From the NCBI GenBank assembly GCA_002633005.1, contig NMRA01000018.1:580094-644093 (forward strand): a stretch of DNA of 64,000 bases, in the 5' to 3' direction. The stretch is from Phoronis australis. Its lineage: Eukaryota > Animalia > Phoronida. Below, in pieces: positions 1-64,000 of the stretch. The notes beneath the pieces are model-generated. The model was given only the letters and a program-made list of their open reading frames with translations, ran no database searches and was not told the DNA's origin. A program made the translations under genes and the position numbers. Each line of letters begins with the position of its first letter. The stretch's first letter is position 1.

Positions 1-63
1 ATGCCCATTATTACGCATACGTGGGCGTACAGATAAGAAAGGTAACAACCACTGCAGATTTAC

Positions 64-220
64 CTTTTGCATAACCTGAACAGTACCCCTCACTTTGTTT
101 GGTCCTTCGTCCTCACTGTCAGAGCTCGATGACGACCGGGACCTAGAGCGAGACCTAGACTTGGATCGGGATGCTGAGCTTGAACGCGACCTTGACCTTG
201 AGGAACCAGAACTGGACGAG
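64..220 (-). CDS. ACIN1: ACIN1 exon 11 (RS-rich)
   Basis: tttttctgtag|SSSSGSSRSRSRSSSASRSKSRSRSRSRSSSSSDSEDEG...QK|gtaaaa; phase 2 in. The exact donor is less certain because alternative GTs lie inside the exon. Confidence 0.8.
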
Positions 221-3200
221 CTACAGAAAAACAAACGTAACAGTAAGCACAACGTCACATAGATTGTTTTAAGTGTTCCAATGAAACACAGCTGCATCAT
301 CGGGCTTTTACACAGAACACTTCAAAATTACTTTTAGTCAACATTCAACTGTATCAAAGTTGGTAAACACTTACCCCAAGATAAAACAAAATTTTGATTT
401 CAGACACCATTATCAGTGATTTACTCAGACTAGAGGTAGGAGTGTTTAGCTACGAAATAGCACCCTGTACAAACAATGTTGTATCGTCCAATGTGGCAAG
501 ACTTTCCATATTTAGGATGAGATGAATCCTCCGTATACCAGGACATACAAGTGTTCTCTGAGGGCTACATATGCTGGAGACCATGACCAGTGCTTGAAAT
601 ACCTTGGCAGGGTCAAGTGAGATTAGCTAGACTTTATTAGAGCAATAACACATTACCTGTTCTTCCAAAGTCCAGAAATAAATTTTTATCTAAATAAGGG
701 AAATTTGAGGCTAATTTCATCTTGAGGCTAACTTCATCACTGGTAATCGGTCTAAACTAAAAGTTTTTGACGGACTTTGAAGGTGTGTTCGAAGAAGCTT
801 TCAAAAACTTGTAATATACCCTACTCCCTCACCCACCAAAAAGCAACGCAGAGCATTGAAATGCCCCTACGACTGCACCAAAAATGATATGCTTCTAGGA
901 GTGTTATAGGTTAAATAGAATCCTATTTGTCAATTCAAACGTAAACTATAGAATTGCCATTACAAGGCACTGTCCTAGGTGAATCCGTCCAAACATAGTT
1001 GTCATCTATTGCCATGTTCACTTGACATAATTCACAAAGATCCTTCACAAGGTTTAGAAGATATAACTGCCGATGCAAACAAATTGCCACTAGGGGAGCC
1101 ACAGTAGTCTGACCTGTCGAAAAATGAACATTTATTGTTCTGTTGTCACTAGGAAAAAATTACCAATTACCTTGATCTGTTGTCAGAGCAGTCTTGTGAA
1201 TAGAGATGTTGAAGCCAAATAAATGCGAAAAAATGGCCTCAAGGTGGCGATGATTACGTTTAACAGGTGTCACTAGATGGCGCAAAACACACAGAATACA
1301 TCCAAAAATGGGAACATACCATCGTTTCTTTAACAGAAAGCAATTTACCAAATTTCATAAAAACTGTCAGGAACTTCAGAGAAACAAAGGAAAACGGGAA
1401 AAGATGAAATTTCCACTCGGGGCACAGCGTTCGCCGGATCCGTCTGAAAGTCGTCGTCGTCTGTTAAGTTCATATAACTACACTCACTTTATTAGATCCT
1501 GCAGTGGGTTTAGGAGATGCAACTATGGGCAAACTGCCACTAGGGACTCCAGAGTAATCGAAGTCGTCATCGTCAACTGCCCTCTTAACACTACGAACAT
1601 AAACGCCAATTTTCAAAATAATCCTTAGAATGTTTTTTTTTTGACGTCTACCCCTCTATCAACCAAACCAGACTCGAAAAAACAGCAAAAATGGCCAAAA
1701 GGTGGCGCAAAATACCTCGAAACCATCTGAAAACGGGAGGATTGCACCCTCTCAACAATAAATGCCTATATTCCAAATTTTATGAAAATCCATTGAGGAC
1801 CTTAGAAGATATAAAGGTAAACATAAAAAACTAAAACTGCCACAAGAGGGCACACTGCTGGTTGGATCCGTTCTAAAGTTCACTCATGTCGTCACATCCA
1901 TTAAACGAACACACATGCAAAATTTCATGCACATACAACAAAGAGTTTTGGAGATAGAGCAGCAGAAGCCGGACGGACTGGGAGCATAAAAAGTACAGCA
2001 GAACTAATTCTGAAAATCACGTGAGCCCATCGGACCATTTTTAATATTTACACAGACAAATGCAGAGAGGTCGTGAATGTTGCTTAGATTTTCAAAAACA
2101 CTACGTAACACCATTTGAAACATATATACCTTGAGGAAGACGACCTTGACCTGGCCTTCTTATTACCTGATGTCTGTTTACCAGCTTTGCTCCCTGCAAA
2201 TAAGGCCAAGAGTTGAAATGCCTGCCAGCATCATTCAGCAAAAGTACGACATGCAATTACTCTGCCCCTTTGCTAATAGCTCACTGAATATCACAATCAG
2301 GGATTAAATTTCCCAAGGCAGACAATTTTCATTATCTCAAGTTCATTAGCACCAGTCATGCATTATTAAGGTTCAGACAGACCGTGAACAATATATATTG
2401 ATGATGAAAGTACAGGATACATCTCAAGCAATAATGCTTATCTATAGAGTGGACCACACAACTGCAATAAGAAAATAGGAGACGGAAAATGATATAAATG
2501 ATAAAAGGACATGTTGCTACATAAAAAGATACAATCAGTGTGATAATGGTTGAGCATGGGTATACAATGACAAAGATATGAAAATTTTGGTGAACATGGC
2601 AACACATTGTTGTATAAACCGATTACACAATTAACAATCGGTTTAATGTTATAAAGCAGAGCATTCTACTCTTCACGTGGCAAGAACAAAAACTGCTTAG
2701 CATGAGAAGCAGACCTGTGTCTCTGTAACAGAAGAATGAGCTGCAAGTATTAGCGGCAAGTGTGGAGCGAACTGCAGGTGTGATATTTGTGGTCAGGTAT
2801 TCAGATGCATCATCTTGGTAACACTTGATATCCAAACACAAACATCTTAATTAATAATTTGTTAATAGGCATCTAGTTAAATTCTGTGAACATCCTGACA
2901 ACTAGGAGTATAAAGTCGAGTAACCTGAGCAATACAAACATTGAGATAACACACAAGAACGAGGTTCATGCAGGATGTCAAAAATGGCATCTATAACCAA
3001 TGGTGTATGACTGCAGTTTTATGACCAACGTCAAATTGCTGTTATAGTGCAGTATGGGTCTGTAATCGATTTTATAGTATTTCAAATCATGTTTTAACTA
3101 ACTTCCTAATCTGGACAGCTCGTGGAGCTACCAGACCTGCAGTTAGCGAGTTTACTTGGCCGTCTAAAAGCTGAACACAGCCTCCAAAACCTGAACAGGT

Positions 3201-6200
3201 CGTCCTAGCTGGGGTGGTTAAATTCTGGACCCTGCTACATGGAGGCAAACTGTGTCCAACCCCTTTAACAGAGATGTCCACATTTAACACTCACGCTTTG
3301 CTGTGGAAAACATGATCTGGATTAGTTTAAAATTACAGTTGCAAGAGTGATCACATAATATTCAAGAAAAAAAATCAAACAGGATTTTATGGTTTACTAA
3401 TTGACAACGCTACTACTTAGGATAGTACAATTGGTGACCAGAGGGGGTGGAACGGGGGGAGCGATTTCAAAAAATCCCCCTTCAGAAGGAACAAGCCCAT
3501 TTTCCTTTGGCGAGTGAGTGAAGACCTCACTACACCAAAGTCAGATATTTCCCAAATGACTGCACACACACACACACACACACCTGACGAGCTTTTGTCT
3601 GGCTCAACACTCTTTTCTGTACCACCAGACCCTTCCGTGTCCTCATGCTTCTCCTCAACTTCCATCTGACAAGAAGAAGAATGCTGCAGTTTATACTCAA
3701 ACTAAAAACTCCTTCGGAGACGTCAAGTCTACTTCACCGGTTCAAAAACCACACAAGCTGAACTGGTGAACGACATAGATTTTCCAAACATATACAAAGC
3801 AAGAAAATTAGTGAAACCGTCTCTGCATGCACTTGCCTTACAAAATTCCATATAAAATGAAGTATTTTTGAAAAAATGAATTTGTTAGTAAATTAAACAA
3901 TAAGTACAGATCCATAACTACTACCATTCCTTTTATATCGATGTTATGGCTTAAAAGTTGATTTTATACAGTCACATCTCCACCACAGAAAAAGAATGGC
4001 ACACCCTTCCTGTAATTTATCAAATTTATTTTCCTCTACAAACTAGCATACATAATCAGCCAATATCCACAACATGAGTGGTGAACTTACAAGCACACAT
4101 AAACAGGCAACTCACATTGTCCTCGCCTTCGTTACTTCTTGTCCCTTTTCCCGTTCTCTTGCTTTGCTCCTCCTCCAAAGTTCCACCCTTTCCTTTGTCC
4201 TCCACTTCCATGGCTTCACCTACTTTCTTCTCCTGTGCCTCCATGACCCCACCGACCTCGATGGCTCCACCTTCTTCCTTCTCTGCCACTTCCATGACCT
4301 CACTGACCTCCATGGCTCCACTCTCTTCCTTCTGCCCTGCCTCCGCGACTCCTCCTACCCCCACGGTTCCGCTCTGCTCCTCCTTGTGGGCCACAGTAAT
4401 AGCTGCTGGCTCTACTTCTTTTCTATCATTGCACCTCTCCTTCCCCTTTGGCTTTGACTCGTTCGTCTCACTAAGCACTTTCTCTTCTTCATTTTGACTC
4501 TCCGATTTCCTGTTAGTTGCGTTATCATTCTTCATTTCTACCTTATCCTCTTCATCTCCTTTCGTCATTTGTCTACCATCTACTTGCCGATCTGCCTCTG
4601 AACACTCAGTCGTCTGTTTGTCCGTCCCTTCGTCTGTGGTCTGTTTACCAGTCTGGTCATTCGTTGTTTGTTCGTCAGTCTGCTTATTAATGCATTTGCC
4701 AGTCTCTCCGTCACTAAGTGGTGCCGCAGGCACTCCTTCATCTACACCGGTCATCTTGTTACCAGAGTCTCCTGCAACCTTGGCATCTGGAGGTTAGTAA
4801 ACAAAAAAAAACTGCTACACATTGATTGAATATGAACAACCACACATATACGTTGGCCAACACAAAGCTATGGACATTAGTGTGCCAAATACAATAACTA
4901 ATTGCAAATTACTCAAATTACAACAACAAATTGCCCACAGAAGAGCCCAAGAAGTAGTCAGCCATTTTTTTTTTTAGGAAATGTACAGCTGACCTTGAGA
5001 GGTACTTTGATGAACTTTGTACAATTCAATCATTTTAAAACATTACTTGAATTTATTTACAGCCCTTCGATGCTTTTTACAGACTTTATCTCCTACGAAA
5101 AAATATACAACACCCATCATATATTATCCACGAGAGTTATACTTTATAGAACAGCCTAACACTCAGCAGTGTTCTCTACAATAGATATTCCAAACTCGTT
5201 GCAAACTTTCATCTGAGTTATAATTTGAATGGTGAACACTGTCCCTACCAAACACACTTCATTGGAGATATTGATTTATGTTGTACAATTAACTGGGGTT
5301 GACATACTTTCAGTGACACCTGTTGTCCAGTTGAACAATTTCCATTTTAACCACTAGACGTCACTCAAAATCAAAGTAATCTTTAATAACGCATAGTCAA
5401 AGCGTTCCTTTAGATGTTCACATGCAAAATTTTAAGGTTACAATAACAAAAATGAGTAGTTATTCACTAAAACTAGAAAAGTTGACTCCATGAACTTTTG
5501 TTATTAAGAAAATTTTGTCAGATTTTTTTCTTAGCAATAGTGAACACCAGTTATTTGTCACAAAGAGTATTTAACATAGCGTTAACTGATGAACTTTCAA
5601 AGAAACTGGTTAAAGTTGGGTAAGTTGGCATTTGTAGTCAGAGAAATCTGGCTTTGCTTTGTTGCGGAGTGCTGAACTCACAAAATTTCAATTTAAGTGC
5701 AATAGAATTCAAACCTGACGAAGGGCAACTAAACTTGAGGCTGCTAAAATTCAAACACGTTAGCGCGTCTAGTTAAAACAGGCTGTGGAGAACACTGCTC
5801 AGTGATTTGTTTTCCAACTCCCAGTAATAGCAGGATTCTGTTCACCCAACACATAAATTACGTGAACCACAATCTTACCCGACTTCGCTGCCTCTTCCTC
5901 AGTGCTTGTGGAGTTTGTTGAGGTTCCCCGGCGAGACCTTCTAACAGGTGGCGCCGGTGTATCAGACGACTCTGAACTTACATTGCGACGCAATTTTCTC
6001 CTACCTATAGAGAGATGGATAACCACTTATCGCCAGCAATGGGCTACAGCACGGTGCAGTAATCTCATACCGTTTTTAATTGCAGAGGTGACACCAAGAA
6101 AACCATTGAAATTCCGTGACTACCCAAGTCATAACATATAGTCTAGAAAGCTACTAACGATGCAAACAGAAAAGTACAGCCAACCCCTCCAAATGAGAGA

Positions 6201-9200
6201 TCTATCAAATCATCAATCATTTACTGCTTCAGTGTTTTCCATAAATGAATTGAAATAGTCACCAAAATGGACCCCACAAAAGGTTACCGTATGTCTATAT
6301 CACAGCTACAGTACTGACATCAGGGCTTGGAATGACCAATGACATAGGGGCACCTTCCAAGAACACCTCAACTTACCACCAGATGGCGCTGGAGGCTCTG
6401 CAGTCGCCATGGTTTCCTCCTGTTTTTCCTCAGTTTTCTCAGCTGTCTTTGCCGTGTCACCCGATGGACCACCTTGTGGCTCCTTCACGTCACTAGATGG
6501 CACCTGATCTTCAGACGGTTTACGTAGTTTTTCAGGGCTTGACTCCTAGGTTTCCAAAAGATAAATATTATTCGCCTAATCTTTGAGTTATTAAATTTTC
6601 TTAAGTGAACTAAGATGTAACGTATTTAATATCACAGGCCAAGAATGACTAAAGCTTCACAAAAAAACCCTTAAGCCGGACGGGCAAAAACAACTTCTTG
6701 GTTTTACTCAAAGTTCCAAAACATAAGAGCCAAAAATCTGTCAACACAATCCGAAAAGCACTTACTGCCTGTTCCACTTCTTCTATGGTCGATGTCTGAC
6801 TGTCTTCCTCCTCCTCTTGAGAGTCTTCCGTGTCCGCTGCACTCAACGCTTGCTCTTCTGAAATGTCATGCAATTCCCACTATTTACACAGCATTTCTAA
6901 TGTCAAGCACTCCACAAACTAATTAAAATCATCTCAACCTCAAATGTACTTCCACGTTTATTAATTATCTATCTTAGTTAAAGTGACAGCCGCTAACATT
7001 GAAAATGGGCCGTCTTAACGAAAAATTAGAGAGCTACGAACTTCATTGAGAGCCATCTAAACCTCAATAAGATACATGTTGAGGTAAATGCGCTAGACAC
7101 TAAAAAAGCCATGGCACAAGTCTGCAACAAGATTGATCACAAATTGCTTCAAGGGCCAGCAGTAATCAGACACATCTAGTACTGTTTTAAAATTAAACAT
7201 TTATCTCACACTCTGAATCCCAGGTGAGTTAAAATGAAAGCTAGCCTTGGCAGCTAGCTAAACCTGAACTCTACAGAGAAACAGCACACTACCTTCCACT
7301 GTCTGTTTCGTAAGCCGCTTACTGAGCTGACAGTTTCACATTATAGGACTACAGACAGTTATTTGGTACAACTTAAACAGTAACAACTACATGCACATCT
7401 CCATGGCAACAGAATATGAGTCATCTCAATCATCAACTGACAAGATCAGACTTGGCATGAAAGGTAAAACCTGTGTTCTAAATGAATGCTAATGAGAATA
7501 CACTAAGCATCATGGATGTCTGTCCAAGTTATCTGCGTATCTCAACACAAACTGTAGTTACAAATTGAAGTTGGCATACTCAGAGTCAGAGCATTTTGGG
7601 CAGTTTTAACTTGTACTTTTTTATTGAAGCCACTAGAGCTTTATACATTGGTAGTTAACGTTTTAAGAATCTCAACAAAAATCTTCCTTCGTTATTAAAA
7701 CAAATCTGTAAAGAAAATGCTTGAAAAAATGAGCACATTTAAGAATTCTAAGCTTTTGAAAAATAGCTATTTTACGCAATTATTTCAGACTCTTAATTAA
7801 AAATCTTTACGATGCCACACCATGAAATGACAATAGCCATAATTAAAGTAGTTCATGTGTATAAACAAAATTCTCAACAGACTATTCACAAAAACAATGT
7901 TAACTATCCAACTGATCAGACATGGAGAAAGTAAGATACCTGATATTCAGGGGGGCTGACATTATTATCAAATTAGTGTCAAACGCCATGTCAAAAAGTT
8001 CAAAGACTCAACTGAAATATAGCAGTTGTGGCAGTACCAGATAACCTTCAACCAGTGCAATCAAAAACCAGGTGTCTCCTTCCACTCAACAGTTGCTTTG
8101 ATATGACAAAGAATCTAACAAAGGCAGATAGACTCCTCCTCTCAGTTTCATTAGCTGCACATATGACAAAAAGGTCTTTCCCACTGCCTTAGTGGGAACA
8201 ATTAACAAGGATCTTTTATTGAAGTTAACAGTGCTAGTTAACTCCGCAGTTAAAGAGGTGAATTTAACACTTCGGTATTATGAGAACACTTAACTTCAAT
8301 GCTATCGGTGCTATCAGCAGGTGTTACTGCGTTTGCCAACAGCCGGCACTAACTGGTTAATATTTTGTTCCAATATTTATTACTTTGGGAGTGTAAGCAT
8401 TCTGTTTCACTTTGTCCAAGTGTTTGCTGGAGTCTTTACTTAAAAGAAAAAAAACATTTAACATTATGACAGAGCACTGTCCATATTTGCAAAAGGTGAA
8501 GGTCATATTAGTGCCCCCTTGTGACAACTTTGCAGAACTTTAACTCCGAAGTTGATGTGAACACTCACCCTTAATTTCGGGATTAACCAGTTTTGATTGT
8601 AGCTAACTGCATGAGAAAGGGCTTAATAGATAAGTCACTTGGTTATTAGATAACACATTTTATTATCAGCAGTTAGAACAAGAACATGTGATTTCGTAAA
8701 CCTCCTGGAAAATGATCATAAATTTTCGATATAGGCAAGTATTAAAATGGAGTCGTATTTCATGTTAAAAGAACAACAAGAGCAACGCAGAGTGTTGAAA
8801 TGCGCCCACGAAAGCACCGCAAACGATGTGCTTCTAGAGTTTTCATTTCTATCATGCACATTGCCACTAGATGGCGCAACACGTCCATTCCATCTGAAAA
8901 CGGTTCATTAATAGAAAGCTATCAACCAAATTTCCTAAAAATCTGTCAAGGAACTTCAGAGAATCAAAGGAAAGCGGAAAAAATGAAATTGCCACTAGGA
9001 GGCGCAGCATCCGCCTCAAAGCCGTCGTCTATTGCAAGCTTCTTACTTCATATAAATACACTTACTAAATTTAATAAAGATCCTACATCGGGTTGAGGAG
9101 ATACAGCTACGGCCCCAAAACAAAATCACCACTAGGAGGTGCAACGGTAACCAAAGTTGTCAGCATAACCAGCCCCTTCACACTGACAGGGCTTGGAATG

Positions 9201-12200
9201 ACCAATGACAAAAAACGCGGAAACTTTTACGGCCCAAAACATGCGCGCTACCCAGCCTTGAAATAGTCGATGCCAACCTTTCGCCGACAAAAATCGGGAT
9301 TAAAAAAAAACATCAGTAGCATGCGTCTGCGTCTTTTTAGCTCGTCGTCCACTCCCACCCCCACACATTTTTGGCTGCAGAGTCGTAGTATTTGTCACCG
9401 CGGTTTACAATCACACGGAACGCCATTGAAAATCCCACCACGCTATCCCAGATGCCCCGGCAATGTTGACAATTTACGATCCTCCGAAACATAAAGAGCA
9501 ACTTCCGCTTTTCGAGGTGAACGTCGTCGGCAACACTGCGGTAAGAAAGGAATTTGCAGCGGAAATTTTATATCAAATCAGATTTCTTTTACGCGGAAAT
9601 ATAATAAAATGCGCGGACAGAACATTTGAAAAAAGCGGAAATCCACGTTTCCGCAGAAAATTCCAAGCCTTGCNTGCGCCCACGAAAGCACCGCAAACGA
9701 TGTGCTTCTAGAGTTTTCATTTCTATCATGCACATTGCCACTAGATGGCGCAACACGTCCATTCCATCTGAAAACGGTTCATTAATAGAAAGCTATCAAC
9801 CAAATTTCCTAAAAATCTGTCAAGGAACTTCAGAGAATCAAAGGAAAGCGGAAAAAATGAAATTGCCACTAGGAGGCGCAGCATCCGCCTCAAAGCCGTC
9901 GTCTATTGCAAGCTTCTTACTTCATATAAATACACTTACTAAATTTAATAAAGATCCTGCATCGGGTTGAGGAAATACAGCTACGGCCCCAAAACAAAAT
10001 CACCGCTAGGAGGTGCAAAGTAACCGAAGTTGTCAGCATAACCAGCCCCTTCACACTGACAGGGCTTGGAATGACCAATGACAAAAACGCGGAAACTTTT
10101 ACGGCCCAAAACATGCGCGCTACCCAGCCTTGAAATATTCGATGCCAACCTTTCGCCGACAAAAATCGGGATTAAAAAAACATCAGTAGCATGCGTCTGC
10201 GTCTTTTTAGCTCGTCCGTCCACTCCCACCCCCACACATTTTTGACTGCAGAGGCGTAGTATTTGTCACCACGGTTTACAATCACACGGGACGCCATTGA
10301 AAATCCCTCCACGCTATCCTAGATGCCCCGGCAATGTTGACAATTTACGATCCTCCGCTTTTCGAGGTGAACGTCGTCGGCAACACCGCGGTAAGAAAGG
10401 AATTTGCAGCGGAAATTTTATATCAAATCCGATTTCTTTTACGCGGAAATATAATAAAATGCGCGGACAGAACGTTTGAAAAAAGCAGAAATCCACGTTT
10501 CCGCGGAAAATTCCAAGCCTTGCACTGAGTACACACCAATTTTCAAAATCATTCTTAGAATGGTTTGGTTGATAGAGGGGTGGACGCCAAAAAACAGACT
10601 TGAAAACAGTAAAATGGCCACTAGGTGGCACAAAATACCTAGAATGCATCCGAAAACGGGAGGATAGTGTCATCTCACCAATAGGTGCCTAGTATATCCC
10701 ACGTTTTATGAAAATACGCTGAGGACCTTTTAAGACACAAAGATAAACGTAAAAAATTTAAACTGCCTCTAGGGGGTGCTCCAGTTATTCGATACTATGC
10801 GAAAGTCATCACTGTCCTTTACCACCATCATATAGATACACTTGCTAAGTTTAGTAAAGATCCCGCAAACTGTTTAGAAGATACGGCCATGGGCGCAAAA
10901 AACAAACAAAACTGCCACTTGGAGGTGCCGAAGTAGTCCTCTAGATGGTAAGAACATACATGCCAATTTTCCCAATTATCCTTAGAGCGGTTTGGTTTAT
11001 AGAGTTGTGGATGCCAAAGAACATACTCAAAAACAGTAAAAATGGCCACTAGGTGGCGCAAACTACATCGAATCCATCCGAAAATGAGAGGAGAGATTTA
11101 CCTCACCAAAAGATGCCTATATTCCAAATTTTATAAAAATACCTTGAGGACTTCCAAAGATACAGAAGTAAGCGTAAAAAATTAAATTGCCACTAGGAGG
11201 CACACCAGCAGTCGGAGCTGTCCGAAATTCGTATTCATCGGTTGTGAGCTTCATAGGAACACAACTGCCAAATCTCATCAAGATCCTGTGAGGGGTTTAG
11301 GAGATACAGCTCTGGACGCCGAACGCCCGGACAGACAGAGATGACTGCAATATGCGACCACATATAAATTTGTGGGCGCATTAAAACCACTTTCAAAATT
11401 AAGACAGAGCAATAATGAGCATTAAAATGCAGCCATCGTTGCACCGCAAACGGAAGGCTTCTCGGGTGTTTATAAGTATCATGAAAATGGCCATTAGACA
11501 AGCACAAGTTCATTAGCCAGTCGCCAAGATGATGGGGCACTCTGTTTTTCTGTAGAGTTCAATGAAATACATTGCTGGTCTGTTCACTGTGTTATTTTAC
11601 TTGGTAATTACATATCGTAAGCGGGTTCTCAGCACAGCAGCATTTTTGGAAATGGCACTTACCAAGAAAGTTTTTTCTGAGGCTCGTGATGAACAGACAG
11701 AAGTCTTAAATATATTAAAAAGCAACACCGAGACACATTTTCTAAGGACACGTGAGGATGATGAACAAGACAAAATTCATATTTACTTGCCTTATAACCT
11801 AAAATAAAAGGACTATCTCAGTCAATGACACTTTTACTTCTACTTAACAGTGCTACGTCATTAGATGGGTGGATACACAAAGTGGTGACGCGGCCCAAGT
11901 GGTATTGGCAGACTGCCAGTGTTTGTGGGTGTGTGGCGTATTCAGATTGAATAGTTTTTCGAAAATTTGTACTCCCAGTTTTGGAATCCTTTGTGATTAC
12001 TCAATGACGACCACCAACCCTGCCCCAAAGAACAGGCACTGGTGGACCAACTAACGAAGCACCTGAAAATGAGGCTCGTCGGTGATGGCGATACCCAGTG
12101 GCCATCCTGTGAAGATTATTAGAATACTACCCAATACTATTAAGAAAGTAATTACTCATTTCACGTACTCCAATGGCACCCAACGCACCTGAAGGGAACG

Positions 12201-15200
12201 GTGCCCGATTCCCTCATGGTCACCACCACATTCCACATTATTCAGTGCATTATTCAGTTGCAGTAAGTGGTTCTTCGTGAATTTAAAAACGGGACTATCC
12301 ACCATTGACCTGGCCATAGTAGAGACAGTAAACATCCCATTGACCTTTCATATGCCGGAAGCTTTTTCGCAAATTATGCCTCACTGATTAAACCATCAAT
12401 GTCACATTGTTATACCGTAATCGTTCGGGTTAACGCCCATGCTCAGTTAACCGCCCACCCCTACTTTAGGTGGATTTTCGATTTAACCGCCCACTGCTCG
12501 GTTAACCGCCCCCCTGCTATTTTTGAAGATTTCCAATTAAGCGCCCACCTCTCGGTTAAGCGCCCATCCCCTACTTTTGACGATTGGTGATTACCGCCCT
12601 GTGCTAATAGGAAACGCGAATCCCCGACCTTTTAGATTAAGATCGATGATAACATTGAGTGCAACGACGGCCTCAGAGACCGCGGTTTAGCAATGTGAAT
12701 TATNCATCGACCTCGGGAAACATCGGAATAGGAAAACGTCAGTTCTGGGTTATATCGGTCCCGGTACATCGGGAATGAAAAGTTCGCTAACTTGAACCAC
12801 AATTTCGCATCTAGTGCCAGTGTAGTTGCAATAACAATATCTACGGGCATAGAATACATGTACAGGGTTTACAGAACATCGACCTCGGGAAACATCGGAA
12901 TAGGAAAACGTCAGTTCTGGGTTATATCGGTCCCGGTACATCGGGTCTTTTATAACCGCTGGGAATCTGAGTTTATTTTCAAATAAACCAGAGCCAAGCC
13001 GGTATACTCTTTCATTTATGACTGTCGCTTCTCCTTGAAGTGGTGCGCGCGCGTGTTCACGCACTTGCAATGAATCGCTGGAGTAGGCCTACACTTTACG
13101 TTGGCAACAACGTGTGAAAGATAAATCATATTTCGCGCACGTAGCCCCAGAAAACAAGGGGTTTGAGAATTTCTTGGCAACTGAAAGTGAAGACGTGAGC
13201 GTCGTTTGGCGATTAATAAGGTTGTCATTTTCACTTTGGCTGTCTTAATACGATAAAAAGGAGAAGCACATCTCAGTCTAAGTCACAATTGTGTGCCGGG
13301 ACCGCTTGCGCGCTAACGGTGCCGCAGTACGATATCAGGGACATTGTCGTGGATATTTGGTACATGTAATAAGGACATCTTATGTGAAAAAATAAACATT
13401 TTTGTCCACCACAAAGTTTGGTAAGTTGATCGCTTAAGACTTAGTAGAAACACCGTTGTTTTCTGAAGTTTTATCACGTGTTAAGCAGTGGCCCGTAACT
13501 TTCTTCGGCGAATCCGGGAATTTACAAAAGTGGCCGAAAGTGTTAGCCAATGAAACGCGTCAAAGATCGATTCTGCATATCCCATGTTCACGCGACTTGC
13601 TTACAAGTCATCGGGAGGGCTGTTCTCGGTTGGCTATGTTTTGAACTTGGATTTGGCAACGACCAAATAACGGTCGGATTAACAAGAGCTGCTTTGTATT
13701 TGCCAGGTATCTGTTTAGAAGTGTAAAAACTCAGCTCACATTCGTTGGAAATTCCAGGTCGCATTTTGCGACTTGATACGAGCTGACAAAAATCTCAGCT
13801 CGCATTTCCAAATTTCAGGTCGCAAATGCGACCTGCAGCTCGTTATGTCGAGCCCTGCAAGGACTCATCTAGTGGCTGTCCTGGCCATTATTGGGATGGT
13901 CGTTTTAAAAAAATGACTTTGGATTTGGATGGCACAGCCAAGTCAGAAATGCTTTTGGGAATACCTTCCTTTTCTGTGACATCAGAGTGACTTCATATAG
14001 AATTACCCGCACGGCAAGTGTTGAGAAATATTGCATCCAGTGCTAACTACCCATACATAGACAATTAATCTTTGAAACTGAAGTATACAGTCCTGAAGTT
14101 CAAAGGATTTGCTGTTCCCCTAATGCCATTAGCCGACGCCGAAGTTGAAGAGGCACTCTCGAAGTGTAATCGACAGTGCAGCCATCGAGATAGGAGAATA
14201 TACACGTTAAAAAAAATGATATCTGCCAAAATTCTAGGACTGACCTGCCATACAAATGCCTTCAATGTCTTTGAACTTGCAAACCAGATAAAAGCTAGTG
14301 CAAACGTCCTTAATTTGTTCACACTGTTCCGTTGCAGCTCGATTGCTTGCTCATAAGTTAAAATTGTCTTCCTCAACTGCATTAAATTAAAACACTTCTA
14401 ACACTTCTCTTTTGATAGCTTCAGGATACAAGTTCTGAAGTCATGCTGAGAATTATCTGTCTAACATGCAACTCCACAAAGATCATCTTACAAAAAAGAT
14501 TAGCTGATCTTGGTTTTTGTAGCTCAATACACACATTCTGAATGGAACAAACCAGTTAATGTTTGTTTAGTTTACTTCTTTGCCATCCTTTGAACAAGAA
14601 AAAAATCCAAACAGTGTGCTAAAAGGACACTGACATTTTTTNCGACTCGCCAGTCTCATGAATTTGGACCCCACTTTAAAAATCCTAGATGAGTCTCTGC
14701 ATTGATGGCCTCCTAAGGTGTACCTAAATGTGCAAAAGGTACTTATAGCAACGTGACTTTGGTGGTTTAATCAGCGTGAGGCAATAATTCGACGAAAAGC
14801 TTCCGATGTATGAAGGCCCTACGGGAGCATCACCATCTCTACTGAGAGACGGTGGTAATGTCTAGCAGACGATTTGATTTGTCGTTTTTAGAGAAAGGTA
14901 AAAGGAAGCGGAATATAACCAGTTAAGCGTGTTTATGCTTCCTTAAATATCCTAAGGGAATTCCATTTGGTAAAGTAATAACACACTCAACGTATATTCC
15001 TATCTTCTTCTGACTGATATCCATTTCACAAAAAAAATCTTGGATGGACTTATAAATCAGGTCTGTTAAAGCTAGTTTTTGCTACAGGTTATTTAATTAA
15101 AAGAGGTGGATCACACAAACAAATTCGTCAAATAAAGCTCATAACACAGACACGCTCAACAGCTCCTCCATGTTATAGGCCTACTGTGTCGTGTCGAGGA

Positions 15201-18200
15201 ATCGATTAAACGTGCATGTGCTCAGACTCTGAGCAGGAAATGGAGACTCTCGGACCCCAGAGAAATGACTTGCAAAAAACAATCCATTTTCACACGCAAA
15301 TGTAAGCTCAATTAATGGACTTTTGAGACAGCAATATCCACTGGTAAACAGTTAAATCCGCAATATCAATTACACATTATCACTTACAGCTCAGTTGGTA
15401 ATGGCAATCTGTTTTCTCTTCGTAAAAACCACTCAGCCACATGGCAAAGAAAGAATGGTCGTTAGTATAAAGGTCAAGGTCATTGTCTTGAATGGATTCA
15501 TCCAGAAGAGTCTACTTTACACTATTCCATAGGGGTGTCAAAATGATGTTGAAGTCATTCATTCATGCAGCTTCTACTGCATCAAACAACAGAAAAAATG
15601 AGAATTACACAGTACAACCAGAGTGTAGTAGAGTAGAAGAGTTCACTTGTGAGTTCGCTGTTACCGCTACTACTAGCGCCGCCAAGTGGTGACTTAGCAA
15701 CTGTCAACCAAGACGCGCCAAAACAATGGGGAAGGACGCATTTTGCAGTGCGATAAATTGCATGAAGTCATCCACGAAAACCCCAGACGTGTCATTTTGT
15801 AGGTTTCCTAAGGATCCAGAAAGGTAAGGATTATCTGTTATTCAATAATATGATACATTGTCTTTCATTTTGTGTGTTCTGTTCACGGTTGTTAGACAAG
15901 TCGATCGCAATCCCGTTGCCTCTTTTGTCTGCAGTGTTGAGTGTAGGCTACGTACAGCCGGGCTGCCGGCGGAAGGACTATGATGAACGTACGATGTGAT
16001 CGTCAGCTTTTTGGATACTTGCAGTCCATGAATTCCAAATCAAAATGTCACTCGCACGGTCGCAGGGATAATTTTAGGAAAACATGCCCATGGCCATGGG
16101 ACTGGTGACACGGCCATGGCACAATCACAGCCACAGGGCCACAAGTCTGTCATGANNNNNNNNNNNNNNNNNNNNNNNNNNNNNNNNNNNNNNNNNNNNN
16201 NNNNNNNNNNNNNNNNNNNNNNNNNNNNNNNNNNNNNNNNNNNNNNNNNNNNNNNNNNNNNNNNNNNNNNNNNNNNNNNNNNNNNNNNNNNNNNNNNNNN
16301 NNNNNNNNNNNNNNNNNNNNNNNNNNNNNNNNNNNNNNNNNNNNNNNNNNNNNNNNNNNNNNNNNNNNNNNNNNNNNNNNNNNNNNNNNNNNNNNNNNNN
16401 NNNNNNNNNNNNNNNNNNNNNNNNNNNNNNNNNNNNNNNNNNNNNNNNNNNNNNNNNNNNNNNNNNNNNNNNNNNNNNNNNNNNNNNNNNNNNNNNNNNN
16501 NNNNNNNNNNNNNNNNNNNNNNNNNNNNNNNNNNNNNNNNNNNNNNNNNNNNNNNNNNNNNNNNNNNNNNNNNNNNNNNNNNNNNNNNNNNNNNNNNNNN
16601 NNNNNNNNNNNNNNNNNNNNNNNNNNNNNNNNNNNNNNNNNNNNNNNNNNNNNNNNNNNNNNNNNNNNNNNNNNNNNNNNNNNNNNNNNNNNNNNNNNNN
16701 NNNNNNNNNNNNNNNNNNNNNNNNNNNNNNNNNNNNNNNNNNNNNNNNNNNNNNNNNNNNNNNNNNNNNNNNNNNNNNNNNNNNNNNNNNNNNNNNNNNN
16801 NNNNNNNNNNNNNNNNNNNNNNNNNNNNNNNNNNNNNNNNNNNNNNNNNNNNNNNNNNNNNNNNNNNNNNNNNNNNNNNNNNNNNNNNNNNNNNNNNNNN
16901 NNNNNNNNNNNNNNNNNNNNNNNNNNNNNNNNNNNNNNNNNNNNNNNNNNNNNNNNNNNNNNNNNNNNNNNNNNNNNNNNNNNNNNNNNNNNNNNNNNNN
17001 NNNNNNNNNNNNNNNNNNNNNNNNNNNNNNNNNNNNNNNNNNNNCGCCGCCAAGTGGTGACTTAGCAACTGTCAACCAAGACGCGCCAAAACAATGGGGA
17101 AGGACGCATTTTGCAGTGCGATAAATTGCATGAAGTCATCCACGAAAACCCCAGACGTGTCATTTTGTAGGTTTCCTAAGGATCCAGAAAGGTAAGGATT
17201 ATCTGTTATTCAATAATATGATACATTGTCTTTCATTTTGTGTGTTCTGTTCACGGTTGTTAGACAAGTCGATCGCAATCCCGTTGCCTCTTTTGTCTGC
17301 AGTGTTGAGTGTAGGCTACGTACAGCCGGGCTGCCGGCGGAAGGACTATGATGAACGTACGATGTGATCGTCAGCTTTTTGGATACTTGCAGTCCATGAA
17401 TTCCAAATCAAAATGTCACTCGCACGGTCGCAGGGATAATTTTAGGAAAACATGCCCATGGCCATGGGACTGGTGACACGGCCATGGCACAATCACAGCC
17501 ACAGGGCCACAAGTCTGTCATGACATGAGTCAAGTTAGAGAATCTGTGGGTCTCGGTGAAAAGGTGAAAAAATCAACATTTTAATGTGCCAGTTGGACCA
17601 ATTAATTCTATGTGTCAATGATATGTGGGGGCGCAGCCCTGTTAAAATATCCGTGGATCGACATTTGAGTCCGAGTTTTTTTTCAGTTGACACCAAAATG
17701 CTTTTGTCTCTATCACAATCACAGTACCACATGAATTCTGTAGTGTAGTGTACTTGAGTGTAGGCTACCAGTCTTCTGTGAACCTAGTGAGTATGAGGTT
17801 TGTTCCCGAGTCTCTCAGTCATTGATTTCAGTTCAGTTCAAGTGCAAGCGCTGGGAGCTGACCTTATGAATAGAGATGCAGCCTATTTGTCCAAGAACTG
17901 CAAGTTATGCTTTCATCACTTCGAGGAGTCCATGTTCGTGAATGAAGAACAAGCTGGTATTTACTGCAGTGCCCGAACAATATTTGATGTCCCGAATCCA
18001 CCAAAAATGAAGATGTCAGGCTAAAAAAGTTCTCCGGAAATTATATTACAGCTCTGGAATAGGCTGTTTTGCATTTCTGATTATCGTCTCACAAAGCAAG
18101 TACTGGAACATCACGTGTAGAAAGCAGGACTCGACATAACGAGCTGGAAATGTGAGCTGAGATTTCTGTCAGCTCGTATCAAGTCGCAAAATGCGACCTG

Positions 18201-21200
18201 GAAATTCTGGGGAAATTCTATGGGAAATAGCTAGGGATTGTTTGGATAAAGCTACACCCATTCAATTGCATTCTTTCCGTGGGGGTCCTCAAGTGGTGGA
18301 AAAATGGTTAAAGACATTTCCTAACACATACTTCTCAGTTTCAGGAGTTGGATTAGGTCACATTAGGGGGGACCGAGCTCGCGGGATACGAGCTATTCCG
18401 TCAAAGCGATTGTTGGTGGAAACGGATGCACCTTATAATCATCCAAGTGGCACGGGAATGCGTCAGTCCCATTCCGTATTAATAGGGGAATGGTGCAAGC
18501 AAATAGCGGAAGTCCGGGGAGTTAGCAAGGGAGAAATTTGCAGACTTTCGCGGGATAATCTAGCGTCCTTTATTCATTAAGAAAGGGAGGAAAAGTAAGA
18601 GTAAGGGATTATGTATGGCATGGGGAGAATCACTGCTAGTAGTATGAAATTTGGATGTTAATGTCTTTATTCAGGTGTTGTCTCCTTGGCTTTTTCATCA
18701 GAGTCTGGGAGTCAAAGGGCTCTTTTCCGGCGACCTTATCCATAAGGGTATAATTGGGAAAAGTATGGGTATTTAGTCGTGATTCTTGTTGTTTGTCCAT
18801 ATATGTGTTACAGGTATGGGATGGCACTCCACAAGAGAATGCATGCCTTACATACTCTTACTGTTTCAGAACCAGCTAAGAGGACCCAGTAGAGGGTAAC
18901 TGGGAAGGGGTGGCTGGGAGAACTTCTAGGGGATTTGAATAGGGATGGCTCGGAGTACAATTGGGTAAAATTAAATATCGGAACTGCAATTTGGACTATG
19001 TTGATATTGGGTATATTAGATAGTCTGACTCTTATATCATGGCTGAGTAAGAGAATCTTTTATGGGATGATTGGCTAGATTATCTAGGAGAAATGTCATA
19101 GGGATAGTCCGGCTGAGGTTAACTTTTAATAAGTTTTAAACAACTGGGTTGGTACAGCAGTTCCGATTAACATTACCAGGGAAAGCTCCAAAAAACAGAA
19201 TGGGGAGGAAATGTAGTGAGCCAGTGCATATGTTACGTGAGGTTTAATTGGATAGTCAGGTTCGCGGGCTTCTCTGTTATCTTGGCTGGGATTGGATAAT
19301 GGATGGAGCCTGCTGGGATGGATGATGTAACATGATGTAAAGATGACGTCACGACCTCGTGGTTCACTCGTTCTTCGCACTTGAGAGTCGAAAGAGACAA
19401 GACGCAATCTAATACGACTCCAACGCAATATAACACGACTCCAGCGTAGACTTCAGAGACCTGTATATAACCAGTTAGGTAAGCTGTCTTATAGTTCTAG
19501 TGTATATCAGACTAACGTGGTCGGGGTAAGACACAACACAACGAATGCGAGCTGAGTTTTTACACTTCTCAACAGATACCTGGCAAATACAAAGCAGCTC
19601 TTGTTAATCCGACCGTTATTTGGTTGTTGCCAAATCCAAGTTCAAAAGAACACTAACCGAGAACAGTCCTACTTGTAAGCAAGTCGCGTGAACATGGAAT
19701 ATGCAGAATCGATCTTTGACGCGTTTCATTGGCTAACACTTTCGGCCACTTTTGTAAATTCCCGGATTCGCCGAAAAAAGTTTCGGGCCACTGCTTAACA
19801 CTTACATGTAAAACTTCACAAAACACCGGTGTTTCTACTAATTCTTAAGCAATCAACTTACCAAACTTTGTGGTGGACAAAAATGTTTATTTTTCACATA
19901 AGATGTCCTTATTACATGTACCAAATATCTATGACAATATCCCTGATATCGCACTGCGGCACTGTTAGCGCGCAAGCGGCCCCGGCAGACAATCGTGACT
20001 TAGACTGAGATGTTGCTTCTCCTTTTTATCGTAGTAAGATAGCCAAAGTGAAAATGACAACCTTATTAATCGCCAAACGACGGTCACGTCTTTACTTTCA
20101 GTTGCCAAGAAATTCTCAAGCCCTTTACTTGTTTTTGGGGCTACGTGCGCGAAATATGATTTGTCTTTCACACGTTATTGCCAACGTAACTGAGGGTAGG
20201 CCTACTCCAGCGATTCAAGTGCGTGAACTCACGTGTGCGCACCACTTCAAAGAACAGCGACAGTCCTAAATGAAAGAGTATACCGGCTTGGCTTGGCTCT
20301 GGTTTATTTGAAAATGAACTCAGATTCCCAGCGGTTATAAAAGATCCGACGGTCCCGGGGCCGATATAACCCAGAACTGACGGTTTCCTGTTCCGATGTT
20401 CTGTAAACCCTGTATTGTATGCCCGTAGCCGCTATTGCAACTAANATGTTCTGTAAACCCTGTATTCTATGCCCGTAGCCGCTATTGCAACTAAACTGGT
20501 GCTAGATGCGAAATTGTGGTTCAAGTTAGCGAACTTTTCATACACCCCTCCCCCCCGGCAATTTTTCGCTCCCCGAACCACCGTCGCCGTAAAATGTCCA
20601 GACTCCTATAGAAACAACCTTGTTCCGGCTGAAGGGGACAGTTAAAAACAAAATCATTCCGGGTGGCTAAAAAGGTACAATGTAGGTGGTAACGATATCC
20701 AGAAAGACACCCCTACTAGATGGAGTTTGCCTCGCGAAATCCTATTATTATAACGTTTCTTACCATTGCAGCGTTTTAATATCTTATTACCGCAAACACT
20801 GAGGTTAACGACTATGCTCACGCACAAGCCTACTCCCTACCTTTAAAGTGTTTCGTAATAACCGCTCTCTGATCTATTAAAAGTCCCCCCTTAAATTTTG
20901 AGAATTTCCAATTAAGCACCCACAGTTCAAGCTAGCGCCCATCATAGCGCACTACAAACGACCGCGTGTGATTTAAAATTGTCACGCAGCTTATATGGTG
21001 TGTCACTTTCATTTTACACAACTTCAGTTTTCAAAAACGTCTTTTCACAATATGTAAAAACCAAATCCCGGCTTTGTTTTATACCTCGGAAAGAAAATTA
21101 ACACTAGTGACATGCATGTCGTTATGTGACTGACCTATTTTTCCCGTACTTGGAAGGTATTGAGGAGCAAACTCGCCATTACCCGAGTTAGTTTGAATCG

Positions 21201-24200
21201 TTAACGACTTTGATGACAGCCAGTAGCAGGCCAGATCTAACAAAATCCCGGATACTTTTTCAACGAGCATTTTCTCCTTTTCACATCGCAAATTTAGCTA
21301 CTCGAATGCACAAGTCAGTTAGAGAGCACTGATTCAACTTTCACGTCAGCAACTTGCCTTGCGCTCTAGAGTCTTTCAATGGCGGTCGTGAAGAACAGTA
21401 AGGCCGTACCTGCATGACTTCGGAAGTCAATTTTGAGATCCGAAATTTGTGAGTATTTAACGCTGCATGTAAAAGCATAATCTAAACATTTTCTCGATGA
21501 TCTAAAACATCTATTTTGGTGCGTAAAAATGGCGGGAGAATTTTGCGACCTGGCATTTACGAATGCGAGCTGGATTTTGAAAATGCGACCTGGGATTTGG
21601 GCTAGGTCGCAAAATGCGACCTGGCGATTTTAATAGCGTCGAGCCCTGGAAAGGACAATTAATCAAAATCTGATTTTCGTATTTTACTAAGGTTGATCAG
21701 ATTGAAACATTTTATGAATGGTTAAATGGTTAACCTGTGATTTGGAGAGAGCTGTAGTAATAGCCGAGATTACCCGACTCGGGGATCGAACCCGCGACCC
21801 CCATAAAACCGGCAAGCGTGCTAACCATTCAGCTAATAGGCAATTGCCCGTTAGCGAGTAGCTAACAGAGGCTCATATAATTCACCGGAAGCACATCTAC
21901 AACAGAGCCAAAGTGAAACAGATGGATCATTCAAAGTCTGAATGGTGGGCTGAAATTTTGTTAAACCCAAGCTATCCATATCATTTTGCTTCTCGATGAC
22001 AAACACCTCTGTGAGTAAATTAGTTTTCAGCTTTATTCATAATGTATTTCTTTGGCGAAAAGTGCTGTTGTTTACTAGTGAATTAATAGAGAGTGACAAG
22101 GCTGGTCAGATTTTATTGTTGTATTGGTTGATGTATGTGTTGCCTATTATGTACGTTTTTGGAGATTGTGATTAATTTAAGCCCCAGTTGTAGCTAGATG
22201 TATCAGATATGATCTTGTGGTTTGGCTTTAACTTACTGTTATTGATAATAGGAACAGTGGGTATATAAAATAAAATTTTGGTTTTATCATCCAAGTCTTT
22301 TTAATTCAATTTTGTATGAAGCTATGTGGGTAGTGAATATTTTGATTGCTGTTCAGTACCTCCTTTGTCATGACATTTGAAGTTGGACTAGTTATGAGTG
22401 ATGATATACTCAATATGTTACTTCTAAAGATTAGCAACTGACTTGTAACTGTTGGTGAGTGGGAGAGTGGGATTGAGTTTACCCTATACTGGCATGTCTA
22501 AGAAATAATGGAATGTTCTACAATTGTATTATGATATTGTGGTAGTGATGAATTGCCTTGCATTCTTCTTCTCACTTGTGTAACACCCACTGCACAAAAC
22601 AATTGTCTGCATTGCTAGTGGCCTGGTGCATTGAATAGGGAACACATGTGAAATTGTTGGGTGGAGATGAAACCAGCAGTGAGCTGGGAGCAACATGTTT
22701 GTCAATGGTCAGGGGAGCAACCAAAATGTGTGACGATGGGAGAGGCTCAACACCCATGTGGCATACATGCCCATTAGTTTTTACCTATTTAGCACTCCTC
22801 CCATGTAACCCCCCTGGGAGGGGGTCAACACCCATTTGGCGCCCACCTGGTTTTTGCCTGGTACCCCCTTAGCTGGCACCTGGGGGTTATTCCTGTCTGA
22901 ATCCCCAGGAGTAATCATTCAAATTATGTTACAGTAGTCCATGGAGGTATGAACTGTTATAAGGAACGATAATTGCCGTGTTAAGAACTCAAACATGAAA
23001 CAAAACCATGGTGGATTTTGAAGGGAGCTTCAGGAGAATAAAAACAAATACACTGATACATTGATTAAAATACATATTTTCTTTCTCATTCGATTGTAAG
23101 TGGATGTTAGTTTATGTATTCTAACCATTTTCAATCACACAGTAATTTTATTGCACGTAGAATGCCATTAAAGTATGAATTTATGAGTGTTTACATTGTT
23201 CGGACTGCACTCCTAACTAAGTGTTGATTATTCACCGCTTGGGGCGTTAGTGTTTGGACCGGTAACCATTGCGGGGAATGGCAAAATGGCGGAGTGAACT
23301 CTCCTGCCTACTACACTGCTTGGTACAAGCCATCTGAAACTCTCAATGCATCAACCAATAATAGGGTTAAAGTTACATGTACCCCTAATTCACAGAAATA
23401 CCATTAAAAGCATCTAACTAAGCCACTAACTATGGAAAATCCCACATGGTTTTTGAACATTTTTATGAAAGTTTTAATACCGATAGTTTGGTGAATGCTG
23501 GTGAAAGGACATTTCCCTATCAGTTTATTTTTTAAAAACAACATTTATGCCAAAAATGCATGCTCATGCAACTAAGAGAATGGTATAGTGTAGTGAATGA
23601 CATGTCTCGATTCCTAATTTCAGAAAATCTATATGGTTACCTTGAATATTGACAGTTGCTAGCTAATTGATAATTCAAGACGAGAACAATTTAATTAGGG
23701 AACACATAATTTTTAAGTTTAATTTTATTAACATTTATTTATGCTGTGTGATTTTGTGTTTAAAGCAGTTAATAGAAAAAGTGGCAATTACTGTAAACAT
23801 TCGTGTTAATGGCTTAGGTGCTTAAAGGGGCTGCGTCAGTGTTCTTCACTACAGAAAATTCAAACATAACTCGAATTACAAAATTAATTTACATACTGTG
23901 GGGAGTTTGTGTGAAGTCCTGGAATAAATGCACTAATTTAATACTATAAGTCCTAATTTGCTTATCGTAACAGTAAATTACTAAAACTAATACAGTATTC
24001 GCCCTAATAAGCGCCCATGCCCCTATTAGGGCCCCCACGCGTTTTCAGTCTTTGCTAAAATAAGCGCCCAGTCCATGAATGTGTACACGAGAAAAATGCC
24101 TTAGCAACAGTTCTAAAATTCTACAGTAACATTTTCAATTTATCAGTCAGATCCGACAGTCCTGAAAAAATCACTGCACGGAATTTGTAGACCAGGAGCC

Positions 24201-27200
24201 TTACTGCTATGTTGGTATTTAGCCATGACTATACACCTCAAACTTCCACTGTGCTTCAAAAAGAACGCAAAAGTATTGCTGACCTGAACGTATCCCATTA
24301 TGGTCTGGCCTTTCAGAACAGATGCAGCGTACTTGGCAAGGGGGTTGTATCTTTCCTGTACAGATCTTCTCTCTCAACAGGAATCCAAATTTCTTGGTAC
24401 ACGTGAAAACCGCGAATTGAAGACTAATAAAAATTGACCGGTATTCAAAGCACGTGGCCAAAAAGCGCGTGCTACATGCATGTACCTGTCATTGAAGGCG
24501 TTAGTCTTTGGGAACTATCTATTCATGAAACGGGTAGCATAGCATCGGCAATAAATAAATATTGACACTAATTTCCGAAAGTTTCTACCAATATACAGTA
24601 AATGACAAACCATTGGAAGTGCATTGAAGAATCAGTCAATGAAAGCCTGTCATCAAATCAGAAAACCTCAATAACAGTATGTCGTAGCGAGAAACCAATC
24701 ATGTATTTTCGATAGCCCATGAGCATAACTATTTACATACCAAATGTGAAAGGTTTGGTCGAAGGATCGCGGAGCAATCATAATTTCAAAAATAGTCATC
24801 ACAGCATCATTTTGCGTCCAATTTCACAACAAAACAAAAGCGCTCTGACTATTGACTAGAATGATAAACACTGTATATAAATTTCATGTTGATCAGATGA
24901 AAAATGCGATGTTTAGCACAAATATGACAGGCTAATAAAGTGCACCTAGAAATATGTCAATAAAAGAGCAGTCATCTATGCAGTAAATCTCAAATATCGC
25001 CATGGTAAGTCATAGTGAAATATAGGTGCCATTATACTCATAGCACATGACAACATCTATCCTCATACTAAATTTCAGACCGAATCGGTAAGCTACGTCA
25101 AAGTTACAGCTCAAAAAATCTAAAATATCAAAGAAGTCGAGAACAACGAAAGCAAATGTCATTTTCCTTATTGCCCTTGAAATTATCAATCAACAGAAAC
25201 AAAAATCAAAAAATTCCCCCTAAAAACAGTGGAGCTATGCTTCCACTAACCAAAACCTGAAAAATGGTGGCACCATGCATCCAATTTCAACTAAAACTAC
25301 AGGCTTAGAGCTATTCACAATACACAAGTTTGTTTACATTCCACCCTGATCGTATAAGAAATGCGATCTGAAGTACGCGAACAAAGAAACAAAATTCATA
25401 ACAACCACAAAAATATAGATTTTCACATTGCTTCATCCAATTCATAAGCTTTCTAATGATATAATTCGCATTTAATATCTGACATCTAAAAAGTAATGAA
25501 AAAATCAATTAACTGTGGTGCAGTTACCGGCTGCCTGCGTTATTTTTTCTTGGCAAGTCATCACTGCGAAATAAGTACTTGTGTTTTCAAACTTCGGCAC
25601 AATTACGCGAAGCTCTTTCTTCTCACACAAGAAAAAATAGATAGCTACATTCTTCAGCTATCGATACGTATATTTTTCAAAGTATATTTCTAATCAGAAC
25701 GTAGTCAAATTTTGGGATGAAAACTTTAAAATGTCATAGTTTTGGACTGGTGTATATCATAGCAGTGATATTTATATTGAAACGGAGCTTGTTTATTTGA
25801 CTTATCAGTGTGAGACTTTACATCTTAATGTTAAGCATGGCGTGAATGTGAGCCCGAGAATATGCAGGCTATCCAACTCGAAAATCAAAATGGTCACGAC
25901 ATCACTGCTGGAGTTGTTGGATGACACTGACGGTTTCTACTCCACTGACACTGATTGCTCTGACGTTTTTGCTGCAATAGGTCTTGTCATTTTTAAATAT
26001 GTTAGTATACTCTACTAGGCTCGCGCTAGACTTTTAAGGGTTTTAGCCAAAATGGCAAAAGCATCTGAAAACTTTTAGCCATTTTCAAAAATTATAAGTC
26101 AAATACTTTCTGTTTTCTTAACACCCGCAATTGATAAAAGTACATTTACACGGACTGAACCTTATGTTTCACGTATCCACAGGTCCTTCTCATAATGTAC
26201 TATAAGACAAGACGTTTGCCTCAAGAAAAACAAATGATCAACATTCCAAGGTCATATAGCAACCTGGACGGGACGTCAGCCAAAGAGGGTTTTATTATGA
26301 CCTACCAAGTTTTTGGCAGAGGTTTCCCCTATACCCGAGTTACTAGTGTCAATTGACCCGACGTAAAACCTAATATAAAATTAAGCAGAAAGGTTCTGTT
26401 TCCTGCATGAATATTCATTCATCATCTAGCAATAATGCTTCAGGGCCAAATTTGATGAAGGGCCGCCCTGTAGGAATCTTAATATTTTACGTTTTTAAGT
26501 AAACACAACTAGAAAACTAATGAAGACGGCTGTGGTTATAGTATGGAAGAACAGTGGTGACATTAATATATGTATAAGTCATTGAGATATTAGTGGAATA
26601 TTTTACACTTGATGTGGTCCCCATTATGCTTTTCTGGACAATGCTGCCTGAAGCGCAAATTTCCAAATTTTTTAAAATCCCACAACTTTCTTATTCATCA
26701 ACCAATTTTGTACATTTTTCTTCAATTGAGTAGCTCTTATCATATTAAATCATCTAATTGTTTTTAAATCCCTTAAAAATCACTTGGGTACCTGGTTACA
26801 TCAATAGCTTAGTATGTAAATATAATAATAAGTCAGTATTCAACATGAACAACGATCTTTTGTAAAAATTAACAGAAAAGCAATTTTGTCCAGGAACAGA
26901 ATAAGTAGGCCTATAGCACGTCTTAGGGATGGTGCATATCCAGGGAACCTGTTGAATACAAAAGCCGAAAAAGCTTCACCAGTAGCAACATGAATTTCAA
27001 TAACAAAGCCTGCACAACAACAGAGGATGCTTTTGGATGTTTAAAGCGGAAGTGGTGTTGTCGTTTCAAAAGATGAGATGACAAAAATAATTTGGCGATG
27101 GCGCAGTTGGCAAAGCGATCCGGCATTTACAGCTGTGTGTAAGGTGAATATTTGTGTAAAGTTACACTCATTACATTTATGTAACCTCTGAAAGTGGTGT

Positions 27201-30200
27201 AAATCTACACCCTAACACAGCATTACACTAGGGTGTATCTGCATTTATATGATGAAAATACACACCATGAATGAATATACATTCGGGTGTAAACACAACT
27301 CTCGTATAAACGACATATAAAAGGGCTTATGTATCTAACTATCACATCAAGTTTCTTCCCTACCTTCCAGTTTCTTCTTGGCCTCCCGTTGGCTCTCCAG
27401 CAATTTCTTCTGTTGTTCCAGGTACTGCTTGATAAATGAGTTGGTACCGGCGCTCTCCTGAAGCTGTATAACGAACAGCAGTGTTAGAGCTCATATTTGA
27501 GTTAGGGAAATCAAGAGTCTAAGAAGAGTAAAGGAGTCCAAAATGGGGAGACATTGAAAAAAATTCAGTAGTTTCCTTTTTTGCCTCCTTACATAGCTTT
27601 TGCATTTGAAAAGTCAAAGAATATAAATAAGACACATTAAAGCCATATAAACCATATGCAGAGGCTGTGGTACCCAATGGGTCAGGTCAAGTTTTCATAA
27701 TGATCCTTTGAGCAGTTAAACAAGAGCAAAGCGGAGCGTTGAAAAGCGCCCACGAATGCATTGCAAATGGTGTGCTTTTAGATGGCGCAAAAACATACAA
27801 TCCATACAAAAACAGGAACATGCCATATTTCATAAAAATCTGTCAAGGAACTTCAGAAAAACAAAGGAAAACAGAATAAAATGAAATTGCCACTAGTGGG
27901 CACAGTGTCCGTATGATCCGCCTGAAAGTTGTCGTCGTCTGTTGTTATCTTCATATTAATACACTTACTAAATTTAGTAAAGATCCTGCAGTGGGTTGAG
28001 GAGATACAACTATGGGTGCAAAACAAAACTACCACTAGGAGGCGCCACAGTAATCAGTCACCATCCTCAAAGGTCATCTTCACACTGAGAACATATATGC
28101 CAATTTTCAAATGATTTGGTTGATACAAGGGTGGACACCAAAAACAAGATTTGAAAACAGTAAAAAATGGACACTAGGTGGTGCAAAAGCAGGAAGATAG
28201 CGCCACCACACCAATAGATGCCTATATTTAAAATTTTATGAAAATCTGCTGAGGACCTTTGAAGATACCGAGTTAAACGTAAAAAATTAATTGCCACTAG
28301 GGGGCACAGCAGTAGTCAGATCTGTCCGAAAGTCGTCGTCATCCGTAGTCAACATCATATAAATACACTTGCTAAATTTCTTAAAGATCCTGTAAACGGT
28401 TTAGCAGATACAGCCATGTGCACAAAAAAAAAACTGCCACTAGGAGGTGCCACAGTAGTCAAAATCTTCGGAAAATCATCGTCAATCGTTCTCTTCATAG
28501 TAAGCACATACATGCCAATTTTCACAATCATCCTTTGAGCAGTTTGGTTGATAGAGGTGTGGAAAACAGTAAAAATGGCCACTAAGTGGCGCAAACTACG
28601 TCGAATCCATCCGAAAACAGGAGGATAGCGTCATCTCACTAGTAGGTGCCTACATACCATATTTCATGAAAATCCGTTCAAAACTTTTGAAGATACAAAG
28701 GTAAGCGTAAAAAAAATTGCCACTAGAGGGCCACACCGGTAGTCAGATCAGTCTGGAAGTTCGCTCATGCCGTCCCATTCATGAATGAAACATGCGTGCC
28801 AAATTTCATGAACGTATGTCAAAGGGATTTGGAGATAAAGCAGCGGACGCCGGACAGACGTCGCCCAAACGGACGGACAGAGATGACGGCATAATGCGTC
28901 CACATATAAATATGTAGGTGCACAACAAATACAGAGGCAGACAAAACACAAGACTCGAAAATAACAGAAAAAGACATAGTTTATATTCTTAATTTCTGGT
29001 CTGAAACCTCTAATTCCATGAAAGAGTACGTGAAATGTGTGATTTCTGTCCGTTTTCCGATATCAAGGAAAACCAGGGACCCTATGGATGACTGAGCCTT
29101 TGAGATGCGATTTACTTAGTGCATCTTGACCAACATGCATGATCAATCAGCATTTGTCAGTAGTGAGTTTTGGGCATTGAAAAGCCCTAATGTCAAACTG
29201 GACCAAAAATTATTAACAGCCTGCGTAAATGCACAACTGTGCAGTGTGCCCACACCTGTAGTTTCATAATGTGTTTGTTACTCTCTAAGTACTCGCTCAT
29301 CTAGGACATGTGGAAATGGACGACCTAATTATGTTCAATGGACACTAACATTTCTTATTTGTCACATGTAATTTATTAAATGGTAACTGAATGTGTACTG
29401 GGTGGTATGATTATTGATATGATGACAGGATTGCACGCCAAGACTTCAGGAACTACGATAACTTCGCTAAGTTTAACAAAATATCGGTTGTCAATTACAC
29501 TCTGCGAAGTTCTGTGAAAGCACTTTTGTCAGAGAACTTTTCAAATTATTGCATATCTATTATGTGCATCAGAATTTCGTGGACTCTTAGCATAAAATTT
29601 CACACAAAAATGATACTTACTGAAATATTAGGAGCTCCATCTGAAAATAGAAAAGAAAGTTTCTTAGGTATTCCCACATTTCCAATTATCACCACCAGTC
29701 ACACTCAACTTACATTACAGTAATTTGTCCTGTTTTAAGTAGCGTGCCGAAAAGCCAAATTGAATTAGGCCTTTTACTCCTTTAAAATCTCCTGTTTCTT
29801 ACAGTAATAAGATTCCATTTTCGTTACCAACAACAAATCCACTAGTGACTCAAAGAAAATGCTTCAAATTTTATTAGGTTGGTCAACCCAATAGTTGCAA
29901 AAGTGGGCCATGCATCATGCATGCATTACCTGAGACTTCAGTGGCTGGCTCAATCAGAACATACGATTGAGGAAATATTTTTAAAATCTAACACGCCCTA
30001 AGTTTAATTAAAAAAACATTTATCAAATTTCATAAACTTTCTTCATATCACTTGGCAGCTTCAAAGGCAGAAACTAAAGCAGATAACAAAATACTACGGG
30101 GAGTTGGACACGCATAAGACCAAGCTGTATATGTGCTACTAAAAAGCCCTCCCTAGGACTTGTCAACATGTCGCCTGGAGATGGGATAATGCGTTTCACA

Positions 30201-33200
30201 GCAACTAACATTTTCAGCTAATTAAAATTTCCAGATGCGCCTGACTAGGGCATATCAGCGGTGTTTCTACTAATTCTGAAATGATCAACTTACAACACTT
30301 TGTGGTGGAAAAACATATTTATTTTTACGTAAGAAGCCCTTATTATCAAATACCCACAACAATTTCCCTGATATCGCACTGCAACACTGGTCAGTCTCGT
30401 TGTTAGCGCGCAAGCGGTCCCCTGGCAGACAATTGTGACTTGGAAATGTGCGTCTCAGTCTCATTTTTTATTGCAAAAGACTGCAACCGTGAAAATGACA
30501 ACCCTACTAATTGTCAAACTTTCAGCAAAGTAGTTTTTGAGTGGTCAATAACTTCCCCGCTACTCTCTCACAGTTCGTAGAAAAAATATACACACAAGGA
30601 ACGTCAAGGCCCCACTTCGCATAACTGCTTCATTTCTTTTTCCCTTTCAAAACACAGCTTGTGGAACATACAGTTTCTATGAGCTGTTGACCGAGTCGAG
30701 AAATCTCCCTGGGCATGTGCCCGACTGTGATGCAGCCCCACTGCACAAGCACCCAGTCTTTATCATGTGAGTCGTAAAATGAAACCATGGCCCGTAGCAT
30801 TGATCTAAATCTGCAGACTAGTATAAAAAATAAATTGAACTTATGATGAGCTGACGGCACTGCTATCGGGCCGGAGTGAACATACGACACATAAAATTTA
30901 TTACAAGTAACAGCAGCACCAGGATTGCAAGGGCCTAGATTACCAGGACAAACCACGTTCATAATAAAGCATAATTAGCATCGAATAAGCTAACTCACTT
31001 GCAGCGGCTAGTTGAACAGCCCCAGTACTTGCACTTGGTGATGTTTTGCAGTGAGAACTACGTGGGGCTTAGTCTGAGGTTAAATTGTGATCTGGCCTAC
31101 TGCACGTTACAGAATAACAATTCCAAACTTTTGTTGATTGAATATACACCATTCACATAAAGCAACAGTTCTAAAATGTTCAAATAAACTCCCGGATACG
31201 TAACCAAGCTAATACTAGGACCTTATTTACTATCTCGTTGACGGGAACAGTGTTTTGGTAAGATCTGTTTGAGTGACAGGTGACTCATAAGTATGTCGCA
31301 CGCGCTGCCGCAGAAACAAACCAGTGTTACATATACTGCAGCTGCGTCGCATGTTGGGTGTGCGAACAGTTTAATATGAAGATGTTGAGCACCAGTGGAT
31401 ATAATAGCGAATAATCGGTCAAATAAATATATTTCCTACGACAAAGTTTCATAAGTCGATTTTGTTCAGTCAGTAACATAGCTATTTATATTTTTGACGT
31501 CATTGTGTGAATTTGCGCGGATGTTAAAACTGTCTAAAACTGCAAATCAAAATGTTGTCAGCACTCGTTTCCATAAATTCTAAGATTTCGGACACGGCTG
31601 ATTTTCCAGTCTTTCTCACATTCCTGTTTTATAAAAATCAACTTCATGGATCAATATGCGTTTTAGTAAAATAATCATGTCAAATTACCGAAAAACACCA
31701 TTAAAATAGATCACATTTGGAACTAAGAAATAAGCTTTTAAAAAATGAACAATTTTCAGCAATAGCTTTTGGACAAAATTGCAGCAAGACTACCGTATTT
31801 CTCCACAACGTCATTTACGAAAATGACATTATTCTAACAGCCCCTTTTTGCGCATTACCTTGATCTGAGACTGGTTGTTGTTGCAACTTCTCCAGTAACA
31901 GTTGCTGCAAGAAATATAGAGATGGGTAAGTGTACAAGTTGTCAGTGGGCCCTCAAGTGTACATGTTTTAAAGTCGGCATCATGAGTACTTCGGCCAGGC
32001 AAATTTATTTTCACTTTTCCGCCTACTTCATAGGTGCACTTTTGATATAGGAAAATTCCATACATTTAAAGATGCACATCTGGCAATGAATTTGGTAAAA
32101 AATGACAAAATGTTGAAATTTAGAGTTTAAGAACGTTGTGCCACAATTGATCAAAACAGATTTTCTTAGGTATTCTAACAGGTGCATTATTATTGGCCAC
32201 ATTAAACAAGAGAGCGGCGAAACAGTTCCAACACAGTAGCAGTAAAAATGAACTTTTTTCAAAATAACATTGCCATATTTCACTGGTAATTACAAATATC
32301 TTCAGGGATTAATATCACATTCATACTAAACATGTAATGAATTTAGTTTTTCAAACTCTTTCAAATGAAAAAGTATGAGAAAACGTGATGTTTTTTAAAC
32401 AGTATGATAACGCAGGAATTGAGACAGCAATTAGGAAGACGTTAGACAGCAGACCTCAATTCTGTTCAAGCTTTTGTTGTCTTTAACCAAAGATATTCCC
32501 ACATAATACAATCAGAACATACTACAGGGCCATAGAAAGGCAATTAACAAGCAAATTCAACTTTGTAAAACACTGCAAACTGTTGAAATAAAAACCTTGC
32601 ACAGTCACGAACATATCAACAGTTACAGCATTGAAACAACTTGGACAAGTCCTGACAAAAAACTATGCCATATGAAGTACAATACTGTGTTGGCTAAACT
32701 TCATTGAGATATGCAAGAGGCAAAATTTGAATGTCGACTGAACCGTTTTGCACAAAATTATTGTAGATTTAATTTGTAGAGATTACATTTTTCATTTCTA
32801 CTATGCTCCAAATTTTCAATAAAATCGAATAACATTATGTGATGTAATAAATTTGCTTGAATTTATAAAGAATTGTAGTTTTAAAGATAAAAGTATTGGC
32901 ATATTCCATTCAAACATACATGTGGTATTGCTTAATGAAAGGCTGACGCGGTCTTGGGTCATACTTATTGTATCTGCTGTATAGCAAAACTCATCAAACA
33001 ACGGAAACAACCAAAAGTTCTTATGTTGGGCACATGCTGATAAAAATTATAAATTTTGTATGCTATAATAATTGTAGTTGTTGTAGAAAACATAAGAAAT
33101 GTCACACATGGAGTAGTCAACTGTCCTTTGAGTTCTCTCCCTTTGCCAAGTATTTTATGTCATTCAAAGCTGTTCTTCGTAATTCAGGCAAAAAGAATTT

Positions 33201-34099
33201 TTACTGCAAACAAGATTCACTGAATAAGTATTCCCGAATGATGCCTTTTCAACACGACATCATTGTGCATGCAAACACACTTTTAATGCATGCTTCTTCA
33301 TAATTAGATTAAAGACTAACAACTTTAGAAGTGTGGACTAAACCATTTCAATGGTGTTTCAATAGTTCAAAGAAATCAAACAAGCAAGGCTCTCTTACAG
33401 GGAATGGGTTTTGTGATTGGCTAGGGTTGTTAGACTGCACCTATTCAGTTCAACATTTGAGACACAAAAACTCTGTTGTTACACAAAATTTCCAGATTAA
33501 AACATTTTTAATAATGAAGTAGAAATATTTATTTAGACAAACAAGAAAAAAGTAAAATGCCACGTGAAAGTTCTCACAAAATGTTGGCATGCCCTCCAAT
33601 GCCCCAATGCCAAAGGCAAATCACTGACCCACATACATCTAAGTGGGTCAAACACGGGAGACAACTGAACAAGTATAGTAAACAGAACAGTACAGAACAC
33701 TACGAAATGTGTAATCCAAAAAATAAAAGCATAGGTAATATGGACAGTCAGCCAGTGAAATCAAAAGTGAGAGAAGACATATCGTGTCACTAGTAGCTTT
33801 AAATACAACATATTTAATCCCTGCTGGTCATAAATCACTGAAGGCTTTGACTTTGCTAAGTTTTCTACGAGCCCGAGCCCGGCCGAGGACGCGGTATTTG
33901 CACAAGATTGTGTCGATGTTCACGGGGCATTACGTATGCAGACTAAAGAAGAATATCTTACAGCTTTCAGTCGGTCCATCAGTTGATGCTTACTGCCACT
34001 TTTTGACAACCCTCTCTTATCTAGTTCCTTCTTGAGATCCACTACACGGAGCTCTTTCAGAGCTTTACCGTCAATCGTTACCTTCTCTTGTTCCGCCAT
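64..34099 (-). CDS. ACIN1: Acinus / apoptotic chromatin condensation inducer-like gene (5' part; continues beyond left edge)
   Basis: Eleven GT-AG exons with consistent phases: 34099-33962, 31904-31859, 29640-29621, 27463-27364, 6857-6766, 6545-6377, 6004-5879, 4786-4116, 3665-3584, 2193-2130, 220-64. N-terminus [54 protein letters not shown]...TNSFIKQYLEQQKKLLESQREA parallels the vertebrate Acinus SAP region (VTLDGKPLQALRVTDLK...NSFIKQYLEKQQELL). It is followed by acidic low-complexity and RS-rich segments. Confidence 0.9.
838..1992 (+). mobile_element. Degenerate Helentron/HINE-like dispersed element (GCCACTAG family)
   Basis: Same 5' end (agcaacgcagagc.ttgaaatgc), internal GCCACTAG-containing repeats and GGAC microsatellite tail as the copies at 8775 and 27719. 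Confidence 0.6.
2130..2193 (-). CDS. ACIN1: ACIN1 exon 10
   Basis: tatttgcag|GSKAGKQTSGNKKARSRSSS|gtatat; phase 1 to 2. Confidence 0.8.
3584..3665 (-). CDS. ACIN1: ACIN1 exon 9
   Basis: cttcttgtcag|MEVEEKHEDTEGSGGTEKSVEPDKSSS|gtgtgt; phase 0 to 1. Confidence 0.8.
4116..4786 (-). CDS. ACIN1: ACIN1 exon 8 (large acidic exon)
   Basis: ctaacctccag|...671 nt E/K/T-rich open frame (ORF 4056-4754)...GEDN|gtgagt. Confidence 0.85.
5879..6004 (-). CDS. ACIN1: ACIN1 exon 7
   Basis: ctctctatag|GRRKLRRNVSSESSDTPAPPVRRSRRG...EEEAAKS|gtaaga; 126 nt; basic NLS-like clusters. Confidence 0.8.
6377..6545 (-). CDS. ACIN1: ACIN1 exon 6
   Basis: cctag|ESSPEKLRKPSEDQVPSS...AEPPAPSG|gtaagt; 169 nt, phase 0 to 1. 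Confidence 0.8.
6766..6857 (-). CDS. ACIN1: ACIN1 exon 5
   Basis: atttcag|EEQALSAADTEDSQEEEEDSQTSTIEEVEQA|gtaagt; phase 1 in, matching exon 4. Confidence 0.8.
8218..8625. mobile_element. Degenerate Harbinger-like MITE (gttaac-rich family)
   Basis: Ends gcatgagaaagggcttaa; gttaactccg repeats resemble the element at 48947-49390. Confidence 0.4.
8775..11385 (+). mobile_element. Helentron/HINE (pearl/DINE-like) non-autonomous element
   Basis: Starts aacaagagc. Subterminal inverted repeat atgcgcccac (8800) / gtgggcgcat (~11372). Internal tandem GCCACTAG units, GGAC/GACA microsatellite, 3' hairpin ccacatataaatttgtgg and A-rich flanks. Partly duplicated across the N at 9674. Confidence 0.7.
10060..10522. 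mobile_element. hAT-like MITE with 6-bp TSD (second copy 9187-9672)
   Basis: TIR cagggcttggaa / ttccaagccttg; TSD cactga on both sides; empty site tcacactgag seen in the related element near 28080. Confidence 0.8.
12300..12411 (+). repeat. ~115-bp dispersed repeat (other copies 14745-14856 minus, 34598-34716 plus)
   Basis: Shared ccggaagctttt...aattatgcctcac(g)ctgattaaacc...gtcac.ttg core in three places. Confidence 0.65.
12413..12600 (+). mobile_element. End fragment of a TACCGTA-terminus (Tc1/mariner/pogo-like) non-autonomous DNA element; related fragment 23991-24070
   Basis: Begins TA-CCGTA; repeated ttaaccgccc/taagcgccc subterminal motifs. Confidence 0.45.
12705..13857 (-). mobile_element. 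Partial inverted copy of the CAGGGCTCGAC hAT-like element
   Basis: Reverse complement of 18125-18207 plus 19539-20540; ends gtcgagccctg; lacks the TatD/LTR insertion. Confidence 0.85.
16156..17044. other. Assembly gap with duplicated flanks
   Basis: N run; 15677-16155 is repeated identically at 17045-17523. Confidence 0.95.
17094..18024 (+). pseudogene. Two-exon THAP zinc-finger remnant (exon 1 17094-17191, duplicated at 15726-15823; exon 2 ~17832-18024)
   Basis: MGKDAFCSAINC...SFCRFPKDPE|...ADLMNRDAAYLSKNCKLCFHHFEESMF...TIFDVPNPPK is a C2CH THAP of the THAP12/PRKRIR-like type. The conserved CKRW is in another frame (deletion). No transposase follows. Confidence 0.8.
18209..18580 (+). CDS. 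TatD-family metal-dependent nuclease, C-terminal half (5'-truncated, intronless)
   Basis: IQLHSFRGG...YFSVSG...IRAIPSKRLLVETDAPY...IAEVRGVSKGEICRLSRDNLASF matches the TatD signature (HCFTG; IPxERLLxETDAPY; IAxxRG; N..LF); no stops or frameshifts over ~123 codons. Confidence 0.9.
   Translation, partial: GEILWEIARDCLDKATPIQLHSFRGGPQVVEKWLKTFPNTYFSVSGVGLGHIRGDRARGIRAIPSKRLLVETDAPYNHPSGTGMRQSHSVLIGEWCKQIAEVRGVSKGEICRLSRDNLASFIH
19212..19538 (+). repeat. LTR (327 bp)
   Basis: TG...CA termini with 6/7 inverted match (TGTAGTG/CACAACA); upstream PPT; internal TGACGTCA (CRE) and TATATAA motifs. Confidence 0.75.
21753..21904. mobile_element. 152-bp solo LTR-like insertion containing a tRNA-like Pol III cassette (Helenus-type TRIM-like)
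   Basis: TGTAGTA...TACAACA termini; 4-bp TSD gagc; absent from the paralog near 59110; minus-strand A box TAGCTGAATGG and B box GGTTCGATCCC (21771-21841). Confidence 0.8.
25860..27330 (+). mobile_element. Highly decayed PIF/Harbinger transposase relic
   Basis: Broken DDE_Tnp_4-like motifs: GFP...VID (~26320), DGAYP (~26928), NFN...TEDAFGCLKRKW (~26993-27056); ends aaagggctta. Confidence 0.55.
27364..27463 (-). CDS. ACIN1: ACIN1 exon 4
   Basis: tatacag|LQESAGTNSFIKQYLEQQKKLLESQREAKKKLE|gtaggg; conserved Acinus NSFIKQYL motif. Confidence 0.9.
27719..28925 (+). mobile_element. Helentron/HINE-like element (GCCACTAG family)
   Basis: aacaagagc start, gcgcccac subTIR, GCCACTAG units, ggacagacg/ggacggacag microsatellite, 3' ccacatataaatatgtagg hairpin. 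Confidence 0.7.
29621..29640 (-). CDS. ACIN1: ACIN1 exon 3 (20-nt microexon)
   Basis: ctttcttttctattttcag|ATGGAGCTCCTAATATTTCA|gtaagt. It supplies exactly the phase 1 to phase 0 shift needed between exons 2 and 4 (DGAPNIS). Confidence 0.85.
30245..30520 (+). repeat. Internal fragment of the CAGGGCTCGAC hAT-like family
   Basis: Diverged match to 19825-20080 (ggtgtttctactaattct...ttagcgcgcaagcgg...gtgaaaatgacaacc). Confidence 0.7.
31859..31904 (-). CDS. ACIN1: ACIN1 exon 2
   Basis: tttcttgcag|[16 protein letters not shown]|gtaatg; 46 nt; resembles ALMLENLQK of vertebrate Acinus. Confidence 0.85.
33962..34099 (-). CDS. ACIN1: ACIN1 exon 1 (start codon, SAP domain)
   Basis: aacATGGCG start, 46 codons, SAP motif [28 protein letters not shown], donor GTAAGA, phase 0. 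Confidence 0.93.
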
Positions 34100-34292
34100 G
34101 TTTTCTCTGACGCCGAATCATCGTGAAGCTCCGGAACATTTAGTAGACTCTAAATTTCAACTGTTTTTAAATTTCATGCAGTTACGACTTCATAAAAATA
34201 TATAATTTTGTACAGCAACTAAGTGCTTATTGAAGTTGTGCAGTTTATATGTTTATTCGGCTACTCCCGTCACTCAGTTGCGTTCTTTAAAG
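34100..34292. promoter_or_regulatory. Short divergent (bidirectional) promoter/5'UTR region between ACIN1 and BLOC1S4
   Basis: Only 193 bp separate the two opposite-strand ATGs. A CCGGAA (ETS-like) core lies near 34131. Confidence 0.7.
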
Positions 34293-34451
34293 ATGGAGGT
34301 AGATTATGGAAACCAGGAAGACAACATGTCAAGCGAAAACACGAACAATGATGCAGAAGGGAGTGAACAAAGGGAAAAATCTGTCGAAGTTCTCGTTAAC
34401 CAGTTTACAAATGACTATATTGGATACCTAGATGTTGATTCCAACAGCGAC
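34293..34451 (+). CDS. BLOC1S4: BLOC1S4 exon 1
   Basis: aagATGGAG start; 53 codons; donor GAC|gtgagc (an alternative in-frame ATG lies at 34326). Confidence 0.85.
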
Positions 34452-37400
34452 GTGAGCTCTTTATCTGTCTAAGTTAAAAATCTTCAACACTTTGTAATTG
34501 TAGTGAGACGTTATTACTACAACTTCAACGTCAACGAGGCAACGTTGTATAGCTGTAAATTGCTCACTGAAACAGTCATCAGTGACGCTTAGGCATTGAC
34601 CACCCTCTGTAACTGGCCCCAGTATAGAGACGGTGGCCATCCCATTGGTACTTTTTCACCGGAAGCTTTTAAACGAGTTATGCGTCACGCTGATTAAAAC
34701 ATCCAAGTCATGTTGTGATGGCTTGGAATTAGTTTAAGTCAAGAGGATTTTGGTTTCAATTTCCTCTTATTTGATTTCCAGTCTCCCTTTTTATCATCTA
34801 TTTTTTATCATTATTTTGACATTATTCATGCACAAAAATTTTCCTGCAGTTAAATTTTACAACAAAAAATATTGTATCACATATGCCTATTTATTTGTAG
34901 AACAATACATCACCTGAATATTTTTCCTTGTTTTTGTAATGGGTCATTCAAAGCCCTGTGTTATAAATAACTTTTGCACATAGAAGGACACCTTTGGAGG
35001 ACATTGATGTCTTTAGTTATCTCATGTCAAGTCAAGATTGGGTATGAGTGAACTTGGAATACCTTAGGAAACTTGGCAAGTTCACTCAATTAATCATGTT
35101 CGTTTTAAAAAATGTTTGCTCTGCACTAAACCAAATCACATTCTAATAATGATATAATGTAAATTTTAATTGCAATCTTTATTGTTTTTTTTCAACTATT
35201 GACATTCTTACATACCATTAATTGACTGTTACATATTCCTTCAAATGGTAAATGAGAAATGGATGATTAAGGGGCCAATAATAAAATTACAAAAATTCAT
35301 GGCAGTGAATAAAAAGTTTCTGCACTGATTGCTGTAATTCCAAGTTCACGCATACGCGACCTTGAGAACGGAATTCCAAGTTCATACACCACAGCTTCTC
35401 TTCCAAAGGATATGGTTACGAGGCACTGTACAGTTCTCGCTGGGTTTTGCCTGACAATGCATATGTCACTGGACTTGATGACCTTCTTCCACGCTATCAA
35501 AAACAATATTAACAACTGCAAGTCTGTTCCTGTCAACTGTATTCTGTCTGAAATAGAAATCAATGCACCCTGATTCATGGTACTCAAGTTTGTCTTGCCA
35601 TCCCTATGAAAATTCAGTTAGTTCACAACAGAATGTCCAATCTAGCACTGTTTGCCTGTGCCAGTTTTGTTTTGTTCAAGGAAGATTATTTTAATGATAT
35701 AAATTTTATGTTAGATTTTCTTTTGGTCAGTTTTTACGCAGATTGATCCAAAGCTGTGTATTTACGCAAACCTACACTGCCAATTCAATCCACCAACTGC
35801 AGCACCGATACAAGCAGTTTTGGTAATAATTGCTGAGCTCACCATGTGCACAGTTTCTGTCTCGTTCACTCAGCAGCTTCAGATTGCAGATGCATCTAAT
35901 TAGCCCATTCAAAGGACAAAACACACATTGGCATGTTGCCACTGAGATGCTTGTATCAGCCTTTAGTGTTGGGATTGTTCTTCATCAGTGTCTCTCTTTG
36001 ATTTCCCTGAGTATAACCAGTGCTGGTGTGTCATTGGTCAAGTCCACTACACTACTTATGACAATTATTTAGTCATTCATTTGTATTCACCAGTAGTTGA
36101 TGTTCTGGCTGATTCTTCATGATTGTACGATTTTGCTCATGTGAACTTATTGACTGGTTTTATGGAGATACTAGAGATTGCCGGAAGAGAAATATGTGGG
36201 AAAGTAGGAGTTGTGCTTTGATTTAGATGTTGTGAAAAATATCGATAATTTGTGAATGCGATTTTCAGCAACAAGTGCTTGATGAAACCATAGAAGAAAT
36301 GCTTACAAGATTGGACGAGTTTTGCGGGCTTGTTGACATGGTAGAGTATTAACATACTGTTGACATGGTAAAGCATAAACGCACACAGTTGGTTTATGTT
36401 GGCTTACTCTCCTCTTATTTTGCACAAAATTCAGGGTGTTTGAAATAATTGAACACTCATATTTCGAAGTTGAAGGTTGTACAAATTAAATTAATAACCA
36501 TAGAAAAATCGTTAAGTGCCCATATGTGAATGTACTAAAATGTGGCCTTTGATTAGTAGTCAGTGGCCCTGAGCTGTTGGAGCTCACATTTTTGTCATTA
36601 AAGTTGGTGAAAAGGGACAAAAGGTTGAAGTTTAAGAGGTTGTTCATTTTGTCGTTATTGAAAAAAATATTTTTTTCAAGCATTCTAACAGGCACATTCC
36701 TAAGCAGTGTTTGGTCAAGCTAAACTAAAGAAACCTGCAGATTAGCAGTATTAATTTAAATTATTTATGAAATCACAAAGTACGAAGCTACTTTGAATTT
36801 TTTAATATTTATTGAATTAAGCAAACATGTACAGCGTATGTATAAGGGCAAAGAATATTCATACACACGAGCATATAATACACATGCAAACAAAGTTGTT
36901 TTTAATTAATTCCGTATGCTCACCAGAGAAGACATGGGGTAATTTTCTCCAGATTGTAATTACATTCTTCAGTAAAACCATTTTTTCAGAAGCAGAAAAT
37001 TTCTGACAGTTGAATTCTGATATTTCAACACTCCAATGAAACCAAAAATGTTTGGTATTGTAACCTTAAATTTTGCTTGATAGATGAATTTTTGCATATT
37101 AGCATAAACCAATTTAAAAATTTACCTCCTGCGTCAGAAATATCACCAAAAAGTATTTCTCTTGTGGTAATATGAAAATTAAACCTCTGACTAGCACACA
37201 GATTTCTATTTCTGTCAGAAAATTTGTTTTACAGGTATAAAAAATGTGTTCTAAAGTTTCAGTCTCAACTGTACAAAATGAACACTTTTCAGAGTCAACT
37301 ATCTTAATTTTATGTAAAAAAACTGTTGATTACAATAATTCTTTGTAGAATTTTGTATTGCAAACATATCAATGAAGTGTTTAGGTTACATTCAAAATCT

Positions 37401-40400
37401 TGGAGAGCCTAGAAAGAAAACTGTGGTCAGCATATTGTGAAATAAGGAACTAGACATTATTAATTCTTTAATTTGCCTTTCTGTCTTTTTAAGCTCCAGG
37501 CCTTTGGCACCAGCTTTCTCAATGAATTGACTAAAATATCCTGCTTAGGAGAGGAGGCAGTGTGGCCTAGTGTCATAGGTGCCTGCTTTCTTTACTCAAT
37601 TTTGTGGGTTCGAGTCCAACTGGGACACACTACTAAACCCTTGAGTCAGGTTTCTAGCTCCTCAGCTCAGTTTTTACTATATATTAAGGATAACAACGGT
37701 TCCAGGTGATCAGTGCAATGGGCCCACATGCGCGGTACAACATGTACCAAACCTTTATTTTTATATATACTAAGGACCTGGCGCATAAAACAGGGGCCCA
37801 TGTTGCAGCATCGAGTAAGTAGTGCACTGTAGGGCCTGTTGAAACATTTTCACTGGCGATATGTGGCATTGACTGAGCAGACTGGGGTGGCAGGAAGAAT
37901 TTGACATCCTATTAGTACAGTATCGGGGAAATTATGTAAATGGGCCAGATTGTGAGGGGGCCCCATAGCCAAATAAGGTTCAGGCTTCCGAAAATGTAGA
38001 TCTACTGACTGTAAATGTTGATATTCCATTTATTTTCAAAATCTTTTATAGTCTCTTCCTTAATTCAGGACACCTTGATTACAATTTTTTTTCAGATACG
38101 CAGTGATACTACTTTGTGTCTAAAGAGGTCCCTGCCAGAAATACAAGCGAAAAGTGCTCACATGCAGAAAATATTTTATAGAATAGATAAATTAGAGGTA
38201 CTCATTTCATTGTTAGTCTTGTATTGTGCTACCGTAAAATCGCTTAAAATTAATCACTATCTAAGTCAACATTAGCATGCTGTATTATCGGAGCTATGAA
38301 ACCTGCACGTAAAGTGCTGCATTTTCCACTGTGTTTCGTTAGTCTGGCATGTGTTGTCGTGATTTTCTATTTTAAATTCGTGGGCCTTGCTAGAACAGGT
38401 GTGAATTCCGTAGAAGCAAGAATCTCCCAAAAACACAAGAACATTCTACACTTTGCAAGATGTCGCCATGTATTGCAGTAGGGAAGAACATGATCACACG
38501 AGCTTCCTTAACAAGATTCTTGCATTTACTTCCTAGGTTATCTCAGTAACGGTGTGTGTGGGCCAGTCTCAATATAATTGCGCAGTTCTTCTTTAAACTT
38601 TGAAAGCTCAGCCACGAAATGACTTTTTCGGAAAAATTACAGTTTGTTCACTACACTTTTATCTGCATTGATTTCAATTTTGTCACTTTAATAAAGAAAT
38701 ATAGGTTAAAAACAAAAAAATGTGACATAACATACAAGTTAGTTATCTTTTTGGCACATTTTCACTTTTGGCCATTGACCCTTTTACAGATAGCGAAAAT
38801 CTGTGTGTATAATTGTACTTGTCCTAGAGAGTAGATTTGATTTGTAGAATACCAGTCATCCTAGCCAGAATCCAGGAAGTGTCACACAGGCGGTGACAGT
38901 TCATTTGGCCAGAGAAGATATCCTACCTGTTTACTCGCGTTTATGATAAACTGATTCTGGCTGCTCCGAATACTACTAAAATGAAATGATTGCTACAGAT
39001 GGTTCGTGTACGTCTGCCAGTGGAAATGCTTTGGATGACTGCTATCCCACAATTCTTTGTGCATATGACCAATCTTTTTGCCTGGTCTACTGCAAAATAT
39101 ATTGCTCAACAACAAACTCAAGAAATTACTAACAGTTATGGTACTCAACAAGAACAGGCCCTTCATTTTCCGAACTCATCTTCCATGAAAAGGGCAAAAC
39201 AAAAACTTCAGTGATCAATAAAGTTAGAAATTTTATCACATTTACTTATTGTTAGCAACAAATTGATATCGGCTCTTGGCTTTTCAGGCTTTTGTTAATT
39301 TGGTCAAAAAGAACTTGGATGCTCTAGAACAACATGTCAACAAAGCCGATAGTGAAATGGGCTCATTAAGTTCAATCAAGAAGATGTTTTCCTCGTTTTT
39401 GTCAACGGTAAGTGTTCTGTAGTGTTAGTTGCCTCACTTGCATGCCATATCTTACGCACACCTACACACCTCAACTACATGATGTGTCAAGTTTATTGGA
39501 CACATTTTAAATATAAAAATTGACCTGAAATTATTATTTTCTTAGTTGGTTCTTGATGACAGCTTAGACAAACTGTGTCAGTTTTTACTCACCTAGTGTT
39601 AAAATGTTGAAAATTACTATCTTCAAATGGACACCTCCAGCATTTGAATATTATTGCTTTATGCAATGGGTACGTATTACGCTACAGCTATTAATGCTAA
39701 GTCACATTTGGTGACCTGACACAATCTCAAGACACCAAATGAAATCTGAGGACGCCAAAACTGACAACAATTTATTTACCAGTGCCAACGAATTAGGTTG
39801 CCTGTTCGTCCACAATTCCCGTCCACCAAAAAGAAAATAAAAACAAAAAGAGAACATGTTTGTAATGGCACCCTTCCCCCATCCTATAAATGTGGGTACT
39901 TTCAGTCTCTAACTCCTCCCTTCTGCATTCCTTCTGCCGCCAATCGACAGACGAGCATAGGACCTAGACGACCGCATGGCCAATCTTGCCTGATTTTTGC
40001 TGAACAAATCGGACTTTTGTCTGTTTACTTCCTGTTGTAACTTAAGCGTGATGCCAAATGCATTGAACTCATGACGTAAATGGAAAAATTGCATATCTAA
40101 GGTAATTAATGTAAAAAAACTGTTAGTAATTGGAAGTTTGGAAGTCAACACGAACCTTGAAACAAATTTAGAGGGAAATATTGTTTGACTTTAGTAATTG
40201 GAAGTTTGGAAGTCAACACGAACCTTGAAACAAATTTAGAGGGAAATATTGTTTGACTTTGACACTCGCAGTGTCGAAGTTGTGGCAACTTGGAATTTTT
40301 CCTAGGTCACCAAACACAATCTGAAGTCGCATTGGTGACTTGCAGCTTGCCAAATCGAGTGCTGCGTTACCTCTCGCAATTTCTGAAGTCTGTCCTTTGA

Positions 40401-41900
40401 AGAGAGATACGTGTACAACTAAAGATGTTGTCACAGTTTTCCCCATGTGTGGGTGGGTGCAGGTTACTGACCTGTGCTAATAACTTTTGGTGCGACTAAA
40501 GACTGAAGATTGGTTCAAGTTGATCACTTTTGATTATTAATCTGGACTGTACATTCCTAAGTCTACTTATAGAAAACGTCTGATGTAATGTCTGTTCTGT
40601 GCTTCAGCCAGTGCTGCGAAGCCTTGACATGTGATGAACTTCTGAGAAATTTGCACCAACTGTTACACTTGTTGATTCAATAAACTGCTGTCTCTATAGC
40701 TGGCTTTCTATTGACCATGGCTGTAACTGCTGAATCAGATTCTCTTCAGGGCAACTCAAGTGTAACTGTCTTGTAACTCTAACTTTAACTTAAACTCCAA
40801 CTTAAAATGTTATCAACTAGCCTGTGGCTGTGTATTTATAGTCTCTTACGATGTTCTGCAACGTTTTACCAATTGAAGCACATTCTAGAGCTTTTTGGAA
40901 TCTACCCAATCTTTTACAAACATATAGTAGGCTGCAGAATGTTCCCTACCATACTATTGTAAACAAATTACATTGTCACTGTTAGGACCTCATGGGTCAT
41001 GTCTATCAAGTGCTATACAAACAGAACAAGATATTATTAAACTAAGAACAGTGTCAATCTATTCCTGACAGACAGAGAGTGATATATTTGGAACCACTGC
41101 AGACAGACTGAGTCATACAAAATGGGTTCTGGTGTGGACCACAATGGTCAAGTTACTTATACAGCATCTAAAAAGCTTACAAAGTCTAATGTAGCAAGTC
41201 ATCCGACACTAATGACGTTTAAAGCAAAAAACGCTGCTTCCAGATAAACCGTCACATATGCATAAAGCATTTCTTCAAATCCATAGTGTCTTCAGAGAAT
41301 TTCAGATGCAATGACTTGATTCATACCCCTACTATCGGATCTTGCCACAAACACAATTTCATGTTGACCAAGACCTCAGTTTCACAATAACGCACCAGCA
41401 TCACTTCAGTGCATAGTCCTGATAAAGTGCTCTTTCTTCAAAATGAGCCCTAAGAAAGAGATTTTTTTTGTTAAGCCTCATTTACTGTCTCGGAAATAGG
41501 TGAAACTGTAATTGCAGTGTCTGACACGATGTTCCATCTATTCATCGCGAGGACGTGTTTCTCCCTGTATTTCTCTGAATTTTGTATATTTATGATAATT
41601 GCGGGAAGCCTGACAAAGGTACCAGACGTGCTCAGGTGAGCCCATTGCACTGATCACCTGAAACCATTTTTATGCTTTATAAACAAAGTTGAGGAGCTAG
41701 AGACCTGACCTGTGTCTTAATGTTGTAATTTTTAGAAGAAGACTTCCATTCAGAGGACTTGTGATGAGGGTGACATCTACATCCCTCATGAAATCTTCAA
41801 ATGTCAAGATTACCTGCCACTTCCCCGAACTCCTGCAGCACCAGTTGTTGTAACTAGCTATGAGAAGGGAGAAGAAGAAAACAACTCACAGGCATTGTGA
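34293..41900 (+). CDS. BLOC1S4: BLOC-1 complex subunit 4 (cappuccino), complete, 5 exons, ~205 aa
   Basis: Exons 34293-34451, 36269-36340, 38096-38197, 39288-39407, 41736-41900, all phase 0. LDETIEEMLTRLDEFCGLVDM-IRSD...LPEIQAKSAHMQKIFYRIDKLE-AFVNLVKKNLDALEQHVNKADSEMG...IFKCQDYL matches the cappuccino family pattern (LLTRVDEFVGMLDMLRGD...IYSRIDRLEAFV...LFRTEDYF). Confidence 0.92.
36269..36340 (+). CDS. BLOC1S4: BLOC1S4 exon 2
   Basis: attttcag|QQVLDETIEEMLTRLDEFCGLVDM|gtagag. Confidence 0.9.
37548..37745 (+). mobile_element. tRNA-derived SINE
   Basis: A box GTGGCCTAGTG, B box GGTTCGAGTCC, then a body whose 3' part recurs inverted at 41630-41712. Confidence 0.7.
38096..38197 (+). CDS. BLOC1S4: BLOC1S4 exon 3
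   Basis: ttttttcag|IRSDTTLCLKRSLPEIQAKSAHMQKIFYRIDKLE|gtactc. Confidence 0.9.
39288..39407 (+). CDS. BLOC1S4: BLOC1S4 exon 4
   Basis: cttttcag|AFVNLVKKNLDALEQHVNKADSEMGSLSSIKKMFSSFLST|gtaagt. Confidence 0.9.
39861..40468. repeat. Possible degraded LTR-like repeat with a 69-bp tandem duplication (40124-40261)
   Basis: tgtaa..gcaccc / gggtgcaggttac ends; exact tandem copy tagtaattggaagtttggaagtc...tgtttgactt; no TSD found. Confidence 0.35.
40630..41070. mobile_element. Gypsy-type solo LTR (441 bp) in BLOC1S4 intron 4
   Basis: TGTGATGAA...TTCCTGACA termini; 4-bp TSD gaca (40626-40629, 41071-41074); TATAAATA on the minus strand near 40835. Confidence 0.75.
41630..41712 (-). repeat. Inverted 3' fragment of the SINE at 37548
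   Basis: Reverse complement gtcaggtctctagctcctca...caggtgatcagtgcaatgggc matches 37645-37725. Confidence 0.7.
41736..41900 (+). CDS. BLOC1S4: BLOC1S4 exon 5 (stop)
   Basis: tttttag|KKTSIQRTCDEGDIYIPHEIFKCQDYLPLP...NNSQAL*; TGA 41898-41900; NAGNAG-type acceptor. Confidence 0.85.
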   Translation, partial: KKTSIQRTCDEGDIYIPHEIFKCQDYLPLPRTPAAPVVVTSYEKGEEENNSQAL

Positions 41901-42541
41901 TCATTCAGAAGCAGACCATTGATTTTAATCTCTGTCAGTTCAAACCTCTACTTCTGCCTTCAGTCATTGCTAAAAGATTTTCTGAATTGAAAAGACTGTA
42001 AAGTGAACGGGTGCTTTGATGATACCATGTATAAAGGAATTTTCTGATAAACTGGGGTTTCCTCTGCTGAAGTTATGTTTGTTGAAAAGCAGAAGAATGA
42101 CTTCTAGCTTTCACGAGAGTGAAACTTGCAGAAATGTTGAAACAATATGCAGTGGCTATCAATCCATTGGATGACTTGAAATTCTCTGAGTGAGGGCAGT
42201 TAGATAATGGTCTTGCCTATGTAAGGACTTGAACTCAAGTTATCTCCTACTCGGTCTCTTAGCCAACAACTCTCTCATGCTGATTAACTGCTTGACACTC
42301 TACTCAGTTGTTATGAAGGGTGCTTTTATTCATGAGCACAATCAAATGAATCTTTGTGTTGAGAGCTAAGTGTAAAGATACTGTACTTGGGGTGGACTTC
42401 GTCAATTGGTTTGTATACTCTACCAAATTAAATATTCAAGATCGTGGATGAAACCGTAGACTTACAAGCAGTAGTGTGCAGAAGTGTGGTGATGCTCGGG
42501 GTGACTTTTTATTGGACGCTCCCTCTTTACTCACCCACCAA

Positions 42542-42786
42542 GCAGTGGCAGATCTAGGATACCATAACGGGGAGCCCAACACTTTGTTTCGGGCAAATGT
42601 GTAAAGCATGCACGCACCCTGTCTGAAATCAGTGGCAGATTTAGAGGGGCCCAAGGGGGCCATGGCCCCCCTGAAATTATTCCAGATTCCATTTGGCAGT
42701 TCGGGGGTGTGAATGTCTGACAGGCTAAATCCTGGCTAATACTCTACCCTGGCCCCCCTTAACTCAGAATCCTGGATCTTCCCTTG
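42542..42786. mobile_element. Nested GC-rich CAGTGGCGGAT-type (hAT-like) MITE fragments
   Basis: cagtggcagatct / cagtggcagattt starts; 42630-42786 is the inverted relative of 56761-56923. Confidence 0.65.
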
Positions 42787-43039
42787 GAAATGGAGAAGGG
42801 CTTGGACTTCCTTGCTGAAATGCAGCGAACCCCACAACGAAAAAAAACGGGGAGATCGAGTGTTGCAGTTATCAAATCGAGTCTAATTCATTTTGATTTT
42901 GTCATATTTGTTCATTGAGCGAGGGCATTAGTCAACAAATCTGTGTTTATTGTACATGTATGTGCTTCAAGCACGCGGCTATTAAACATCACGGCAGAAA
43001 CGAAATAGTTGCTGCGACGCCTCTTGCATGAGAGAGAGA

Positions 43040-46000
43040 AAGAGAGAAAACACTTTTATTTACATTACATTATAATAATACAATAATTAAAATTTGATTT
43101 CAATTAGGAGGCCTTCTAAAGGTTATTGACCACTAATAAGAAGGTCCCCTGTACAAAATAAATAAACGGAAATGCAAAAATCAGTAGGAAAGCTTAAGAA
43201 AAAGTGAATTAGTGCTGAAAACGACCCACGTGCCAGGAGCCAAGAAATAAACTGGCACAGCTCAGGAGATTTTGAGAATACAATTAGATACGGTTACATA
43301 TGAAGCAATTGGAAATATGACAAACTGGATCGTAGTTGCTAATAATAAAATTGGTTAAGAACCTGCAGAATGCTTGCAAAGAATATGTTTTTATTATATT
43401 TAGAGCAGAGACTGGTATTTCGTTGTTGTTTGTAAGTCGAGGAATCTCAAATGTAATACAGGCTCTTGATGACAATTTGTTGGACGGAGAAGTTAAAATT
43501 TTGGGTTGTATTGTCGGAATAGCAGCTGAGTATTGATTCAGGTATGTAGGAGTTTTAATGTGTCCGGTTGGTTTATATTGGATGGGTTTACTAAAGAAAT
43601 TGTTAGTACAAAAATACGTAGGAAGCTGATTATTGAGGAATTTATAGTAAAATTTTACAGTTGAGGTCTTAAAGATGTCTAGAAGTACATGTAGAGGAAG
43701 GCGAAGTTCCTTACATATGGGCAGAGAGTGAGCATTATAACTGGAATTTGATATATTCCTAAGGATTCTCTTCTGGGCTGTCTGAAGTTTCTTAGTGTTG
43801 CCAAAACTTCAAGTTGCAATGCCATAGTTTAAATGTGGGAGGACAAGTGAATTATATATCAACTTGAGAGCTAGAGGAGGAAGATGAGATTTCAACTGAT
43901 ATAAGAGTCCACCGATATTGTTAAGTTTGTTTGAGCTGAGGTTAATGTGGGGGACCATGAGAGGTTTTTGTCAACAGTAATACCAAGGAAAGGGAAACTG
44001 TTCACATGACATATTGTTTTGCTATTTATATAAATGGAGGGAATAATACATTTTTCAATTTTCTTTTTGGTGTAGTGGAAGATTATTAATTTACTTTTTG
44101 ATGTGTTAATTGAAAGTTTTTTCACGGAAAACCAGTCTGAAATAGATTTAAGGTTGTTGTTGATGGTGGTTGATTGCTGTAAAGTTTGTTGGGAAGATTC
44201 AGTCAGTTTGTAAGGTGTGACGAGGCAAGTGTCGTCAGCATAAAGAAGTGTGTCCATGGGCGAAGAAAACGAAAGATCATTTATGTAAACTAGGAAGAGA
44301 AGTGGGCCAAGGGCAGAGCCTTGGGGAACTCCGGTAGATATTGGTAACCAACTGGAAGTTGTATCACTTAATGAAACATATTGGGTGCGGTTTGAGAGAT
44401 AACTTTGAAACAGTGTATATTCAACGCCAGTAATACCATAGTGATTTATCTTTTGCAAGAGTATTTGGTGGTCTATTGTGTCGAAAGCTTTAGAGAGATC
44501 AAGAAAGATGACCAGGGGATTCATGTCATAATCAAAATGGGAACAAATGCGGTCTAAAAGTTCAAGCGAAGCAAGTTCTGTAGAGTGACATTTCCTGAAA
44601 CCATATTGATGTTTATTAAGAATATCATTTTCATCTAGGAAAGTTGAAAGTTGAGTATGGATATTTTGTCTATAATTTTTGAGATTGTTGGAAGAATAGA
44701 AATGGGTCTATAATTGCCCGGGTGCTCTGGTCCAAACCATGTTGCTTAAAAACTGGGATTACCTTTGCAATCTTTAGAGCATCTGGAAATATACCAGTGA
44801 GCAAGCACTGGTTGATGATGGTCGTGAGAGGTTCAATTGTAAAAGGACTGCTTATTTTGATAATTTTAGATGATAAATTGTCATGACCTGTACTATTTTT
44901 TGTGTCCATGTCTCTTGTAATATCTAATACTTGTTTATTATTAATTAGTTTGAAAGAGAACTTAAATTTGTTTGGCGTGGGAAGATAGTCTTTGAAATTC
45001 TTGTATTTTATCATAGTTATTGATTCAGAAGGTGAAGAGCCGATTTGGGTAAAGTAGGTGTTGAATAAACTCGCCATTTCGGGTAGGTAACTGGTTTTAG
45101 TGTTATCTGAACGTAAAAGACATTCTGGGGTATCATTTTTTGGTTCGGACGCCGTTGTTCATAACTGTCTTGATTGTATCCCATGTTTTATTTATGTCAG
45201 ACTTTCCTTTTTCGAATGTGTCATAATAGTAGGATGCTTAGCGGAATCAACAGTTTTTTGAGAATCTTGTTGTATACTTTTAGTTTGTTGTGGAGTGTAG
45301 CGTAGGATTGTGTATTGCTAGGTGTTGTCTTGGTTTGTTTTTACAGTTAATCTCCGTAACGAATGGAAATTAAAATACCAGGGCTGAGTTGCATAAAGCT
45401 TCAAAAGATATCCGCTGGATAAGTTTGATTGTTGCATGACGTCATGTGCATTGTTCAACAATAACAACGTGACGCGTGATAATGCGACGTCATTGTTGCT
45501 ATGCGGCGTATAACTTTTATGCAACTGGGCCCAGGTGTAATCCACGAGTTAAGCGCGTGTTTGTGTTTATTATGTCTAACAAAGTGTTTTTTGTGAGATA
45601 TGTTTTTCGTGAGATATGTCAAAGTATCACCCAGTATTGCGTAGTTGTGATTGGGGTCACAATCTAAGCTGCGGCCTAGCTTTTCCATGATATTGCAGTT
45701 CCGCAAGCTATTGAGAAAGTGAGTTTTTGTTTGCTGTGTGTAAGAATATTTTGAGACGAAAGTAGGGCGTTTAGGGTTGATTTTCTTTATTGATTATGAA
45801 GCAATGAAGATAGGACAGTGGTCTGAAATCGAAGAGAGAAGAATACCAGAGTGTGTATAGAGTATATGTATGTGACCGTATGATGTTGATGTAAAAAATT
45901 ATCTATTAAAGTTGCTGATGTGGGGCTAAGACGTGTAGGGTATGTAATTGAAGGTCTTAAATTGTGATCTGTCATAAAATCCAGGAATGTTTGAACTTTA

Positions 46001-46750
46001 TTATTTGTTTGTGTCTCTAGAAGTTTTAAGTTGTAATCGCCACCTAAAATCAGACGTGTTTCAGGCTGATTTTGAAGGTTTTCGATGATGGGACAGAACT
46101 CTTCAATAAACACGTCAAAGGTTCTAACGATTGAAGTCGGCGGTCTGTAAAAGTTTCCGACGCAGATTATTTTGTTGTTAATAGAGATAAAAGTGAGTAG
46201 GCCTTCGAACGTAGAATAAGTATCAAGAACTTGAATTGTTTTGACAGGAGGATTTTCATTTACGTAAGTGATAAGGCCACCGTGTGTTGAACATAAGCCT
46301 GATGCAGGTTTGGAGTACATGTTGTAACCGTCAATTTGAAAGACTGGAAGGCAGCTGGTCGTACTTAACCATGATTCTTGTATTAAGGTAATGTCGAAAA
46401 ATAATTCTTTAGAGTGGATGTTGTGCAGGAATGATTCAAATTGAGTGAATTTTGCGTTAAGTGATTGAATGTTAATACTTAACACGGTTAGACTTGATTT
46501 ATTTAGTTCAAGAAAGTTTTTAACTCCTTCTGTATCAAAAAATGGGATTTGGTAATTGGAGCCTCGGTGCCACAATCAAGGGACTTATATATGAGACAGA
46601 AATCGAGTGCATTCTCACCTCCATAACTAGATAATAGAGGAGCAGGATCAAGAGCTGCGCCACAAAAGAAAACTGACTTACGTTGTCCATAAATGGGTAT
46701 TAACATGTGTTATTCTTTGATTGGTCCTTGGATATCGGTCGTCATATAAG
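43040..46750 (-). mobile_element. Decayed non-LTR retrotransposon (CR1/L2 group, Crack/Daphne-like) ORF2
   Basis: APE motifs (SINIQSL, IQESWL, GGLITY, FYRPP, GGDYN, PTR, TLIDN) at 45787-46575. RT motifs (KIAKVIPVFK, FLDLSKAFDTIDH, GVPQGSALGPLLFLVYINDL, YADDT, FLGITVD) at 43892-45077. Multiple frameshifts; 3' aataaa plus microsatellite tail near 43030-43060. Confidence 0.92.
45382..45531. mobile_element. 150-bp Harbinger-type MITE inserted in the LINE
   Basis: TIR ggctgagttgcataaa / tttatgcaactgggcc; 3-bp TSD cag; removing it restores the LINE peptide WITPGILISIR. Confidence 0.85.
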
Positions 46751-47160
46751 TTCATTGAAATAGCGCACATGAAAAAATTCATAAGGGGTGGGCAAGATAA
46801 ACGAATAAAAAGTTTGCAAACTTAGACAGACAAGATAGATACTGAGATACATACATGAAGCATTAGACATTTGGAAACTTTAACATTTAAAATTACAAGT
46901 CAAATCTATGCATATATATAAATCTTAAACACTATTTGGATTAACTGTTCAATTATGGATAATTATCTTGCGTAGCTTCAGGCAGTCGACGGTAGCGATC
47001 CCAGGTGGTCTACATGTATAATAATGATGCACTAACCTGATGATGCGGTGAGGGTGTATCTCCATGCACAGATAGCGTGATTCAATTTGACACTATACCC
47101 CATGCTGGGTGTACACAAGTTAGTCTTGTGACTGAGCTTAGTCATGTTACATGAGACAAT

Positions 47161-47306
47161 CCAGCCTCCCGTTCAGTAGCGCTAGGACCTCGCTAAAAAG
47201 CAAGACTTCGCGAGATTACGTGAGATATTGCCGTGCATTTTAAATAAGAACACGTGACTTTGACTAGGTTTTAGCTAGGTCCTAGCGTCTACTGAACGCA
47301 CGCCTG
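47161..47306. mobile_element. Small palindromic MITE
   Basis: ~35-bp imperfect TIR cgttcagtagcgctaggacctcgctaaaa / ttttagctaggtcctagcgtctactgaacg. Confidence 0.7.
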
Positions 47307-47950
47307 AATGAATAGAATCTAGCTTGTGACCCAGGTCACCTGAGGTATCCTGCTGTCTGAGTTTGCCAGAAATAGTTTCAACACTGTGCGTGCTGAGACA
47401 ATAGGTAATGAAAGTTGGAAACACAATCGGGATATCGTTCGTGTAAGGTTTCCAGACTGATGAGTGACAAGGCTAAAAATCGTTCACAGTCTGCCATTTT
47501 GTCATGACGAAAGTTCGCCTGGTCTCACAATTTTCAGGCCCTTATCATAGCAATATCTAACTACAATAAACACCAGGCTAATTGCTGACAAACACATCAG
47601 ACCCATACTGAAAACCACAACTGACTGGATGGAACTACTTTCCAAGACCAGTTGCAATGAATAAACAATTTGAGGGATATCACTCAAACAGTTTATACAT
47701 GTAGCAATGGCAAGCTTTCTTTGCCGGTAACGTGAACAGCAGGAACTATATTGCTGAACTAGTGAGACAACTGAAGACCCGGCCCGAAATACCTATTTTA
47801 ACAATACACTCAGAATCTCAGTATTTTTATGCAGATGTTATTCAAAGCATTGTCCTAAGTAATTTGAAGAAACTTCAAAACCTATGAAACCAGAACCCAG
47901 GAAGGTCCAAGAGATAACAATACATTCAAGTACTACTTGTAGTTCTACTG

Positions 47951-48189
47951 CAGAGGTGGATCTACGGGGGAGGGGTGTTCATGGTGTTCAACCCCCCTAG
48001 GGACACGATTAAAAATAAGATTAAAGAACTGTTGCCAGGAAAACGAAATCAGATATTAAAAAACAAAAAATATCTTACACGGGTGGGGAGAAACACCCTC
48101 CCGACCTTCCCTCCGCTCGGCGCTACGCGCCTCATATTCGCGTAAATCCTAACCCCCGCCCCCTTACTAAAAACGTAGATCTGCCACTG
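47951..48189. mobile_element. hAT-like MITE
   Basis: TIR cagaggtggatctacg / cgtagatctgccactg. Confidence 0.7.
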
Positions 48190-48946
48190 CTCAGTACCAG
48201 CTAAGCTTATGTAAAATAAAAAACCCACATATTTTCTTCATCACAACCTGTTTATTGAAGAAACACTGACAAACATCTAATGAACGACAATTAGAATCAA
48301 AGTTGCTGGAACTGAACGCATTGTCAAACTTTAACATCCAGCAGACCTGCTGAGAATAATTAAAACAACATGGATCCAGAAGAACAATAATCATTAATTT
48401 AGAAGTATAGTGGTGCAGAAATGAACATAGCAATGTGATTTAGAGTAGAAACCACATACAAACACGTGTAATCTGGTGTATACACAGATATCAGTTTTAG
48501 GACAATCAATGGATGTTCAGCAGGCCACACGAATATCGGAATTATTTATAAATTTTCACTTGGTTTACTAAACAAGCACATTCATTCACCGAATGAATTT
48601 TTAGCAGGTACATGTATAAGAATATTTTCAATCACACGAAGTTAACAACGATCTTTTTTCCTAACTTGTAAATGCTTTTAAAAGACATTATAAAACAAAA
48701 TGTCCATCATAGTATCGCTCACATGTAAAGGAAATGTGTTCGCGTTTGAGCAGTCAAATTCTGTTCATATTTAATTGAAGTCTGATTTGGGTCCCCGAAA
48801 GCCAGTACATAGAAATATGCTGGGAACAGGACAAGATCATTCACCACAGCTGGAGATTGTAAGCTCCGATGTTCCTGTTTAGGTAACGCTCATCATTTTT
48901 TCATTCTGTTGTATTTTAACCGAAATCACTCCTGCGAAGTCATAAG

Positions 48947-49390
48947 GGCCTTTCATACTAACGTCGACGCGGTCCTGGATCGCAGTTAAGAGCTCCAGTT
49001 AACATCGCAGTTAATAGATGGATTTAAGACCGCAGCGTCAACGTTGCGGTGCGGTATGAAAGCTTAACTCCGGTCCAATCGAAGTTATCGCCAGGTGCCA
49101 CTGTTATCGTCGACAGTTACAGAGCAGTGCCGTCACTAGTAACTACTTATTTTTTGCTTTAATGATAACCAATCGATTTAAAAATGAGTTTAATGTCATT
49201 TAGCACATTTAAATGTTCCAAATTGTCACATTGAAAAAAAATTTTAGCGTGCAGCGCTACCTTGCGATAACATCGATGACGTCAGCGTCACCAACCCTTT
49301 GCACCGAAGCCAGTGTGAACGGTCCAGTTAACTGCGCTGTTTACGTCGACGCTCCGCTCAGACCGGAGTTAAGTCAATATGAAAGGGCCA
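48947..49390. mobile_element. Harbinger-like MITE
   Basis: TIR ggcctttcata / tatgaaagggcc; internal acgtcgacgc and gttaac repeats. Confidence 0.6.
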
Positions 49391-49970
49391 GTGTGCTGAA
49401 ATTGAAAACAATTCCTTGAAAAACGTAAGAGATATAACATTTTGAACGTTGCATGACCTTTGCACTAATTGACTTTATCCAATGCATTTTAAGCATCTTT
49501 AGGAGAATTATTGCAAAGCCCATGGAAAATGTGTTAAACGCTGAGAATCACAGTTGTCTAACGGTTGACACATCAGAATACATGTACTTGCTGATTGAAA
49601 AGGTCAAATTTTCAGAAGAAAAATGCACCTAATGACCCCATGTTCGCACTAAATGACCTGAAACTTTGGATTCCGATTTGATTTACCTGTGGCAATCAGA
49701 CCTGTCAATTTGAAGTGTCTAGCTCAAACTTTTAGTTTGCACCGAATGACCTTTGACCTATTTCACCTGATTGGATGACTCGATTACTTGGAAAAGTAAT
49801 TTTTTAAATTGTCATGTTGACTTATACCTGTGCACCGAATTTGAAAAAGAAAGCTTTAAAACTGAAGGAGTGTAAGGTTCTGCGTTGGACAGACAAAATC
49901 AAAGTCCGAGTTTGACGGGATGATTTTATTTACTAATTCCACTTGGAACCTCAGTGAAAACTTTGAATCC

Positions 49971-50037
49971 TTGTGAGAACCGTGTGAGAACTGTGTGAGA
50001 ACCGTGTGGGAACTGTGTGAGAACCGTGTGAGAACTG
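49971..50037. repeat. 11-bp minisatellite (tgtgagaac[c/t]g) x~6
   Basis: Directly visible tandem units. Confidence 0.85.
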
Positions 50038-51599
50038 TAAATCTATGAAAATACACAAAATACTAAAAATAAATGACAATATTATGTAAAACCGAATCTA
50101 AATTAAATTATTAACAATAGTCACTCTTAGAAATTAGTCAAAATTACTCAAATGTAACTGAATTGGTATATGAGCTTTAAATCACATTTTACGAACCAAC
50201 ATTTATCTTAAAACATATTATATCCTAGAACATTTCATAGCTCATAAACTCTAATGAGACTTACAGAAATTGCCCCCTTTGATCTTATCCACGCATGAAC
50301 ATCCAATTCTTGTTTTGTGTATGAGTATGATCCTTGTCAGTGACTGAATACACTCCTTGAAACTCTACAGACTCGGTGATCTGCCTAAAATACTTGATTC
50401 TCCAAAGTTACTGAGCTTCCTCGTCTCCTAACTTTTTCTTTTGAGAATGACGCTTATGTTTGCTCCAGAAATATTCATACTCTAAGATATGACTAAACAT
50501 CACATGGACACTGGTCAAGGCATAAGTACATCGGTGTGGGTGTTTCTTAGAATCAACCCACCTAAAGTTGACCACTCCGAAACATATTTTGATGATCATA
50601 TCCTGTTTATCAGAACACTGAGAACTTAGCAGAACTAAAGCTTTTCTGAAGAAATTGCGCAATACTTAAGTTTACCACAAGTTGTTTACAATAACAAGTC
50701 TTATTCTAAAATATTTGTGACCTTCAAAATATGATATTAATTAACACATTTGTTCATAAATTTAATCATCGATTTATAATAAATCGTTACATAATTCTAA
50801 CATTTTTCATCAAAAATGTTACAAGGAGGAGTACCATTTTGAAAATTATATGACCTTTGCACCTAACGACCTCTTCCGGTGCAATATGGAATATGATTAT
50901 GTAACCAATCAAAATTTATACACCGTCAAAGTCATATGCTGAATTTAAAGACCGTATCTGCACCCAATTTGGAGTTATTAAGCCTCAAAGTTGGTCGGAA
51001 GAAGAATAAGAATAAAATTGAAGGAAACCCAGGAACAACAGTACTCTGCGCTTACACGCGCAGAGTAATAAAATTGAAGAAAACCCATTAACAACAGTAC
51101 TCTGCGCTTACACGCGCAGAGTAATAAGAACTAGAAAGATTATTGTCACGGCATAACAATAATGGACTCTGCGCGTGCGTATTACTGCGATTGTTATGGG
51201 AAGTTATTTACAGTAACCCGTTTACCAATATGAGATGGAATTCTTTAAAATTGTAGGAGAAATTACATGTTAATATTTTGGTGACCTTTCCACTAATTGA
51301 CCTTTCCGGTGCCTTATGAGCCCCGATGAGGGAAACATTCTAAACGCAATTAAAAGTATGGTTGATGCTAAGAATCACAGATGTTTTACTTCAAGCACTT
51401 CAGAATACAAGATGAATGAATTGGTAAAACTTTCAGAAGAAAAATGCACCTAATGACCCCATGGGTGCATCAAATGGCTCGAAAATTCAAAATTCAAACT
51501 CAATCGCATTTAGTAAACAGATATTTAATTTTGAAGTCTCTAGCTCAAAATTTTAGTTTGCACTCAATGACCTTCGACCTATATTTTTTGATTGGTTAA

Positions 51600-52908
51600 A
51601 GGCGAAGGCAACTTTTTTCATGTCATTTTTAGCAAAAATAGGGTTCGTTGATTATCCCATACATATTTTTTACTTATTTACAGATTTTCGTACTTTAATT
51701 AATTACTAGTCGTCTACTCCGGAAGTTACGTGTTGGGAGTCAAGAATTTCCCGCCAATTTCTTTTCATACAGTGTGACTGGGAGAGCAGTCGAGCCAGTC
51801 ATTGTTCTACCTCGGTTGTGATAAGTTCGGTCGTCGTTTGCTTTTGTTTATGAGTCAGTCAACATGCCACGCTGTTGCTGCCTACCGAGATGAATTCATC
51901 GTTTCACGTACAGAGGAAGAACTGTCCCACGACACACTCCCACTGGATGGTGACTTGAGCACCTAAACTGATTACATCCCGCCGTGCGACTCCCTTGTCA
52001 CACACGTGGCACCTTCTAAATAGCTCCAATACAAGTCCACAATAAACTTATCAAACTTAGGCTCACCGATCTGTTCATTGGATGACGAACTATCCTTTTC
52101 ACTGGGTGTCAAACTGGGCCTGTATTCACTCCCACTACTCAACATCGCTGCAGGGCTGCTTACAAGCTCTGGGCGAGAGACAACAGCACTCGGGGAATAA
52201 CTACTAGTTTCTGGAATTGCACGCTATGGGATTGGGTACGTTCGGAGGCATGGGTGACAGTAGATGAAGTGCCTCTAGTCACTATATATAGTGGCCACAG
52301 CTTGCGAGGCTTCTCGCTTCAAAAACGCACATCTCGGGGNNNNNNNNNGGTTGTGGCGACGGGGCACTGCCGGGAATCAACAGCGACGGTTTGGAACCCT
52401 TCTTCAGGCGTTGTTTCGCAGGGACCTTCATCAATTCATACATATCTCTGTAGTAATCTGACGGCTGAAAATGCTTGCCACTGCTTTGTGCGTTGCGTGA
52501 ACGGGTAGCGCTGCGTTCTTCACACGAGTGAGCTAGCCAAGTACGGCGAAGTGTGTCATCTTTCGGAAAGCGATGCCTGAGGTACCCAAAGCGCGTGTGA
52601 GACGATAATGAGTACATCCTTGTACGCAGCAACAGCGTGGCATGTTGACTGACTCGTAAACAAAAGCAAACGACGTCCGAACTTATCACAACAGGGGTAG
52701 AACAATGACTGACTCGACTGCTCTCACAGTCAGACTGTATGAAAAGAAATTGGCGCGAAATTCTTGCCTCCCAAAACGTCACATCCGGAGCAGAGGACGA
52801 GAAATTAATTAAATTGCGAAAAGCTGTAATTAAGTGAAATATATGTCTGGGATAATCAACAGACCTTGTTTTTGCTAAAAGTGACATAAGAAAAGGTTGC
52901 CTTTACCT
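51600..52908 (-). mobile_element. Kolobok-like non-autonomous DNA transposon with THAP remnant
   Basis: TTAA TSD both sides; AGG...CCT termini; ~270-bp imperfect TIRs (51600-51870 / 52640-52908); minus-strand HRFPKDDTLRRTW...KHFQPSDY...RLKKGSKPSL is THAP-like. Confidence 0.8.
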
Positions 52909-55900
52909 TTAAGCCTATTGCGTAGTAAAGTAGGGTGTTAAATTGGCATGTTGACTTACACCAGTGTGCTGAAATTGAAAAGAATTCCTTAAAAAATGTA
53001 GGAGATATAACATTTTGAATGATAGATGACCTTTGCACTAATTGACCCTTTCCGGTACATTATAAGCATCTTTTAGAGATTTATTGCAAAGCCCGTGAAA
53101 AGTGTGCTTAATGCTGAGAATCACAGTTGTCTAACGGTTGACACATCAGAATACTTGGTGAATGAAAAGGACTAATTTTCTGAAGAACAGCGCATCTAAT
53201 GACCCCATGGTTGCAATAAATGACCTGAAACTTTGTATTTTGAACTAGACGTAGCAATCAGAGTTGTGAATTTGAAGTGTCTAGCTCAAAATTTTATGAC
53301 CTTTGACCCGTTTTATCTGATTGGATGAGTCGATTGCTTAGAAAAGTAATTTTTTAATTGTCATGTTGACCTATACCTGTGTACCGAATTTGAAAAAGAT
53401 AGCTTTAAAACTGAAGGAGGAGTAGCATTTTGAAAATTATATGACCTTTGCACCAAACGATCTCCTCCGGTGCAATATGGAATATGATTATATAACGAAT
53501 CAAAATTTATGTACTGCCAAAAATCATATGCAGAATTTAAAGAACATACCTGCACCCATTTTGGAGTTATTAAGCCTCGAAGTTGGTTGGAAGAAGAATA
53601 AGAAGAATATGTTACATTAATAATAAAATAATTAATAACAATAAAGAATAAGAATAAGAAAACCCAGGAACAAGAGTACTCTGCGCTTGCACGCGCACAG
53701 TAATAAGAATAAGAATAAGAATAAGAATAAAATTGAAGGAAACCCAGGAACAACAGTACTCTGCGCTTGCAGGCGCAGAGTAATAAGAATAAAAATAAGA
53801 ATAAGAATAAAATTGAAGGAAACCCAGGAACAACAGTACTCTGCGCTTGCAGGCGCAGAGTAATAAAATTGAAGAAAACCCAGGAACAACAGTACTCTGC
53901 GCTTACACGCGTAGAGTAATAAGAATAAGAATAAAATTGAAGAAAACCCAGGAACAACAGTACTCTGCGCTTGCACGCGCAGAGTAATTATGCCGTACAC
54001 GTTATCGCCACCTATTGCGGTTATTCAAGATTAGACGAGTCATATGGAGTTTGTTTTTTTCACTACTGTGAAATTTGTGCACGCTTTGGGAGTTCGGAGT
54101 AAGACGGAATTTGAATAACTAGTGAAGGAACATTCACCAAAAATTAAACTTATAATCTCTAACGAAGCTCAAAAAATTACCGGCTTGGAGCGCTGCTTAG
54201 TCTCGTGACGTATTTGGCGGGGGCAAAGTCACTGTCCTGTGTTAGCGTGCAATCAAGTATCGTTTTTATACTGTCGGAATAAGAAATTTTAGTGTGAAAT
54301 TTCGGGTCACAAGGGATACCTGTTTGAGCCGAAACAACACAAAGTGATACCTAGTCATCGTCATCGTCAGACGAAAATTTGCCGGTGCAACTGGTGTCAG
54401 TGACTGTGCCGAGGGCAATGTGGACTCTAGCCATCCAGTCAGCCAGTTGTCAGCCAATACTCCGGCAGTTCTGTAAACTTGAAGGGTTGGTAAGTTACCG
54501 ACTGTACCTGTATGAAGACTATCGTACCACTGTGTGTTGAGCTCCGTTATCCTCGAAATTTCAGACAGCCGTTGACTACCCGGATATAGTTGACTCAGTT
54601 ATGCTCGTCACCTCGTCGTAAAACTTAGGCTACATCAACATATAAAGCTAACGGACCGGTGGGCGGCGCATGCAAAATCTGATATAGTCACCCGACACTT
54701 CCATTGTTCGTTGCAGCCGTGTAAAAATACTAAAAACTTGAAACAAAATGAAACAAGCTCCGATAATTTGTTATAACATGTACGCAACCTAGGTACCGTC
54801 AGCGACGAACACATGATAAAAGAATCAGGGGGAAAAGAAACTGATAAAGGTCAGGTGACGTAATCGCAAAAAGCCGACTCAAGAAAACACATCACAATTT
54901 TACTAGCACTAGCCGATGAACGATCGCTAACATTTCCAACACCGGTAAATACCGTGACAGAAGTTAGTTTACTCTAGGAACCTGTTTCCTAGGTTTACTC
55001 AAGGATGACTTAGTTTTAATGACATTTATTTGAGTCAGATTTTATTTGTACATTTTTTACCCATTAAACCTGTAGGCCTATATATACACTGAGCTTTGGG
55101 CCAAGGCTTGGGTAACCCGGCGATGGTATGCGATGACCATCCCTTTAGAAGACGCCTTTTTCGAAGAGTTTGAGCAACCAGGTGCCATACAAAAAGGCAT
55201 AGCGAACCTTTTACAGCATTGTGGCAAACAATAAAAAATAAGGACGATTGATAAAATGATAAATTACGATGTAAACTCTTCAAATATGACATAAGCAATG
55301 AATGTGTAAAGCAGCCGATACCCCGCCGTTCACGTCACTGACACATCAGCCAATCAGCGATCGCTTTCAGAATTCAGTGTTTTGACCATGAATTCGAATT
55401 GGCTTTTGTTTGGCACGCAAGTCAGGCAAATGTGAGTTTTATTTGTATGTTAGAACCGATTAAATGCAACATTATTTTGACTACAGTCCCCTTTTAAATA
55501 AATATTTACAAATTAGATTTACAAATTGAATTAAAAATAATTAAAACTTCTGTATGATACACCCAACCTAGAAATGGGGGGCTCGAATTTTTGAGAATGT
55601 GTACCTTTTACTATGATTCATGGGGTATGTTCAGAGCTCTGTGTTGTGCATTCGCTGAATTTTGGTAGTTTCTACCTTCTTAGTGAACTTGGGAACGTGC
55701 GTGTGATGTATACAATTAATTCGATAGAGGGCAAATGACTGAAACGAAGGGATTCATCATCAGAAATCTTCTGAATTTGTTTTAGTTTTATAAACAGAAC
55801 CTGACATATTACAAAATACTAACTTATAGCCAGTGACGTTGGTTATGAGGTAGATTGCGACTCTCTGCTATCACTTTTCTGCACCTAATGTCGCGTGGCA

Positions 55901-56760
55901 CGTAATTTGGCACGTGTATATAGTACAAATGTATCGAAACGTTTGCGCGCGCAGATACTAATTTTGGCACTGATGAAATACGGTCGAATGCAAAAGACGA
56001 AGTTTCGCGAATCCAGCTAAACGAGTCAAAGAGAAGGACACCGTGGCGATGCGAAGGTCAGTGATTAATTTGAATTCATAAGCAAAATTTCTTGTACCTG
56101 TAGTTTGCTGGCGTCAAAATGCGCAGTAGGGATATTTTCTTGTGATTGCTTGTTACTCTGTTGAACTCACAAGCCACGCAGTAACCAGCCAGTTACTGAA
56201 CTTCTGAAGACTATCGAACAGCCATTTCATAGCTTGAGGATAGTCATAGAGCACTGTAGCCTTTACAAAGCTGTATACTCGGGAACCCAATGGTCGTCCG
56301 CCTAAGCATAAAACCGACTTGTTGTCTTTCTCACCCAGTTATTCCACTTCAAAGTTATGCTCTGAATAGGATTTGATTTAACTCTCAGAAATACATAGTA
56401 TTCGTTGATTCAAACTTTTTTTTTTACTCATGTCGAGTGGTTTGAACTGTGCATTGCTTTTCGGTATCCATTTCACAACGCCTTCTAATGGTCGTCATAT
56501 GCTGCCGTCTTTTGAAAGAACATAAAACCACGCAAAAAAGGCCAAGAAAGTAGTGGAAAGTGGTTTACAATAATTTTAGTTCAACCACAAACTGTTCTAC
56601 TGGTATTTTATCGATTTTTAAATCAATTAAATTTGGTTCAGAATTTCAGTTCTGGAAAATGAATCGCTATTGTTCTATTCCAGATAGACCTTACTTGTTT
56701 TCTATTTGTATCCTCTTTATTTGACTTTTTGCTCTTGCTGTTCTTAACACCACTTATCTC

Positions 56761-56923
56761 CAGGGGCGGATCCGGTATTTTGAGTTGGGGGGGGGGGGGG
56801 NGGCAGGGCAATTTTAGCCAGGATTTTGCCCGTCAAACATTCGCACCCCCGTACTGCCAAATGGAATCTGGCGGAATTTTAGGGGGGCATGGCCCCCTTG
56901 GCCCCCCTCTAAATCCGCCACTG
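56761..56923. mobile_element. GC-rich hAT-like MITE
   Basis: TIR caggggcggat / atccgccactg; inverted relative at 42630-42786. Confidence 0.7.
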
Positions 56924-57374
56924 ACCTCTGCTGTCTTTCTTTTTCTTTTCAATTGTTTCTTCATTCTGTGTTAACACCTTGTCAACCAAAACAGAACTGT
57001 AACCCTTTGAGACTTGGTCTGCGGAAGTTGATCATTGAACCTCGATACAGTTGTTCTAATAAATTACCCAATATCGTATTGTTTGATTTTTTTCTCACCT
57101 TTAACAGGCAATCATCAATAAATAAATAAATAAATACCCAAGTTGCGTTTGCATTTTATTGCTCAATCTCTTCTTTTATTTTTAATTATATCATGCTGTG
57201 TTGTATGTAACAGTGCAATATAGTGAAATAAAGTCAATGTTTTACTTTATTGGTGGCCATTCTCTATCAATTCAATTATTTTGATTTTCTTCAAATGAAT
57301 CTAAAATGTCTTAACCAAAAATTTCAACATAAGTTTTGAGGTCAGTACTGTGTTTTGCTGCACGCGAAAGAAGA

Positions 57375-57408
57375 TGGCGGACGACCATCGGAACCTGACG
57401 ACGATAGG
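57375..57408 (+). CDS. Possible first coding exon of an unidentified gene
   Basis: aagATGGCG context in a CpG-rich island; MADDHRNLTTI then G|gtaacc; no downstream exon recognised in the window. Confidence 0.25.
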
Positions 57409-57686
57409 TAACCGAACTATATACTAAATATATTATGACGATAGTCTTCATACAGCTAGCTGGCTGGCTAAGACCACTGTGGTACCAAAGGAAATTGGTT
57501 ACCTTTTCATGCCCAAAAAGCTCTGGGATCCCGGTCTATTATGTTTGGGACCTGATTGCATGTCGAGTGATATTTATAAGGCCTACTTTAACCTATACGC
57601 GGAAGTTTGGTGATCGAACCTGCTAATGACGTCGAGTCGACACTGACCAACCTTTTGAACTTTCCATGTCAGTGTGTTTCAGCAAG

Positions 57687-60075
57687 GAGTGTACTACTAC
57701 AGGAGAGTTCACTCCACCATTTTACCATTCGCCGCAATGGTTACTGGTCGAAACACTAGCGCTCCAAGCGGTGAATAATCAACACTTAGTTAGGAGCGCA
57801 GTCCGAACAACGTAAACACTCATAAATTCATATTTAATGACATTCAACGTGCAATAAAATTACTGTGTGATTGAAAATGGTTAGAATACATAAACTAACA
57901 TCCACTTACAATCGAATGAGAAAGAAAAATGTGTATTTTAATCAATATTAAAGTGTATTTGTTTTTATTCTCTTGAAGCTCCCTTCAATGGTTTTGTTTC
58001 TTGCTTGAGTTCGTAACAAGGCTATTATCTTCCTTATAACAATTCATACCTCCATGGACTACATAATTTGAATGATTGCTCCTGTGGGTTCAGAGGGGAA
58101 TTCCCCCCAGGTGCCAGCTAAGGGGGTACCAGGCAAAAACCAGGTGGGCGCCAAATGGGTGTTGACCACCTCCCATGGGGGTTACATGGGAGGAGTGCTA
58201 AACAGATAAAAACCAATGGGAATGTATGCCACATGGGTGTTGAGCCCCTCCCATCGTCACACATTTTGGTTGCTCCCCTGACCATGGACAAAAGTGTTGC
58301 TCCCAGCTCACTGCTGGTTTCATCTCCACCCAACAATTTCGCATGTGTTCCCTATTCAATGCACCAGGCTACTAGCAATGCAGACAATTGTTTTGTGCAG
58401 TGGGTGTTACACAAGTGAGCTGAAAAAAGCAAGGCAATTCATCACTACCACAAAATCGTAGAACAAATTTAGAACATTCCATTATTTCTTAGACATGGCA
58501 GTATAAGGTAAACTCAATCCCACTCTCCCACTCACCAACAGTTACAAGTCAGTTGCTAATCTGTAGAATAGCTCACAACCTACAAACGGTAGTAACATTG
58601 AAAATATCATCAATAATAACTAGTCAAAGTTCAAAATGCCATGACAACTGAGCAGCAATCAAAATATTCACTTCCCTCATAGCTTCATACAAAACTGAAT
58701 TAAAAAGACTTGGATGACAAAACCAAAAGGTATTTTATATACCCACTCTTCTTATTATTAATAACAGTAAATATTTCATGTAAGTTAAAGCCAGACCACA
58801 AGAGCATATCTGATTCCTAGCCACAACTGGGGCTTAAATTAATCACAATCTCCAAAAACGTACCCAATAGGCAACACATACACCAACCAATACAACAAGA
58901 AAATCTGACCAACCTTGTCACTCTCTATTAATTCACTAGTAAACAACAGCATTTTTCGCCAAAGAAATGCGTTATAAATAAATCCGAAAACTAATTTACT
59001 CACAGAAGTGTTTGTCATTGAGAAGCAAAACGATACGGATAGCTTGGGTTTAACAAAATTTCAGCCCACCATTCAGACTCTGAATGATCCATCAGTTTCC
59101 CTTTGGCTTTCTCGAAATCACAGGCTAACCATTCATAAAATGTTTCAATCTGATCAACCCGTGATGTTCCAGTACTTGCTTTGTCAGACGATAATCAGAA
59201 ATGCAAAAAAGCCTATTCCAGAGCTGTAATATAATTTCCGGAGAACTTTTTCACCCTGACATCTTCATTTTTGGTGGATTCTGGGCATCAAATATTGTTC
59301 GGGCACTGCAGTAAATACCAGCTTGTTCTTCATTCATGAACATGGACTCCTCGAAGTGATGAGAGCATAACTTGCAGTTCTTGGACAAATAGGCTGCATC
59401 TCTTTTCATAAGGTCAGCTCCCAGCGCTTGTACCTGAACAGAAATCAATGACTGAGAGACTTAGGAACAAACCTCATACTCACTAGGTTCACAGAAGACT
59501 GGTAGCCTACACTAAAGTACACTACACTACAGAATTCATGTCGTACTGTGATTGTGATGGAGACAAAAGCATTTTGGTATCAACTGAAAACAACTCGAAC
59601 TCAAATGTTGATCCACGGACATTTTAACAGGGCCGCGCCCCCGCGTCATTGACACATGGAAGTGAGTTTTCAATGACGCACTGCTTAACTCAAATGGTCC
59701 AACTGGCACATTAAAATTATGTTATTTTTTTCACCTTTTCACAGAGACCCAGAGATTCTCTAACTTGACTCATGACAGACTTGTGGCCCTGTGGTTGTGA
59801 TTATGCCATGGCCGTGTGACCAGTCATATTACCCATGGCCATGGGCATGGGTATGTTTTCCTAAAATTATCCCTGCTATCGTACGGGTGACAATTTGGTT
59901 TGGAATTCATGGACTGCAAGTATCCAAAAAGCTGACGATCACATCGTACGTTCATCATAGCCCTTCCGCCGGCAGCCCGGCTGTACAGTAGGCCTAGCCT
60001 ACACTGCAGACAACAGTGGCAACGGGACTGCGATCGACTTGTCTAACAACCGTGAACAGAACACACAGAATGAAT
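57687..60075 (-). mobile_element. Second (inverted, 5'-truncated) copy of the THAP-bearing TIR element
   Basis: Reverse complement of 17230-18115 plus 21690-23318 without the nested insertions; THAP exon 2 remnant at 59251-59440. Confidence 0.85.
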
Positions 60076-60796
60076 GCCAATTATGACTGGCGGATAGAGC
60101 TCGCGTGCTTTACCACTACACCACCACGATTTAACTCCTAATCTGATACTAAGAGACTTACTTGTTGATGGTCCACGGCGTTTGCGCATGAAACCTAATT
60201 CTTTTTGTAATGCTTATTACAGGTCTTATATTTTGTGCAATCGGTTCTTAACAAATTTGTTGTATTTAAAATAGTCTTCAAATGCCGAAAAGACCAAATC
60301 CGTGTTTCGTGTTGGCAATAATGACGGGATTGCTTTGGAAATCGTCTTAAGTTAAGGTTTGACAAAGAGAGAATTATGAGTTTCTGAGTGATTCACTAAG
60401 TCTTCGATTAAAATTCACATCTTACCAGCAGCTTCTGTTTTTTCATCGTCACTCAGGTTCCATTTTCTTTAAAAAATGAAATTGCACAGTGGAGCAGACG
60501 ACGGAAACGGAGTCGTAGTGCGCAGCGCCACTGCAGGTCGCCTGGGATATTGCGGGAGAGCCTATACTTAGCCATAGCTCCGTTATGAATGCGCCGTGTT
60601 CTGAATTTGGCACTTGAAATTGGATCTGAGTCCCCCCCTGAAACACCAAAAATGCATACATTTAAATCTTGTTTCATCGGTATAATTTTAATTACCGGGG
60701 TTAATTAATGAACTCAACTTTTCCCTTAGCTCTTGCTGTTTTATTTTTTTGCGGCAGCCAAGGGGGGGGGGGGCCTGCCCCCCTAAATCCGCCTAT

Positions 60797-61300
60797 GCAC
60801 AAGTGGGATTGTACGTATCACATGAGTTCGCCAAAACACTTCCAGTCAAGCGGAATGGTCGATTCAGCGGTCAAGGCAGCTAAGACGTTACTTCGCAAGT
60901 GTAAGAGATCTCAGACAGGTCCCTATTTGGCTATTCTGGAGTCACGCAATAACCCCCAACATGATGTGGGTAGTAGCCCAGCTCAACGATTACTTGGTCG
61001 CTTCACACGATTTCTGGTGTCCGTCGTAGCCAGATTGTTAGCTGCACGTGGCGAGGCCTCACACTCGTATTACAGCGACAGTTACAAAATGGATGAAATG
61101 ACCCGTTCACAAGCTCAACGTTACAATCAACATGCCAAGGACCTACTTTACTTTTGGAAGGTGACTCTGTGCGAATTTAACTAAGTCAACATGGCATCAA
61201 GGAGTGGGAGAAAACATTTGTGACTAAGCGACTTGGTGACAAATCTTATGAAGTGCAAACCCCTAACGGATGGTACACACGCTATAGAGTGCAACTCCGC
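60797..61300 (+). pseudogene. Gypsy/Ty3 integrase C-terminal relic
   Basis: W...HMSSPKHFQSSGMVDSAVKAAKTLLRK...PYLAILESRNNP...SSPAQRLLGR...YNQHAKDL, then frameshifted W...DKSYEVQT; typical of marine-invertebrate Gypsy integrases. Confidence 0.85.
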
Positions 61301-62136
61301 AAGTCCTATGAGCCTCCATCCACTGTATCGGGCAATCCTCTGTCTGCGGCACAAACCCGCGTTGATGTATAGTCTGTAGTGATAGGAGAAATTGCTCGTT
61401 GAAAAAGTATTTTGCTAGGTCTGATCCGCTACTGGCTTTCATCAAAGTCATTAAACAACCAAACTCACTCGAAGTGCAAATTCTTTCCACTGTTTGTTCG
61501 CAGCCCAAACTTTGCCACTTAACTCGACGTTTGAAAAACATCAGTCGAAAAAAATCCGTGAAACGATGCACTAACTGGATGACCTATTTGGATGCTCGGG
61601 AACAGTTCAGTGCAAATTTCACAACAAAAATGTGGTACTTGTGCTGTTTACGTACTTAACAATTAGTTTTCAATGAAATCAATAGCCTCGAAGTAATTCC
61701 CGACTCCCTACGCGCGGGTTTCCATCGGGTAATGGTGAGTTTGCTTCTCAATACCTTCCAAGTGCAGGAAATATAGGTGAGTCACAAAACGACACGCATG
61801 TCAGTAGTGATAACTTTCTTTCGGAGGTATAAAACAAAGCCGGTATTTGGTTTTACAATTTGAGAAAAGACTTTTTTTGAAAACTGAATTTGTTGTGTAA
61901 ACATGCGCGCACCCAGTCTAAAATACATGTATAGGGGGGATAGAATTCTTCGATATGTGGACCTTTTACTGAAAAAAATCAACGAGGACTAAGAAAAAAC
62001 GGGGCCACTTGGTTCAGGCCTGCCAATCGTGCATCCGCTGTGGACTTTGTTGACTTTTGTCTCGTTTACTTATTATTTCACTAGGGCGGATCTTTTTGCC
62101 CAATTCGCCAAATTGGGCCCCATCCCCTCCCTGGTA

Positions 62137-63552
62137 AAATGAAAGTGACACACCGTATAGGCTGCATGGTGATTTTAAACCACGCACAGTCGTTTGTAGT
62201 GCGCTATGATGGGCGCTAGCCTGAACCGTGGGCGCTTAATTGGAAATTCTCAAAAGTTGAGGGGGAACGCTTAGTAGATCAGTGAGCGTTTATGAAACAC
62301 TTCAAAGGTAGGGAGTGGCCTTGTGCGTGAGCATTAGTCGTTAACCTGATCGAGTGTTTGCGATGACAAGATATTAAAAGACTGCAATGGTAAAAAACGT
62401 TATAATAATACGATGTTGCGAGGCAAACTCCATCTAGTAGGGGTGACTTTCTAGATACCGTTACCACCTACACTGTACCCTTTTATCCACCAGGAATAAT
62501 TTTGTTTTTAATTGCCCGTTTCAGCCGGAACAAGATTGTTTCTGTTGGAGTCTGAACATTTTACGGCGACAGTGGTCCGGGTAGTGAAAAGTTGCTGGTG
62601 GGGGGGGGGGGGGGGGGNGGGGTGTATGAAGAGAAGAATTAAAAGTTCGCTAACGACAATTTCGCATCTAGACCCATTTAGTTGAAATAGCTGGCTACGG
62701 GCATAGAATATAGGGTTTAGGGAACATCAACCTCGGGAAACATCGGAACAGGGAAATATCAGTTCTGGAATATTTCGGTCCCGGGGAATATCGTAAAGCA
62801 TCGGGTCTTTTATAACCACCGGGAATCTATGAGTTCATTTTCAAATAAACCACTGGCACCCGGGTGCTTAACAGAGACGAGCCGGTATACTCTTTCGTTT
62901 AGGACTGTCGCTGTTCTCTTTTGATGTGCAGCTTTGACGTGGTGCGCACGCGTGAGTTCACGCTCTTGAATCGCTGTAGTGGGCCTACATTTTATGTTGG
63001 CAACAAAGTGTGAAATACAAATCAGAAACAAGTAATGGGGCTTGAGAATTTCTTGGCAACTGAAAGTAAAGACGTGGCCGTTGATTGGCGATTAATGGGG
63101 TTGCCATTTTCACTTGGACTGTCTTACAGTGTATGTGATATAAACGAGACGCACATCAAGTCATGGTACCGCTTGCACGCTAACAACGGGACCGACCGGC
63201 AGTGCCGCGGTGCGATCAGGGATACTGTCGTGGATATTTGGTACATGTAATAAGGACATCTTACGCGAAAAATAATCGTATTTGTCCACCACGAAGTTTG
63301 GTAAGTTGATCGCTTAAGAATTCGTATAAACACCGCTGTTTTTTGACATTTTTTCACGTGTTATGCAGTGGCAGAAACTTTCTTCGGCTAATCCGGAAAA
63401 TTGCAAAATTGGCCGAAAATTTTAGCCAATGAAACCCTTCAAAGATCGATTCTTCATGTCTCATGTTTACGCGACTTGTTTACAAGTCATCGGGAGGGCT
63501 GTTCTCGGTTAGTTAGTGTTCGTTTGAACTTGGATTTGGTAACAACCAAATG
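62137..63552 (-). mobile_element. Diverged internal copy of the CAGGGCTCGAC hAT-like family
   Basis: Reverse complement similarity to 19620-21015; same orientation as 12705-13857. Confidence 0.8.
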
Positions 63553-64000
63553 AAAGCACGTTCAAATCTCTATCTAATGTGATAGTTTGGAAAAAATCCA
63601 AAAAATTTTCGAGAAAATTGAAAATTTGCCGTTTTTTTTTGAAATTCAAAGTCAAATAACTCGAAAACGGTAAGTCTGAGAAATACGCTCTCGCAGACTT
63701 TTTGAAAGGCCATACTTCAAGGAATCCACATGCAAAAATTCACGTCATTTGCTTTTCCCATAAAAAACGCGACAGCAGAGCGATTGAAACCGTGTGAACA
63801 TGCCCCACAGCCGCCATCTTGAAGGTGACTTCCGGTTCAATAATTTTTTATAAAAGCTTATTAAACTCAACGAACACTTGACCAGTTTGAAAGTGATTGG
63901 TTTGCAATTGCGCCCTCTACAGGAGAAAACGTTTTTAGCCCTATTTCGGGGTGCGCATGCGCCACGTCCAATATTTCCGCCATCTTTAACCGGAAGTCAA

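Follow-up and report, generated by a model that had tools for sequence, protein, structure and literature searches.

The closest described counterparts of the elements reported here are Juno and Vesta of bdelloid rotifers, which likewise combine a Gypsy-like gag-pol with a separate third open reading frame (ORF3) encoding an enzyme in the env slot; their enzyme, too, is a 3'-5' nuclease whose catalytic residues are intact (PMC5408684). Env-bearing Ty3/Gypsy elements such as the errantiviruses are similar in having a third, likely spliced ORF after pol (PMC13524379). The HxH motif is the mark of Class II TatDs (PMC10085689), and a Class II (HxH) TatD co-opted in genetic conflict has been described as QatD of the bacterial QatABCD anti-phage system (PMC13434339).

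Among cellular proteins, TATDN2 shares with the enzymes described below the Class II HxH motif, the FCDP motif, the seven metal-site residues, and a disordered N-terminus ahead of a C-terminal TatD domain (PMC10711561, PMC12709183, PMC10085689). Human TATDN2 degrades the RNA of R-loops, for whose binding its disordered N-terminus is required, and cuts hairpin RNA both as a 3' exonuclease and as an endonuclease; its cutting of plain RNA:DNA duplex is minimal, it has little DNA nuclease activity, and its AP activity is very weak (PMC10711561). In fish, tatdn2 protects germ cells (PMC12709183). As judged by titles and the beginnings of abstracts, no literature report places a TatD in a retrotransposon, and unpublished annotation (Repbase, Dfam, or supplements) is possible. 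The term TatD is absent from PMC5408684, PMC6238403, and PMC13524379, the last of which also lacks the word "nuclease", and a giant-squid passage merely labels a gene TATDN2.

Here, we analyzed a 64,000-nucleotide stretch of the Phoronis australis genome (the window), which holds an insert at positions 18208-19538. The evidence supports its identification as the 3' end of a Ty3/Gypsy LTR retrotransposon belonging to a large lineage in which ORF3 terminates in a Class II TatD.

Results

Anatomy of the insert

The insert measures 1331 bp and is composed of the C-terminal half of a TatD, a 3' untranslated region, a polypurine tract (PPT), and a 327-bp TG..CA LTR. The TatD part, which is the end of ORF3, lies at 18209-18580 on the forward strand as 123 codons and a stop, 5'-truncated and without a start of its own; the frame is open from 18161 to 18580, with its first 16 codons made of host-transposon DNA. 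The 123 amino acids match Pfam TatD_DNase over profile positions 138-251 of 253 (E 1e-15, 58.3 bits; cut-off 27). Three of the seven conserved metal-site residues are retained, namely, the His of QLHSF and the Glu and Asp of ETDAPY, and the other four (the HxH motif, the Glu of GExG, and the His of HxR) are lost. The untranslated region (18581-19201, forward strand, ~620 nt) is covered by contigs and RNA reads from other copies. It is followed on the same strand by the PPT at 19202-19211 (run GGGGAGGAAA; purine-rich from 19190) and, directly behind it, by the 3' LTR at 19212-19538, which reads TGTAGTG...CACAACA, with 6 of 7 terminal bases inverted. The first-pass annotation, which had proposed a TatD C-terminal ORF with the LHSF His and the ETDAPY Asp, followed by a PPT and a TG...CA LTR, was thus correct on each of these features.

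A single PPT-LTR signature was found in the window where 0.01 would be expected, for a pattern defined after the sites had been seen. The TG at the start of the insert (18208) falls within the TatD frame and marks no LTR end. The insert has no target-site duplication (TSD), all host bases are retained, and no poly(A) tail was found next to it in the window sequence. The window copy is the 5'-truncated 3' end of an element, not a complete one, and is likely a dead fragment.

Empty site, host transposon, and surrounding repeats

A paralog of the host transposon on the reverse strand (12775-13857) lacks the insert, with the empty site at 13748/13747; between 13810 and 12775, it matches both flanks, with 18207 fused directly to 19539 and the 1331 bp missing. 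The same empty joint was recovered in all four sequencing runs (X3, six contigs; X5 and X6, one contig each; X7, 74 reads), and its two sides have no letters in common. The absence of the block from a host-transposon paralog, on which the first-pass annotation had relied, is therefore real and extends to host-transposon copies in all four runs. Its view that the block had arrived as one unit needs a refinement, in that the insert represents just a 5'-truncated 3' end without a TSD.

The host is an apparently non-autonomous DNA transposon of 3.5 kb (18125-21648), whose terminal inverted repeats are 11 bp long and which is flanked on either side by GAAAG (a 5-bp TSD); no coding capacity was seen for it. 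It has subterminal repeats, a related end occurs at 13847-13857, and it may be hAT5-like. It is held by an outer high-copy repeat (17045-18124, forward strand), which resumes at ~21654 and has a paralog at 60081-57683; reads departing at 18124 proceed with letters resembling those from 21654 onward, and a THAP-like two-exon reading of this repeat was made by eye. Elsewhere in the window are a tRNA-derived SINE-like insert containing motifs that resemble A and B boxes (~21755-21905, reverse strand; missing in the paralog at 59159-59106), a broken LINE with endonuclease and reverse transcriptase pieces (43284-46575, reverse strand), and a THAP-domain ORF amid local repeats (52282-52902, reverse strand). 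A 479-bp duplication, 100% identical between 15677-16155 and 17045-17523, flanks an 889-N gap ~700 bp from the insert and is probably a scaffolding artefact.

Other copies and origin of the window copy

At the borders of the LTR (19210-19212 and 19538), contigs and reads diverge into differing flanks, in groups of three contigs (0.58 agreement), two contigs (0.62), two contigs (0.60), and 21 reads (0.61); a further flank sets in exactly behind 19538. In five reads, a PBS-like motif lies behind 19535, which we take to resemble a tRNA-Leu primer site. Summed contig depth in X3, which is not copy number, rose from 32 over the TatD to about 330 close to where the LTR begins, a pattern that many solo LTRs would produce. 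A single upstream sequence, differing from the host flank, is shared by all four runs at 18207, and of a 1034-nt contig, only 439 nt match the window; other copies are thus longer, with the TatD extending upstream of 18207 in every run. As far as this comparison reaches, the results go against two doubts raised in the first-pass annotation, that the LTR might not recur as such or that its copies might never carry a TatD. Contigs from other copies tile the TatD, untranslated region, PPT, and LTR start with overlaps; they differ from the window in seven codons, four of them silently, which is too few for a selection test. The left junction (18192-18206) is covered by no contig of the two DNA runs, which come from one sample; it is either absent from that sample or dropped from the contigs, and the joint 18207/18208 rests on the assembly.

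This uncovered junction, the lack of a TSD, and the identical duplication across an N-run 700 bp away are what could be said for a host TATDN retrocopy, or a chance or assembly join beside a solo LTR, in place of element cargo. We regard that reading as very improbable, since the contigs of other copies tile the same succession of parts, poly(A) is lacking, the PPT-LTR signature also follows the TatD in relatives, and the protein groups with element ORF3s, outside TATDN2. A processed pseudogene of a host TATDN gene was likewise not supported (no poly(A), no TSD, and at most 41% identity to the rows of the tree).

The window copy would most likely have arisen through one-ended integration of a broken cDNA, in which integrase would join the CA end and host repair the broken end. 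This route may account for the precise CA end found without duplication and without loss of host bases. A normal insertion followed by a deletion ending at the TSD edge is the alternative, as is a misjoin. A microhomology-mediated deletion at the left end was rejected because other copies have only one base in common with the host flank.

Relatives with gag, pol, and a TatD-ending ORF3

An initial homolog search gave one match among 69 candidates, and a HMMER search gave 755 proteins at E <=0.001. All 55 long relatives inspected (54 from the best 150 of the 755, plus P0002) contain the TatD, and none of them has a pol domain. In a search for pol-TatD fusions among proteins of 983-2805 aa, none of four TatD matches had a pol domain, which is weakly in line with a separate ORF. 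One relative is a named scallop protein, and another had been deposited as a hydrolase of bacterial origin, its source being a genome bin, which suggested that symbiont bins contain animal DNA. We assume that the bacteria of those bins live in bivalves.

A scan of GTDB with the clade motif yielded 20 loci, comprising 18 of animal type, from three bins, and two ordinary bacterial genes. A pol or integrase/PHD end lies directly upstream of the TatD-ending ORF in 12 of the 18, and the contigs of the remaining six start within or shortly before ORF3. Six further contigs from one bin added a whole element (L109) and a pol-linked locus (L114), together with three short contigs and one with a broken TatD. 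Overall, the TatD ends a third ORF directly behind a Gypsy pol in 14 of 24 animal-type loci, in eight of which gag is present too; the pol-linked loci all come from two genome bins (G001 and G002) and may reflect one or two hosts. Six loci (L093, L094, L098, L102, L103, and L104) present gag, protease, reverse transcriptase, RNase H, integrase, PHD finger, and ORF3 in this order, and L096 has a permuted arrangement; the order of protease, reverse transcriptase, RNase H, and integrase with a gag occurs in these six and in L109. The ends of L096, L098, and L109 overlap by 88-91 nt, as in collapsed repeats or circles. Behind LTRs of 245-340 bp, L096, L098, L102, and L104 have a PBS-like motif. 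The primer sites of the TatD elements are, we presume, of the Ser/Leu type, as in errantiviruses.

A window-like PPT-LTR start follows ORF3 in nine of 18 loci under a loose rule (four tails are shorter than 250 nt). Under a strict pattern, it was present in six of 114 loci, that is, in 6/24 of animal type and 0/90 prokaryotic or viral ones. BLASTN of the window untranslated region and LTR against the element loci gave no match. TSDs were seen for none of the elements, and the contigs of whole elements do not include both flanks. With a generic motif, viral and metagenome contigs gave 8 and 80 loci, respectively, at 25-33% identity, which were taken as prokaryotic TatDs and used as outgroup only; the clade motif was not found in viral contigs. 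The GTDB representative bins behind L089-L106 and L109-L114 contain many animal Gypsy contigs, their ORF3s being deposited as bacterial "TatD family hydrolase"; one bin has 30 matches to the TatD profile, a few of which are ordinary bacterial genes or second pieces.

All 11 loci in which the pol stop is covered have a stop between pol and ORF3. ORF3 is 500-1100 aa long, and the TatD is the sole Pfam domain found in it. Its N-terminal part is long and modeled with low confidence. Before the TatD, most relatives have a conserved Cys/His motif and a helical domain with an HWR motif (e.g., P0010, 380-530), a middle part not noted in the TATDN2-like rows. This middle domain matched no Pfam family, the best Atlas value was 0.79 with a TM under 0.4, and its single-sequence fold reached a pLDDT of 43. 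In five of eight gag ORFs scanned, gag starts with a helix-hairpin-helix domain, and a PHD finger terminates pol in 12 of 12 pol ends of L090-L106 and is missing in L109; no description of a helix-hairpin-helix gag combined with a PHD-finger pol was found in the literature by title and abstract.

The frequent helix-hairpin-helix domain in gag and the PHD finger in the integrase would point to work at the level of chromatin, and could fit an ORF3 that acts on DNA, as an AP endonuclease or 3' exonuclease cleaning cDNA ends or integration gaps. The Class II enzymes TATDN3, YcfH, and YjjV act both as AP endonucleases and as 3'-5' exonucleases (PMC10085689). We consider this role improbable, given that TATDN2, the nearest cellular kin, has so little of either activity (PMC10711561) and that integration gaps are normally filled by host repair.

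The TatD enzyme and its relation to TATDN2

None of the seven metal-site residues is missing in any of the 18 loci, and 65 of 66 relatives keep the full set; the HxH pair was a selection criterion for the 66 proteins, so that the independent test concerns five residues. The predicted structure of one relative (P0038) is a TatD barrel with a pLDDT >80 over the domain, and its best 15 listed PDB matches are TatD-type. The TatD of ORF3 is predicted with good confidence to be an active enzyme.

Each of the 17 element domains compared obtained a better score with a set of 13 TATDN2-like proteins than with one of 20 bacterial proteins, the label TATDN2 being based on five named proteins among the 120 matches listed. 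For the window fragment, the values are 60 bits (TATDN2-like) and 36 bits (bacterial). A single test domain gave 71-100 bits to TATDN2-like proteins versus 27 to human TATDN1 and 20 to human TATDN3. The relative P0006 is about equal on both sets (79.5 versus 78.3), and the bacterial set had been picked using P0006. In the trees, the element TatDs fall outside the conserved TATDN2 clade and form a separate clade, with TATDN2 as the nearest cellular group by score. Taken together, these comparisons make a TATDN2 origin of the element TatD quite probable, and a single capture is likely. This placement and the window protein's identity of at most 41% to the tree rows speak against a near-identical processed copy of the host TATDN gene, which the first-pass annotation had kept in view. 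In most invertebrate TATDN2-like proteins, the nuclease domain is preceded by CCHC zinc knuckles, a feature in keeping with an RNA substrate.

Tree placement, co-divergence, and selection

The quick IQ-TREE tree had 51 rows, of which the window row was 43% filled; four bacterial and four TATDN2 rows, L097, L111, and L113 were left out. An earlier tree omitted, by a motif filter, proteins without the full domain, and TATDN1 and TATDN3 were outside the trees. The element set is separate from the TATDN2-like and bacterial proteins (support 99), and earlier trees were similar. The window protein, at most 41% identical to any row, falls within an eight-row subclade (support 97) that is sister (96) to a group of 13 pol-linked ORF3s; the 14th, L109, branches outside both. 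The window family thus appears to be bracketed by proven elements, with genomic context known for none of the eight rows of its own subclade. From this bracketing and from the PPT, LTR, and PBS-like motif, it is highly probable that the exact family of the window has gag and pol.

Integrase and TatD distances are correlated (Mantel r=0.79, p=0.0002, n=10 elements), and four sister pairs are common to both trees. The TatD is the more divergent of the two (p-distance 0.41-0.68 versus 0.14-0.40), and synonymous sites between families are saturated. This co-divergence points to one old capture followed by vertical descent, as seen in very few hosts. The dN/dS of the TatD is 0.14 (L096/L097), 0.14 (L110/L111), and 0.17 (L110/L109), all with p <1e-7, for three pairs of which two share L110; upstream of the TatD, it is 0.24-0.43. 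By these ratios, the TatD domain of the relatives is under purifying selection. The proposal of the first-pass annotation that an LTR lineage carries a TatD before its PPT thus gains support from the relatives with gag, pol, ORF3(TatD), PPT, and LTR, from the co-divergence with integrase, and from this selection.

The faster divergence of the TatD would also suit a nuclease directed against silencing or competitors, acting on small RNAs, on their precursors, or on the RNA or cDNA of other elements. Such a role could draw on ORF3 being a separate gene, likely with its own mRNA, and on the 3' exo- and endonuclease activity of TATDN2 on hairpin RNA (PMC10711561); a silencing role has also been discussed for the DEDDy ORF3s (PMC5408684). 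The dN/dS values, nevertheless, give no sign of positive selection in the TatD or upstream of it, and the 2'-O-methyl group at the 3' ends of mature piRNAs hinders 3' exonucleases. We therefore consider this role unlikely.

Expression of ORF3 and intact RNase H

An acceptor-like site lies just before the first ATG in seven of 12 ORF3s versus 92 of 1926 background ATGs (4.8%), at a threshold we set ourselves. Together with the stop between pol and ORF3, this suggests that ORF3 is likely produced as env is, and a spliced subgenomic mRNA is its probable source. RNA reads over the TatD, in runs chosen by species label, are shallow (depths of ~1-16 for one-fifth of each run), and in the three raw-read runs almost all of them have one mate direction; they would be antisense if the libraries are of the dUTP type.

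The D-E-D-D pattern of RNase H is kept in all seven pol sequences that cover the region, and the catalytic residues of the integrase are intact. A TatD that substitutes for RNase H was ruled out by this intact RNase H. The same observation bears on a broader possibility, in which ORF3 would be packaged in the particle and would aid reverse transcription, clearing away RNA primers or what is left of the template. TATDN2-type enzymes do cleave DNA-paired RNA in R-loops (PMC10711561), and strand-transfer intermediates would be three-stranded. We judge a particle role decidedly improbable, as the RNase H pattern is kept, plain RNA:DNA duplex is barely cut by TATDN2 (PMC10711561), and ORF3 is unfused to Gag-Pol, from which it is set apart by a stop in 11/11 loci. 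The processing of hybrids during reverse transcription, which the first-pass annotation had put forward as cDNA/RNA-DNA hybrid processing, is disfavored by the intact RNase H and by this weak cutting.

Discussion

The best explanation as a whole, which we hold with moderate confidence, joins the identity of the element with the capture of TATDN2, a spliced ORF3 mRNA, and the clearing of R-loops or structured RNA. The last part is the most tentative: such clearing in the nucleus is our best single guess for the job of ORF3, ahead of the counter-silencing, DNA repair, and particle roles, and is chosen because TATDN2 removes the RNA of R-loops (PMC10711561) and its fish ortholog guards germ cells (PMC12709183). 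Under this reading, the element would use the TatD of ORF3 at its own loci to remove RNA that is structured or bound in R-loops, which may maintain its transcription and protect germ cells against hybrid-linked damage or RNA-guided silencing. Against a TATDN2-like activity, the element domain is far diverged, on long branches, so that its substrate may differ. In its widest form, which we find rather unlikely in full, an old and widespread lineage of marine-animal Gypsy elements would have taken the germ-line TATDN2 as an R-loop resolvase that clears its own chromatin, thereby evading RNA-guided silencing and germ-cell death, and hundreds of its diverged enzymes would have been filed as host or bacterial TatD.

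These results correct the annotation of the clade, whose proteins are listed as uncharacterized scallop proteins or as bacterial "TatD family hydrolase", the latter in Gypsy elements within GTDB bins; it is likely that many sequences entered as "TatD" in animal genomes and in symbiont bins are Gypsy elements of this kind. Furthermore, a whole branch of animal Gypsy elements gains a third enzyme gene that has long been conserved, and a testable question arises, namely, why a retrotransposon with its own RNase H retains a TATDN2-type nuclease under strong selection. For a nuclease class under current study in genome stability and cancer, the clade is also a source of many natural variants.

Compared with known systems, the third ORF of errantiviruses encodes a fusion glycoprotein (PMC13524379), whereas that of the present elements encodes a nuclease. 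QatD belongs to a bacterial host defense, whereas here the nuclease is on the side of the parasite, and no close relation between the two is apparent. In contrast to cellular TATDN2, the element TatD is intronless, multi-family, fast-evolving, and borne by elements, and it forms its own clade (support 99); its ORF3 has no zinc knuckles like those found in most TATDN2-like proteins of invertebrates, and it contains the Cys/His-helical middle domain. The ORF3 of Juno and Vesta has a DnaQ-like DEDDy fold, unrelated to the TIM-barrel TatD found here (PMC5408684), and the TatD ORF3 further differs from it in its 500-1100 aa, its disordered N-terminus, and its novel middle domain. The rotifer DEDDy ORFs were gained at least twice, with no significant departure from neutrality (PMC5408684), whereas the TatD ORF3 co-diverges with integrase and is clearly under purifying selection. 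The rotifer DEDDy ORF3 is the precedent for nuclease cargo (PMC5408684), and what is likely new here is a TATDN2-derived nuclease as the third ORF of a Gypsy element.
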